Assembly: GCA_963705295.1 (NCBI GenBank)
Contig: OY970065.1
Coordinates: forward strand, 768,001 to 832,000
Direction: 5' to 3'
From: Parachlamydiales bacterium
Lineage (GTDB): Bacteria > Chlamydiota > Chlamydiia > Chlamydiales > Rhabdochlamydiaceae
DNA: 64,000 nt
Under the pieces are notes generated by a model, which had not been told where the DNA came from, made no database searches, and saw only the letters and a list, made by a program, of their open reading frames with translations. Position numbers and translations under genes: made by a program. This document shows, piece by piece, positions 1 to 64,000 of this stretch; within the stretch, counting starts at the first letter, position 1, and each line of letters opens with the position of its first letter.

Positions 1-147
1 CAATACCGCAAGATACGCCCAACCCACCCAGCATCTCAGCTTTCATCGGTGGAACCAGTTCGTTAAGTATTAAAAAGCCTCTCCCATACTGAAATTTGAC
101 AACAAAAATTTTATTGTTGATAGTGGAAGTTTTGAGGAATCCAAAGT

Positions 148-1863
148 ATGAAAATCAAATTTATTGTCTTCGCTTTAGTCACTGTAACCCTTTTAGGCGA
201 TCCTTATCACGAGTGCCTAGAGGCAGATGTGATCGTTGTGGGTGGTGGAGCGGCCGGTTGCGTAGTGATGAACCAGCTATCGGAGAACGGTCGGTATGAG
301 GTATTAGGAATTGAGGCTGGTGCAAATTTAACAACGGATCCTGCAATAGAGGCAGTGGGTCTCCCAGCATTCTTGTTGGCTGGGACAGGACAGTATAAGT
401 ATTTTTGGTCAGGATGGCAGCAAACCATGCCCATGCCAGGGCTCAATGGACGAGTCAGTAGTTGGACAACAGGAATGCTCCTCGGTGGCGGCTCAGCGAT
501 TAACGGATTATACTATGGTCGTGGCTCGAATGACGTGTACTCGGAGTGGAAAAAGGTTGCGCGCAGCAAAAATTGGAGTCTGAACAAAATTCTTGCAACC
601 TTCAAGGCTCTTGAGAACTACCAAGGATTGACAATTACTTCTGGGGCACGAGGAAACAACGGTCCTGTCAATGTGCTACAGACGCCCACAGTGGCGCAGA
701 TGACAACGAACATACTACTTCCCGCAACACAGGCAGCGTTTCCTGGAATTCCAACGGTGGTCGACTATGATGATCCGAGTGTTGAGAATTGCATAGACAC
801 GCGTGCTCAGTGGTTCATTGACCCTACGGGTACCGAGCGAGTCAGTAGCGCGACAGCATTTTTAAATTCCGATGTTATGACGCCCGATGGTTACGGAGTC
901 AACGGGCATAATCTGCGTGTGATCTTCGATTCGGTTGTGACGAAAATAGTATTTAACGAACATGGGCGTGCCCAAAAAGTACAATATATAAAGGACGGCA
1001 AGCTCTTGGAAGCAACCGCTCGGAAAGGTGTTGTTTTAGCGGGTGGCATCAACAGTAGCAAGTTACTACAACTTTCAGGCATAGGTCCGAAGAAAGCGCT
1101 AAAGAATGCAAGGATCAAGCCGGTGTTCATCAATGAGAACGTAGGGAAACATCTCCAAAACCATCCGCTCATCTTCATTACGATGCCAGCAAATCCCGCA
1201 GATAATGGTATACCCGATGGAGCACCGTATGCATTTACTATCCATAATGTCTACTTGCCCGTCGTGGGCGGTAGTTCCAGCGACCCACGCATGCTACAGA
1301 TTTTGTTCGAATTCATACCAGCACCCGTTCCGTTACTTGCCATTGGATTCGAGCTTTTGAACCCAAAGAGTGAGGGTAGTGTCACCATCCAAAGTGACAA
1401 TGTATTTCAGATAGCCTCAGTGACCGATGGCTTTTACCAAGATCCTGTAGACCTGGAGAATATGAAGAATGCCATCAAGGTCTATATTCGGAATCTGCTA
1501 GCACAACTAGCCCTCGTCAACCCAGGACTGCCTTTCTATAAACCCATTCCAGGAGACCCGATCAATGCCGTCATCGCTTCTGGTTTTGACGACGCAGTCG
1601 TTGAGCAGTACGTGAAAAATAACAGCAATCTTTCGCTGGATGTCCACCACTTTACATCGCACTGTAAAATGGCACCTCTGAAAGCCGGTGGTGTGGTAAA
1701 CGGCGACACACGTGTTTATGGCACAAAGAACGTTTTTGTAACGGACAACTCCATCTGTCCGGTGATTCCCGATATCAATACAACAGCATCAGCTATGATG
1801 ATCGGACTCAGGAGCAGCGAAATTCTGAAACGTCTCTTGCGCAAAGATCACAATTCCCCCTAA
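148..1863 (+). CDS. GMC-family FAD oxidoreductase with predicted signal peptide
   Basis: DVIVVGGGAAG dinucleotide-binding motif, LGGGSAING, LQLSGIGP, VGKHLQNH, C-terminal HFTSHCKM and NTTASAMMIG; hydrophobic N-terminus. Confidence 0.92.
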   Translation: MKIKFIVFALVTVTLLGDPYHECLEADVIVVGGGAAGCVVMNQLSENGRYEVLGIEAGANLTTDPAIEAVGLPAFLLAGTGQYKYFWSGWQQTMPMPGLNGRVSSWTTGMLLGGGSAINGLYYGRGSNDVYSEWKKVARSKNWSLNKILATFKALENYQGLTITSGARGNNGPVNVLQTPTVAQMTTNILLPATQAAFPGIPTVVDYDDPSVENCIDTRAQWFIDPTGTERVSSATAFLNSDVMTPDGYGVNGHNLRVIFDSVVTKIVFNEHGRAQKVQYIKDGKLLEATARKGVVLAGGINSSKLLQLSGIGPKKALKNARIKPVFINENVGKHLQNHPLIFITMPANPADNGIPDGAPYAFTIHNVYLPVVGGSSSDPRMLQILFEFIPAPVPLLAIGFELLNPKSEGSVTIQSDNVFQIASVTDGFYQDPVDLENMKNAIKVYIRNLLAQLALVNPGLPFYKPIPGDPINAVIASGFDDAVVEQYVKNNSNLSLDVHHFTSHCKMAPLKAGGVVNGDTRVYGTKNVFVTDNSICPVIPDINTTASAMMIGLRSSEILKRLLRKDHNSP

Positions 1864-1878
1864 AAAAAGGGGGAAAAA
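1854..1878. terminator. Probable bidirectional hairpin terminator between the GMC gene and dnaK
   Basis: TTCCCCCT-AAAAAA-AGGGGGAA inverted repeat between convergent stop codons. Confidence 0.6.
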
Positions 1879-3771
1879 TTACTTCTTCTCGTCGTCGACG
1901 ATTTCGACTTCGGCTTCCTCGATGTCGGGTTTTTGCTGATCAGCAGAAGGTGCGGGGCCTTGTTGCTGTTGGCTCTGCATCGCTTCACCTATCTTTTGCA
2001 TGTAGGTGTTGAGCTCGTTGGACGTTTGCCGGATGGCATCGATATCGGAGCCTTGGAGCGCTGTTTTGACGGCGTCGATCCGGCTTTGGATATCGGAGGC
2101 GAGGTTCGCAGGGATTTTGTCCTTGTGGTCCGTGAGGGCCTTCTGGGCACGGAAGGAGAGAGCATCGGCTTCGTTGCGAGCCTCAATCTCATCTTTCCGT
2201 TTTTTATCCTCTTCTGCGTTGTCTTCGGCATCTTTGAGCATCCGCTTGATTTCCGCTTCGGTGAGACCCGATTTGGCTTCGATACGGATTTTTTGCTCTT
2301 TACCGGTTTTGGTATCTTTCGCAGAGACATGGAGGATACCGTCGGCATCGATGTCGAAACAGACTTCAATCTGAGGCATTCCTCGAGCAGCAGGTGGGAT
2401 ATCGGTCAGGTCAAAACGGCCGATCTCTTTATTGTCTTTGGCCATCTTTCGTTCTCCTTGGAGGACGACGATGGTCACCGCAGGCTGGTTGTCAGCAGCG
2501 GTTGAGAAGATCTGTTTTTTCTGCGTCGGGATGGTTGTATTTCGCTCGACGATCGGAGTGAGCACTCCGCCCAAGGTTTCAATACCGAGGGTGAGGGGAA
2601 TGACGTCGAGGAGAAGGATATCTTTCACTTCGCCCGACAGAACGGCGCCTTGGATGGCGGCTCCGACGGCGACGACTTCATCCGGGTTCACACCTTTATG
2701 AGGCTCCCGTCCGAAAATCTCCTTCACTTTCCGCTCGACGGCAGGCATCCGGGTCATACCACCGACCAAGATCACTTCGTTGATCTGTTCTTTGGCAAGA
2801 CCGGCATCTTTGAGGGCCTTGAGGCATGGCTCGACGGTCCGCTCAACGAGGTTATGCGCGAGAGACTCGAGTTTAGCCCGTGTTAAGGTGAGGGCCAAGT
2901 GTTTGGGACCTGTTGCATCGACGGTGATGAACGGTTGGTTGATCTCGGTTGATTGGGTTCCTGAAAGTTCGATTTTGGCTTTTTCAGCAGCATCGCGGAG
3001 ACGTTGCAGCGCCATTTTATCTTTACTCAGGTCAATTCCGTGCTCTTTTTTGAACTCATCGAGCATCCACTGCAGGATGGTATTGTCAAAGTCATCTCCT
3101 CCGAGGTGGGTGTCCCCGTTGGTTGATAAAACTTCGAAAACTCCATCACCAATTTCTAGGATCGAGATATCAAATGTTCCTCCACCGAGGTCAAACACGG
3201 CGATTTTTTTGTCGTGTCCCTTGTCAAAACCATAAGCCAAGGCTGCAGCTGTAGGCTCAGGGATGATCCGTTTCACATCGAGTCCAGCAATCCGGCCTGC
3301 ATCTTTCGTCGATTGACGTTGAGAGTCATTGAAATAAGCAGGGACCGTGATGACGGCTTCGGTGATTTTCTCCCCGAGATAAGCTTCGGCAGTTTCTTTC
3401 ATCTTGATGAGAACTTGCGCACCGACCTCTTCGGGTGTGAGGATTTTCCCGTCGACTTCAAAAACGGCATCACCATTGCTGTTTTGCGTCACTTTATAAG
3501 GAACGGTTTTCAGCTCTTGCTGCACTTCGCTGAATTTGCGGCCGATGAACCGTTTTGCGGAATAAATGGTCCGCTCGGGGTTCATGACAGCTTGACGTTT
3601 CGCAGGAACTCCCACGATTCTTTCATCGGTTTTAAATCCGACAGTCGACGGCGTTGTTCGTCCTCCTTCGGCATTGGCGATGACAACGGGGGTACTTCCC
3701 TCCATGATGGAAACACACGAGTTGGTGGTTCCAAGGTCGATTCCAATGATTTTACTTTTCTTCTTGTTCAT
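1879..3771 (-). CDS. dnaK: Chaperone DnaK (Hsp70)
   Basis: [27 protein letters not shown] motifs; start placed at the ATG with GGAG SD. Confidence 0.99.
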
Positions 3772-4258
3772 TTGTTTCTCCATTTTTTGTAATAACTTTT
3801 GCAACCTTCACGCGGGCGGGCCTGATAATTCTGTCTCCACACCGGTATCCTTTGACGAATTCTTTCAGGACAGTTCCTGCAGGAATGAGGTCGGTTTCTT
3901 CCATTTCGACAGCTTCGTGTTTCGCAGCATCAAAAAGTTGTCCTTCTGACACGAATGGGGCAGCGCCGTTTTGGGCGATAATTTCTTTAAACTGAGCGAG
4001 AATCATCTGAAATCCAACAGCCCAGTTTTTCACTTCGTCCGACATCTGATTTGCGAACTGCAGAGCATTTTCAAAATTGTCGATGGGGCCCAGTATCTCG
4101 ATCAAAATATTTTCTAGAACGAACCGAGTATTTTCTTGTTTTTCTTTTTGCATCCGTTTCCGCATGTTTTCAGTCTCAGCGAGCAGACGTAGGTATTTAT
4201 CTTTGTAATCGATCACTTCCTCGACGACAGGGGCAACTACAGGGGGTTCTTCACTCAT
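3752..4258 (-). CDS. grpE: Nucleotide exchange factor GrpE
   Basis: [39 protein letters not shown]; lies between hrcA and dnaK. Confidence 0.97.
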
Positions 4259-5321
4259 GTTTATTCTCCAAAAGTAAGGCTTCGGGTTGTTTGACGGTGA
4301 TCTTAAATTTATAGAGGCTCTTCGTCAGAGAGTCGCTCAGCGCGCTAGAGACCGTCTTGAGAAGGCCAAAAAGTTTTCGATAGGGGATCCGGTTAGGGCC
4401 TAAAATCGCGATCGAACCGACAATACTCTGATGGATTTTGTACGGGATCGCAATGGCAGAACACCCTTGGAGTTGACCACCGATCCAACAGCTCAAGTCG
4501 CCGGCCTTTGCGCACTCTTGAAGAAGGGTACGGAGAGCTTCGTGGTTCTCAAAAAGGCCAAGGCCATCGGCTAAAGCAGTTGCATCGTTGAAATCGGGAT
4601 AAGCTAGCAGCTTCGAAAATCCGGTCTTGTAAATGTCTTCATCGGAAAAATAGGTCGTTTCGACAAGGTGCCGGAGCATCACTTCGCTGTAAAACCGGTT
4701 CGCTAACAGTTCCTCATCGCGAGGAAGGGTCGGCCTGTCTGCTCCGGTGAGTTTCCAGCGGAAAAAACTCTCGATCCGTTTTAAAGTGAAACTGCTCAGC
4801 TTTTTGTCGGCATAGAGAAGTTCCGTGTGGACATGACCAAAATCGGTCATCAGCACACAGAGACATCGATGGTGATCAATGCCCACCAATTTGATGTCTA
4901 AAACGAGATCGTTATCAAACCGGGGAGCTGAAAGAAATACCGCACACTTCGACGCCTCGCTCAACTTCTCAGCCACCGCCTGAAGATACCCCGCCAGTTC
5001 ACGGGTCTCCTTCCTCAATGCTTTCTCCAATTCTTTCTCTTCTAATGGTGGAGTTTTAAGATGGGTCTGGGCATACAATTGATAGGCTTGTGCAGTGGGG
5101 ATCCGGCCGCCCGAAGAGTGTTGCTGCTTGAGAAATCCTTCTTCTTCCAACTTGCCGAAATAATTCCTGATCGTAGCCGAGCTGAGCGAATCGAACCCAT
5201 TCTCTCTCAGGGTATTAGATCCGACAGGTTTCCCACTCTCCAAATACAATTCAACCAGGCCGAGTAAAACCCATCTTTCTCGTTGATCTTTAGGAGGTTT
5301 GCGCAGCATTAAACTTTTCAT
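4251..5321 (-). CDS. hrcA: Heat-inducible transcription repressor HrcA
   Basis: LSSATIRNY, QHSSGGRIPT, GSIAILGPNRIPY; first gene of the hrcA-grpE-dnaK operon. Confidence 0.96.
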   Translation of the reverse strand: MKSLMLRKPPKDQRERWVLLGLVELYLESGKPVGSNTLRENGFDSLSSATIRNYFGKLEEEGFLKQQHSSGGRIPTAQAYQLYAQTHLKTPPLEEKELEKALRKETRELAGYLQAVAEKLSEASKCAVFLSAPRFDNDLVLDIKLVGIDHHRCLCVLMTDFGHVHTELLYADKKLSSFTLKRIESFFRWKLTGADRPTLPRDEELLANRFYSEVMLRHLVETTYFSDEDIYKTGFSKLLAYPDFNDATALADGLGLFENHEALRTLLQECAKAGDLSCWIGGQLQGCSAIAIPYKIHQSIVGSIAILGPNRIPYRKLFGLLKTVSSALSDSLTKSLYKFKITVKQPEALLLENKHE

Positions 5322-5328
5322 GTTCTTT

Positions 5329-5357
5329 ATTATACTCAAATCTGCTTGAAAAGACAA
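5329..5357 (-). promoter_or_regulatory. Sigma66/70-type promoter of hrcA-grpE-dnaK
   Basis: TTGTCT-17 nt-TATAAT, ending 7 nt before the ATG at 5321. Confidence 0.7.
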
Positions 5358-5363
5358 GGATTT

Positions 5364-5390
5364 TTAGCGCTTTGTGTTGTCAATTGCTAA
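5364..5390. promoter_or_regulatory. CIRCE operator (HrcA binding site)
   Basis: TTAGCGCTT-N9-AATTGCTAA resembles the consensus TTAGCACTC-N9-GAGTGCTAA; sits just upstream of the hrcA -35. Confidence 0.8.
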
Positions 5391-7713
5391 ATTTATTGAT
5401 AAGCCCTTGAGAATCAAGGTGATATTTTAATGCCGGGTATTCTTCAATAGCTTTTTGAATATCGTTTAAAATATCGAACATGCGAGGGGCTTGTTCATAA
5501 GTCTTGTGTCCATTATTGAGGTAAAGAGTGAAGTAATTTAGTGCTTTTTTTTCTTTCCTGGTTTTTAGATAACACCAGGCAAGTCCGCGATAAGCTCGGA
5601 TGGCGGAGTGGGTGTTCTCTCCATAGTGTTCCACGCTATTGCGTAAGGCTTTTTTGAAAGTTTTTTTTGCTTTGTCGTAGTGTTTAAGGTGAAAATAACA
5701 CCACCCCATGCCACTGAGACCCAAAGAGAGATCTCCTTGTTTCTTCCCCCGAATAGAAATATGATAGTCGATTCCTTTGCTGAAAAGCTCAAAAGCTTTT
5801 TTGTAGTTTCCTTGAGCTAAAATAATCCAAGCTTTGTATATCAGACCATTGATATAAGAAGGGTGCACTTTTCCGCACGATCTCTGATAAATTTCTATCG
5901 CTTCATCACATAATTTGAGTGCTTCCAAATGGTTCCCTTGATCCCGTAGGCATAGACTGACATTGATCAATGAATTTGCGACACCGACATCAATTTCCCC
6001 CTTTTTTTCACGCCGAATTTTCAGAGACTGGTGATGACATTCGAGAGACTCTTCGTATCTGCCGAGTTGCCATAAAGCCACTCCTTTGGTGCTGAGGCTG
6101 CGTGTAAATTCGAGAGGTTTTTCTTCTAAAAAATGGGCATGGATCCGTATACCTTCTTGACATGCTGTCAGGGCTTCGGAAAATCTTCCTAAGTTCAGAA
6201 GAGTCCACCCGACATTATCATATGCCAATCCCAGTTCTGTTGAAGGCCCGGAGGACTGTCTTAATTGTAAAACCTTGTAATTGGACTCTAATGCCTCGGG
6301 ATAACTATCATTGAAAAGACACCACTCTGCGATCCCTTCGTGAAACAAGGCTTCCTCCGCTTTAAAGTGGACGTTATAGGTCTCGAGCCATTTTCGGACA
6401 GTGCAGGCATGCAAATACCACCATTCACCTTCTTTCCAAGAAGAAAAATCCTCAAACATATATCTTCGGACATTTTTTGCTAGAAGTGAAAGTGCCTCGC
6501 CCAGATCGTACTGAACATGTTCTTTCCGACTTTCTCGGATCATGTGTTGAAAAAAACGGTGTAGAGAAAAAGTCTTACTGTTTTCTTCATACCGGATAAT
6601 GCCATACCGCTGTAGAGACCGAAAAATATCCTTTTTCCTCATTTGGAGATTGGTTTTTTCTGAAGAACATTTTTCTGACAGCCATTCCTCTAGCCATTTC
6701 TCATGGATATGCTCGGGGTAGAGATAACTGCAGATAAAAAGCCATTCTAAGGCAAGAGGGTTTTCTTTTTCTAAAGACTTCAAAGAAAACTGCCACGATG
6801 CAGCCAAGCTTTTTAAATAACGGTGATTGATGTCTTTCGCGTCCCAAAGAGGTCCTTCTTTGTCTTGAAGTTTAGAAGAAAAGATTTTTTGGTATTCGAA
6901 GACGTCGCAACTCGGAGTTGCTTTGATGTAGTGAGCTGCATGGTTGATCAGGAGGGGAATGTTATCCAGATCGGAAGCGAGTTGCTCCATCGCCCCACTT
7001 CGCTTTTCTTCACTGATTTTCTCCAAAAGATGGATCGATTCTTCCCTGGAAAAAGGTTCGATTTCTAGAATGAATTTAGGGTTTAAAACTTTCTTTTGCG
7101 ATGTGACTAAAATGGCACCTCCTCTTTGGGGATAGTCGGTGAGATCTTGTTCCACGTTATCAAAAATGAGAAGCCAAGGGAGTTTAAAGGCGTGGTTTTC
7201 CAAATAGAAATGAACCCTTTCTCGAAGCTTCACGGAAGATTTTACAGAGGTTGAAAGACCCAGTTTCTCGGCTAAATCCCGATATCCTTGATCGATATGC
7301 TCTGGGCTATCGCATAAAAAGGTCCATATTAAGGAAAAATGGGACGAATATTGATTGGCAAACTGGATGGCGAGCTCTGTTTTACCAAATCCACCTTTTC
7401 CCCAAACCACTTGAATTTTGATGGGATCTTGTTCTTTCAAAAGATTTTTATAAAGAATGTCAAGATAATGTTGCCTCCCAACAAAGTCTGGACAGGGGGC
7501 TTTCACATTGGTGAAATAGTGTAATTTTGTCTCTTTTTTATAGAGAAAAGGAGTCACGATCAACAGAAGAAAAAGAATCGCAAAACCGATTTTTTTCATC
7601 CCTTTTGGAGTTTTCGGTTTTGAAAATTTTGGTAGTTGAGGGGGTAGCGTGAATTTCTCTATACTTTCCAATTCAGAGATGTCAAAAGAACTTTGATTAG
7701 GAATTGCAGGCAT
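5380..7713 (-). CDS. TM-anchored NB-ARC (STAND) NTPase + TPR protein (NLR-like), paralog A
   Basis: N-terminal TM (IGFAILFLLLIVTPF), FVGR, Walker A GKGGFGKT, Walker B LLIFDNVE, NIPLLI (GLPL-like), SLHRF (MHD-like), C-terminal TPRs. Confidence 0.88.
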   Translation of the reverse strand: MPAIPNQSSFDISELESIEKFTLPPQLPKFSKPKTPKGMKKIGFAILFLLLIVTPFLYKKETKLHYFTNVKAPCPDFVGRQHYLDILYKNLLKEQDPIKIQVVWGKGGFGKTELAIQFANQYSSHFSLIWTFLCDSPEHIDQGYRDLAEKLGLSTSVKSSVKLRERVHFYLENHAFKLPWLLIFDNVEQDLTDYPQRGGAILVTSQKKVLNPKFILEIEPFSREESIHLLEKISEEKRSGAMEQLASDLDNIPLLINHAAHYIKATPSCDVFEYQKIFSSKLQDKEGPLWDAKDINHRYLKSLAASWQFSLKSLEKENPLALEWLFICSYLYPEHIHEKWLEEWLSEKCSSEKTNLQMRKKDIFRSLQRYGIIRYEENSKTFSLHRFFQHMIRESRKEHVQYDLGEALSLLAKNVRRYMFEDFSSWKEGEWWYLHACTVRKWLETYNVHFKAEEALFHEGIAEWCLFNDSYPEALESNYKVLQLRQSSGPSTELGLAYDNVGWTLLNLGRFSEALTACQEGIRIHAHFLEEKPLEFTRSLSTKGVALWQLGRYEESLECHHQSLKIRREKKGEIDVGVANSLINVSLCLRDQGNHLEALKLCDEAIEIYQRSCGKVHPSYINGLIYKAWIILAQGNYKKAFELFSKGIDYHISIRGKKQGDLSLGLSGMGWCYFHLKHYDKAKKTFKKALRNSVEHYGENTHSAIRAYRGLAWCYLKTRKEKKALNYFTLYLNNGHKTYEQAPRMFDILNDIQKAIEEYPALKYHLDSQGLINKFSN

Positions 7714-7773
7714 ATTTCGGAAAAAATGATAGTACTTCGGTTGATTTAGCTTCTATGTGATAATCAAAGGAGG

Positions 7774-7936
7774 TTATTAACCCGAGGGGTCAAAAGATGA
7801 CAACCTGCTTGCTGCGGCTTCGCCATATCGATTCTCGCTCGGCATCCTTCGTATTCAAGAATGTATTCCTCGCGAGAATCAATCTGGCTTTGCCTCGCAG
7901 CGCATCTTGTCACCTTTTGACCCCTCGGGTTAATAA
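7774..7936. mobile_element. 163-bp palindromic element (MITE/RPE-like)
   Basis: Perfect 23-bp terminal inverted repeats TTATTAACCCGAGGGGTCAAAAG...CTTTTGACCCCTCGGGTTAATAA; imperfect pairing continues inward (TGACAA, GCTGCG, GATTCTCGC); more GC-rich than flanks. Confidence 0.8.
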
Positions 7937-7938
7937 TA

Positions 7939-10194
7939 ATGACTCGTAACACGATTGAATCTCTTTGCGCTCCTCCTAAACTTAAACTATTTGTTCTGAA
8001 GCGTGCCAAAAAAAAGATTTTTTTCTTACCGGTGGTGCTCATCGTTGGAGCTGTTCTTTTTAAATTCTTTTCTCCTTTTGGGGATTCTACGGAAAATGTC
8101 TATTTTGCCCATGTTAAGGGACCTTGTCCTGATTTTATTGGACGTCAAGAGTATTTGGATACTCTCAATAAAAACTTGTCTTGTCGCAAAAACAACCTTC
8201 TGGACCCGGTCAAAATCCAAGTCTTATGGGGGAAAGGCGGTTTTGGAAAAAGTGAATTGGCCATTCAATTTGCAAATCAACACCTTTCCGATTATTCGAT
8301 TATTTGGACTTTTTGTTGTGATAGTGAAGAGCTGCAGAATCAGGGATATCGTAATCTCGCTGAAAAATTAAATGTTTTAGTTCCTCAAGATCCTCCGGAT
8401 AGAATTAAAGAAAAAGTTCATTTTTTCCTTGAAAATCATACATTCAAGCTTCCGTGGTTGCTTATTTTCGATAATGTCGAAAATGAGTTGGTGATATACC
8501 CACAAAGAGGGGGCGCGATTTTAATAACCTCCCAGAAAAAAATATTAAATCCAGACTACCTTTTAGAGATCCGACCATTTTCCAGAGAAGAAAGCCTGCA
8601 GCTATTGGAAAAAATCTCCCATGAAAAGAGATCCGTTGCCATGCAGCAGTTGGTAGACGATCTGGATGGAATTCCGCTTTTAATCAACCATGCAGCGCAT
8701 TACATGAAAGCAACGGAATGCGGAGTCGATAAATATCAAAATCTTTTTTCATCTTATCTTCTTAAAAAAGAAGGACCATTATGGAAAAAAATGGATGTCA
8801 ATCATCGGTATTTAAAAAGCTTATCCGCTTCGTGGCAATTTCCGCTCAAATCACTTGAAAAAGAAAATCCTAAAGCTCTGGAGTGGCTCTATATTTGTAG
8901 TTATCTCTATGCAGAGCATATTTGTGAAGAATGGATCGGGGATTGGTTAGGTGAAGATCCCAAATCACAAATAGAAAGAAAAGAGATTCTGAAAGTCCTT
9001 CAAACCTATGGAATTATTCGTTACGAAGAAAAAACAAAATCGTTTTCCCTCCATCGTTTTTTCCAGCATATGATTCGAGAAAATAGAAAAGATCACACGG
9101 CGGAAGACTTGGGCGCAGCTGTTTCATTTTTAGGAAACTACGTAATAGATAAAAATTTTGAACATGACTCTCACTGGAAAGAGGGTGAATTTTGGTTTTT
9201 GCATGCTTGTGAACTTCAGAAGTGGCTGGGGACTACGAAGTTTTCAGAAGATAAAATTAAACGGAGTGAGGCTCTTTTACAGGAGGGGATTGGATGGAGA
9301 TTTTATAATCATTTCTGTTTTTCACAGGCCTTAGATGCGATGAATCAAGCGGTAGATTTCCATCTATCGAGGGCTGAAAAAGATCTTGCCATTCTCTGTC
9401 GGTTATATATCCGTATAGGAAAAAGTTTGAGTTGGTTGGGAAGATACGAGGAGGCTCTAGCTGTTTGTGATAAGGCTCAATCGAGTTGCCAAGAAAGAGG
9501 TTTGGTTTATTCAGCCATTCTACATATCAAAGGATGGATGTTTGAAGATCAAGGGGAATTTGAGCAAGCGGTAGATTCTCATCGTGAGGCTCTTGAAATT
9601 CGGAGAAAATTCTTAGGGAATGACCATTTGGAAGTCGCCAAAAGTTTGAGATGTGTATCCCAGAGTTTGGAGATGATGGGAAAGTATGAGGAAGCTCTTG
9701 TTGAAATTGAAAAAACATTGGAAATCATTGAGAAAACGTGTGGTAAAAATCACCATCTCTATAACGTTCGATTAGGAAATAGAGCATGGATATTATGTAG
9801 TCAGGGTTATTACAGCCAGGCTTTGAAAATTTTCGAGAGAATTTTGCAGCGTCGTCTCGTCTCTTTAAATCAAAAACTAGAACCCGATTTAGCATTTTAT
9901 TGGGAAGGGATCGGGAGATGTCATTACTATCTTGGAAATTTTAAGAAATCTAGAAAAGCATTAAAAAAATCGTTAAAAATTGGTCTTCCTTATTGGGGAG
10001 AAAATTCGGCTGCGATATTGAGAGTTTATAGTGAGCTTGGATGGAGTTATCTTAAAGATAAACATGTAAAAAAAGGACTCGAATATCTCAAGCTTCAACT
10101 TGAAATCAGTGCAAAATTGTATCCAAACAAACCGAGATTAATGCTCAATATGCAAGATTACCAAAAAGCGTTGGAAGAGGTTAAGGACCTGTGA
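7939..10194 (+). CDS. TM-anchored NB-ARC (STAND) NTPase + TPR protein (NLR-like), paralog B
   Basis: N-terminal TM (IFFLPVVLIVGAVLF), FIGR, GKGGFGKS, LLIFDNVE, GIPLLI, SLHRF, TPRs; clear paralog of 5380..7713. Confidence 0.88.
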   Translation: MTRNTIESLCAPPKLKLFVLKRAKKKIFFLPVVLIVGAVLFKFFSPFGDSTENVYFAHVKGPCPDFIGRQEYLDTLNKNLSCRKNNLLDPVKIQVLWGKGGFGKSELAIQFANQHLSDYSIIWTFCCDSEELQNQGYRNLAEKLNVLVPQDPPDRIKEKVHFFLENHTFKLPWLLIFDNVENELVIYPQRGGAILITSQKKILNPDYLLEIRPFSREESLQLLEKISHEKRSVAMQQLVDDLDGIPLLINHAAHYMKATECGVDKYQNLFSSYLLKKEGPLWKKMDVNHRYLKSLSASWQFPLKSLEKENPKALEWLYICSYLYAEHICEEWIGDWLGEDPKSQIERKEILKVLQTYGIIRYEEKTKSFSLHRFFQHMIRENRKDHTAEDLGAAVSFLGNYVIDKNFEHDSHWKEGEFWFLHACELQKWLGTTKFSEDKIKRSEALLQEGIGWRFYNHFCFSQALDAMNQAVDFHLSRAEKDLAILCRLYIRIGKSLSWLGRYEEALAVCDKAQSSCQERGLVYSAILHIKGWMFEDQGEFEQAVDSHREALEIRRKFLGNDHLEVAKSLRCVSQSLEMMGKYEEALVEIEKTLEIIEKTCGKNHHLYNVRLGNRAWILCSQGYYSQALKIFERILQRRLVSLNQKLEPDLAFYWEGIGRCHYYLGNFKKSRKALKKSLKIGLPYWGENSAAILRVYSELGWSYLKDKHVKKGLEYLKLQLEISAKLYPNKPRLMLNMQDYQKALEEVKDL

Positions 10195-13165
10195 TGGTGG
10201 GATCTTCAAGGATGAGGGGGAGGACATCGATGATGGAAGGGGCCCAGGAGAGGCCGCGGCGGTAGACGAGTCGTTGGCCGAGGAAGCAGGCGATGATGGC
10301 TTTTTTATGGACATCGGGGATTTCTTTGAGGATTCGTTCGGGGTAATGGCTGCGGAGGATGGGAGGACAGTAGTTGAGGAGAGCCTGGGTGAGTTCAGGA
10401 TTATCGAAGATGTTGAGAGGGGCTAGGTAGGATTGGAGTTCATCGGTATAGAGGTTGATCCTTTCGGAGATCCAGTCGGAGACATCGGTGAGGAAAGCTT
10501 GGCCATGAGCGGAGAGGAGGAGCTGGGCTTCATCGCGGGACCGGGCTTCGATGATCGAGAGGATATCTTCGACGAGGGACGTTTTTTCTTTGAGGAATTC
10601 TTCTTCGGTGAGGGTGAGGCCGGCGAGGACTTCGAAAGAGGAACAAATGACGCCACCTTTGTTGGCGGAGCTGTCTTTGATGACGATAACGCCGAGTTTT
10701 TCAAGGGCTCTGCGGGCACCTGGTGTGAGGTAGAGATTGCCTCCTTCGATGATCGCTTTGGAGGTCGGTTTCCCCGATTCGTCAAGGAAGTCTCGGTAGT
10801 TGTTTTCATTGAGGGTGCGGGGTCTCCCTCCGCCAGGGATAAAGACATCGGCTTTAACCGAGTGGACATGGGTGCGGAGAATATGATTCATTTCATTGCC
10901 CGAGATCCATTCTTCGACGACTTTCCCGTTTTGCTTTCGGAGGAGGAGGGTTTGTTGGGTGTAGGGGCCGGTTTCTCGCCGTTTTTTTGTATCGAGGAGA
11001 AAACCTCCTTCGTTTAATTTTTCTGCCGGATAAAATCGGATCGGTTTTTCTTGTTTGAAGAGTTCGGTGATCACCGCTAGATCGAGACCGATGGGATCAA
11101 AGATCGTTCCAGAGATATCGATTGTAGCGAGAAGTTTAGCAGTTTTGGGATAAAACCTGTAAAGATTGTACATCTGATTCCCTGCGACATCACCGTCAGG
11201 GCCACCGGTCATTTTCACGGTAAAACGGTCCATGTGAGGGTCGATACCGAGGAATTTGAGAACTTCTTCCATGTAGATGTTGACACCTCGAGAAGTCACT
11301 CCATATTCTTTGTGGTTGATGCCAGCGCCGGGTTTGCTCGACATGAACGAGCTGCCCGGTTTGTAGTGGGAGCTTTTGGCATAATTCGAGATCCAAACGA
11401 TCATCTCGTTGTGCATATTTTCATCAGGGCCAAGATAGATATATTCAGGCTTCTTGTAGTAATCGACGACATCCTTCGCTCGGAGAGTGCCGTCTGGTTC
11501 ACAGTTGATGAGCGTCATGAAACTTTCGATATACGACCGCTGCGATTGATGGAGGTATTCGAGTTTTTGCTCTTTGTGAAACGCTTGAAGTTTTTCTGTG
11601 ATATCGGGAAGCGATCTCTCTTCAAGTTCGTGTTTATAAATCTCTTCTTCGGGCATTAGACGTTCATACGGTTCCAAAAGAATGACTCCTTTGGCGCCCC
11701 CTTCAGGAATATCTTTGTTTTTTTTCTGTTGAGTGTAAGCGAGGTTATAACACTCGGAAAAAACATTATTTCGTTCTGCAAAAAACTGTTCAACACGGTC
11801 TGGGTAAACGGTTCGGAGGCCTCCGCGGGCCAAATCTCGAAATCGGATGTGGAATCCGATAAAATACATTCCTTTCATGAAAAAGATAGCAAAGGGGAGT
11901 TCTGGAAATTTCTCGACCCGGTTGTACGGAACATTTTCGAGATACCTTGGATCGAGGCGGAACGAAAAAGCGGTCTTATTTCTTCGATAAAAATTAGTTT
12001 TGAGGGTATTGTCAATGAAATTAAGACCTTGTTTGAGGATGTTTTTTCTCCGGATATCATTGGCTTCTTGCCCGGTATCGATTTTCTCGACGAGGGAGAG
12101 GAAATTATTTTTGGTTTGCAGGTATTGGTTCAGGTCATGTTTCTGAGGATGGAATTTTTCCTCAAAACCTTTGGTGAGCATCACGGTCAGTTCTGGATGG
12201 CGGCAAACTCCTTCTTCGATATGAGAAAAAGAGTAGAGGTTTGGGTCGGCATGGACAAGCACCTGGTGAATAAAGTGAACCATGGTCTTAATCAGATTGC
12301 CTAAATTCCCCCGGACGAGTTTAGTATCGACAAAGATCGCATCAATCACTTCTTGCCCAGGGAAATACTTGACCGTGACGAGTTCTTGCAAAAAGTCATC
12401 GATGTCGGCCCCACCATGGAGTCCGAGAGACATTAGTAGAATGTTGTGATCGACGTAGGTCGCGGCCATTCTTTTCAAGGCGAGGCCATGCCGGTGGATC
12501 ACGGTGGCAAGGCGGTATAAGAAATTGTATTGGGGGACATTCTTCCAAGCTAAAACAATTTGAAGGGAGGGAGACTCTTCATTTTTGACAATTTCATATT
12601 GGCAAGCATCGAGAAGTTTTGCCCTGAAAAAAACATCGAAGGCTAAAATGAGCCGATCTTTAGCGAGTGACCTTAAGAACCGGCCATTCAGGCTACTTAG
12701 TAATTTTCTAAACTCGGTTTCTGTGACTTCCGGATTGCGGGTTTTGACCTGGTTGTAAATCTCGTTGATTTTCTCTTCGGGTAATGGTTCTTTTTCCTCG
12801 TCTTTGAAGAAAATGACACCCACTCTTAGAAAAGCTGCAACATCCCGGAAAGGAGGAGGAGAATTGGAGACGAATGTCCGGTAATTTTTAATGGGCCTGC
12901 TCCGATAGTGTCTTAAGATTCTCAAATCGGCATCGGGACTATCGAGACAAAGGGCAATCCCTTTATTTTTGAGATGGATATGGGAAAAAAAATCTTGAGC
13001 ATCGAGGTCCATCAAACTGTGGGCAACGAAAACCACCGTTTCCGCATCGGCATCTTCAAAAAAACTGGGCGGCATATGGTTTTGCACCCAGGTATAAAAC
13101 TGCTCGAATTTTTTACTTTCTCGCTCGACTGCTTCTTGGAGCTCTTTTTTCCCGACAGGTGCCAT
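10181..13165 (-). CDS. gdhB: Large NAD-dependent glutamate dehydrogenase
   Basis: GFHIRFRDLARGGLR, KNKDIPEGGAKG, GPDEN, GGPDGDVAGN, SANKGGVICSSFE. Confidence 0.92.
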   Translation of the reverse strand: MAPVGKKELQEAVERESKKFEQFYTWVQNHMPPSFFEDADAETVVFVAHSLMDLDAQDFFSHIHLKNKGIALCLDSPDADLRILRHYRSRPIKNYRTFVSNSPPPFRDVAAFLRVGVIFFKDEEKEPLPEEKINEIYNQVKTRNPEVTETEFRKLLSSLNGRFLRSLAKDRLILAFDVFFRAKLLDACQYEIVKNEESPSLQIVLAWKNVPQYNFLYRLATVIHRHGLALKRMAATYVDHNILLMSLGLHGGADIDDFLQELVTVKYFPGQEVIDAIFVDTKLVRGNLGNLIKTMVHFIHQVLVHADPNLYSFSHIEEGVCRHPELTVMLTKGFEEKFHPQKHDLNQYLQTKNNFLSLVEKIDTGQEANDIRRKNILKQGLNFIDNTLKTNFYRRNKTAFSFRLDPRYLENVPYNRVEKFPELPFAIFFMKGMYFIGFHIRFRDLARGGLRTVYPDRVEQFFAERNNVFSECYNLAYTQQKKNKDIPEGGAKGVILLEPYERLMPEEEIYKHELEERSLPDITEKLQAFHKEQKLEYLHQSQRSYIESFMTLINCEPDGTLRAKDVVDYYKKPEYIYLGPDENMHNEMIVWISNYAKSSHYKPGSSFMSSKPGAGINHKEYGVTSRGVNIYMEEVLKFLGIDPHMDRFTVKMTGGPDGDVAGNQMYNLYRFYPKTAKLLATIDISGTIFDPIGLDLAVITELFKQEKPIRFYPAEKLNEGGFLLDTKKRRETGPYTQQTLLLRKQNGKVVEEWISGNEMNHILRTHVHSVKADVFIPGGGRPRTLNENNYRDFLDESGKPTSKAIIEGGNLYLTPGARRALEKLGVIVIKDSSANKGGVICSSFEVLAGLTLTEEEFLKEKTSLVEDILSIIEARSRDEAQLLLSAHGQAFLTDVSDWISERINLYTDELQSYLAPLNIFDNPELTQALLNYCPPILRSHYPERILKEIPDVHKKAIIACFLGQRLVYRRGLSWAPSIIDVLPLILEDPTITGP

Positions 13166-13215
13166 ATCTCCTATCTAGAGAAGAATGACTATTTTTTCCA
13201 GAGAATGAAGATTTT

Positions 13216-13290
13216 ACCACAGAGACACAGAGAAAGATGAGGCAGGAGGAGGTTCTCTTCTTATCTCATCCTCCTCTGTGTCTCTGTGGT
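13216..13290. repeat. REP-like palindrome, copy 1
   Basis: ACCACAGAGACACAGAG...CTCTGTGTCTCTGTGGT 17-bp inverted repeat; related copy at 58168. Confidence 0.8.
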
Positions 13291-13307
13291 TCCTCCTAAC
13301 CTACCTT

Positions 13308-14081
13308 TTATGCTTTCATGCGTATAGCCATGACGACGGGTCCATAATTTGGATCGATATCATGGGCAAGTCTGGCTTGGTGATGAAAGAGCATGAGATG
13401 TTCGAGATTCGACCGGGTCTGGTGGACAAAGATATGACACAAGCTGGATAAATGAACCAAGTTTGAAGCGAGCATGTCGAGATCATTCCCTTCGATATGG
13501 AGCCGTTGTAGGTGTTTTAATTTATCAAGATCAGGAGGAAGTTTTGTCAACTTGTTATACGAGACATCGATTCCTACGAGACCGGAAAGTTTGGTGAGAT
13601 TACAGGGAAGACTTGTTAACCGATTGTGAGAGAGGTCGAGATCTTTGAGCTGGAGAAGTTCAGGAAGAGGGAACTCTTCGAATTGATTATGGGATAAATA
13701 GAGTTCTTCTAAAGAGAGTGGAATGGAGACAGATTTTAATTGGTTATGAGAAAGAAAAAGGCTTCGGAGCTTGGAGAGCTCTGCTATTTCCGGAGGGAGC
13801 TCTGAGAGGTGATTTTTTGAGAGGTCGAGATCGCGGAGGTGATGAAGCTGTCCAATTTCAGGTGGAAGAGAGGTCAAGTTTTTAGATGTTAAATCGAGCT
13901 GGGTCACCTGCTCTAATTGCCGAGCATGGACCTTAATCCAGTCTGAAAAGCTCCCTTCCATTTTAGTGGGAACTTCGATGGCTTCGGCTAAGGCTTGCCA
14001 AACGGCTTTAATGTCAGAGTTTTCTTGTCCCTCTGAAGTGAAAAGTGTGGGTGGGTTTGTGTAACAAATCCTTGTTGTCAT
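13308..14081 (-). CDS. Leucine-rich repeat protein (effector candidate)
   Basis: Repeated LxxLDLSxNxLxxLPPEI units; start set at the ATG with GGAG SD. Confidence 0.9.
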   Translation of the reverse strand: MTTRICYTNPPTLFTSEGQENSDIKAVWQALAEAIEVPTKMEGSFSDWIKVHARQLEQVTQLDLTSKNLTSLPPEIGQLHHLRDLDLSKNHLSELPPEIAELSKLRSLFLSHNQLKSVSIPLSLEELYLSHNQFEEFPLPELLQLKDLDLSHNRLTSLPCNLTKLSGLVGIDVSYNKLTKLPPDLDKLKHLQRLHIEGNDLDMLASNLVHLSSLCHIFVHQTRSNLEHLMLFHHQARLAHDIDPNYGPVVMAIRMKA

Positions 14082-14147
14082 AAAGATCTCCTTTTGATCA
14101 TAGAATCTATAACAACGGATATTTTTGATCAAATACTGATTTTTATT

Positions 14148-14657
14148 TCAGTTATTGAAATTTGGAGGCTCGTCGACAGGGATGACTGGAACGAATTCGG
14201 AGACATTGGGTTTTTTAAAACCCAAGGAAAAATCTTTATCCGTCGCGGGGACCCAGGTTCTACTTTGGCCAAAGAACATGAGTTTTCCTCGGAGGATCAA
14301 GTTCCCATTTTCTATCCAGACTTCTGCGTTATAGACATTCCCCTTTTCTGGATCGACGACTTTTCCTTTATATCTCGACCCAAAATCTTGGAGATCCCAG
14401 ACAAGATCGAGCCCGCAATAATACGGATGACCCGGAAGCCCCGGTGCTCGTTCTTTGGGATCGTAAATTGTTTCTTTAATTTTCCCGTCTTTGTCATAGG
14501 TCGCCACAATCCTTCCATAGTACAACCCTTTATAAGGGTATATGGCCACCATGCATTCTGGTTTTTTCGTATCATTGTTCAGACTTTTCCAAAATCCATC
14601 GATTTTCTCAGCCAATAACGAAGAACAGAACAGGAGGGCAAAAACCAAATATTTCAT
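14148..14657 (-). CDS. DUF2147-family exported protein
   Basis: Signal peptide; IDGFWKS, GKVVDPEKGNVY, LILRG..FGQSRTW. Confidence 0.85.
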   Translation of the reverse strand: MKYLVFALLFCSSLLAEKIDGFWKSLNNDTKKPECMVAIYPYKGLYYGRIVATYDKDGKIKETIYDPKERAPGLPGHPYYCGLDLVWDLQDFGSRYKGKVVDPEKGNVYNAEVWIENGNLILRGKLMFFGQSRTWVPATDKDFSLGFKKPNVSEFVPVIPVDEPPNFNN

Positions 14658-14789
14658 ACAATTCTCTCATTCCAGGCTCTCAAAATATTGTCAACAATTT
14701 ATTTTAAAACTGTAATATAAGTATCTTATTTTCATTAATCTATATTATGCTATTACTTTTTTAAATAAAATGTTATAATTATTTCCCTA

Positions 14790-17700
14790 ATGAGTATTTT
14801 TTTTAACATTTATAGATCTTTTTATCCAGCAACTCCAACCCATGTTGAGCCGCCTCCTGCTGCTCCTATTGAGCAAGATCCGGAAGAGCAAGAATGGGCT
14901 CGAAAGCTAGGCAATCGAGATTTTCTCCTCGAAGAGAATGAGGAAGGATATCTTGGCTATATCAGAGATGAAAATGAGGTTTATCAATTTAGGATCCTAA
15001 TCTCTGAGCCTCCCGACGCCTTTTCCGGTGCCTTGAGGTACATTTCAGAAGATAAAAAATTCACGGAGAAAGGAAAAAAATCAGTTCCTGGGTGGGCTAG
15101 GGATGTCTTGAGCGGCATTAAAGATACACGTTATCGTCATTTTTCAAATACCTGTCCCCACATATATGAAATCAAGATAGATTTTAATTTAAGTCGAAGG
15201 CAGCTCAAACCATTTGTTCTTGAGGAGAGAAATTGGTTTTTAATGAGCCTATGCGATGATGGTATAAATCCTCAAAGATATCAAAAATTGCGAGAAGTCT
15301 TTGCAGAAGTTCAAAAGACAGACCAACCTCTTCTCAACCGTCTCTTTAAGGAATTTGGCATATTACCGTATCGCAGGAGGAGATGCTGGGGGTTTTATTT
15401 CAACTCCACACTTACCTCTAATTGGAATGTCGGATCTTTAATACTTCCGTATATTACTTTTGAAGAGAGAGCCGTGGCTAATTTTGCCATGCAATATGCT
15501 GTGATCATGAATGATCCAAATCTCGCGGAGAAATGTCTCAGGCTCCATCCAGATTTGATTCAAGATGACTCATTTCTCTTTTATGCAATGAGTGAAGGTA
15601 GTATTGACACGGTCTTCACACTCATCGAAAGTGGAATGAAGGTCAACCATGAAAATGTCTCTCCTTTTCTCGTCTTGATAGGGTTTTTGAAGCGGCTTGC
15701 TGAACCACTCAAGCCAGAAGAAGATGCCCGTTTATCTCAGTTAGTACAGCTTCTCCTAAATAAAGGTGCTTTGATCGATAACCAAATCGATACCAGTGTT
15801 AGTGGAGAAACTTCTCTGTCGGTGGTCGAAGATAGTTACTTTTATCGAGGAAACAATATTTGTTTGGTTCAGCGTATGTGTAAAATCTTGCTTTCCCGTG
15901 GAGCTAAAATCACACCCCGCATGTCAGCCGATATGAAGCTTCAGATGAAGGAGACAAAAGATCAAGAATTCCTCCCATTTCTCAAAGAGCAAGGGCTGAT
16001 TACAGATGAAGAAGTGAAGATTCTCTGTGCTGAAAAAACAGCGACAAGGGATGGAATAGAGCTGGCCGGGGAGGCTATAACCTCCAATCTTTTTCTAGAA
16101 AAAGAGCTTTTGAGATGCCATTTGAATCTTCAGCTCATTCCCATCGAAACTATAGCGAAAACGCGCCGTTTGAAAAAGGAAATCAAGCTCTATTTGGAAA
16201 GCCATACAGAAACATCTTTGCAGCCGCACTATGAAAAACTGAAAGACCATTATAGAAGGCTGGCTCAGCATCACTTTCTTCTCCGTGAACTCCGTTCCTT
16301 GCGCAGAGAGCAGCCAACTTCGACGAGACTTGCCCGTTTTTACTCTCTTTTTGGACCCGAAAATACGTATGACATCCGCCGTGCACAAGAGAGGATTATG
16401 GTTTTATTTTCACCAGCAGGTAAAGGTTATTGGAATACCATGGTTGAAAGGGTTTTTGGTGCGGCAAAAGAACTAGAATCAAATCCATTTTTCAAAAACC
16501 ATTTTCTGGTGTGGGTTCATGGGACGAAATCTTCCATCCTTTCAACTCTTTTAAAGGTCGAGAGATTAGAAGCTCTGGGGGTCATTCTCGAAAAAGGATA
16601 TGTCCCATTCAGTGGTGAAATCTGCGGATCAGAGACCGGCTGCAATAGAGAACATATCTCTGGGGAAAAGCTGTGTACGCATTGGCTAGAAGAAGGTTTG
16701 AATTTTTATTTTGATGCAAGTACCCGGTTTCTCATCACCTTATTGTACGCATTAAAGAAAACAGGGTACCGTTCCAATGAAAAGGAGTTCGATCCCAAAA
16801 TAGCCTGGGAGAGGGTTTCCGTAACATTTCTTGAGAAACTCGTGCAATTGCAGGATTCAGGCAATGCATGGTCAGTGGTTCACGTTGATATTTTACGCCT
16901 TCGCTTAACAGACCCTGAGGCAGATCAGAAGCTGCTCGGTTTCAAGCAGGCCGTGGAAGCTAAAAGGAGTTCTACTCCCAATCCCGAACTCAGAGAAAAA
17001 CTTGAGGGGTTGCGGGTGGCTTTAACACGGCCTCTTGCCTTCTCCCTTTCTGCCGAAGACCTGAAATATGTCAGAAATCCTTTCCCGATTGTTTTTGGTT
17101 CGACGACGGTGGAGTCAACTCCGTTTCGTAGCTCTTATTATCCTCTTGAGTTTCAAGTCAAAGGAAGTCCTAAGCTGGGAGACGATATTCAAGTCGCATT
17201 CACATTGCAGGAAAAAGTGAAAGAACTGCAGCAGGTGCTCCAGAGATTCCAAATGCAAGTCTTTCCGTTTGACACGGCTATGTATCTGGAATTTATGCAG
17301 ATGGCTCGAGGATCTCTTCATAAAGAATGGGAGAAGGTCGGAACCCACCACCATATCGCCATGACGCTCCAACACGATATTCTTCCGGCTTATGCAACCC
17401 CATTTCCTGAAAATCCCGGAAGTTCTTTCTATGGTCATGGAATACCATCGTATGCAGAGTACCGAAAACGTGTTGAAGAGGGACGGATCCTTCCTCGATC
17501 AATCCACGGACCGATGCACGCTACGCGGACCGCTATTTGGACACAGTTGCTGGCTTCCCTTTATGATTATCAAGAGAGATATCTCATCGGTGTTGCCGGC
17601 GCTGCGCACGATTGGAGACGGGAAGATGAAGGGATCGATCGTTGGGATCTTGCGAGTGCGCAAGCTTTAAGAGGGTACCTTCTCGCTCGAGGGTACTTGG

Positions 17701-18092
17701 CCCATGAAATAGACCCCTTTGTTCATGCTATTGCAGAAAAAGATCCCAAAGAAAAATGTACAACACCTGAGCAGATCATCATCCACAATGCTGACGTTTT
17801 AGACATCAAGCGGTGTGTCCGTGATTTTCGCAAAAGCGAGCTTGTAGGACCGCCTATACCAGATGAAATTATTGCCGAAGTAGGGCTCTTCATCCAGATC
17901 ACTGAAAATCCCGAACTCAAGGCCCATTTAGAGCACCACAGTGAAGACTGCTTTGGCGATCTCCTCCGGATCATGAAAGCCGTACATGATCAAAGACGGT
18001 GTTTCCCTCATCTCATGAAACATCTCGCAGAGACGATGTCCCCTTTTGTTGATAAACCGCTAGACGATTCCATATTAAAATTATGTCAGTAG
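14790..18092 (+). CDS. Ankyrin + ART-like + HD/SidE-PDE-like multidomain effector candidate, paralog 1
   Basis: Ankyrin-like units (FLFYAMSEGSIDTVFTLIESG, LLLNKGA, GETSL, LLSRGA); WVHGTKSS..PFSGE..LLYA..PLEFQV; RSIHGPMHATR..AHDWRREDEG..HNADVLDIKR. Confidence 0.75.
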   Translation: MSIFFNIYRSFYPATPTHVEPPPAAPIEQDPEEQEWARKLGNRDFLLEENEEGYLGYIRDENEVYQFRILISEPPDAFSGALRYISEDKKFTEKGKKSVPGWARDVLSGIKDTRYRHFSNTCPHIYEIKIDFNLSRRQLKPFVLEERNWFLMSLCDDGINPQRYQKLREVFAEVQKTDQPLLNRLFKEFGILPYRRRRCWGFYFNSTLTSNWNVGSLILPYITFEERAVANFAMQYAVIMNDPNLAEKCLRLHPDLIQDDSFLFYAMSEGSIDTVFTLIESGMKVNHENVSPFLVLIGFLKRLAEPLKPEEDARLSQLVQLLLNKGALIDNQIDTSVSGETSLSVVEDSYFYRGNNICLVQRMCKILLSRGAKITPRMSADMKLQMKETKDQEFLPFLKEQGLITDEEVKILCAEKTATRDGIELAGEAITSNLFLEKELLRCHLNLQLIPIETIAKTRRLKKEIKLYLESHTETSLQPHYEKLKDHYRRLAQHHFLLRELRSLRREQPTSTRLARFYSLFGPENTYDIRRAQERIMVLFSPAGKGYWNTMVERVFGAAKELESNPFFKNHFLVWVHGTKSSILSTLLKVERLEALGVILEKGYVPFSGEICGSETGCNREHISGEKLCTHWLEEGLNFYFDASTRFLITLLYALKKTGYRSNEKEFDPKIAWERVSVTFLEKLVQLQDSGNAWSVVHVDILRLRLTDPEADQKLLGFKQAVEAKRSSTPNPELREKLEGLRVALTRPLAFSLSAEDLKYVRNPFPIVFGSTTVESTPFRSSYYPLEFQVKGSPKLGDDIQVAFTLQEKVKELQQVLQRFQMQVFPFDTAMYLEFMQMARGSLHKEWEKVGTHHHIAMTLQHDILPAYATPFPENPGSSFYGHGIPSYAEYRKRVEEGRILPRSIHGPMHATRTAIWTQLLASLYDYQERYLIGVAGAAHDWRREDEGIDRWDLASAQALRGYLLARGYLAHEIDPFVHAIAEKDPKEKCTTPEQIIIHNADVLDIKRCVRDFRKSELVGPPIPDEIIAEVGLFIQITENPELKAHLEHHSEDCFGDLLRIMKAVHDQRRCFPHLMKHLAETMSPFVDKPLDDSILKLCQ
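17425..18026 (+). repeat. ~600-bp near-identical segment A (HD/PDE coding region)
   Basis: Colinear with 20625..21226 at an exact 3200-bp offset, with long identical runs. Confidence 0.9.
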
Positions 18093-21000
18093 TTGCACCA
18101 ACCTCCCGTTCACCCTCCTCCCCGCCTCTTTTCATAAGACACCGACCTGCACGCCCCGTTTCAATGGATGAAGAAGAGCAGCAGTGGGCTAAAGAATTAG
18201 GGGATGGAGAATTTCTTTTAAAGGATATAGGTGAAACAGGTTATATCGAGGTTGAAGGGGAAATCTATGCTTTTAATATTTCTTCCTTTCATTTCCCCAA
18301 TGGTTGCCTTTCGGAAGAAGGTAGGAGGCATGTACGGAGTGTAGTAGAGGAAAAGATTCATCACTTGAATCGGTGTATAGATCCTTTTTTTGATCGTACT
18401 TCAACAGAGAGAATTGATTTTAATTTTAGCAGAAGGCAGCTAAAGAGTTTTTTCCAAAAAAAGAAATTTAATTATCTAACCGGTTTTGTTAGACACAGCC
18501 AGCACGAAACCAAATACCAGAAATTGAGAGATGTGATTGAAGAACTTAAAGCAACCGATCAATTACTTCTCAATGAACTTTTCAAAGATTGCCGTGTCTC
18601 AACTTTCTATACGAATAGGTCTTTCAACAGAGTTCTTTCACATAATGGCGATTTAGGGTCTATCTTACTTCCGTATATTACTCATGAAGAAAAAGAAGTT
18701 GCTGCAATCGCAATGGAATTCGCTGTTTTCATGAATTTGCCTAAATATGTTCATGAAATTCTCCGTCGTCATCCAGATTTAATTCAAAATTCTTCCTTGC
18801 TTTTCAGTGCCGTTCGACTGAGCTCTATCACAGTTGCTCTTCTCCTCATATGCAAAGGAATCGCAATAAACCATGAAGGCGTGTCTCCTTTCCTTGTTCT
18901 ACTGCCTTTAGTTAGAGAGACCCAGACTTTTACGGCAGAGGGCAAAGAACTCTTGCTCCTGTTCACTCAACTTCTTCTAGATAAAGGGGCGCTTCTCGAT
19001 CATACCTACGACGTTGCCTTGATTGGGGAGACGGCTCTTACACTTGTGGAAGAGAATTATTTTTACAGAGGACCTAACCGTGATCTCGTTCAGGAGATTT
19101 GTATCCTTTTAATTCGTCGAGGAGCAGCAATGACTCACCGGATGGCGTTGGATATAAAACTGCGACTCCAAGAGAATCGGGAATATCTTCCCTATCTTAA
19201 AGCTCAACATCTGATTTCCGATGAAGAAGAGCGGATCTTTAATTCTGAAAAGGGAAAAGTTCGTGATGAGTCTGAACTTGCACGCGAAGCTCTCATAGCA
19301 AATCTATTTCTGGAAAATCATTCATTAATTCCGATCGATACCATTGTGCGGATAAGACGTCTGAAAAAAGAGATCAAAAGACAGCATTCTGATCAATACA
19401 CTAGATTGAAACAGAACTTTAGAAACTTAATTGCCCGTCATCCGCTACTACGGGAACTATCTGAGATCCGAAAGCAAGATTTAATTCGGACGCAACCTAC
19501 TTATCGGCTTATCCGTTTATATGCCCTGTTTATGGCAGAAAATAAATATGATACGCTGCATTGCAGAGAGAATGCTAAGGTTCTACTTTCACCCGATCGA
19601 AAAATCTATTGGAATCAGCTTGTCGAAAGAGTTTTTGCAGCTGCAAAAATCATAGAAGAGGATGATTTTTTAACAAAACACTTTATAGTTTGGTTGCATG
19701 GAACCAAGTCTTCTACACTTCCTGTTCTTTTAAAAACGGGAGCACTTTACCCCCTTGGTAAGATTCTTCAGGAGGGTTTTGCTCCTCTCTGTGGAGAAAT
19801 TTTTTCGGAAGGGAAAGTCAATCAAGACCATATTTCTGGGGAAAAATTTTCCTGGAACTTCAGTGAGGATTATTATTATTTTGATGCAGCGACAAGGTTC
19901 CTGGTCACACTACTGTATGCCTTAAGAAAAAACAGTGTATATTCTAATGAAATGGATTTTGATCCTACGAAAACAGCAGCAAGACTTACTGAATCGTTTT
20001 TAGAGGAGATTATCCAGAATAAAGCACATATCAATGCTTGGACTGTCATACGGGTAGATATTCTACGATTGAAAATGACCGATAAAGAGGCTGAGCAAAA
20101 ACTAGTTAAATTTAAAGAAGCCGTCCAAGTTCGGTTGAATAGAGGGAACCCGCATCGAGAAAAACTTGAGACCCTCATGAAAGATTTAGATGTGCAGGTT
20201 CCTCATATTCTATCTTCAGAGGAATTGGAGCAGATCAGAGACAGTTATCCCATCGTATTTGGTTCAACGACCGTTGAAACAGTTCCTATACCAAGTGTGA
20301 TACGTCTTCAAGAATTCGACGTTCAAGGAAGCGCTCAGCTTGGAACAGATGTTCAAGTCGCTTTCACACTCTCTGAAAAAGTTGAAGAACTTAAAAAATT
20401 ACTCAGTCGCTTTGGTATGCATGTCTATCCCCTGAGCGTGGCTTCGTATTTAGAATTCATGCAGATGGCTCGAGGATCACTTCACCTTGAATGGGAGAAG
20501 CTTAGAGTCGAGCAACATATCGGCAAGACGTTGCAACACGATATTCTTCCAGCCTATGTAACCCCATTTCCTGAAAAAGGCACCTATGAGAATCATGAAG
20601 GGAAGACAGAGCCCCTGCGAAATCCTTTCTATGGTCACGGGATTTCATCGTATGCAGAGTACCGAAAACTTGTAGAAGAGGGACGGATCCTGCCTCGAAC
20701 AATCCATGGACCCATGCACGCTACACGAACAGCCATTTGGACACAGCTGCTGGCTTCCCTTTATGATTATAAAGAGAGATATCTCATCGCTATAGCCGGC
20801 GCTGCGCACGATTGGAGAAGGGAAGATGAAGGGGTCGATCGTTGGGATCTTGCAAGTGCGCAAGCCTTAAGAGGGTACCTTCTCGCTCGAGGGTACTTGG
20901 CTAATGAAATAGATCGTTTTGTGAAGGCCATTGCGGAAAAAGATCCAAAAGAAAAATGCACAACACCCGAACAGATCATGATCCACAATGCCGACGTTTT

Positions 21001-29220: not shown

Positions 29221-30621
29221 CCCTTGATTTGACAAAAACCATTTTGCCCCACGTCCATAACCTTGAACATCAATCAACCCAAGTCTTTTAAGATGTTGAA
29301 AGTCATCACGTAAGGTACGATCAGCAGGGGGATTAGAAAGTTTTAACTTAACTTCAATGAAAGTTATTCCTCTTCCAAAATAAGTCGCTACGGATTGTAA
29401 GATATGTCTTTGACGCTCGGTCAGATCATGCGATATCCGATAAGGGGCTATATAGCCACTGGGTAAAAATCGGATACAAAATGAATTGGCTTGCTCAGAA
29501 AATTCGGGCTCTGGATGACCTGCTTTCACACATAAGCTTACAATTTTTTGTGTCCCACGCCCCCATTTTTCGATCAACCCTCTATTATAAAAGATTGTTG
29601 CAATCAACGGATTGCGCTGATGAGAAACGTGATCCTTTTTCAAATCTGCTGGGGTCAGTCCAAAAGGTAAGGTTCCGTCATTCCAAATTTCTAAATGATC
29701 ATCAAAAATTGCAATACTAACCGCACCTCCAGGTGAAGTGTATGTACGATGGCAAAAAGCATTTACCAAGGCTTCCCGAAGAGCAACCAAAGGAAATAAA
29801 GGCTCATCTACGCGTTCCAAAACACCTGGAAGAATTTTTCCAGCGATAGGTAAATGTTTTCGCAGAAAAAGCATGGCTTCTTCAAGAAGATAAAAGGCAT
29901 TTCCTAACAATTGACGTTGATCAATAAATTCTGATTTATCAGTTCCCTTGAAACGAGCTAGCCTTAATTGGCATTGTGTATACTCAGGGAGAAATTTTTT
30001 TCCAAAAAGAACGATTGCTGCATTGAGTAGCCGACCTTTTTTTCTCAATCCTAATTTGTCGAGAATGGAAGGAATGTCGTCTTCTTGAGATTCTGGAAGA
30101 CGACCGACTTCTGTTCCAATTCTAATAGTTCGCCATATTTCTTCACCACTCAAGTCATCGATTGTATAGTCAAGCACTTGCTGGGTTTCCCATCGTAGAT
30201 TATGATAATTCCGTTCCAAAAGTAATTTCTGATAAACTTGTTGAGACATTTGAGAGACTGTAGATTCAATTCTGTGATAGGGACGACCGCAGAAGACATA
30301 GGGTACATCACTCTCTCTAGGGGAAGCAGTCAAAACAATAACTTCTTTGTTAGGTTCAAGCTCAATTCTGTCCAAATTAATCGCCGGAGGTGGTTCGAAT
30401 TTCTTAATTAACTCAGCCAGTTCTCGAAAAGTTGAGTCAGAAATAGTTTGCCCGACAATTTTTTTCTCGGAGGATATTCCGATTACAACCTTCCCTCCTT
30501 TTCCATTCAAAAATCCACAAAGCGCTTCTCCTACACTAGAAGCAGTGGATTTTTTGAATTCGAGTGTCTCAGACTCGCCTCTATGAATGAGTTCTTGTAA
30601 AGTTGTGAGATCCATCATCAC
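29206..30621 (-). CDS. AlbA_2/Schlafen-like + HATPase_c_4 + wHTH protein
   Basis: GESETLEFKKS, FLNGKGG.VVIG, ALREALVNAFCHR, RNPLIA, IEKWGRG, RTLRDDF.HL..LGLI. Confidence 0.85.
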   Translation of the reverse strand: MMMDLTTLQELIHRGESETLEFKKSTASSVGEALCGFLNGKGGKVVIGISSEKKIVGQTISDSTFRELAELIKKFEPPPAINLDRIELEPNKEVIVLTASPRESDVPYVFCGRPYHRIESTVSQMSQQVYQKLLLERNYHNLRWETQQVLDYTIDDLSGEEIWRTIRIGTEVGRLPESQEDDIPSILDKLGLRKKGRLLNAAIVLFGKKFLPEYTQCQLRLARFKGTDKSEFIDQRQLLGNAFYLLEEAMLFLRKHLPIAGKILPGVLERVDEPLFPLVALREALVNAFCHRTYTSPGGAVSIAIFDDHLEIWNDGTLPFGLTPADLKKDHVSHQRNPLIATIFYNRGLIEKWGRGTQKIVSLCVKAGHPEPEFSEQANSFCIRFLPSGYIAPYRISHDLTERQRHILQSVATYFGRGITFIEVKLKLSNPPADRTLRDDFQHLKRLGLIDVQGYGRGAKWFLSNQGNKAE

Positions 30622-30718
30622 CTCAAAATGATAAAGATATTAAAAGAATTTTTCCAATTTGTAAGTTTTTTTCCCTTTTACTGGAAAAAGTTGTATATTT
30701 GATTGCTTTAAGACCTAT

Positions 30719-31912
30719 ATGGATAGAAAAACGGAATTTAAATATTTATTTCTGATCATTGTTGTCTTTATAGCTGCGTGTGTAGAGACGGATATTTACT
30801 TGCCGGCGTTTCCGGACATGATGGTCTGGTTTGGGGCTTCGGAGGGAGATATTCAGGGACTGTTGACGTGGAATTTCGTGGGGATCTGTGTTTCGGGACC
30901 CTTGTACGGTCCATTGTCGGATGCGTATGGGAGAAAAAAACCTTTAATCGGGGCCCTTTGTTTATTTTTGGCAGGGAGTATTGTGACGCTTTTTGCTCAG
31001 AATCTTGATCAGATGTTATGGGGTCGTATTTTGCAGGGGGTAGGGAGTGGCGGATGCTTTACCTTGGGAACGGCGATTATCTTTGATGCGTTTCAGAAAG
31101 ACAGGGCCGTCACTGCGATCAATAACATCAATATGATTATACCTGTCATTATGTCAGCCGCCCCCATGTTAGGGGGATATTTGAATTTCACGTTTGGATT
31201 CCGCAGTAATTTTCTTGCCATAGCCATTTTTGTTTTAATTAGCATGATCATCTGTTTAGTTTTGTTTAAAGAAACACACCCGAAGGAAAAAAGAATACCT
31301 TTACAGATGGCATCCCTATTGAGAGATTTTAAATTGGCTTTGACAAATGTCGCTTTTTGGCAAATAACACTGATCGTCAGTCTGGTTTTTGGAGCTTATA
31401 TCGCTTTTCTTTCTGGGACCTCGGTCCTTTTCGTTGTCGAATTTGGTATGAGCAAAAAAGTTTTTCCATTTATCCAGGCTTCTATTTTGGGTGGTTGGGT
31501 TATAGGCGGTCTTGTTTTAAACAGGTGCATTACAAAGTGGGGAACTTTTAAGCTTAAAAAAGCCGGGGTTGTGTTGTGTGTTTTGGGGGCCATCATTCTC
31601 GGTCTTGTCACGTGGATGACTCCTCGAGATCCGTATCTCCTCACTAGCGGCATGGTGCTTTTTGCTGTGGGAGCCAACTGGGTTATCGGACTTTATTTTC
31701 CCGAAGGGATGGAGCTGCTGCCTCAAATTAAAGGAATTACAGCGAGTCTTTTGACCAGTGCACGCTTACTGATTGCCGCTTTAATAGTAGGCCTCACCAG
31801 CAATCTTTATAACGGGACCGTTTATCCTCTTTCAGCCGTTGTTGTCGGTACCATCGTCGCCATTTTGCCGATGATCTTCTTTTATGAAAGAAAGCAAATT
31901 ATAGAGGTTTAA
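30719..31912 (+). CDS. MFS transporter, Bcr/CflA drug-resistance type
   Basis: ETDIYLPAFP, GPLSDAYGRK, GRILQGVG; about 12 TMs. Confidence 0.9.
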   Translation: MDRKTEFKYLFLIIVVFIAACVETDIYLPAFPDMMVWFGASEGDIQGLLTWNFVGICVSGPLYGPLSDAYGRKKPLIGALCLFLAGSIVTLFAQNLDQMLWGRILQGVGSGGCFTLGTAIIFDAFQKDRAVTAINNINMIIPVIMSAAPMLGGYLNFTFGFRSNFLAIAIFVLISMIICLVLFKETHPKEKRIPLQMASLLRDFKLALTNVAFWQITLIVSLVFGAYIAFLSGTSVLFVVEFGMSKKVFPFIQASILGGWVIGGLVLNRCITKWGTFKLKKAGVVLCVLGAIILGLVTWMTPRDPYLLTSGMVLFAVGANWVIGLYFPEGMELLPQIKGITASLLTSARLLIAALIVGLTSNLYNGTVYPLSAVVVGTIVAILPMIFFYERKQIIEV

Positions 31913-33599
31913 AAATGCCACATTCGAATTCGAAAATTCCGTTCTCATCAGTTCTCCGAGCTATAGCTTCTTTTTTCCATGTGAAATAATGAGGAAATGT
32001 GGTTTCGACTTGAGAATGGGGTGCCAAATCTGCTGTTGATGCGGGAATCCCTTTATTCAAATGAGGAAAATCTAAGACCAATATGAACGGGTCATAGTTC
32101 TGAAATCCGATCATAAAACCGTGCTCAGTTTCTGATCTTTTTTCGAGGGTAAAAAAGAAGCGGGAATTTTGGATGTTCACAACACGTCTGAGAGTTTTCT
32201 TAAAAAGCAACTGTAAGGGAATTTTTATATGGAGAGTGCCGACATATTGAACGCGAGCTGGAGGAAGAGCTGAGATGACTGTTAATGACTCAAGTACCTC
32301 AAATCGGATGGCATCGAGGGCGGTATACCCATCTATTTCGTGAAGAAATTGAAGAGCAGTCTTTTGATCTCCTTTAATTTCATTCATGGCCCATTGGATC
32401 ATGGCACTATGGAATTCTGTTTCATTTTTCAATCGGAGAGTGACTTGACTCATGAGTTTTTGAATAAACTCTCGAGAAAGTTCGTGCAATTTCTTTTCTG
32501 CAATCACGTCCATTATTTGACTTGCAAAAAGTCGAAGAACTTGATCATAAATGAGCCAGTAGTGAGGTGCATTTCTCCACGTGGAGGCTTCCGCAAGATT
32601 ATTCCCAATGATTTTATCGCGTACAATGATTTCACATTGCCGTTGAAGGTCTTCATAAAGGATTTCATGGGCCAATTGAAGAAGTTGGGGGATTTGCTCC
32701 CGAGTTGCCAAAACTTCTTTCCCAAGCGTTAAACACCACTTGACTAGAAGCATGACAATCGGTTTGGGATAAGACGTGAAAGAAACGGCGTTTCTTGCCT
32801 TGCCGTCTTGGCAAGTTATCTGTTTTACTTCTCGAAAATTCCCCCGAGTTGCATGGTTGCAAAAGGGGGATGCTTGGAAGAATATGCCAGGAGCGTAGAC
32901 CTCTTCTTGATCGGCGCAGAGTAAAACCGTATCTAGATTTCTGGGATCATCGAGAAGCTTTAGGAACCGAGTTTGGAAATCTATCGTAGGAATAAAAACA
33001 GTGTTTTGAAGCTTTTCCATTTCATCATGAAGTCTTCCGCATTCAATTTTGAGTGCTAAGAGATGAGTTTCGATACTCTTTTTTTCTTCTGGTGCATTTG
33101 CTAAAATCCATTGAGCTTGTTTATTTGCATCGGATAAGATCGCTGCAGCATTGTCTCCTATTTCAGAAGCCGTATCAGCTTCTTTTTTCATATTAGACTC
33201 TAACTTGGAGATCAAACTAACGATGGCACTATTTTGAGGGAACTTTGTTTGGAGCATGTAGAGGGTCTTGAGGGTTTCACGGGCGGACTCCCTTTTTAAT
33301 TCTTGGAGGAAAGGATTTTTCGTTAAAAAGGTTTGGATAAAGCTGTTGACGTGGGAGTGTTTGATATCGGCCCCGAAAAGAAAGTGCCACAGACGTTCTC
33401 GAAGAGAGAGAGGTTTGGCAACGGTTCGAAGAATCCCATCAGCGACAATGGCTACCCTTTCGTGACCCAACGTCCCTAATAATCTCAAATCACTCAGAAT
33501 TGGACGTATTTCCGAAAAGGAAGAATACCGTTTGGGTGTAAAGAGAGTCGGGGGGTTCCAGAAGAGAGACCAGAAGTGAGATAGGAGACGTTGTATCAT
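31899..33599 (-). CDS. BTB/POZ-BACK domain protein (eukaryote-like effector candidate)
   Basis: DTVLLC..ASPFC..GNFRE..LLQLAHEILYEDLQRQCE (BTB); LHELSREFIQKLM..NETEFHSAMIQWA..LDAIRF (BACK); upstream coiled coil. Confidence 0.72.
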   Translation of the reverse strand: MIQRLLSHFWSLFWNPPTLFTPKRYSSFSEIRPILSDLRLLGTLGHERVAIVADGILRTVAKPLSLRERLWHFLFGADIKHSHVNSFIQTFLTKNPFLQELKRESARETLKTLYMLQTKFPQNSAIVSLISKLESNMKKEADTASEIGDNAAAILSDANKQAQWILANAPEEKKSIETHLLALKIECGRLHDEMEKLQNTVFIPTIDFQTRFLKLLDDPRNLDTVLLCADQEEVYAPGIFFQASPFCNHATRGNFREVKQITCQDGKARNAVSFTSYPKPIVMLLVKWCLTLGKEVLATREQIPQLLQLAHEILYEDLQRQCEIIVRDKIIGNNLAEASTWRNAPHYWLIYDQVLRLFASQIMDVIAEKKLHELSREFIQKLMSQVTLRLKNETEFHSAMIQWAMNEIKGDQKTALQFLHEIDGYTALDAIRFEVLESLTVISALPPARVQYVGTLHIKIPLQLLFKKTLRRVVNIQNSRFFFTLEKRSETEHGFMIGFQNYDPFILVLDFPHLNKGIPASTADLAPHSQVETTFPHYFTWKKEAIARRTDENGIFEFECGIFKPL

Positions 33600-33668
33600 G
33601 GAAATATTATAACACAGGGGTTAGAATTGCCAAGATCTCTTTTTTCTGATAAGATGATGAATATTTTT

Positions 33669-34781
33669 ATGAAAACAAATTCTTTGCCAAAAGCTCAAAA
33701 TCCTCTTTTACTGAGGTTTCACCGGTTGGTGGACGCATTTGCGAAATCGGATGATGAGAGGGATTTTTACTTGGATCGGATTGAAGGATTTATTGTCTAT
33801 GTCGACCTGGATAAGGGACAGAAAGAGCTGGATGATCTTGAGATTGAGGTAGTTGAGCACAGGGATCGGTATGCGATCATCCCTAAAATGACGTTCTATG
33901 AGTCGAAGAAATTCATGGAAGGATTTGTCAATGAAAAAGTTTACGATATCGATACGAAAGAAAAACTTTTAGATGTCATTCAGTCAAAGGAAGCGCGGGA
34001 GAATTTTTTAGAGTTTATCTATGACCATTTGACCGAACTGGAGAAATGGCAGCTTTACTATGCCGAGAGGATGAGAATTCGGATCATTGAATGGCTCCGG
34101 TCGCAAGAATTTGTATTTGTGTTCGAGGAAGATTTAGATCTACCGAAGGTTGTGGTGGAAAAGGTGAAGCAGCAACTCTTTGATTCTAAGGTCGGTAAGG
34201 ATGTTGCCCAAGCTAGGGAAGTTTTGAATCAAAAAGCAAAAACCTACTATTCGAGCGAAGCCCTGAATCCTCGCCCCAAACGAGGCCGTCCCCCTAAGCA
34301 ACAAGTCAAAATCGAAGTTGAACCGCAACTGACAGGCGATATTTACACCACCGTTCCCCCGGCTTGTCGACTCTTTTTATACCTGCCTGATATTGCAAGT
34401 GTTACTGCTGTGACATTCTCTTCTCGTTATGGAACGGAGGCGGAACTTCTGGCCAGTTTGCGTGGAACAACGCGGGTCAAAGTCGATACCAAACTCGAGG
34501 CGCTTTCTCAACGTTTGGAGTCTCTCCGTCAGCTGTCGAGTCGTTTGGCAGGCATAGAAGAAATTGTCGGTGAAAAAGAGACCCGCTTGATGAAAGCGGT
34601 CTCTCAACAAGAACCTGCTCCTGTCGAAGAAGAAGTACCCAAGAAACGGGGACTTCTCGATGTTGTTAAAGGTTTTTTACCACGTCGCAAAGAAAAGAAA
34701 CCAGAATCAGCTGAAGAACCGAAAGCTCCTCCACCTGCCGTGAAAAAAGTCACACCGATCCAATCCAGGAAGAAAAAATGA
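33669..34781 (+). CDS. UPF0158-family protein (chlamydial), with AT-hook-like KRGRPPK
   Basis: QNPLLLR..AFAKSDDERDFYLDR, FVNEKVYDIDTKEK, LNPRPKRGRPPKQ; start approximate. Confidence 0.8.
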   Translation: MKTNSLPKAQNPLLLRFHRLVDAFAKSDDERDFYLDRIEGFIVYVDLDKGQKELDDLEIEVVEHRDRYAIIPKMTFYESKKFMEGFVNEKVYDIDTKEKLLDVIQSKEARENFLEFIYDHLTELEKWQLYYAERMRIRIIEWLRSQEFVFVFEEDLDLPKVVVEKVKQQLFDSKVGKDVAQAREVLNQKAKTYYSSEALNPRPKRGRPPKQQVKIEVEPQLTGDIYTTVPPACRLFLYLPDIASVTAVTFSSRYGTEAELLASLRGTTRVKVDTKLEALSQRLESLRQLSSRLAGIEEIVGEKETRLMKAVSQQEPAPVEEEVPKKRGLLDVVKGFLPRRKEKKPESAEEPKAPPPAVKKVTPIQSRKKK

Positions 34782-36796
34782 CGGTTGCGGAAGTGCAGAT
34801 TGGAAAAACTCTCGCACTGAAAACCTTGGAAGTGATGTATCAAACCCGCTTCATGGATGAAAAGTGCCTCAAGTTATCCCGTCAAAATAAAGGGGGAACG
34901 TTTCAACTTTCTGTTGCTGGGCATGAACTGATTGGTGCTCTATCGGCACTCAGTTTAACGCCGGGGAAAGATTGGGGTCTTCCGTATTACCGCGATCGAG
35001 CTTTTGCCATTGGACTGGGGTCTTCTCTGACCGATCTTTTAGGTGCATTTTTAGCGCGCGATGTTCCTCACCATTCGGGAGGCCGGATGATGCCTGAACA
35101 TTTTGTCCATAGGGAACTTCGGATTCCGTGCCAATCGAGCTGTGTTGGAACCCAATTTTTGCAAGCAGTCGGTGTCGCCAAAGGGGTTCAATTCTTAGGA
35201 CGCGATGACGTCGTCTATGTATCAGGAGGCGATGGTTCGACTTCGCAAGGCGATTTTCATGAAGCTCTGAATTTTTCTTGTCTCCACCGTTTGGGCGTCG
35301 TTTTTGTGATCCAAGACAACGGGTGGGCTATTTCGGTTCCCCTCCATGAACAAACCGCCGGTGGATCGATCGCCAAAATGGCGCGTGGCTATGAGGGGCT
35401 TTCTGTCTTTGAAATCGATGGATGTGACTTTGAACAGACGTCGCAAGCGCTTAAGAAAGCGGTTGAAAAAGCACGCCGCTGTGAAGGTCCCAGTTTAGTG
35501 GTTGCTAAAGTTCCTCGTCTCGGGCCTCATAGCAATAGCGATGATCCTTCAAAATACCAAGATAAAGCGTGTATTGAAAACGAAAAAGCCAAAGACCCTA
35601 TTCCTCGTTTAGAAAATTGGATTGTCGATATGGGTCTTGCTTCTCGGCTAGAGCTGGGTGAGATGAAAAAGATGGCTTTTGCTCAGATCGAAATGGCTGC
35701 GACGGAAGCGGAACAAATTCCTTTTCCTGATCCAGCAACCGCGACCGATAAAGTTTTTGTTCCAGTTCCCGATGTCGAATTCCAAGAAAAAGAGTCTTCC
35801 GCTGAATCGATTGTGATGGTCGATGCTTTGAACCATGCGATCGATGAAGAAATGGCCAGAGATCCCCATGTTGTTGTTTTTGGAGAAGATGTCGCTCATG
35901 GAAAAGGGGGTGTCTTTGGAGTCACCCGCGGGCTGACAGCTAAATACGGCGCTGAGAGGTGCTTTAACTCGCCCTTGGCCGAGTCGAGTATCATCGGAAT
36001 TGCTTTAGGGATGTCTCTTGTCGATGGAATCAAACCGGTCGTTGAAATTCAGTTTGCCGATTACCTATGGCCTGGAATCAATCAGCTCTTCAATGAAATC
36101 TCCAGCTTTTATTACCGATCGAATGGAGAATGGAACTGTCCTCTCGTGGTTCGGATGCCTTATGGCGGCTATATCCAAGGCGGTCCTTACCACTCTCAAA
36201 GTATCGAAGCTTTTTTAGCCCACTGCCCAGGTCTGAAAGTCGTCATCCCGAGCAATGCTGCCGATGCGAAACGGCTTTTAAAAGCGTCCATCCGAGATCC
36301 GAATCCTGTCGTCTTTCTCGAACATAAAGGGCTCTATCGACAACGGGTTTTCTGTGCTCGCCCAGAACCGACAGACAATGAACTCTCTCCTTTAGGCCCT
36401 GCAAAAGTGGTTCGCCGTGGCACAGACGTCACATTTGTCGGCTGGGGAATGATGATGGTCATGGCATCCGAAGTAGCAGAGACCCTGGCTGGGGAAGGAA
36501 TCCAAGTTGAATTGATCGACCTTCGAACGATGGTTCCTCTAGATATGGAGACAATTTTGACGTCGGTCAAGAAGACCGGTAAATTGGTGATTGCTCATGA
36601 GGCTTCCAAAAGTTGTGGATTTGGAGCGGAAATCGCGGCCCAGGTGAGTGAGAGTGGATTTCAATTTCTCGATGCTCCCATTAGCCGAGTGGGTGGAGAA
36701 GGTTGCGCCGTCCCGTATTGTAAAATCCTCGAAGATGAAGTTCTGCCTCAACGGCACGATCTTGAAAAAGCTCTCAGAGAATTGGCTTTGTATTAA
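34778..36796 (+). CDS. Fused 2-oxoacid (branched-chain type) dehydrogenase E1 alpha/beta
   Basis: PYYRD, GDGSTSQG..DN TPP motif, HSNSDD, FGEDV, GGVFG, EIQFADY. Confidence 0.93.
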   Translation: MTVAEVQIGKTLALKTLEVMYQTRFMDEKCLKLSRQNKGGTFQLSVAGHELIGALSALSLTPGKDWGLPYYRDRAFAIGLGSSLTDLLGAFLARDVPHHSGGRMMPEHFVHRELRIPCQSSCVGTQFLQAVGVAKGVQFLGRDDVVYVSGGDGSTSQGDFHEALNFSCLHRLGVVFVIQDNGWAISVPLHEQTAGGSIAKMARGYEGLSVFEIDGCDFEQTSQALKKAVEKARRCEGPSLVVAKVPRLGPHSNSDDPSKYQDKACIENEKAKDPIPRLENWIVDMGLASRLELGEMKKMAFAQIEMAATEAEQIPFPDPATATDKVFVPVPDVEFQEKESSAESIVMVDALNHAIDEEMARDPHVVVFGEDVAHGKGGVFGVTRGLTAKYGAERCFNSPLAESSIIGIALGMSLVDGIKPVVEIQFADYLWPGINQLFNEISSFYYRSNGEWNCPLVVRMPYGGYIQGGPYHSQSIEAFLAHCPGLKVVIPSNAADAKRLLKASIRDPNPVVFLEHKGLYRQRVFCARPEPTDNELSPLGPAKVVRRGTDVTFVGWGMMMVMASEVAETLAGEGIQVELIDLRTMVPLDMETILTSVKKTGKLVIAHEASKSCGFGAEIAAQVSESGFQFLDAPISRVGGEGCAVPYCKILEDEVLPQRHDLEKALRELALY

Positions 36797-37116
36797 AAGT
36801 TCTTCATTCTTCTTCGATGAATCCGTGCTTTTCTCACAAAAGAAATTGGCCTCAGCCGTTTCTCATTGATGCGACAGATTCTCGCAATTTTCTCTTCCAA
36901 AACCGAATACAACCTCGGCGACTGATGAAGAAGCCTTTGTTTTTCCCCTTCATCTAACTCTTGTGTCATCGCTAGAAGATCATCCAACATTTTCTCTTGT
37001 GCACAGAGTAGCATAGAGCAATCTTCATCACACTCATTCAACTCCTCCGCATTGACAATCAGCTCATCGAGCTTTTTTTCAATTGTAAGTAGACCCATTC
37101 TTTCCTCCAGTCTCAA
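36793..37116 (-). CDS. Hypothetical helical protein
   Basis: 107-aa ORF filling the gap convergent to the E1 gene; no motif recognised. Confidence 0.5.
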   Translation of the reverse strand: MRLEERMGLLTIEKKLDELIVNAEELNECDEDCSMLLCAQEKMLDDLLAMTQELDEGEKQRLLHQSPRLYSVLEEKIARICRINEKRLRPISFVRKARIHRRRMKNF

Positions 37117-37217
37117 AATTCGATATCTACATGGATGGAGAAAAACGTGTCAAATATTATTTTAATGAAAACAAACCTCGACCAGAAATATTGTTCGACT
37201 TAATCTACATCCTTTTT

Positions 37218-37826
37218 ATGAAAATTTTTGGAAAGTGTGTTTTGCTGGGGTCGGTTTTTTCATCGGTCTGTTTTTCTCAGACATCTGAATTTATAAAAAT
37301 GGGAAAGTGGAGTTATGGGACTCCAGCAATTCACGGATGGGGAGAGAAAGCAATCTTAGAAGTAGGGGCTTATTGCTCTATTGCTTCGGGTGTGAATGTT
37401 TTGCTTGGGGGAGAACATCGGATCGATTGGGTGACGACATACCCTTTCAATACTCTTTGGCCTGGCATTGCAGGACATATTACGGGTCATCCAAAAACGA
37501 AAGGAAATGTGGTTATCGGCAATGATGTTTGGATTGGAACGGGCGCTTTTATTTTATCTGGAGTTAAAATCGGGGATGGGGCTGTCGTAGGAGCCCAAGC
37601 TGTTGTTGCCAAAGATGTTCCTCCTTATGCGGTCGCCGTTGGAAATCCGGCTAGAGTTATAAAATATAGGTTCGACTTTCCAACGATTGAAAAATTATTA
37701 AAAATAGCTTGGTGGAATTGGCCCGAGGAAGAAATTGTTAAAGCAATTCCTCTGCTACTTTCAAGCAATATTCAGAGTTTTATTGACTACTGCGAATCTC
37801 AAGGAAAAACAGGAGAGAAAATATGA
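37218..37826 (+). CDS. CatB/Vat-like hexapeptide O-acetyltransferase
   Basis: VGAYCSIA, GGEH, TTYPF, IGNDVWIG, GNPARVIKYRF, LLKIAWWNW; signal-like N-terminus from the ATG at 37218. Confidence 0.88.
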   Translation: MKIFGKCVLLGSVFSSVCFSQTSEFIKMGKWSYGTPAIHGWGEKAILEVGAYCSIASGVNVLLGGEHRIDWVTTYPFNTLWPGIAGHITGHPKTKGNVVIGNDVWIGTGAFILSGVKIGDGAVVGAQAVVAKDVPPYAVAVGNPARVIKYRFDFPTIEKLLKIAWWNWPEEEIVKAIPLLLSSNIQSFIDYCESQGKTGEKI

Positions 37827-38851
37827 GATGGATACAAGGATTAGGAATGCTTTTTCTGGCTTTCATGATACAGGTCATCGCTTATGACGCCCATACAGTT
37901 TTACTACATTCGGAAAAAAACTGTCGTGATTTAGAAAAAACCTTAAACCAATTCAAGATACCTTTCGAAAGGGTTGAAAGAGTTGGCTCAACGGATGAAA
38001 AAATTTATATTTTTGACGATTTGTCCACCATTTCGGAAGTGGAACTACCGCCTTATTTTATTGTTTTCCAAATGGAAGATTTAACCCAAACTCCTCCTTC
38101 TGAGGAAGATCTAAAGAAATGGTCTAAGGCTTTTGCCGTTTGGGATTTCAGTTGGGGAAACATAGGAAAATATAGAGATAGAATTCAACACTACGTCTAT
38201 CTTGAAAAGGAATCTCCTGACATCGTCCCTTTTCTACCCTTATATTTACCCGTTCGAGCCTTGAACGCCTACAGGGAAGTTCTGCAATATAGTACGACGC
38301 ATCCTTCTGATATCTCACAACATTTGCCTGCTATATTTTGTCATGCTGTATTCAATGAACCTAAAGTTATTATTGAAGCGGGTATCAGAGGGGGTGCATC
38401 CACAGTTCCCCTTTATAAAGCCTTGCAACTGACAGAAGGGAAGCTTGTTGGAATTGATAAAGACCGGCAAAGTGGAAATGTCTACACCGAATTGAATGAT
38501 CCAAGAATTTCTTTTCGTCATATGAATGATTTAATTTTTTGTAAATTTTCCTCTAAAGTTTTGGGAGGTAAGAAAATGGATGTCGTCTTCATTGACACAT
38601 CTCACGAATATGAACATACAAAACAAGAAATCCAAGCCTTTGTGCCTCTCTTGTCAAAAAATGGAATGCTCATTTTTCATGATTCGAATTGGTCGCCAGG
38701 ATTATCTGGTGTGACCTCAGCATTGAAGGAATTTTTTATCCCTTTTGATGAGACTAAGTATCAAGATTTATGTTTCTCTAAAAATGAAATAACATGGCAT
38801 ATGATCCATTATCCCAATTGTAATGGACTAACCGTTTTGAAAAAAATTTAG
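37823..38851 (+). CDS. Class I SAM methyltransferase (Methyltransf_24-like) with N-terminal extension
   Basis: IIEAGIRGGAST, VFIDTSHEYE, GMLIFHD; signal-like N-terminus; ATGA coupling. Confidence 0.8.
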   Translation: MRWIQGLGMLFLAFMIQVIAYDAHTVLLHSEKNCRDLEKTLNQFKIPFERVERVGSTDEKIYIFDDLSTISEVELPPYFIVFQMEDLTQTPPSEEDLKKWSKAFAVWDFSWGNIGKYRDRIQHYVYLEKESPDIVPFLPLYLPVRALNAYREVLQYSTTHPSDISQHLPAIFCHAVFNEPKVIIEAGIRGGASTVPLYKALQLTEGKLVGIDKDRQSGNVYTELNDPRISFRHMNDLIFCKFSSKVLGGKKMDVVFIDTSHEYEHTKQEIQAFVPLLSKNGMLIFHDSNWSPGLSGVTSALKEFFIPFDETKYQDLCFSKNEITWHMIHYPNCNGLTVLKKI

Positions 38852-38859
38852 GGGCAAAT

Positions 38860-39801
38860 ATGAAAAAAATAGTTCTGATTTTTTTGATATCCTTTTTTCA
38901 CATGGACCTCTCGGCAAAGATTCGGCTCCTCACATTTCATTTTAATAAACCCGATTATATCGAGCTCCAATACCATACCTTTAAAAAATTCATGAAAGAT
39001 GATTATGAATTGATCGTCTTCAATGATGCGATAAAGCCTTATTATGAAATTCAAATTAAGCAAATGTGTGAGAAATATGGGATCCGCTGTGTTCGGTATC
39101 CTCAAAAATGGCATAAAAACGAAGCATTGAATGAGCAAGTCCTCCATTGGCTGGCAGATCCCAAGATTTATTCTCACATTGGTTTTGGTGTTCCAGATAA
39201 TATTCTGTCCATTGCTCAACAACCGAGCATTCGTCATTGTCATGTGATCCAATATGCGATGGATCAGTTTGGTTATAATCATGATGATATTGTTGCTATC
39301 GTCGATGGAGATGTTTTCCCCATCCGGCCAGTCAGTCTCCGAGAGTATTTAAAAGATTATGATATCGTGGGGATTCAGAAGCTAATTTCAACGGAGAATG
39401 TCGATTATTTGTGGGTTCCGTTCATCGCTTTTGATGTTCGGAGATTGCCTGATAAAGATGATTTAAAGTTTCATGTCGATATCATTGAAAACAAACTCTA
39501 CGATACAGGAGCGCATACGTACCATTATCTGAGGAATCATCCTGAAGTGCGTGTTCGAAAAATTTTAGGATATTCTAGCACATCGTTTTATTCGATGCCG
39601 CCCGAAGAAATAGAAAAGTTCGGTTTTAAACCGCATGAGATTGAGTTCATCAAAACCCTGCCATGGCCCCAGTGTGTCGAGATCCATATGGATCAACATT
39701 TTCTCCATTTTGGAGCAAGTTCTTTTGGCTTAGAAGGACACGATGTGAAATCCGAGCATGTTAAGAACTTCTTAAACAAAATCTGCAAGATGGAGTTTTA
39801 G
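38860..39801 (+). CDS. Putative GT-A glycosyltransferase-like protein
   Basis: LIVFNDA, AIVDGDVFP (DxD), DTGA, FLHF; signal peptide MKKIVLIFLISFF. Confidence 0.6.
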   Translation: MKKIVLIFLISFFHMDLSAKIRLLTFHFNKPDYIELQYHTFKKFMKDDYELIVFNDAIKPYYEIQIKQMCEKYGIRCVRYPQKWHKNEALNEQVLHWLADPKIYSHIGFGVPDNILSIAQQPSIRHCHVIQYAMDQFGYNHDDIVAIVDGDVFPIRPVSLREYLKDYDIVGIQKLISTENVDYLWVPFIAFDVRRLPDKDDLKFHVDIIENKLYDTGAHTYHYLRNHPEVRVRKILGYSSTSFYSMPPEEIEKFGFKPHEIEFIKTLPWPQCVEIHMDQHFLHFGASSFGLEGHDVKSEHVKNFLNKICKMEF

Positions 39802-40571
39802 AAGAAAATCGGTTTGCTGAGCGATTCTTGGAAGGCGATCGAGGTGTCGATGGTGAAGCCTGCTTCATGGAGTTTTTGGGTGATGATGTTGAGGGCGAGA
39901 TCGGGGTGATTGCATTCTTGGGAGAGGTGGGCGAGGTGGATATGTTTGAGGTGGGGGTGGGCGATTTCGGCTAGGAGCTGGGCGCACTGATCGTTGGAGA
40001 GATGGCCTTGGCGGCTGAGGACCCGTTGTTTATAGACAGCGGGGCGGCTGGAGGCATGCACCATAGAGATTTGGTGGTTCGATTCGATGTAAAGATAGTC
40101 GCAGTTTTGGAGATGGTTTTTGACGAGAGTGGTGATGAAGCCGAGGTCGGTGGCAAAGCCGAGTTTGAGGAAGCCTGTTTTCATGATGAAAGAGACGGGA
40201 TCGAGTGTGTCGTGAGGGATGGTGAACGGATGGACTTCGATGTCTCCAAACTCGAAGGTTTCACCGGTCGTGAAGATTTTGAATTTGGGCATTTCATCGA
40301 CGGTCTCTAAGATGGCTTTGGCGGTTTCGGAATTGGCAAGGACAGGAATTTTCGCTTTGACGGCGAGGGAAGAGAGTCCTTTGATATGATCGGTATGTTC
40401 GTGGGTGATCAAAATGGCATCGATGTCACGGAGGTCAACCCCAATTTCACCCAGTCTTTCCCGCGCTGTTTTAGCCGAAATGCCTGCATCGATTAAGATG
40501 CGGGTTGTTGATGTGCCAAGATAGATGGCATTTCCTTTGGAACCGGACGCTAAAGGGCAAAAACCATTCAT
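39798..40571 (-). CDS. yycJ: MBL-fold metallohydrolase (YycJ/WalJ-like)
   Basis: LASGSKGN, THEHTDH, PHD, ESNH, GHLSN, AHLSQECN. Confidence 0.88.
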   Translation of the reverse strand: MNGFCPLASGSKGNAIYLGTSTTRILIDAGISAKTARERLGEIGVDLRDIDAILITHEHTDHIKGLSSLAVKAKIPVLANSETAKAILETVDEMPKFKIFTTGETFEFGDIEVHPFTIPHDTLDPVSFIMKTGFLKLGFATDLGFITTLVKNHLQNCDYLYIESNHQISMVHASSRPAVYKQRVLSRQGHLSNDQCAQLLAEIAHPHLKHIHLAHLSQECNHPDLALNIITQKLHEAGFTIDTSIAFQESLSKPIFF

Positions 40572-40580
40572 GCTAACCGA

Positions 40581-40841
40581 TTATTCCGATTCATCGGTTT
40601 CTCGGGAAGTTCTTTTCCTAGAAAGTAGGAGGCAGCTCGAACCGACTGCGACAAAGACCGCTGAAACGAAAAAAGGGTTGAGTGTTGCAGGAGGTTTTAT
40701 TTCCAAAGAGAGTTCTTCATCGATTTCATCGGAAAAATTTGGAAGCCAATCGTAGAATAAAGCGACGCAGGCGAATGCGAATAGGATATATCCAAGGATT
40801 TTCAGACGACGGGAGAGTTTTTTTTCAAGGGGTTGATTCAT
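40581..40841 (-). CDS. Small two-TM membrane protein
   Basis: Two hydrophobic helices; lies in the operon between ftsK and yycJ. Confidence 0.65.
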   Translation of the reverse strand: MNQPLEKKLSRRLKILGYILFAFACVALFYDWLPNFSDEIDEELSLEIKPPATLNPFFVSAVFVAVGSSCLLLSRKRTSRETDESE

Positions 40842-42975
40842 TTTCTACCAAGACCCGACGGGGTTTACTCCCTTCCTGAGGAGAAATCACCCCTCGGAGC
40901 TCGAGTTCATCCATCAAGCTTGCAGCCCTGGCATAACCAATTTTCAATTTTCTTTGCAAGAACGTCGTTGAAGCACTTTGCGTTTCAATGACAATCGCCT
41001 TAGCTTCATCATACAAACTGTCACGCGGCCCCTCTTCGTCCCCGCCTGTCAATTCAGGTTGCATCGAATCGAACGACTGGATTTGATAATTAGGGGGGGC
41101 TTGGTCGTAAATGAATTTCACGACACTGTTGATCCCTTCATCGCTGATGTAAGCTCCTTGAGCCCGCATGAGATGGGAAGTGCCAGGAGGTAGAAAAAGG
41201 AGGTCTCCATTTCCAAGGAGGCTTTCAGCGCCGTTTTCATCGAGGATGATCTGGGAGTTGACCCGGCTGGCGACTTTGAACGCGATGCGGGTTGGGAAGT
41301 TTGCTTTGATCAGTCCTGTGATCACTTCGCGAGACGGCCTTTGTGTTGCGAGAATTAAGTGGATACCAACAGCACGGGCCATCTGAGCAATGCGGGCAAT
41401 CGGAGTTTCCAAATCGGAGCTCGATGCCATCATGAGATCGGCAAATTCATCGATGATACCGACTATCGCGGCCATCTTTTCAGGAACAGGGATGGCGAGC
41501 GAGGATTCGAGTTCTTTGTTGATTTGCCGGCTATTGAACGCCGCAATGTTGCGCAGGCCAAGCTGTTTGAGGATGTCGTACCGTGTCTGCATCTCTTTGA
41601 CCATCCAATTCAAGGCCGCATACGCTCCGTGCGGTTCGGTAATCACAGGAGCAATGAGATGGGGAAGAGCTGTGTAAGGGGTGAGCTCGACTTTTTTCGG
41701 ATCGATCATGATGAGTTTAATCTCATCGGGCCTCGCATTCATCAAGATCGACATGATGATCGTGTTGATGCAGACCGATTTTCCAGAACCTGTCGCTCCG
41801 GCAATCAGACAATGGGGCATTTTGGCAAGATCGGTGATCACATTGTCGCCGGTCACGGTTTTGCCAAGAATGATCGGGATGCTCATTTTTCGAGGCGATT
41901 GTTGATAACTGAGGAGCATTTCTTTAAAGCTGACCTCTTGTGGATAGGGTGAAGGGATTTCAACACCGACGGCCGCTTTTCCAGGGATTGGCGCGATGAT
42001 GCGGATCGATTTTGCTTGGAGGTTGAGGGCAATATCGTTTTCAAGGGCTGTGATTTTTTGAACTTTGACGCCGACTGCTGGATGGACTTCCAAAGAAGTG
42101 ATGGTGGGCCCGCAATTGATATCGCCGACTTTGGCTTCGATGCCAAAGCTGAGGAGCGATTCTTCTAAGATTTCGGCCTGTTTTTTGAGTTCTTTTTTCA
42201 AAGATGGCTGGTCAATTTTTTTTGGATTCGGGAGGAGAGAAGGAGGTGGCAGAGTGTAGCCTGAGAATTCCGGGCTTGGTTTAGTCTGTTTTCTTTCAAC
42301 TTTTTCTTCTCTCTCTAGTAGAGTTCGGATCCGTATTTCTGGTTTTTCAGGTTCAACCGGTATGGGTTTAGTAACTTTTATCGGCTCAGGCTCTTCTTCT
42401 TTTTCTTTAAATCCTTGAAGAATTTCTGTGATCCGGACCTCGGTTAAAAAAAGAAAAGAGAAGAGCGCTGTTAGTGTGAACGTGATTCCGACTCCGATGT
42501 CACTGAGCATCCGATGCAGGTTGAACGAAGGAAGATCGTTATAGAGATAGTAGGCAGGAACTCCACCGAGATTGTGACGGACCGTGTGATGCAAAAAAGG
42601 AAATTGGAGCGTCATCGATTCGGTCAGAATTTTATGGCGGAGAGCACCAGGAATAGGTACTCCTTTTTCTGCCGTCAAGGTGAGTAGTATTGAAAGTGAA
42701 AAAGTCAGTAGAAAGGCATAGAAAATTTTCGAGCCTAATCGGGGTACTTCACCTTTGATTAAAAGTTTCCAGCCGACCCACCCCACGAAACCAAGAATAA
42801 AATAGACGGTCAGACCAAATAGATACATGAGGACCCAAGCATAACCGTGCCCAATGATCCCGAGCCAATTGCTCGACCGATTATCGACATCGTAGCTGAA
42901 AAGGCAAAGAAGGGACAAGGCAGTAATCAGCAGTAAAACGAGCCCTTTTCCTTCTGGATATTCTTTTTTACTCAT
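40825..42975 (-). CDS. ftsK: DNA translocase FtsK
   Basis: N-terminal TMs, GATGSGKS, IDPKKVEL, IIDEFADLM, ATQRPS, gamma domain IGYARAA. Confidence 0.97.
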   Translation of the reverse strand: MSKKEYPEGKGLVLLLITALSLLCLFSYDVDNRSSNWLGIIGHGYAWVLMYLFGLTVYFILGFVGWVGWKLLIKGEVPRLGSKIFYAFLLTFSLSILLTLTAEKGVPIPGALRHKILTESMTLQFPFLHHTVRHNLGGVPAYYLYNDLPSFNLHRMLSDIGVGITFTLTALFSFLFLTEVRITEILQGFKEKEEEPEPIKVTKPIPVEPEKPEIRIRTLLEREEKVERKQTKPSPEFSGYTLPPPSLLPNPKKIDQPSLKKELKKQAEILEESLLSFGIEAKVGDINCGPTITSLEVHPAVGVKVQKITALENDIALNLQAKSIRIIAPIPGKAAVGVEIPSPYPQEVSFKEMLLSYQQSPRKMSIPIILGKTVTGDNVITDLAKMPHCLIAGATGSGKSVCINTIIMSILMNARPDEIKLIMIDPKKVELTPYTALPHLIAPVITEPHGAYAALNWMVKEMQTRYDILKQLGLRNIAAFNSRQINKELESSLAIPVPEKMAAIVGIIDEFADLMMASSSDLETPIARIAQMARAVGIHLILATQRPSREVITGLIKANFPTRIAFKVASRVNSQIILDENGAESLLGNGDLLFLPPGTSHLMRAQGAYISDEGINSVVKFIYDQAPPNYQIQSFDSMQPELTGGDEEGPRDSLYDEAKAIVIETQSASTTFLQRKLKIGYARAASLMDELELRGVISPQEGSKPRRVLVENESTP

Positions 42976-43712
42976 AGAAATATACTTAACAGAATTCCAC
43001 CAATCAAGCAATACCAGGCAAACGGCCTTAAAACCCCTTTTTGAAGGAGAGGAATTGCAATCCGAACCGTCACGAGCCCAACAATCGCTGCCACCGCAAA
43101 ACCGAGAAGGCAGGGTGTGAGAGAAAAACCTTCAAGATGGGGGATTTTCAACGATTCTAGAAAAATTCCACCAGCGACGGCCGGAACTGAAAGGATAAAC
43201 GAAAAACGGACAGCCTCATGCGGAGTTGCACCCCGATAAACGCCTGCGGTGATGGTGGCAGCGCTCCGAGATAATCCTGGGATTAAAGCCACTCCCTGCA
43301 AAGTTCCGACCCAAAGGGCGTCCTTCCAGTCCAGGGCTGTTTTTGAAGTGCGCCTACAAACCGATGCTAGATATAGAAATCCTGCAGTACCTATCAGACA
43401 AAATCCCAAAAATTCAGGCTTAGAAAGAGTTTCTCTTAACGGTTTGAGTAAAAAGTAGAACGGAATCAGAGGACAAAGAGCGATAATAAAGGGAAACAGA
43501 AGTCTGGGGTTTTGAAAAAGCAAGAAAATATCTCTCCGGAAATAGACAACAAGGGCAAGCAACGTCCCGAGGTGGCAAAAAAGATCGAAAAGGACCATTT
43601 CTGGAAGGTCAAAGATGGTTTTAAAAAATTTTAGATGGGCAGATGAACTGATAGGAAAAAATTCAGTCACGCCTTGAACGAGACCCAAAAAAATAGCTTG
43701 AAGCCAGTGCAT
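42972..43712 (-). CDS. uppP: Undecaprenyl-diphosphate phosphatase
   Basis: QGVTEFFPISSSAH, HLGT, IPGLSRS. Confidence 0.93.
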   Translation of the reverse strand: MHWLQAIFLGLVQGVTEFFPISSSAHLKFFKTIFDLPEMVLFDLFCHLGTLLALVVYFRRDIFLLFQNPRLLFPFIIALCPLIPFYFLLKPLRETLSKPEFLGFCLIGTAGFLYLASVCRRTSKTALDWKDALWVGTLQGVALIPGLSRSAATITAGVYRGATPHEAVRFSFILSVPAVAGGIFLESLKIPHLEGFSLTPCLLGFAVAAIVGLVTVRIAIPLLQKGVLRPFAWYCLIGGILLSIFL

Positions 43713-43730
43713 CCGTTTTCCTGAAAGTTG

Positions 43731-43805
43731 GGCGATCGACGGGGATCGAACCCGCGACAACTGGATCCACAATCCAGTGCTCTAACCAACTGAGCTACGA
43801 TCGCC
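43731..43805 (-). tRNA. tRNA-His (GTG), G-1/C73, CCA not encoded
   Basis: GGCGATCGTAGCTCAGTTGGTTAGAGCACTGGATTGTGGATCCAGTTGTCGCGGGTTCGATCCCCGTCGATCGCC folds as a cloverleaf with anticodon GTG. Confidence 0.95.
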
Positions 43806-43821
43806 ATAGACGAAGCCCACT

Positions 43822-43850
43822 AGTGTACTGGAGAGATTTCTTTCTGTCAA
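43822..43850 (-). promoter_or_regulatory. Promoter for tRNA-His (and probably uppP-ftsK)
   Basis: TTGACA-17 nt-TACACT. Confidence 0.75.
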
Positions 43851-43855
43851 AAATG

Positions 43856-45481
43856 TTACGAATTATTTGAAAGGCGTTTCTGCCAAATTTCGGACATCTC
43901 TTGTAATTGAGAGGTATAAGGGTTGTCTCGAGCTGCTTCCTTAGGGCCGGCCTTGATTTCGGGATACATGGGAAGAAGCCTAGCGATTGTTGCATGATGA
44001 GAATTTTTTGTTGAGTAACAAAATTGGGCTACTTGGTACCAAAAACGGAAGTTCAGATCGTATTTTTCGTCACGAGGGATTTTGAACTGGATGATATCCA
44101 TATCAACGAAGGGTGTGTGACCTGTCAAATCGTAACATTTGACAAAGATCTTTTTCAGCCATAGCGCGATGCAAGATGCCATAAAGAGATGGTATCTGTC
44201 GTGTTTTTGGAAAAAATACCAGGGAGCATATTGCCCGTCTGCCTCATCTAGAAGTTCAACTCCAGGGAAATGGAGGGCCAAAACTCTTTTGTTTTCAAGG
44301 TGGTGCTGGCGGATCTCTTCCCAAGGAGAAAGTCCGATGACGGGAACGGGTTCAACGGCATCATCTCCAAATTTGACTTTTAAAAAGGCAGTGAAAATTC
44401 CAAGAGAAGAGACCATCATACGGGCATCATCGACGCGAGAAAAAGCGTTCATGACTCGATAGAGTGTATCGTTAGCGCCGACTTTCCAATTATCTACAAT
44501 CCAAAATGTATGCTGGAGTTTAGGGAGTTTTCTCATCTCTTTGTAAAACTGCTCCATCTGCTCGTCGTTCATGAAGCTTTCTTCGCACACGAAGGTTTTT
44601 AACATGAGCTTTTTAGCTTCTTCATTCACCGTTCCATCCGCGTTGAAAATGGAGTAGGCTTTTCTTCCTGAGGGGTGCTGGTGGGCTTGAAGAACTTCCC
44701 AATACGTTTGGATGGTGGCAAAATCGGCGGGAGGAAGTAGGCCTAGACGGACTGCTTCAAGATTATAATCGGGGAAAGCCGGGTTCGAATAAATGGGGGC
44801 ATCCCAGTTTCCATTCGCCTTTAAAAGAGCCTGGATATTTTTTTCTTTGTCAGGAAGTGTTTTTAATCTATTTTCAATGTTTGCTCTTTCTTCGGGTTTA
44901 ATGCGGCAAACAATTTCTTCATAGGCAGGAGAGAGGTGGGAAAGATAGCCAATATCAAAGGAGAGATGGGATTTCGCAGTTGCAATCAGGGCTTCGACTT
45001 GGCTTTTGTGCAAAATATCTACAAGTATCTCTCTCTCGGGGCCTGTGATTGCCTCGATATGCCGCTTCAATAAATGGGAGGCTTCATCGAGTTTTTTCTC
45101 TACAGTAGCGACATTTGTTACCGGTTTATCTGAAGTGGCAATTTCATAGCAGATATAGAGCCTTCGGTAGAGAAACTCGACGATTTCTTCTCTCGAGCTG
45201 TAACGATGGACATAGTTGCATTTGGTTTTGATAAAGGGTGGGAGAGAGTCGGTGCACATACTTCTATATTCGATCAAATAATTGACACTCCGTCTCACGA
45301 AGAGAGGGGCCATTTTTACAACCCCGGCTCCATAGAGTACCGCGCCTGCCACAGCCCCTATAGTTCCCATTTGGGCACCTACAACGGTCGCAAAGGTGAG
45401 TCCGAGCCCAAAAAGAACTTTTGGAACGTTAGTTTCATTGAATAGGCGTTGAATATATTGGATATCAACTCTAATGCTCAT
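43856..45481 (-). CDS. Hypothetical effector-like protein with N-terminal hydrophobic hairpin and HDxYH motif
   Basis: VLFGLGLTFATVVG..VAGAVLYGAG; C-terminal PVIGLS..ADG..KHDRYH; AT-rich upstream region. Confidence 0.65.
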   Translation of the reverse strand: MSIRVDIQYIQRLFNETNVPKVLFGLGLTFATVVGAQMGTIGAVAGAVLYGAGVVKMAPLFVRRSVNYLIEYRSMCTDSLPPFIKTKCNYVHRYSSREEIVEFLYRRLYICYEIATSDKPVTNVATVEKKLDEASHLLKRHIEAITGPEREILVDILHKSQVEALIATAKSHLSFDIGYLSHLSPAYEEIVCRIKPEERANIENRLKTLPDKEKNIQALLKANGNWDAPIYSNPAFPDYNLEAVRLGLLPPADFATIQTYWEVLQAHQHPSGRKAYSIFNADGTVNEEAKKLMLKTFVCEESFMNDEQMEQFYKEMRKLPKLQHTFWIVDNWKVGANDTLYRVMNAFSRVDDARMMVSSLGIFTAFLKVKFGDDAVEPVPVIGLSPWEEIRQHHLENKRVLALHFPGVELLDEADGQYAPWYFFQKHDRYHLFMASCIALWLKKIFVKCYDLTGHTPFVDMDIIQFKIPRDEKYDLNFRFWYQVAQFCYSTKNSHHATIARLLPMYPEIKAGPKEAARDNPYTSQLQEMSEIWQKRLSNNS

Positions 45482-45708
45482 ATTGTTAATAAATTATAAT
45501 ATAAAATTTAGTTTTATTCTATTAAAATATAAATTATTAAAGATAAGGAAGTTATATTCGCCTCGTGAATAAAAATTTCATTGATGGCAACATGTTACAT
45601 AAACTTTTTGACCGCAAGAGAGAAAAACATGATCAATGAGATACGCCTGATATGCATGATAGGAAAAAGGAGAGAGATTTACGCACATTTTTTATCTGGC
45701 ATATCAAG

Positions 45709-47601
45709 GTGCGCCACGAGGCGCTTTATTAACAGTCGGCTGAGATAGCCGACCGGGAAAGGGACACCATCCACCCGTACTGAGTCTTGGAAACAAGGAG
45801 GTAACGACTTGAGTTAAGCGTAGACAGAGGAGATTGTAGGCCGTAAGCGGAAGCGTGTGATTGAGCCCCGAAAAGCATGTGAAAATGGGAGGCCGATGGC
45901 GTCATGATTACCAGAAGGCAATACCATCCTAACCCGATAAGGGAAGGAATAGGATAGTCTCTCCGGGGTCGAAGAGCACGGCATGCAATCAAAGGTAATA
46001 AAGTGAACGTGGGAGATCCTAACAGTTCTCCGAAAGGAGTATTGACTGACAAGTATAAAAGCGAGGAGGTCGAAAAGGCCGTTAGGAAGTCAGATGGATC
46101 GTAGTACCGATGAAGCCAGTAATGACGGTGGAGGGAAGGATCCTGGGTAATTATCAACCTAAGTAAGGAGAAACGCCGCATGGGACAACAGAGCCACTCA
46201 GCGACGAACACAAAACTGAACAGGATAGCCTGGCTATCAAAACAAGATTCCAGGAAGGAGTTTGAATGCTTAATGCACTTGTTCAACCAGGAATCCCTAA
46301 TTGAATGCTTCCACGAGCTGGATAAAGACAAGGCAGTGGGAATAGATGGCATAACAAAGATGGCCTATGGAGCAAACCTCTATGGCAACATCGAACAGCT
46401 AATAACCCAAATGAAGAAGATGGCCTACCGACCCGGCCCGGTAAGAGAAGTACTCATACCCAAAGGAAGGAAAACCGGGGGCCACAAGACCATTGGGGAT
46501 TAGCAATCTGGAAGACAAAATCGTACAGAAGATGACGCAGAAGGTGCTGGAAAGCATATATGAACCGCTATTCCTGGAATGCTCCCACGGGTTCAGACCA
46601 GGAAGAGAGTTGCCATACAGCGATCCAGGCGCTTGCTGAATCATCTGTACAGTAATGAAATCCAGACAGTCATAGATATAGATCTGAAGAATTTCTTCGG
46701 AACAATCGACCACCAACTGCTAGAGGAAATCCTCAAAGAAAAGATTAAAGACCCGAAGTTTATGAGATACATAAGCCGAATGTTCAAATCTGGGGTACTA
46801 GCAGAAGGAGAACTGACGATTAGTGAGGAAGGGGTACCACAGGGATCAATATGCAGTCCAGTGATGGCGAACATCTTTGCTCACTATGCGATAGATAGAT
46901 GGATCGAGGAAATGGTCAAACCAGCCTGTAAAGGAACCATCGGTCTGTTCCGATATGCGGATGATGCAGTGATATGCTGTCAATATGACGCAGATGCGCA
47001 ACGGATCAGACAATCCCTTGGGAAACGACTCGAAAAGTTCAAACTTCAACTCAATGAAGAGAAAACGAAACTAGTCTCCTTTCGATAAGAAAGAGGCAGC
47101 TCAAGGGATAAAACAAGGGACGTTCGACTTTCTTAGGATTTACGTTCTACTGGGGAAACTCTAAGACAGGAAGGATCATACCCAAACTGAAAACGAGAGC
47201 GAAAACCATGAGAGCGAAACTAAAGAAAGTGAACGAATGGACCAAACAGATTAGGAATACACGCCCACTGAAGGAAATATGGAAAATCCTCAAGGCAAAG
47301 ATGAGAGGCCACATACAATACTATGGAGTCTCCCACAACCGTGAAAGGGTAAACCAGTTCATTTATGAGGACGAGAAGGATCGTATTTAAATGGCTGAAT
47401 AGACGAAGCCAACGAAAGAGCTTCACATGGGAAAAGTTCCTAACTGTACATAGCGAAGGACCCACTCCCAGAGCCAAAAATAGTACATCGAATGTTTTAA
47501 CACCACAGCAGGCGAAAGATGAATATCTTGAGCCCGTTGCCTTAATTGGGCACGGCGGGTTCTAACGAGGGGGGAGTCGAGTAATCGGCTCCTCTACTCA
47601 C
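45709..47601 (+). mobile_element. Group II intron (class E-like)
   Basis: 5' GTGCG; domain V GAGCCCGTTGCCTTAATTGGGCACGGCGGGTTC (47530-47562); domain VI ending CTACTCAC; internal RT ORF; purine-rich composition. Confidence 0.92.
46180..47500 (+). pseudogene. ltrA: Intron-encoded RT/maturase, frameshifted, no endonuclease domain
   Basis: KAVGIDG, RPLGI..EDKIVQ, SHGFRPG, IDLKNFF, GVPQGS, RYADD, FLGF, GHIQYYG, WLNRRSQ distributed over about 7 frameshifts. Confidence 0.88.
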
Positions 47602-47728
47602 TCATATCAAATGAATCATGTTTTTATACGGTTTGCCTCAACAGACTCTGATGATGTAAAATAATTATTTTAACCTTTCGCGAAAAGTCGGCAGTTCATA
47701 GAATATCATTGGCGCGCCGGAGAAAAGG

Positions 47729-49279
47729 ATGACCTTGAGACACTATTTCCTCTGTATATTTCTTTTTGTTTCTTCTCTAAGGGGAGAAGAGAAAGAAGGG
47801 GGATACACGATCAACTTCCATGATGTTCCTGTTGTTGAATTCATCCAATTTGTCAGCCGGATTTCGGACGTGAATTTCATCTTTAATCATCGGGATCTGC
47901 AATTTAATATCACGCTGGCTTCAGGGAAGCCGGCCTCTACAGATCATATTGTAAAGGCCTTGGTGCAGATCTTAAAAGCGCACGGTCTTTCGATTTCCAG
48001 GGAAGATGGTTACGTGATCATTCATAAGGGAGAGCATCAAGGGGAGGAATTTGTTCCCGTCCGGACGTATGAAAAACCAGCTGAAGCTCCAGAGGCCGTT
48101 CTTCCACCAGTGGCACCACCACCACCGCCACCTGTGCAAAGCAACCCTCGATTCTTAGTTTATAAATTGCAGTATCACACGGGAAGCGAGCTTGAAGAAA
48201 CAATCAAGAAAATTTCGGGAGATTTAGCTTCAAAACCCGAGACGAATTCTCAATATTTAAATGTTTTAAAATCGGTTCAGTGGATTAAAGCGACGAATTC
48301 GCTGGTTTGCTCAGGAGATGAAGAATCGCTGCAAGCGGTGAAATGTCTGATTCAGAGTCTCGATACACAGTTAAGGCAAGTGTTTATCGAAGTTTTAGTG
48401 ATTGAAACCGATGCTCGGAAATCGCTCGATTTCGGACTGCAATGGGCCGGTGGGGGGAAATATAAAGATAAAATAGGGATGGGCATGGGGAACTTTCCTG
48501 CAGGCCATCGTTCACCCTTTGCTCTGTCTTTTGAACACACGAATGCAACCAATACGCCAACAGGGCCGAATCAAATTCCGATGGGTAGCGGGTTTGATAT
48601 GGGTGTCATTGGGGATATCATTTTCCATAAGGGAAAATCGTTTCTATCTCTTGCCTCGTTGGTATCAGCGTTGCAGATCGATGGTGATAGTTCGATTGTT
48701 TTAAATCAGAAGATCATCACCCAAGACAATAAAAACTCGACGATTTTTGTCGGCGATAATATTCCATTCACCGGATCGATTGTACAAACGGTTGGGACGG
48801 GCCAGCAAACGACGGCGAATGTCGAATACCGAGATATTGGAGTCAACCTCAGTATCACACCCCGTCTTGGTGAAGGGGATGTGATCACGCTCGATTTGAA
48901 CGAAGAGATCACCGAAGTGATTCCATCGGGATCTCACGGGGTTTCAACGCATCACGTGAGTGGGATTCAGACGACCAAAACCAACATGATGACCCACGTG
49001 CATGTCCCCGACAAACATTTCTTGGTGCTCAGTGGAATGATCCGGAATGCGAAGAGTCAACATAAATCGGGCCTTCCTTGTTTAGGAGGCATTCCCGGAC
49101 TGGGTGCACTCTTTGCCAAGACCGAGCGGCACGATGAAAAGAGGAATGTGATCATCTTTGTCCGTCCGCATATCATCAAATCGATGGAAGATTACCGGAA
49201 GCTGACAGAAAAACAAGAAGACGATTATCGCCAGGCATCACCTCCGAATGCTGCCGATCTTTTTAAAGCCCTTCATTGA
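47729..49279 (+). CDS. Secretin (SctC/CdsC- or GspD-like), short form
   Basis: Signal peptide; INFHDVP..FISRI-like N0 domain; RQVFIEVLVIE, EYRDIGVNLSITP, GLPCLGGIPGLGALF, IFVRPHII. Confidence 0.88.
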   Translation: MTLRHYFLCIFLFVSSLRGEEKEGGYTINFHDVPVVEFIQFVSRISDVNFIFNHRDLQFNITLASGKPASTDHIVKALVQILKAHGLSISREDGYVIIHKGEHQGEEFVPVRTYEKPAEAPEAVLPPVAPPPPPPVQSNPRFLVYKLQYHTGSELEETIKKISGDLASKPETNSQYLNVLKSVQWIKATNSLVCSGDEESLQAVKCLIQSLDTQLRQVFIEVLVIETDARKSLDFGLQWAGGGKYKDKIGMGMGNFPAGHRSPFALSFEHTNATNTPTGPNQIPMGSGFDMGVIGDIIFHKGKSFLSLASLVSALQIDGDSSIVLNQKIITQDNKNSTIFVGDNIPFTGSIVQTVGTGQQTTANVEYRDIGVNLSITPRLGEGDVITLDLNEEITEVIPSGSHGVSTHHVSGIQTTKTNMMTHVHVPDKHFLVLSGMIRNAKSQHKSGLPCLGGIPGLGALFAKTERHDEKRNVIIFVRPHIIKSMEDYRKLTEKQEDDYRQASPPNAADLFKALH

Positions 49280-50665
49280 AAATAATATAATCAGTGTCAT
49301 CAACACGACGGTCATGGACAGTGAAAAGTGAGATACTCTCCACTGAAAATCGTAGAGCGCGGGTGGATGGGTCGCAATCTTGAGAATAAAATGAGATATT
49401 TTATCGGTGATCCAATAAATCCCCGTACTCATGAGGGGAAGAGGAGAGAAGATGAGTCCTAGAATGAGAAAAAGATACATGATGGAGACGCCTGCTGGGA
49501 GGAAGAGGTTATAGAGGAGGCTTAGAATAGGGAATTTATGGAAATGATAAAAGATCAGAGGAAGTGTGAAAAGGTGAATGGCCAGATTGAGTGCTGCAGT
49601 CTCTCTCCAAAAACAACTTAAGAGATAGCCGTGTTTGTCGAGGTTGTCCATCTCGAGAGTCTCTTGAAAAGTTCGTTTAGGAAATAGGCGGAGAAATAGT
49701 GATTGAAAAAATGGATAGAGGGTCAAAATCGCAAACGTGCAGAGAAAACTAAATTGAAATCCAAGATGGAAAATAATCAGAGGATCTCGGACAAGCTGCC
49801 AAAGAAGCGCCATTCCCAGAGCTTGAAGCGGGGAAATTCGAAGACCACACAGACAACCGATGAGATACAACGATGTGCCCACCCAAGCCCGTTCAATCGG
49901 GGGAGAATCACCCAGGATAAACGTGTAAGCCGAGAGAAGCAAAAGTAAGAGAAAACAAGCGATTTGGAAAGAAAATACAAGGCGGAGAAAGCTTCCGAGA
50001 AGAAACGCGAGGAGGGCGAATTGAAAACCGGAAATTCCCAAAAGGTGTAGAAGGCCAAGCCGGTTGAATTCTAAAGCGAGAAGACGGTCATCGATTTCGC
50101 CCGTGACCATCGAAAGGAGAAAAGCCCGACTTTTGCTCGAAGAAAAATAGTGCTCGAGATGAGACCTGAGTTTGTTTTTCAACCCAAACCTCCACCCAGC
50201 AAGTGTTGACGAATCGGGAATCTCTTCACATGTTTTTAATTTCAGAACATACCGGTGATTCCCTTTAAAAACTAAACGGCCTGTCACCGAAAGATGTTTC
50301 GATCCTTCAGGACGCGGTTTTTTTTCACGAAAATAAATGGAGCACGGAATGTTTTTATAGGTCGAGAATCTCTTAAGAATTCCTTTAAATAAAATCGATT
50401 TTTGAAAAGGGGAGTGACTATGAGAAATCGATTCGATATGAAAAGTTCCTTCACCCTCTAATCCTTCTTCGGGAAGTGGAGGAAGGGAGTACGAAACAAG
50501 AGCCCAAATAAAACCCAAAGAAAAAACGATCGAAATCGAAACGAGTTTCTTTCGGTAGAGAATAAGAAAAACGGCTAAAGGCAAAAAGAAAGCAGGATGA
50601 AAGGCGAGGACAAATACGATACCTAGAAAAAAGGCGATTCCATAGGTGAGAGCAGGAGTGGTCAC
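49238..50665 (-). CDS. comEC: ComEC/Rec2 competence protein (no MBL domain)
   Basis: GLLHLLGISG, SPPIERA, GFQFSF; multi-TM. Confidence 0.85.
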   Translation of the reverse strand: MTTPALTYGIAFFLGIVFVLAFHPAFFLPLAVFLILYRKKLVSISIVFSLGFIWALVSYSLPPLPEEGLEGEGTFHIESISHSHSPFQKSILFKGILKRFSTYKNIPCSIYFREKKPRPEGSKHLSVTGRLVFKGNHRYVLKLKTCEEIPDSSTLAGWRFGLKNKLRSHLEHYFSSSKSRAFLLSMVTGEIDDRLLALEFNRLGLLHLLGISGFQFALLAFLLGSFLRLVFSFQIACFLLLLLLSAYTFILGDSPPIERAWVGTSLYLIGCLCGLRISPLQALGMALLWQLVRDPLIIFHLGFQFSFLCTFAILTLYPFFQSLFLRLFPKRTFQETLEMDNLDKHGYLLSCFWRETAALNLAIHLFTLPLIFYHFHKFPILSLLYNLFLPAGVSIMYLFLILGLIFSPLPLMSTGIYWITDKISHFILKIATHPPALYDFQWRVSHFSLSMTVVLMTLIILFSMKGFKKIGSIRR

Positions 50666-51933
50666 TCTTTATGCTTGGGAATTTTCGATTCGACCGAACT
50701 ATAAATGAGCCGTGCGCCCCGTTGACCGGTGAAATAAAACAGGGCCCATTCCAACATCACACTGAAACGGTTGCGAAATCCGATGAGGTAGACGATGTGG
50801 ACAAAACACCAGGTGAACCATGCGAAAAATCCTTTTAACTGCAACCGTCCAATCACGCCAACAGCCTTTCCTTTCCCGATCGTTGAGATGCTCCCTTTGT
50901 CAAAATATCTAAACGGGCGCCTTACAATTTTGGGAATTTCCTTGTCGATGATTTTTGCCACATATTTACCTTGCTGAATCGCCACAGGTGCAATAGCAGG
51001 AAGCGGTTTTCCGCTCGGACCGGTGAATGCAGCAGCATCTCCAATCACAAAGATCTCAGGAGACCCTGGAATCGACATATCGGTTTCAACGATCACGCGG
51101 CCTTGCCTGTCGACGGGAACATCGAGTGTTTTTAAAAGGGGAGAGGCTTGATTTCCTGCAGCCCAAATAATATTTTTGCTCGGATAAAAGATGTCATCAA
51201 CTTGGACTCCGTCTTCTGTCACATTGGTGACCGGTTTTCCTGTAATGACACGAACGCCTAGCTTTTCTAGATCTTCGCGAGCTCTTTCTGCGAGCTTAGG
51301 AGGATACATGGGAAGAATATTGGGGGCGGCTTCGATGAGGAAAATTTTGGATTTTTCAGGTTTAATACGCCTGAAATTTTTAAACATCGTTTTATAGGCA
51401 ATTTCAGCAATGGCACCAGCCATTTCTACTCCTGTCGGGCCCCCTCCAATGATGGCAAAATTCAAGTACTTTGCCGCTTCGGAAATACTATCGATCCGTT
51501 CTGCCTTTTCAAACGAAATGAGAATTTCTTCTCGAATGGTGAGCGCATCTTGGATGGTTTTGAGCCCAGGTGCAAACTTCTCCCAGGCATCGTGTCCAAA
51601 ATACGAATGACGAGCGCCGACGGCCAAAATTAGATAATCAAAATCGAGTTTTTCTCCGTTTCCCAAAATGAGTTGTTTGGCTTTTTTATCCACGCCTACA
51701 ATCTCACCCATCATGACGGAGGTGTTTTCTTGTTTTCGGAGGATTTCACGGATCGGAATGGCAATTTCTCCGGGCGACAAGGCAGCGCTAGCCACTTCAT
51801 AGAGAAGAGGTTGAAAAAGATGGTGATTGGTTTTGTCAATGACAAGAAGATCGACCTTCGATTTCCGGAGGGCTTTAGCCGCATTCAAACCGCCAAATCC
51901 GCCACCGACAACGATCACTTTTGTATAGGCCAT
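50662..51933 (-). CDS. ndh: Type II NADH dehydrogenase
   Basis: VVGGGFGG, FQPLLYEVA, GGGPTGVEMAG, WAAG, AIQQG. Confidence 0.92.
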   Translation of the reverse strand: MAYTKVIVVGGGFGGLNAAKALRKSKVDLLVIDKTNHHLFQPLLYEVASAALSPGEIAIPIREILRKQENTSVMMGEIVGVDKKAKQLILGNGEKLDFDYLILAVGARHSYFGHDAWEKFAPGLKTIQDALTIREEILISFEKAERIDSISEAAKYLNFAIIGGGPTGVEMAGAIAEIAYKTMFKNFRRIKPEKSKIFLIEAAPNILPMYPPKLAERAREDLEKLGVRVITGKPVTNVTEDGVQVDDIFYPSKNIIWAAGNQASPLLKTLDVPVDRQGRVIVETDMSIPGSPEIFVIGDAAAFTGPSGKPLPAIAPVAIQQGKYVAKIIDKEIPKIVRRPFRYFDKGSISTIGKGKAVGVIGRLQLKGFFAWFTWCFVHIVYLIGFRNRFSVMLEWALFYFTGQRGARLIYSSVESKIPKHKE

Positions 51934-52041
51934 AATTTATGGTATTAGCCTTAGATTTTTTTATCAAAAGGAAAACAGATATAAATGTGTTTTTTTAAAC
52001 TCGGCCGGCACGTACAATATTTGGGAAACTATTCAAATTTT

Positions 52042-52323
52042 ATGAATGCAACAAAGAAAATTGTCCATAAAGTGAAAGTGAAAAACGGTCTCGGATTGCA
52101 TGCACGTCCTGCTGCGATGATTGCAAAGGTTTTGCAAGGCTCAAAATCAGAGGTTTCTATATCGTATAAGCAAGAAACAGTGAATGCTCGAAGTATTATG
52201 AGTATTTTGATGCTCGCAATAAAAAAGAATAGTCAAATTACATTGACGATTGAAGGAGAAGATGCTGAAGAGACGGCGGCTAAGCTTGTTTCAGCATTTG
52301 AAACTAAATTTGGAGAAGCTTAA
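52042..52323 (+). CDS. ptsH: Phosphocarrier protein HPr
   Basis: GLHARPA (His15), NARSIMSIL (Ser46). Confidence 0.95.
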   Translation: MNATKKIVHKVKVKNGLGLHARPAAMIAKVLQGSKSEVSISYKQETVNARSIMSILMLAIKKNSQITLTIEGEDAEETAAKLVSAFETKFGEA

Positions 52324-52326
52324 ATC

Positions 52327-54096
52327 TTGAAGTCCGAGAAAGAAAAAGAGATTTATCTCAAAGGAGCTCCTGTTAGCGAAGGAATCGCTATCGGTATTCC
52401 TATTTTTCTCAGTTATGGTGAAGAAGACGTTCCCGATTTTCCTATCAGCTCCGGTGAAGTTGAAGGAGAGATCACAAGGTACCGTCAAGCGCTTGCATCG
52501 AGTCGTGAAGATCTCAAAAAACTCCAAGCCGATTTAACCAGTGAAGGCTCGAAAGAAGTTGCCTCGATTATTGGAACACACATTGAAATGCTCGATGATC
52601 CGATCATGACGACGCATGTGGAAAGTAAGATCCGTGAGATGTTAAAAAATACAGAAGCTGTTTTCCACGCCGTGATCAACGACTACGAAACACGCTTTAA
52701 CAAGACCAGCGATTCTTTTTTCAAAGAAAGACTATCCGATTTCAAAGATCTTTCACAGAGAGTTCTAAGAAATTTGGGTGATGGAAATGTCAAAATCTCC
52801 CTCGAAAATATTCCGCCGAATTCCATCGTATTTATTAAGGAACTGATTCCCTCGGATACGGCTTCGATCCAAGCATCTCGGATCAGTGCTTTTGTCACAC
52901 AACATGGCGGCGGAACATCCCATGCAGCGCTGATCGCCCGTGCTAAAGGTATTCCTTATGTCGCGAGTATCGATATGGAGATTTTCCAAAATGCCAAAGG
53001 AAAATGTGTCATCGTCGATGGGCTAACCGGAGATATCATTGTCAATCCGTCTAGAGACACCTTGGAAAAATATGAGAGATTGAAAAACCGGCTGACAACG
53101 CACTACCACCAACTGGAGAAAGATAAACATCTTCTTTCGGAAACCTCCGATGGTTACCCCATCTATCTGTATGCCAATGTCACATCGATGAGTGATATCG
53201 ACTTTGTCCATCATCAACGGGCGCATGGGATTGGTTTATTCCGGTCAGAATACCTTTTCATGCAAGATGGTTCTCTTTTCTACGATGAAGATCGGCAATA
53301 TTTGATCTACCAGCAAATTTTGAAAAAGGCTGGTCCCATCCCTTTTACCTTCCGTGTTCTCGATGTTGGAGGAGATAAGTGCTCGAATTTCTTTGAAGAA
53401 CTCTCCAAAGAACCGAATCCCGTCTTAGGATGTCGAGGGATCCGTTTTTTACTGCGGAGAACTGATATCTTTAAAATACAACTACGTGCCCTTTTTCGAG
53501 CTGCAAGCAAGAGGGAGCTCCGTATCTTGTTTCCTCTCATTTCGGATATTGCAGAATTTCGAGAAGTCAAACGGATTGTCTGGGAAGTTCAAGAGGAGCT
53601 CCGCGCAGAGAATATTCCTTTTAACCCTCATCATCAACTCGGGTGCATGCTAGAAGTTCCTTCGGCGATTTTAATCTGCGATGTTCTGGCTCAAGAAGCC
53701 GATTTTCTTGCTTTGGGGACGAACGATTTAATCCAATATACTCTCGGAATCGATCGGAACAATCCGGGCATGAGTGATTTTTATTACCCGACACATCCGA
53801 GTGTGATTCGAATGATCAAAATGACCATCTTAGAAGCGAAGAGATTTCAAAAATCGATCACGATCTGTGGGGAAATTGCCTCGAACCCACTCTTCACGGC
53901 CCTTCTCATCGGTCTGGGTGTCCAAAATATCTCGTGTGCACCACGGTTCATTCCTGTGATCAAACGGACTCTCCGTCACTTGTCTCTTCTCGATTGCTGC
54001 GAGATGGCCGAGCATATTTTGACAATGAGATCGTCCGCAGAGATTTCAAAATATTTGTCAGACAGTTTTCATCTTTTTAATGGAGGTTTTCCATGA
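52327..54096 (+). CDS. ptsI: PTS enzyme I
   Basis: GGTSHAAL, GIGLFRSE, DVGGDK, GTNDLIQY, ICGE; TTG start. Confidence 0.96.
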   Translation: MKSEKEKEIYLKGAPVSEGIAIGIPIFLSYGEEDVPDFPISSGEVEGEITRYRQALASSREDLKKLQADLTSEGSKEVASIIGTHIEMLDDPIMTTHVESKIREMLKNTEAVFHAVINDYETRFNKTSDSFFKERLSDFKDLSQRVLRNLGDGNVKISLENIPPNSIVFIKELIPSDTASIQASRISAFVTQHGGGTSHAALIARAKGIPYVASIDMEIFQNAKGKCVIVDGLTGDIIVNPSRDTLEKYERLKNRLTTHYHQLEKDKHLLSETSDGYPIYLYANVTSMSDIDFVHHQRAHGIGLFRSEYLFMQDGSLFYDEDRQYLIYQQILKKAGPIPFTFRVLDVGGDKCSNFFEELSKEPNPVLGCRGIRFLLRRTDIFKIQLRALFRAASKRELRILFPLISDIAEFREVKRIVWEVQEELRAENIPFNPHHQLGCMLEVPSAILICDVLAQEADFLALGTNDLIQYTLGIDRNNPGMSDFYYPTHPSVIRMIKMTILEAKRFQKSITICGEIASNPLFTALLIGLGVQNISCAPRFIPVIKRTLRHLSLLDCCEMAEHILTMRSSAEISKYLSDSFHLFNGGFP

Positions 54097-54404
54097 GTAC
54101 AGCAGAGATAGATACGCATGAAAGAGCAGAGAGGTACAAAGAGGCATCCGTTTTTAAACAAATGGATTATATTCCTTTCGTTAGTATCATATCGGGCGTT
54201 GCCAGAGCCATTTTCGGGGCAATGGAAGTGATTGTCGGGATCTTTTCTTGGCCCATTGAACTTTTTGTCAATGTAGCTGATGGATCCAATCATCAATTGA
54301 TTATTATACAGGGCTTAGCCAATTTTTTCAGAGGCTGTGTTGCGGCCACCCCCTTCGCTGGAAATGTCTACTTGTACGTCTACGACCGTGTGACTAGAAA
54401 TTAA
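54093..54404 (+). CDS. Small hydrophobic hypothetical protein
   Basis: GGAGG SD, ATGA coupling to ptsI; YIPFVSIISGVARAI hydrophobic core. Confidence 0.65.
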   Translation: MSTAEIDTHERAERYKEASVFKQMDYIPFVSIISGVARAIFGAMEVIVGIFSWPIELFVNVADGSNHQLIIIQGLANFFRGCVAATPFAGNVYLYVYDRVTRN

Positions 54405-54675
54405 TATCTTGTTTTGTCTGCGCTTGAATTTTCTGGTGGGCATCTAAATAGGCTGCTCGGATGAGGTCTTCGAGTCCTTCGACATCGTTCGGATCGACAC
54501 AAGTCGGTTGGATTTTGATATCTTTGAAATCATGTTCGCCATTCAAGGTGATGGTGACAAGACCATTCCCGGCGGTTCCAGTCACTTCGAGTTTTTGTTT
54601 TTCTTCGCGCATTTTCTCGTATTGCGCTTCAAAAAGCTTGGCTTGTTTCTTTAATTTTGAAAATCCACTTCCCAT
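54394..54675 (-). CDS. ybaB: YbaB/EbfC nucleoid-associated protein
   Basis: GTAGNGLVTITLNG, DPNDVEGLEDLIRAA; downstream of dnaX. Confidence 0.93.
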   Translation of the reverse strand: MGSGFSKLKKQAKLFEAQYEKMREEKQKLEVTGTAGNGLVTITLNGEHDFKDIKIQPTCVDPNDVEGLEDLIRAAYLDAHQKIQAQTKQDINF

Positions 54676-54681
54676 GATTCC

Positions 54682-55947
54682 CTACTTTTTAATGATTCCT
54701 TCCAATTCGACGGCAGCGAATCGCATGAGTGTATCATACCGGCTTTGTTTATGAACAGGAGGGGTGTTTTCGACGGGAGGGGTCTCTATTTTAGGAGGAG
54801 GAGACGGAGTCGGAGTCCCATTTTCGAGCTCTTCGAGACGGCGGACCAAAAGGGGAAGGGAGACCCGTTTTTGACTGCGGATCAAATGAAGGAGGATCAT
54901 TTCTAAAGTCACCCTCTTGAAAGGAGTTCTAGAAATTTCTTTGTACCATTGCATGAGATAATCGAGAATGTATAAACAGTGTTCTTGCGTGTAGAACGTG
55001 GCTGCATGGGCGTATTCTTTCAGATCTTTTTCTTGGAGATAGATAGAGGAGGGCAGCTGGAATTTCAAGAGGAGGATCGTCCGATAATGTTCAATCAATC
55101 CGTCGAGAAAGAGGCTGAGGTCTTTTCCAGAGGAAAAGATTTCTTGCGAAAGTTCGAATGCGAAAGAGAGGTTATACGATTCAATCGCTCGATCGAGCCG
55201 AAAATAGAGCGATCTGGGGCTGATGCCTAAGATTTGGGCTGTTTCATCATAGGTGAGAGGGCCGTCGGTGTAGCAGAGAAGCTGATCGAGAAGAGATTCA
55301 GCATCCCGAAGACCCCCTTCAGCCATATAGGCGATGAGGTGAAAGGCTTCTTTTTCGACGGTTGCACCTAGATCGGTTGCAATTTGCTGGAGCTTTTGGA
55401 CAATCTGCTCCGCAGAGAGGCGGTGCAAGTCAAACCGTTGACACCGGCTGGTAATAGTTGAAAGGACTTTATGGGGTTCTGTGGTGGCAAAGAAAAACTT
55501 CACTGAAGGAGGAGGCTCTTCGAGCGTTTTGAGGAGGGCGTTGAAAGCTTCCTTTGTGAGCATGTGGACTTCATCGATGATGTAAATTTTAAACCGACTC
55601 TGAGAGGCGTATCCGACGGTCTCGTTGATCTGACGGATATCATCGATGCCCCGGTTGGAAGCTCCATCGATTTCAAAAACATCGAGCGATTTTCCGAGCG
55701 TGATATCTTGGCAAGATGAGCACCGATTGCACGGCTCCTGATTTTCACCCAATTCCTTGCAGTTCAATGTCTTAGCAAATAATCGAGCGAGCGTTGTCTT
55801 TCCCGTTCCTCTCGACCCACAAAAAAGATACGCGGGAGCGATTTTCCCCAGTTTAACAGCGTTCTTGAGGGTCGTAACAATCGCATCTTGACCTACGATC
55901 GATTCAAAAGTTTGAGGTCGGTATTTTCTGGAGATATTTTGATACAT
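54682..55947 (-). CDS. dnaX: DNA polymerase III subunit gamma/tau
   Basis: RKYRPQTF, GSRGTGKTT, IDEVHML, LKTLEEPP, SRCQ. Confidence 0.97.
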   Translation of the reverse strand: MYQNISRKYRPQTFESIVGQDAIVTTLKNAVKLGKIAPAYLFCGSRGTGKTTLARLFAKTLNCKELGENQEPCNRCSSCQDITLGKSLDVFEIDGASNRGIDDIRQINETVGYASQSRFKIYIIDEVHMLTKEAFNALLKTLEEPPPSVKFFFATTEPHKVLSTITSRCQRFDLHRLSAEQIVQKLQQIATDLGATVEKEAFHLIAYMAEGGLRDAESLLDQLLCYTDGPLTYDETAQILGISPRSLYFRLDRAIESYNLSFAFELSQEIFSSGKDLSLFLDGLIEHYRTILLLKFQLPSSIYLQEKDLKEYAHAATFYTQEHCLYILDYLMQWYKEISRTPFKRVTLEMILLHLIRSQKRVSLPLLVRRLEELENGTPTPSPPPKIETPPVENTPPVHKQSRYDTLMRFAAVELEGIIKK

Positions 55948-56011
55948 ATTTCGAGTATAATTTCTTAATACTACAAATTCAAGAGTGTTGTTCTAAAATC
56001 ACGATTGGAGC

Positions 56012-58156
56012 ATGCTTTATCTTATGGTGCTTAAATCACTTGGAAAGGGGTTTTTATCACGCATTTGTCATCAAGGGTGGGTGGGGGATCTTTTTTTGGG
56101 TTGTTTTATTGTCGCTGCGATCACTTTTTTTTTCCAATTAAAAGAAATCCATGTCGATCATTTGAGTTTAAACGCCACTGCGCCAAAATATATTGTTTCT
56201 CAAATTGGTTTTGAATTTCCCGATCCGGAGGCAACACAACTTTTAAGAGATGAATCGATTCGTGACCTCGGGAAAATTTATTTTATCTCGAGTAAAGAAG
56301 TTGGGAAAATTGAGAGAAGAATTCGAGAAGGGTTGGTTGAAAGACCTTTTTGGAGGCACTCTCTTTCTACGGTGACATTTGAAGAATTGATCCAAGCCAG
56401 CGAAATTCTTCAAGAGATCCTTTCTAAAGTACAATTTACCTCGGTGAGGACCATAGCCAAATTGAAAAATGTCGGTCAACCGTACCATCATTATTTGGCC
56501 TATATCCCTGAAAAGTTAACCGATTTTTTGCCGGAAGAGATTTGGCTACAGATTCAGGAGCAAGCTTTTCCTACCGTAACACCCGCTTCTGCCTTTATTC
56601 TGGATCAATATAAGAGACAACTCTGGACAATCCAGGAAGATGTTGAAAAGCAAAATACAATTTACCAGATCATCAAAGACGCTATCCCGATGAAAATGTC
56701 AAAGATTCCTCCTGGAAGACGGCTCATATACGCGGGAGATAAAGTAACCCCCCAACACATCGCTTTATTGAAAGGAATGAAAAAAGCCTTAAGCGAACAA
56801 CATCCGATGACCCTGATTTCCATTTTAGGAAATATCGGTCTTGCAACCTTTTTGACATTGATTGCTGTTTTCTATCTTAGGACTCTTTATCCGCATGTTT
56901 TAAAATCTCTTTCTCGAAAAGCCCTGATTGTTATCTTCGTTGTTTTTACATTGTTCTTGGCAAAACTCACCGAATATCTCATCTTGAATAAAGCCGGTCA
57001 TCTCGTCGATCTTTGTCGCTTCCCTATCTTTGTCCCTTTAGTGACTTTAGCTCTATCGATTTTAATAGACCGAAAAACAGCCGTTGTGATCTCCGTTTTT
57101 GTCACTTTAATCCTATCGTTGACATGTACCGATCACATCGTCAATTTTTTTATCATTAACGCCGTTTCTGCACTGCTTACGACTATTTTTATTAAGACCG
57201 TTCGGAAAAGAAAAGAGATTTTTAAAATATCTGCAAAAATCTATTTGGCGATTATTCCTCTGATTATTTCTATGAATCTTTTGGAGAAAAATCCATGGGA
57301 TTACCGGATTTTGATCGATCTTTTAACAACTTCTATCTGCATGTGCGGAATTGCCGTACTAACGATTGCAGTGCTTCCTCTTTTTGAATCGGCTTTTGGG
57401 ATTGTGACCGATATGACCCTGCTCGAATCGGGGGATCTCAGCCATCCGCTTCTCCGTCGATTAAATCTCGAAGCTCCTGGAACGTACCGGCATGCTCTAG
57501 CCGTTGCAGCAATAGCTGAAGAGGCTGCTTTTGCAATCAATGCAAATCCTGTCTTTGCCCGCGTTGCAGCGCTTTATCACGATATTGGAAAACTAGCCCA
57601 GCCTCAATATTTTACGGAGAATCAATTTTCTGGTTTTAATATGCATCAACTTTTGACCCCGCTGGAATCGGCCCAAGTCATTATTTCGCATGTGACGGAA
57701 GGGGTCAAACTGGCCGAGCAATATGAGCTCCCTTCGACCATTATTCAAGTGATCCAAGAACACCATGGGACCGGTCTTGTCTATTACTTCTATCATGCGC
57801 AAATAGAGCAGTGTCGTGTCAAAGCGATCACGGTTGAAGAAGGCCGCTTCCGGTACCCAGGACCGACACCGCGCAGTCGCGAATCAGCCATTATCATGAT
57901 CGCCGATTCCCTCGAAGCCTCATTTAGAAGCCTAGAAGAAGTGACGGAGAAATCGGTCGTCGATCTCGTCGAGTCGATTGTCAGCGGAAAAATCCGTGAA
58001 CATCAACTCGATACTTCCCCCCTCACTTTCGATGAAATCGAATCGATCAAAAAAGCCATGGCACGCACTCTCATCGCCACCTCCCACGCCAGAGTCAAAT
58101 ATCCTGAAATGTCTATCCTCTGGAAATCCGAAGAAATCTACGCGAAATTCTCCTAA
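56012..58156 (+). CDS. 7TM-HD (HDIG) phosphodiesterase, PgpH/YqfF-like
   Basis: 7TM block, EAPGTYRH, YHDIGK, FTENQ, EHHGT, FRYPGP.P, ADSLEA. Confidence 0.9.
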   Translation: MLYLMVLKSLGKGFLSRICHQGWVGDLFLGCFIVAAITFFFQLKEIHVDHLSLNATAPKYIVSQIGFEFPDPEATQLLRDESIRDLGKIYFISSKEVGKIERRIREGLVERPFWRHSLSTVTFEELIQASEILQEILSKVQFTSVRTIAKLKNVGQPYHHYLAYIPEKLTDFLPEEIWLQIQEQAFPTVTPASAFILDQYKRQLWTIQEDVEKQNTIYQIIKDAIPMKMSKIPPGRRLIYAGDKVTPQHIALLKGMKKALSEQHPMTLISILGNIGLATFLTLIAVFYLRTLYPHVLKSLSRKALIVIFVVFTLFLAKLTEYLILNKAGHLVDLCRFPIFVPLVTLALSILIDRKTAVVISVFVTLILSLTCTDHIVNFFIINAVSALLTTIFIKTVRKRKEIFKISAKIYLAIIPLIISMNLLEKNPWDYRILIDLLTTSICMCGIAVLTIAVLPLFESAFGIVTDMTLLESGDLSHPLLRRLNLEAPGTYRHALAVAAIAEEAAFAINANPVFARVAALYHDIGKLAQPQYFTENQFSGFNMHQLLTPLESAQVIISHVTEGVKLAEQYELPSTIIQVIQEHHGTGLVYYFYHAQIEQCRVKAITVEEGRFRYPGPTPRSRESAIIMIADSLEASFRSLEEVTEKSVVDLVESIVSGKIREHQLDTSPLTFDEIESIKKAMARTLIATSHARVKYPEMSILWKSEEIYAKFS

Positions 58157-58167
58157 AGATTAGGAAA

Positions 58168-58244
58168 ACCACAGAGGTACAGAGAACACAGAGTTGGGAG
58201 GAGTAATTCCTCATCCTACCTCTTCCCCTCTGTGCCTCTGTGGT
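58168..58244. repeat. REP-like palindrome, copy 2 (between convergent genes)
   Basis: ACCACAGAGGTACAGAG...CTCTGTGCCTCTGTGGT. Confidence 0.8.
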
Positions 58245-58251
58245 GAAGTTC

Positions 58252-64000: not shown

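Follow-up and report, generated by a model that had tools for sequence, protein, structure and literature searches.

The window, the whole stretch of 64,000 nucleotides of chlamydial DNA analysed here, contains two divergently transcribed genes, A and B, each encoding a protein with a short N-terminal tail, one hydrophobic helix, an NB-ARC module and an array of TPRs. Both ORFs run as the sequence-only reading of this DNA had drawn them and all the motifs it quoted are present; BLASTP aligns the two products with 372 of 763 positions identical (49%, E = 0). The features of the locus, with the basis of each in brackets, are as follows:

5380..7713, minus strand: gene A, 777 aa, a STAND protein of N-tail, helix, NB-ARC and TPRs (ORF)
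7603..7713, minus strand: N-tail of A, residues 1-37, MPAIP ... IEKFTLPPQLPKF and then a K-rich patch (family consensus)
7540..7602, minus strand: hydrophobic helix of A, residues 38-58, mean KD 2.02 (hydrophobicity; helix at 43-57 in the AF2 model)
6514..7539, minus strand: NB-ARC of A, NBD plus ARC/winged helix, residues 59-400 (invariant columns, motif table, strand order of the model)
5383..6303, minus strand: TPR array of A, kinesin-light-chain (KLC) type, residues 471-777 (Pfam TPR_12/TPR_10, PDB profile matches)
7714..7938, no strand: divergent intergenic region, 225 nt (ORF bounds)
7774..7936, no strand: imperfect palindrome of 163 nt, a MITE-like dispersed repeat (inverted repeat with 72-nt arms)
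7939..10194, plus strand: gene B, 751 aa, architecture as in A (ORF, Pfam, alignment to A)
8017..8082, plus strand: hydrophobic helix of B, residues 27-48, mean KD 2.44 (hydrophobicity)
8083..9099, plus strand: NB-ARC module of B, residues 49-387 (Pfam, alignment to A, motif table)
9313..10191, plus strand: TPR array of B, residues ~459-751 (Pfam, alignment to A)

The proposal that both proteins are NLR-like STAND NTPases is supported by profile and structure searches. The Pfam NB-ARC model (PF00931) scores 31.6 bits in A and 23.2 bits in B, the latter marginally under the cut-off of 23.5, and both proteins also match DUF7779 and TPR_12/TPR_10 (four TPR_12 matches in A), the TPRs of A matching KLC1/2 among PDB profiles with E values of 1e-40 to 1e-33. 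The AF2 model of A has a mean pLDDT of 85.6, and Foldseek relates it to the STAND-TPR structure 6mfv, Apaf-1 and ZAR1 at probability 1.00. No enzymatic domain was found in A or B by Pfam, in line with the first impression of the locus. Across the 44 family members, the Walker A motif GxxxxGK[ST] is present throughout (G105-T112 in A, with G105, G107, G108, G110 and K111 as invariant columns), as is the Walker B pair D185-N186, and the MHD-like His (H385, in LHRF) is invariant, the ARC/winged-helix part being backed by the DUF7779 match. Since WLLIFDN also occurs in six of six distant homologs read by eye, the D-N pair is the norm of the subclade. The sensor-1 position, which follows strand 199-205 in the model of A, had been noticed to lack its usual Arg in both proteins; it is indeed Gln in A (Q206), in B and altogether in 39 of 44 members, Ile in one, and Arg in the four chlamydial homologs of greater distance (P0042-P0045), while T[ST]R stands there in five of six non-chlamydial homologs, likewise inspected by eye. 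Judged from these residues, the combination of a sensor-1 Gln with a D-N Walker B may leave ATP hydrolysis weak or absent.

In front of the NB-ARC module, a conserved tail of 25-60 aa (MPx[IV]P ... IExLCxPPxLxKY; across the family MPxxP...IxxLxxPPxxxK), modelled with low pLDDT in A (39-52), precedes the helix. B is alone in lacking the MPx[IV]P start and retains IESLCAPPKL. In a scan for the motif at ATG starts, the tail begins 0-13 codons past an upstream stop in seven paralogs of the genome (G000), and in an eighth, p1603, the motif lies behind a GTG start; of the 13 ATG-start ORFs of at least 150 aa that open with MPx[IVLMF]P in G000, seven belong to this family and six are unrelated. Strong hydrophobicity is confined to a single segment of 19-26 aa in every one of the 44 members, and none has a second past residue 140, which bears out the single N-terminal helix described at the outset. 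The public gene call of A starts at Met39 (P0001, 739 aa), so the helix there resembles a signal peptide; the conserved tail upstream of Met39 favours the longer ORF. A cleaved signal peptide is ruled out by this tail and by the lack of a conserved small-x-small site after the helix.

A and B belong to a family of ten paralogs within the 2.13-Mb genome, comprising six singletons, one same-strand tandem of two genes, and the divergent A/B pair. That their NB-ARC modules are similar and their TPRs diverged holds in numbers: identity is 67% in the NBD and 69% in the ARC/winged helix, against 32% for the TPR part and 20% for the hydrophobic helix. The tree joins A and B as sister genes with an SH-aLRT of 89, their branches being long (0.62 and 0.70). 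The G000 paralogs are mixed among metagenomic homologs, requiring seven label changes, which makes this an old family with subfamilies. For A against B, dN/dS is not estimable because synonymous sites are saturated (pS 0.74-0.85). A comparison of NBD with TPRs in the young tandem pair gives dN/dS of 0.08 and 0.29, and the ratio stays at or below 0.36 in every region of every pair, leaving bulk positive selection on the TPRs unsupported; selection on the family is purifying. Pseudogenes were considered and ruled out, as the frames are intact, the motifs kept and selection purifying. A scan of metagenome contigs gave, among the matches listed, homologs of at most 38% identity, and a scan of genome contigs with the single protein P0009 gave TPR-level matches only. 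From the phyletic pattern, A and B belong to a multigene family of NLR-like STAND NTPases that is restricted to Chlamydiae.

The head-to-head layout had suggested a dedicated sensor pair. A and B could accordingly be a sensor and its helper, co-regulated from a shared divergent promoter and active as a hetero-oligomer, as fits two adjacent, divergent genes that are each other's closest paralog, and the missing MPx[IV]P start of B is a small asymmetry. However, scattered singletons are largely what the genome holds, its tandem is same-strand, the multi-copy clusters of relatives are same-strand in four of four cases, and A and B share their domain set and intact motifs with no sensor/helper asymmetry. 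Moreover, the space between them is mostly the repeat, which has 42 genomic loci (29 full length), begins directly after AAGGAGG and ends 2 nt ahead of the ATG of B. The repeat shows paired changes across both arms, folds as RNA at -92.3 kcal/mol (z -11.2), and has no match in Rfam. A scan for promoter-like sequences over 5200-10400 stayed at chance level (12 found, 9.9 expected), and a terminator consensus scan near it (8 found, 4.4 expected, sd 2.1). We therefore regard a dedicated pair as very unlikely; the layout is probably left over from an old inverted duplication at this locus and no functional unit. Hetero-oligomers of A and B may nevertheless form.

The conserved partner in relatives is not the other paralog and is instead a caspase-like (Peptidase_C14)-STAND-TPR protein. 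Its single gene in G000 (G000:C1:184133-186838) lies ~110 kb from the nearest paralog and is unlinked to A and B, so for A and B themselves the link is drawn from their relatives. The encoded protein has 42% identity over 486 aa with the N-part of a fused protein in genome G156, which reads caspase-AAA-helix-NB-ARC-TPR. Peptidase_C14 stands upstream of the helix in five of 15 long relatives scanned, and eight of 31 caspase-protein homologs are fused proteins of 1294-1404 aa. Among 400 other genomes of the order, 16 have the caspase protein, 30 the NB-ARC module and 11 both, counts that are no statistical test of co-occurrence because kin genomes are not independent. In eight of the 11 double-positive genomes, a single ORF encodes both (G156, G315, G409) or their genes are neighbours on the same contig (G001, G407, G191, G221, G238): in G407 a gene for an MPAVP-helix-NB-ARC protein begins at the last base of the caspase stop codon, and in G001 the NB-ARC gene begins 6 nt past it. 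In addition, close homologs of the two families have seven contig sizes in common, which is a proxy for lying on one contig only; for the close metagenomic NB-ARC homologs (45-50% identity), gene order is likewise inferred solely from equal contig sizes. The link is common without being obligate: of the genomes other than G000, five of the 16 with the caspase protein have no NB-ARC match at threshold, and 19 of the 30 with the NB-ARC module have no caspase match. In the His/Cys dyad of the caspase, C136 is invariant and H83 nearly so. A predicted complex of the caspase C-terminal TPRs (residues 590-901) with the N-tail of A (1-40) scored 0.10 (mark 0.32), which speaks neither for nor against an interaction.

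The best reading, to which we give a probability of roughly 55%, is that the family forms an NLR-like sensor repertoire feeding a caspase-like executor, the link coming through fusion, operon and neighbour genes in relatives. Each member joins the short conserved N-tail and one membrane helix to NB-ARC, the presumed switch, and to variable TPRs of the KLC type as the presumed sensor, its caspase-like partner being fused upstream of the helix, encoded just upstream, or unlinked as in G000. Binding of a ligand by the TPR array would release the NB-ARC switch, the released proteins would oligomerise at the membrane, and the N-side, clustered in this way, would activate the caspase-like protease, by means of the tail in A and B and of the caspase module in fused forms.

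On which side of the membrane such a switch might work is suggested by the flanks of the helix. A K/R cluster marks the N flank (mean net +4.0 vs +1.75) in 34 of 44 members and in 10 of 14 long relatives, and the flanks in B carry +7 on the N side and -1 on the C side. Moreover, caspase/AAA domains of 270-600 aa that have no signal stand ahead of the same single helix in relatives; such domains are not exportable, so the C-side would lie outside if the helix spans the membrane. Charge bias and signal-less domains together predict an NB-ARC-TPR part outside the cytoplasm, which would be an unusual location. We tentatively suggest, as a possibility well short of even odds, a periplasmic STAND switch whose signal would pass the inner membrane via the clustered cytoplasmic N-tail or caspase-STAND module, and which might respond to nucleotide status or to ligands from the host or the inclusion. 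An energy-parasitic bacterium must have host ATP and ADP in its periplasm for the nucleotide antiporters, and the genome has at least four TLC nucleotide transporter genes.

The opposite topology belongs to a self-contained anti-phage receptor of the Avs kind, in which a cytoplasmic NB-ARC-TPR part detects a phage protein, the helices are bundled by oligomerisation into a membrane lesion that aborts the infection, and the caspase is irrelevant. TM segments are known in bacterial STAND/NACHT defence proteins, the TPRs diverge fastest, and the family is a multi-copy repertoire. Yet a cytoplasmic C-domain demands export of the K/R-rich tail or of a signal-less domain of several hundred residues, and the fusion and operon tie to the caspase protein is left aside. 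A defence system, one of the roles first considered, was not recovered either: PADLOC returned only a weak, generic TPR match (E 2e-4 to 3e-4), and defence genes adjoin none of the ten paralogs. Such a receptor is improbable.

Alternatively, the proteins might be secreted, host-directed effectors, for instance type III substrates with the N-tail as signal, whose NB-ARC-TPR part would act in the host cytosol, on host or inclusion membranes. They resemble other eukaryote-like repeat proteins of amoeba-associated chlamydiae, the genome encodes a SctV homolog, ankyrin and patatin modules occur in three of 15 scanned relatives of the same NB-ARC clade, and genes for LRR and F-box proteins are found close to B and to paralog p1201. 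The paralogs are also dispersed among housekeeping genes with no defence-island context, and the order of N-peptide, hydrophobic segment and large C-domain recalls Inc proteins. Type III signals are not usually conserved in sequence, whereas MPx[IV]P is a family trait among the paralogs. A helix as hydrophobic as KD 2-3 should become lodged in the inner membrane of the bacterium, which argues against secretion, as do the single helix of 19-22 aa, set against the bilobed Inc domain, and the second P-loop module across the helix in fused relatives. Secretion is doubtful.

NLR-like STAND receptors have a central part in the immunity of plants, animals and fungi and, as recently recognised, of free-living bacteria. 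The present genome, 2.1 Mb in size and from an obligate intracellular bacterium, has retained ten such proteins and a caspase-like partner, which would make up a regulated proteolytic pathway in Chlamydiae, possibly for death or dormancy. The split, operon and fused forms are a genetic argument for which proteins act together. If the predicted orientation is true, a P-loop switch would work outside the cytoplasm, enabled by the chlamydial import of host ATP, which would bear on how host or inclusion state is sensed. The family may have a role in defence, in development or in host interaction.

Among known systems, the best NCBIfam match is NF040586, the TPR protein of the FxSxx-COOH system, at 264 bits for A and 244 for B, below the cut-off of 300, and no FxSxx-type neighbours were seen around the ten paralogs. 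The nearest ESM Atlas clusters are annotated as STAND proteins of the NB-ARC-DUF7779-TPR_10/12 type, which occur in Actinomycetota, Cyanobacteriota, Chloroflexota and fungi. A and B have in common with them the WLLIFDN Walker B, an hHR MHD-like motif, DUF7779 and KLC-type TPRs; the chlamydial family differs in having the N-tail and helix instead of TIR, ParA-like or other N-domains, and Gln for Arg at sensor-1. The NBD-ARC of A also matches structures from the group of Apaf-1, CED-4 and plant CNL resistosomes such as ZAR1 and wheat G10 (5juy, 3sfz, 6j5t, 6j6i, 9h2l; Foldseek probability 1.00), at 13-15% sequence identity and with TPRs in place of WD40 or LRR. In ZAR1, alpha1 is an N-terminal helix that serves as a membrane-acting element, a possible likeness to the A/B helix; the latter is as hydrophobic as a constitutive membrane anchor. 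Plant NLR pairs of the RGA4/RGA5 type are two NLR paralogs in head-to-head orientation, and A and B share this divergent orientation, but have no integrated decoy or sensor/helper asymmetry, and their layout is not conserved in relatives. Inc proteins have a bilobed hydrophobic domain of ~40-60 aa, in contrast to the one segment found throughout this family. Supplementary Table S1 of PMC6925127 has one 'Tetratricopeptide-like' candidate, not mapped to A or B. Avs and bNACHT proteins share the effector-NTPase-TPR sensor organisation, and some have TM segments, as the accessible portions of PMC13581612 and bioRxiv 10.1101/2022.07.19.500537 list for STAND/NACHT proteins of bacterial defence; A and B differ in matching no PADLOC model beyond the generic TPR one and in lacking a defence-island context. 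A literature search naming chlamydial organisms found no paper on a chlamydial NLR-like/caspase pathway. A parallel in logic is offered by the caspase/metacaspase-STAND (NACHT or NB-ARC) proteins of multicellular bacteria, which join the same Peptidase_C14 effector, P-loop switch and TPR sensor. PMC8195603 and PMC7159879 give background on caspase/metacaspase-STAND repeat proteins, and the accessible part of PMC3501461, in which 'Chlamydi' has 0 occurrences, describes metacaspase-AAA-TM and metacaspase(in)-TM-receptor(out) architectures. Unlike these multicellular-bacterial proteins, the chlamydial system has a helix between the caspase-STAND and a second NB-ARC STAND module, or has the two split into separate genes, and its lineage is that of the obligate intracellular Chlamydiae.

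Two divergent ORFs encode the membrane-anchored NLR-like STAND paralogs A and B, each composed of an N-tail, a hydrophobic helix, an NB-ARC module and TPRs:

5380-7713, minus strand, gene A, ORF of 777 aa
7939-10194, plus strand, gene B, ORF of 751 aa

End to end, the two proteins share 372 of 763 residues (49% identity, E = 0). By region, identity is highest in ARC/WH (69%) and the NBD (67%), intermediate in the helical linker (51%), and lowest in the TPRs (32%) and the hydrophobic helix (20%). In Pfam, both carry DUF7779 and four TPR_12 stretches, together with NB-ARC at 31.6 bits in A and 23.2 bits in B (cut-off 23.5), and an enzymatic domain was found in neither. The NLR-like pair of ORFs as first described from sequence is real, far beyond chance, and the account of similar NB-ARC modules, diverged TPRs and no enzymatic domain of their own stands. 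A was modelled with AlphaFold2 from a family alignment of 42 rows (mean pLDDT 85.6); Foldseek groups the model with Apaf-1 (5juy, 3sfz), and its matches include the solved STAND-TPR protein 6mfv, the plant resistosomes 6j5t, 6j6i and 9h2l, and KLC/LGN TPR domains. A profile search of PDB sequences matched the TPRs of kinesin light chains, with E-values from 1e-40 to 1e-33.

Across 44 family members (10 paralogs from this genome and 34 database homologs), an intact Walker A, a D-N Walker B pair and an MHD-like His (LHRF) are each present in 44/44. The sensor-1 position, placed directly after strand 199-205 of the A model, is Gln in 39 members, Arg in 4 and Ile in 1; replacement of the usual Arg had been correctly noted, and the Arg carriers (P0042-P0045) are more distant chlamydial homologs. 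Since non-chlamydial homologs read WLLIFDN in 6/6 and T[ST]R in 5/6, the D-N Walker B is normal for this NB-ARC subclade, and Gln is a derived trait of the tight chlamydial clade.

The genome holding the window, G000 (one contig, C1, of 2.13 Mb and 43.8% G+C), contains ten paralogs of the family:

window 5380-10194, paralogs A and B, divergent
C1 608335-610767 and 611213-613675, tandem paralogs, same strand
C1 starts 297158, 703358, 1201120, 1603773, 1665773 and 2094817, six singleton paralogs

The sequence-only reading took A and B for a dedicated head-to-head sensor pair. Their NLR-like and membrane-anchored nature is supported, but the dedicated pair is very unlikely: G000 has six singletons and a same-strand tandem, and no sensor/helper asymmetry was seen between A and B. 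In relatives, the copies on multi-copy contigs (G273, G108, G221, G241) are same-strand in 4/4, so conservation does not extend to the head-to-head layout.

Named relatives come from Waddliaceae, Simkania, and Parachlamydiales and Anoxychlamydiales MAGs. Of 400 further genomes from the order, 30 have a match to residues 1-450 of A at E <= 1e-20, in every case at 40% identity or less; 32 homologs from other genomes at 35-50% identity are among the 120 matches listed, and an exhaustive search of representatives gave 209 clusters at E <= 1e-30. No account of this family turned up in full-text searches that named Chlamydiae or Waddlia. Maximum-likelihood analysis makes A and B sisters (SH-aLRT 89), with long branches of 0.62 and 0.70, and the G000 paralogs are intermixed with metagenomic homologs (7 label changes needed), an interleaving which indicates that the split into subfamilies predates the divergence of these organisms. 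A and B have reached saturation at synonymous sites (pS 0.74-0.85), so their inverted duplication is old. The younger tandem pair is a mosaic: dS is 0.36-0.44 up to codon 245 and at least 1.4 beyond it. This suggests that gene conversion acted on the 5' half (N-tail to NBD) or that the TPR part was swapped. In this pair the TPRs, at a dN/dS of 0.29 against 0.08 for the NBD, evolve faster, but purifying selection dominates.

Surroundings of A and B in the window are as follows:

1879-5357, same strand as A and directly downstream of it, canonical hrcA-grpE-dnaK heat-shock operon
7774-7936, 163-nt imperfect palindrome, TTATTAACCCGAGGGG ... CCCCTCGGGTTAATAA
10181-13165, minus strand, NAD-specific glutamate dehydrogenase gene, 994 aa
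13308-14132, LRR protein past the glutamate dehydrogenase gene, 274 aa
14790-18092, ORF of no known family, 1100 aa

The A-B intergenic region of 225 nt consists mostly of the palindrome, which starts directly after AAGGAGG and stops 2 nt upstream of B's ATG. Copies occur at 42 G000 loci (41 besides the window's), 29 of them full length; stem changes found in different copies are matched between the two arms, and the predicted fold has -92.3 kcal/mol (z -11.2); Rfam gave no match, and no obvious target-site duplication was found at the copies. Any regulatory region that A and B formerly had in common has been remodelled. The 3' end of B and the convergent glutamate dehydrogenase gene overlap by 14 nt (10181-10194). 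Other paralogs neighbour rpoD and recBCD-like genes, asd and lpxK, uvrC, lanthipeptide dehydratase and cyclase genes, an AcrB pump with LRR and F-box genes, and others; flanking paralog 1201120 are an LRR gene, as past B, and an F-box gene. No common neighbour or defence island was seen around the ten G000 paralogs, and PADLOC yielded no match for A/B beyond a generic TPR one.

Most family members start with MPx[IV]P, followed by IExLCxPPxLxKY, a K/R patch and one hydrophobic segment of 19-26 aa (mean KD mostly 2-3). A scan for ATG starts found 13 G000 ORFs of at least 150 aa beginning MPx[IVLMF]P, 7 of them from this family, and a comparable hydrophobic segment is absent from the six non-family ORFs; the paralog starting at 1603773 is an eighth with the MPx[IV]P motif, from a GTG start. 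B has lost the first residues of the tail. The paralog at C1 297158-299407, which lacks the entire N-tail and begins at a weaker hydrophobic segment (KD 1.13), may be 5'-truncated. In the 7 scan-listed paralogs the conserved tail starts 0-13 codons past the upstream stop, so the public call for A from Met39 (P0001) is probably too short. A classical cleaved signal peptide was rejected for the helix, which a conserved N-tail precedes.

Mean net charge is +4.0 in the 15 residues before the helix and +1.75 after it, and 34/44 members have the more positive flank on the N side. As the more positive flank stays cytoplasmic under the positive-inside rule, the predicted orientation is N-in, C-out, with NTPase and TPRs outside the cytoplasm. 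Outside Chlamydiae, a helix precedes the NB-ARC P-loop in 3/45 named loci scanned (L066, L065, L097). L066, from an intracellular Candidatus Paracaedibacteraceae MAG, has K/R on the N flank, as in chlamydial members, whereas Magnetococcales and Paracoccaceae copies have it on the C flank.

Relatives within the same NB-ARC clade have large modules at the N-terminus: among 15 long ones scanned, Peptidase_C14 is present in 5, in most cases alongside a second AAA/nSTAND P-loop, and ankyrin plus patatin in 3. These ankyrin/patatin relatives, the presence of SctV in G000 and the eukaryote-like flavour of the family would suit type III-secreted host effectors, but the single, strongly hydrophobic helix and the N-terminus conserved in sequence make this unlikely. 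The caspase forms share the single hydrophobic helix, 45-70 aa upstream of the NB-ARC P-loop, and lack a signal-peptide-like segment (maximum KD 1.31 over 19-residue windows that begin at positions 1-40); of the long relatives, 10/14 have the more positive charge on the N flank of the helix. G000 itself has a separate caspase protein:

C1 184133-186838, minus strand, caspase-AAA/STAND-TPR protein, 901 aa, no helix, sole Peptidase_C14 match in G000

Over 486 aa it matches the N-part of the fused G156 protein at 42% identity. The similarity ends at about residue 600, the point from which the fused form goes on to KKKRNHKK, the helix and NB-ARC. The caspase His/Cys dyad is conserved among 20 aligned homologs. 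Of 31 database homologs, 8 are fused forms of 1294-1404 aa that include NB-ARC. Unfused ones lie on contigs of 38895, 39271, 173961, 15994, 30402, 17994 and 6028 bp, and the same seven sizes recur among the contigs of receptor homologs at 35-50% identity; the smallest contig has room for little beyond the two genes. The caspase protein occurs in 16/400 other genomes of the order, 11 of which also have the NB-ARC module, counts over related genomes and hence non-independent observations. In these 11, the two form one ORF in 3 (G156, G315, G409), are neighbours on one contig in 5 (G001, G407, G191, G221, G238) and lie on separate contigs of fragmented assemblies in 3. In G407, the caspase gene's stop codon shares its final base with the start of the MPAVP-helix-NB-ARC gene, and in G001 the NB-ARC gene starts 6 nt past the stop. 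Fusion and operon in several families of the order are the strongest functional clue obtained. Since 19/30 other NB-ARC-positive genomes have no caspase match and 5/16 other caspase-positive genomes no NB-ARC match, the link is not obligate.

The reading we favour, at a probability of roughly 0.55, is a repertoire of membrane-anchored NLR-like sensors with a caspase-like STAND protease as output, in which the juxtaposition of A and B is incidental. Judging from known STAND behaviour, the receptor would sense a ligand, oligomerise and activate the protease, engaged in cis in the fused relatives and in trans in G000. Avs-like receptors that act on their own, using the helix as an effector that damages the membrane, seem quite improbable, even if the bacterial STAND/NACHT domain lists in two sources include TM segments (PMC13581612; bioRxiv 10.1101/2022.07.19.500537).

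A periplasmic location of the NB-ARC-TPR part is possible but less likely than not. The bias in charge and the caspase/AAA domains that precede the helix without a signal both point to it, provided that the helix crosses the bacterial inner membrane. A periplasmic P-loop switch would normally be dismissed because ATP is lacking there. Chlamydiae, however, take up host ATP via TLC-type antiporters of the inner membrane, so nucleotides must cross the periplasm, and G000 has at least four such antiporter genes. Alternatively, the helix may not be a constitutive transmembrane segment, or the proteins may be exported. The main interest of the A/B family lies in its caspase link and predicted orientation. 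A survey of prokaryotic metacaspases describes proteins with the metacaspase inside, a TM segment and a receptor outside; unlike the orientation predicted here, none in the part of the survey describing them has NB-ARC outside (PMC3501461).
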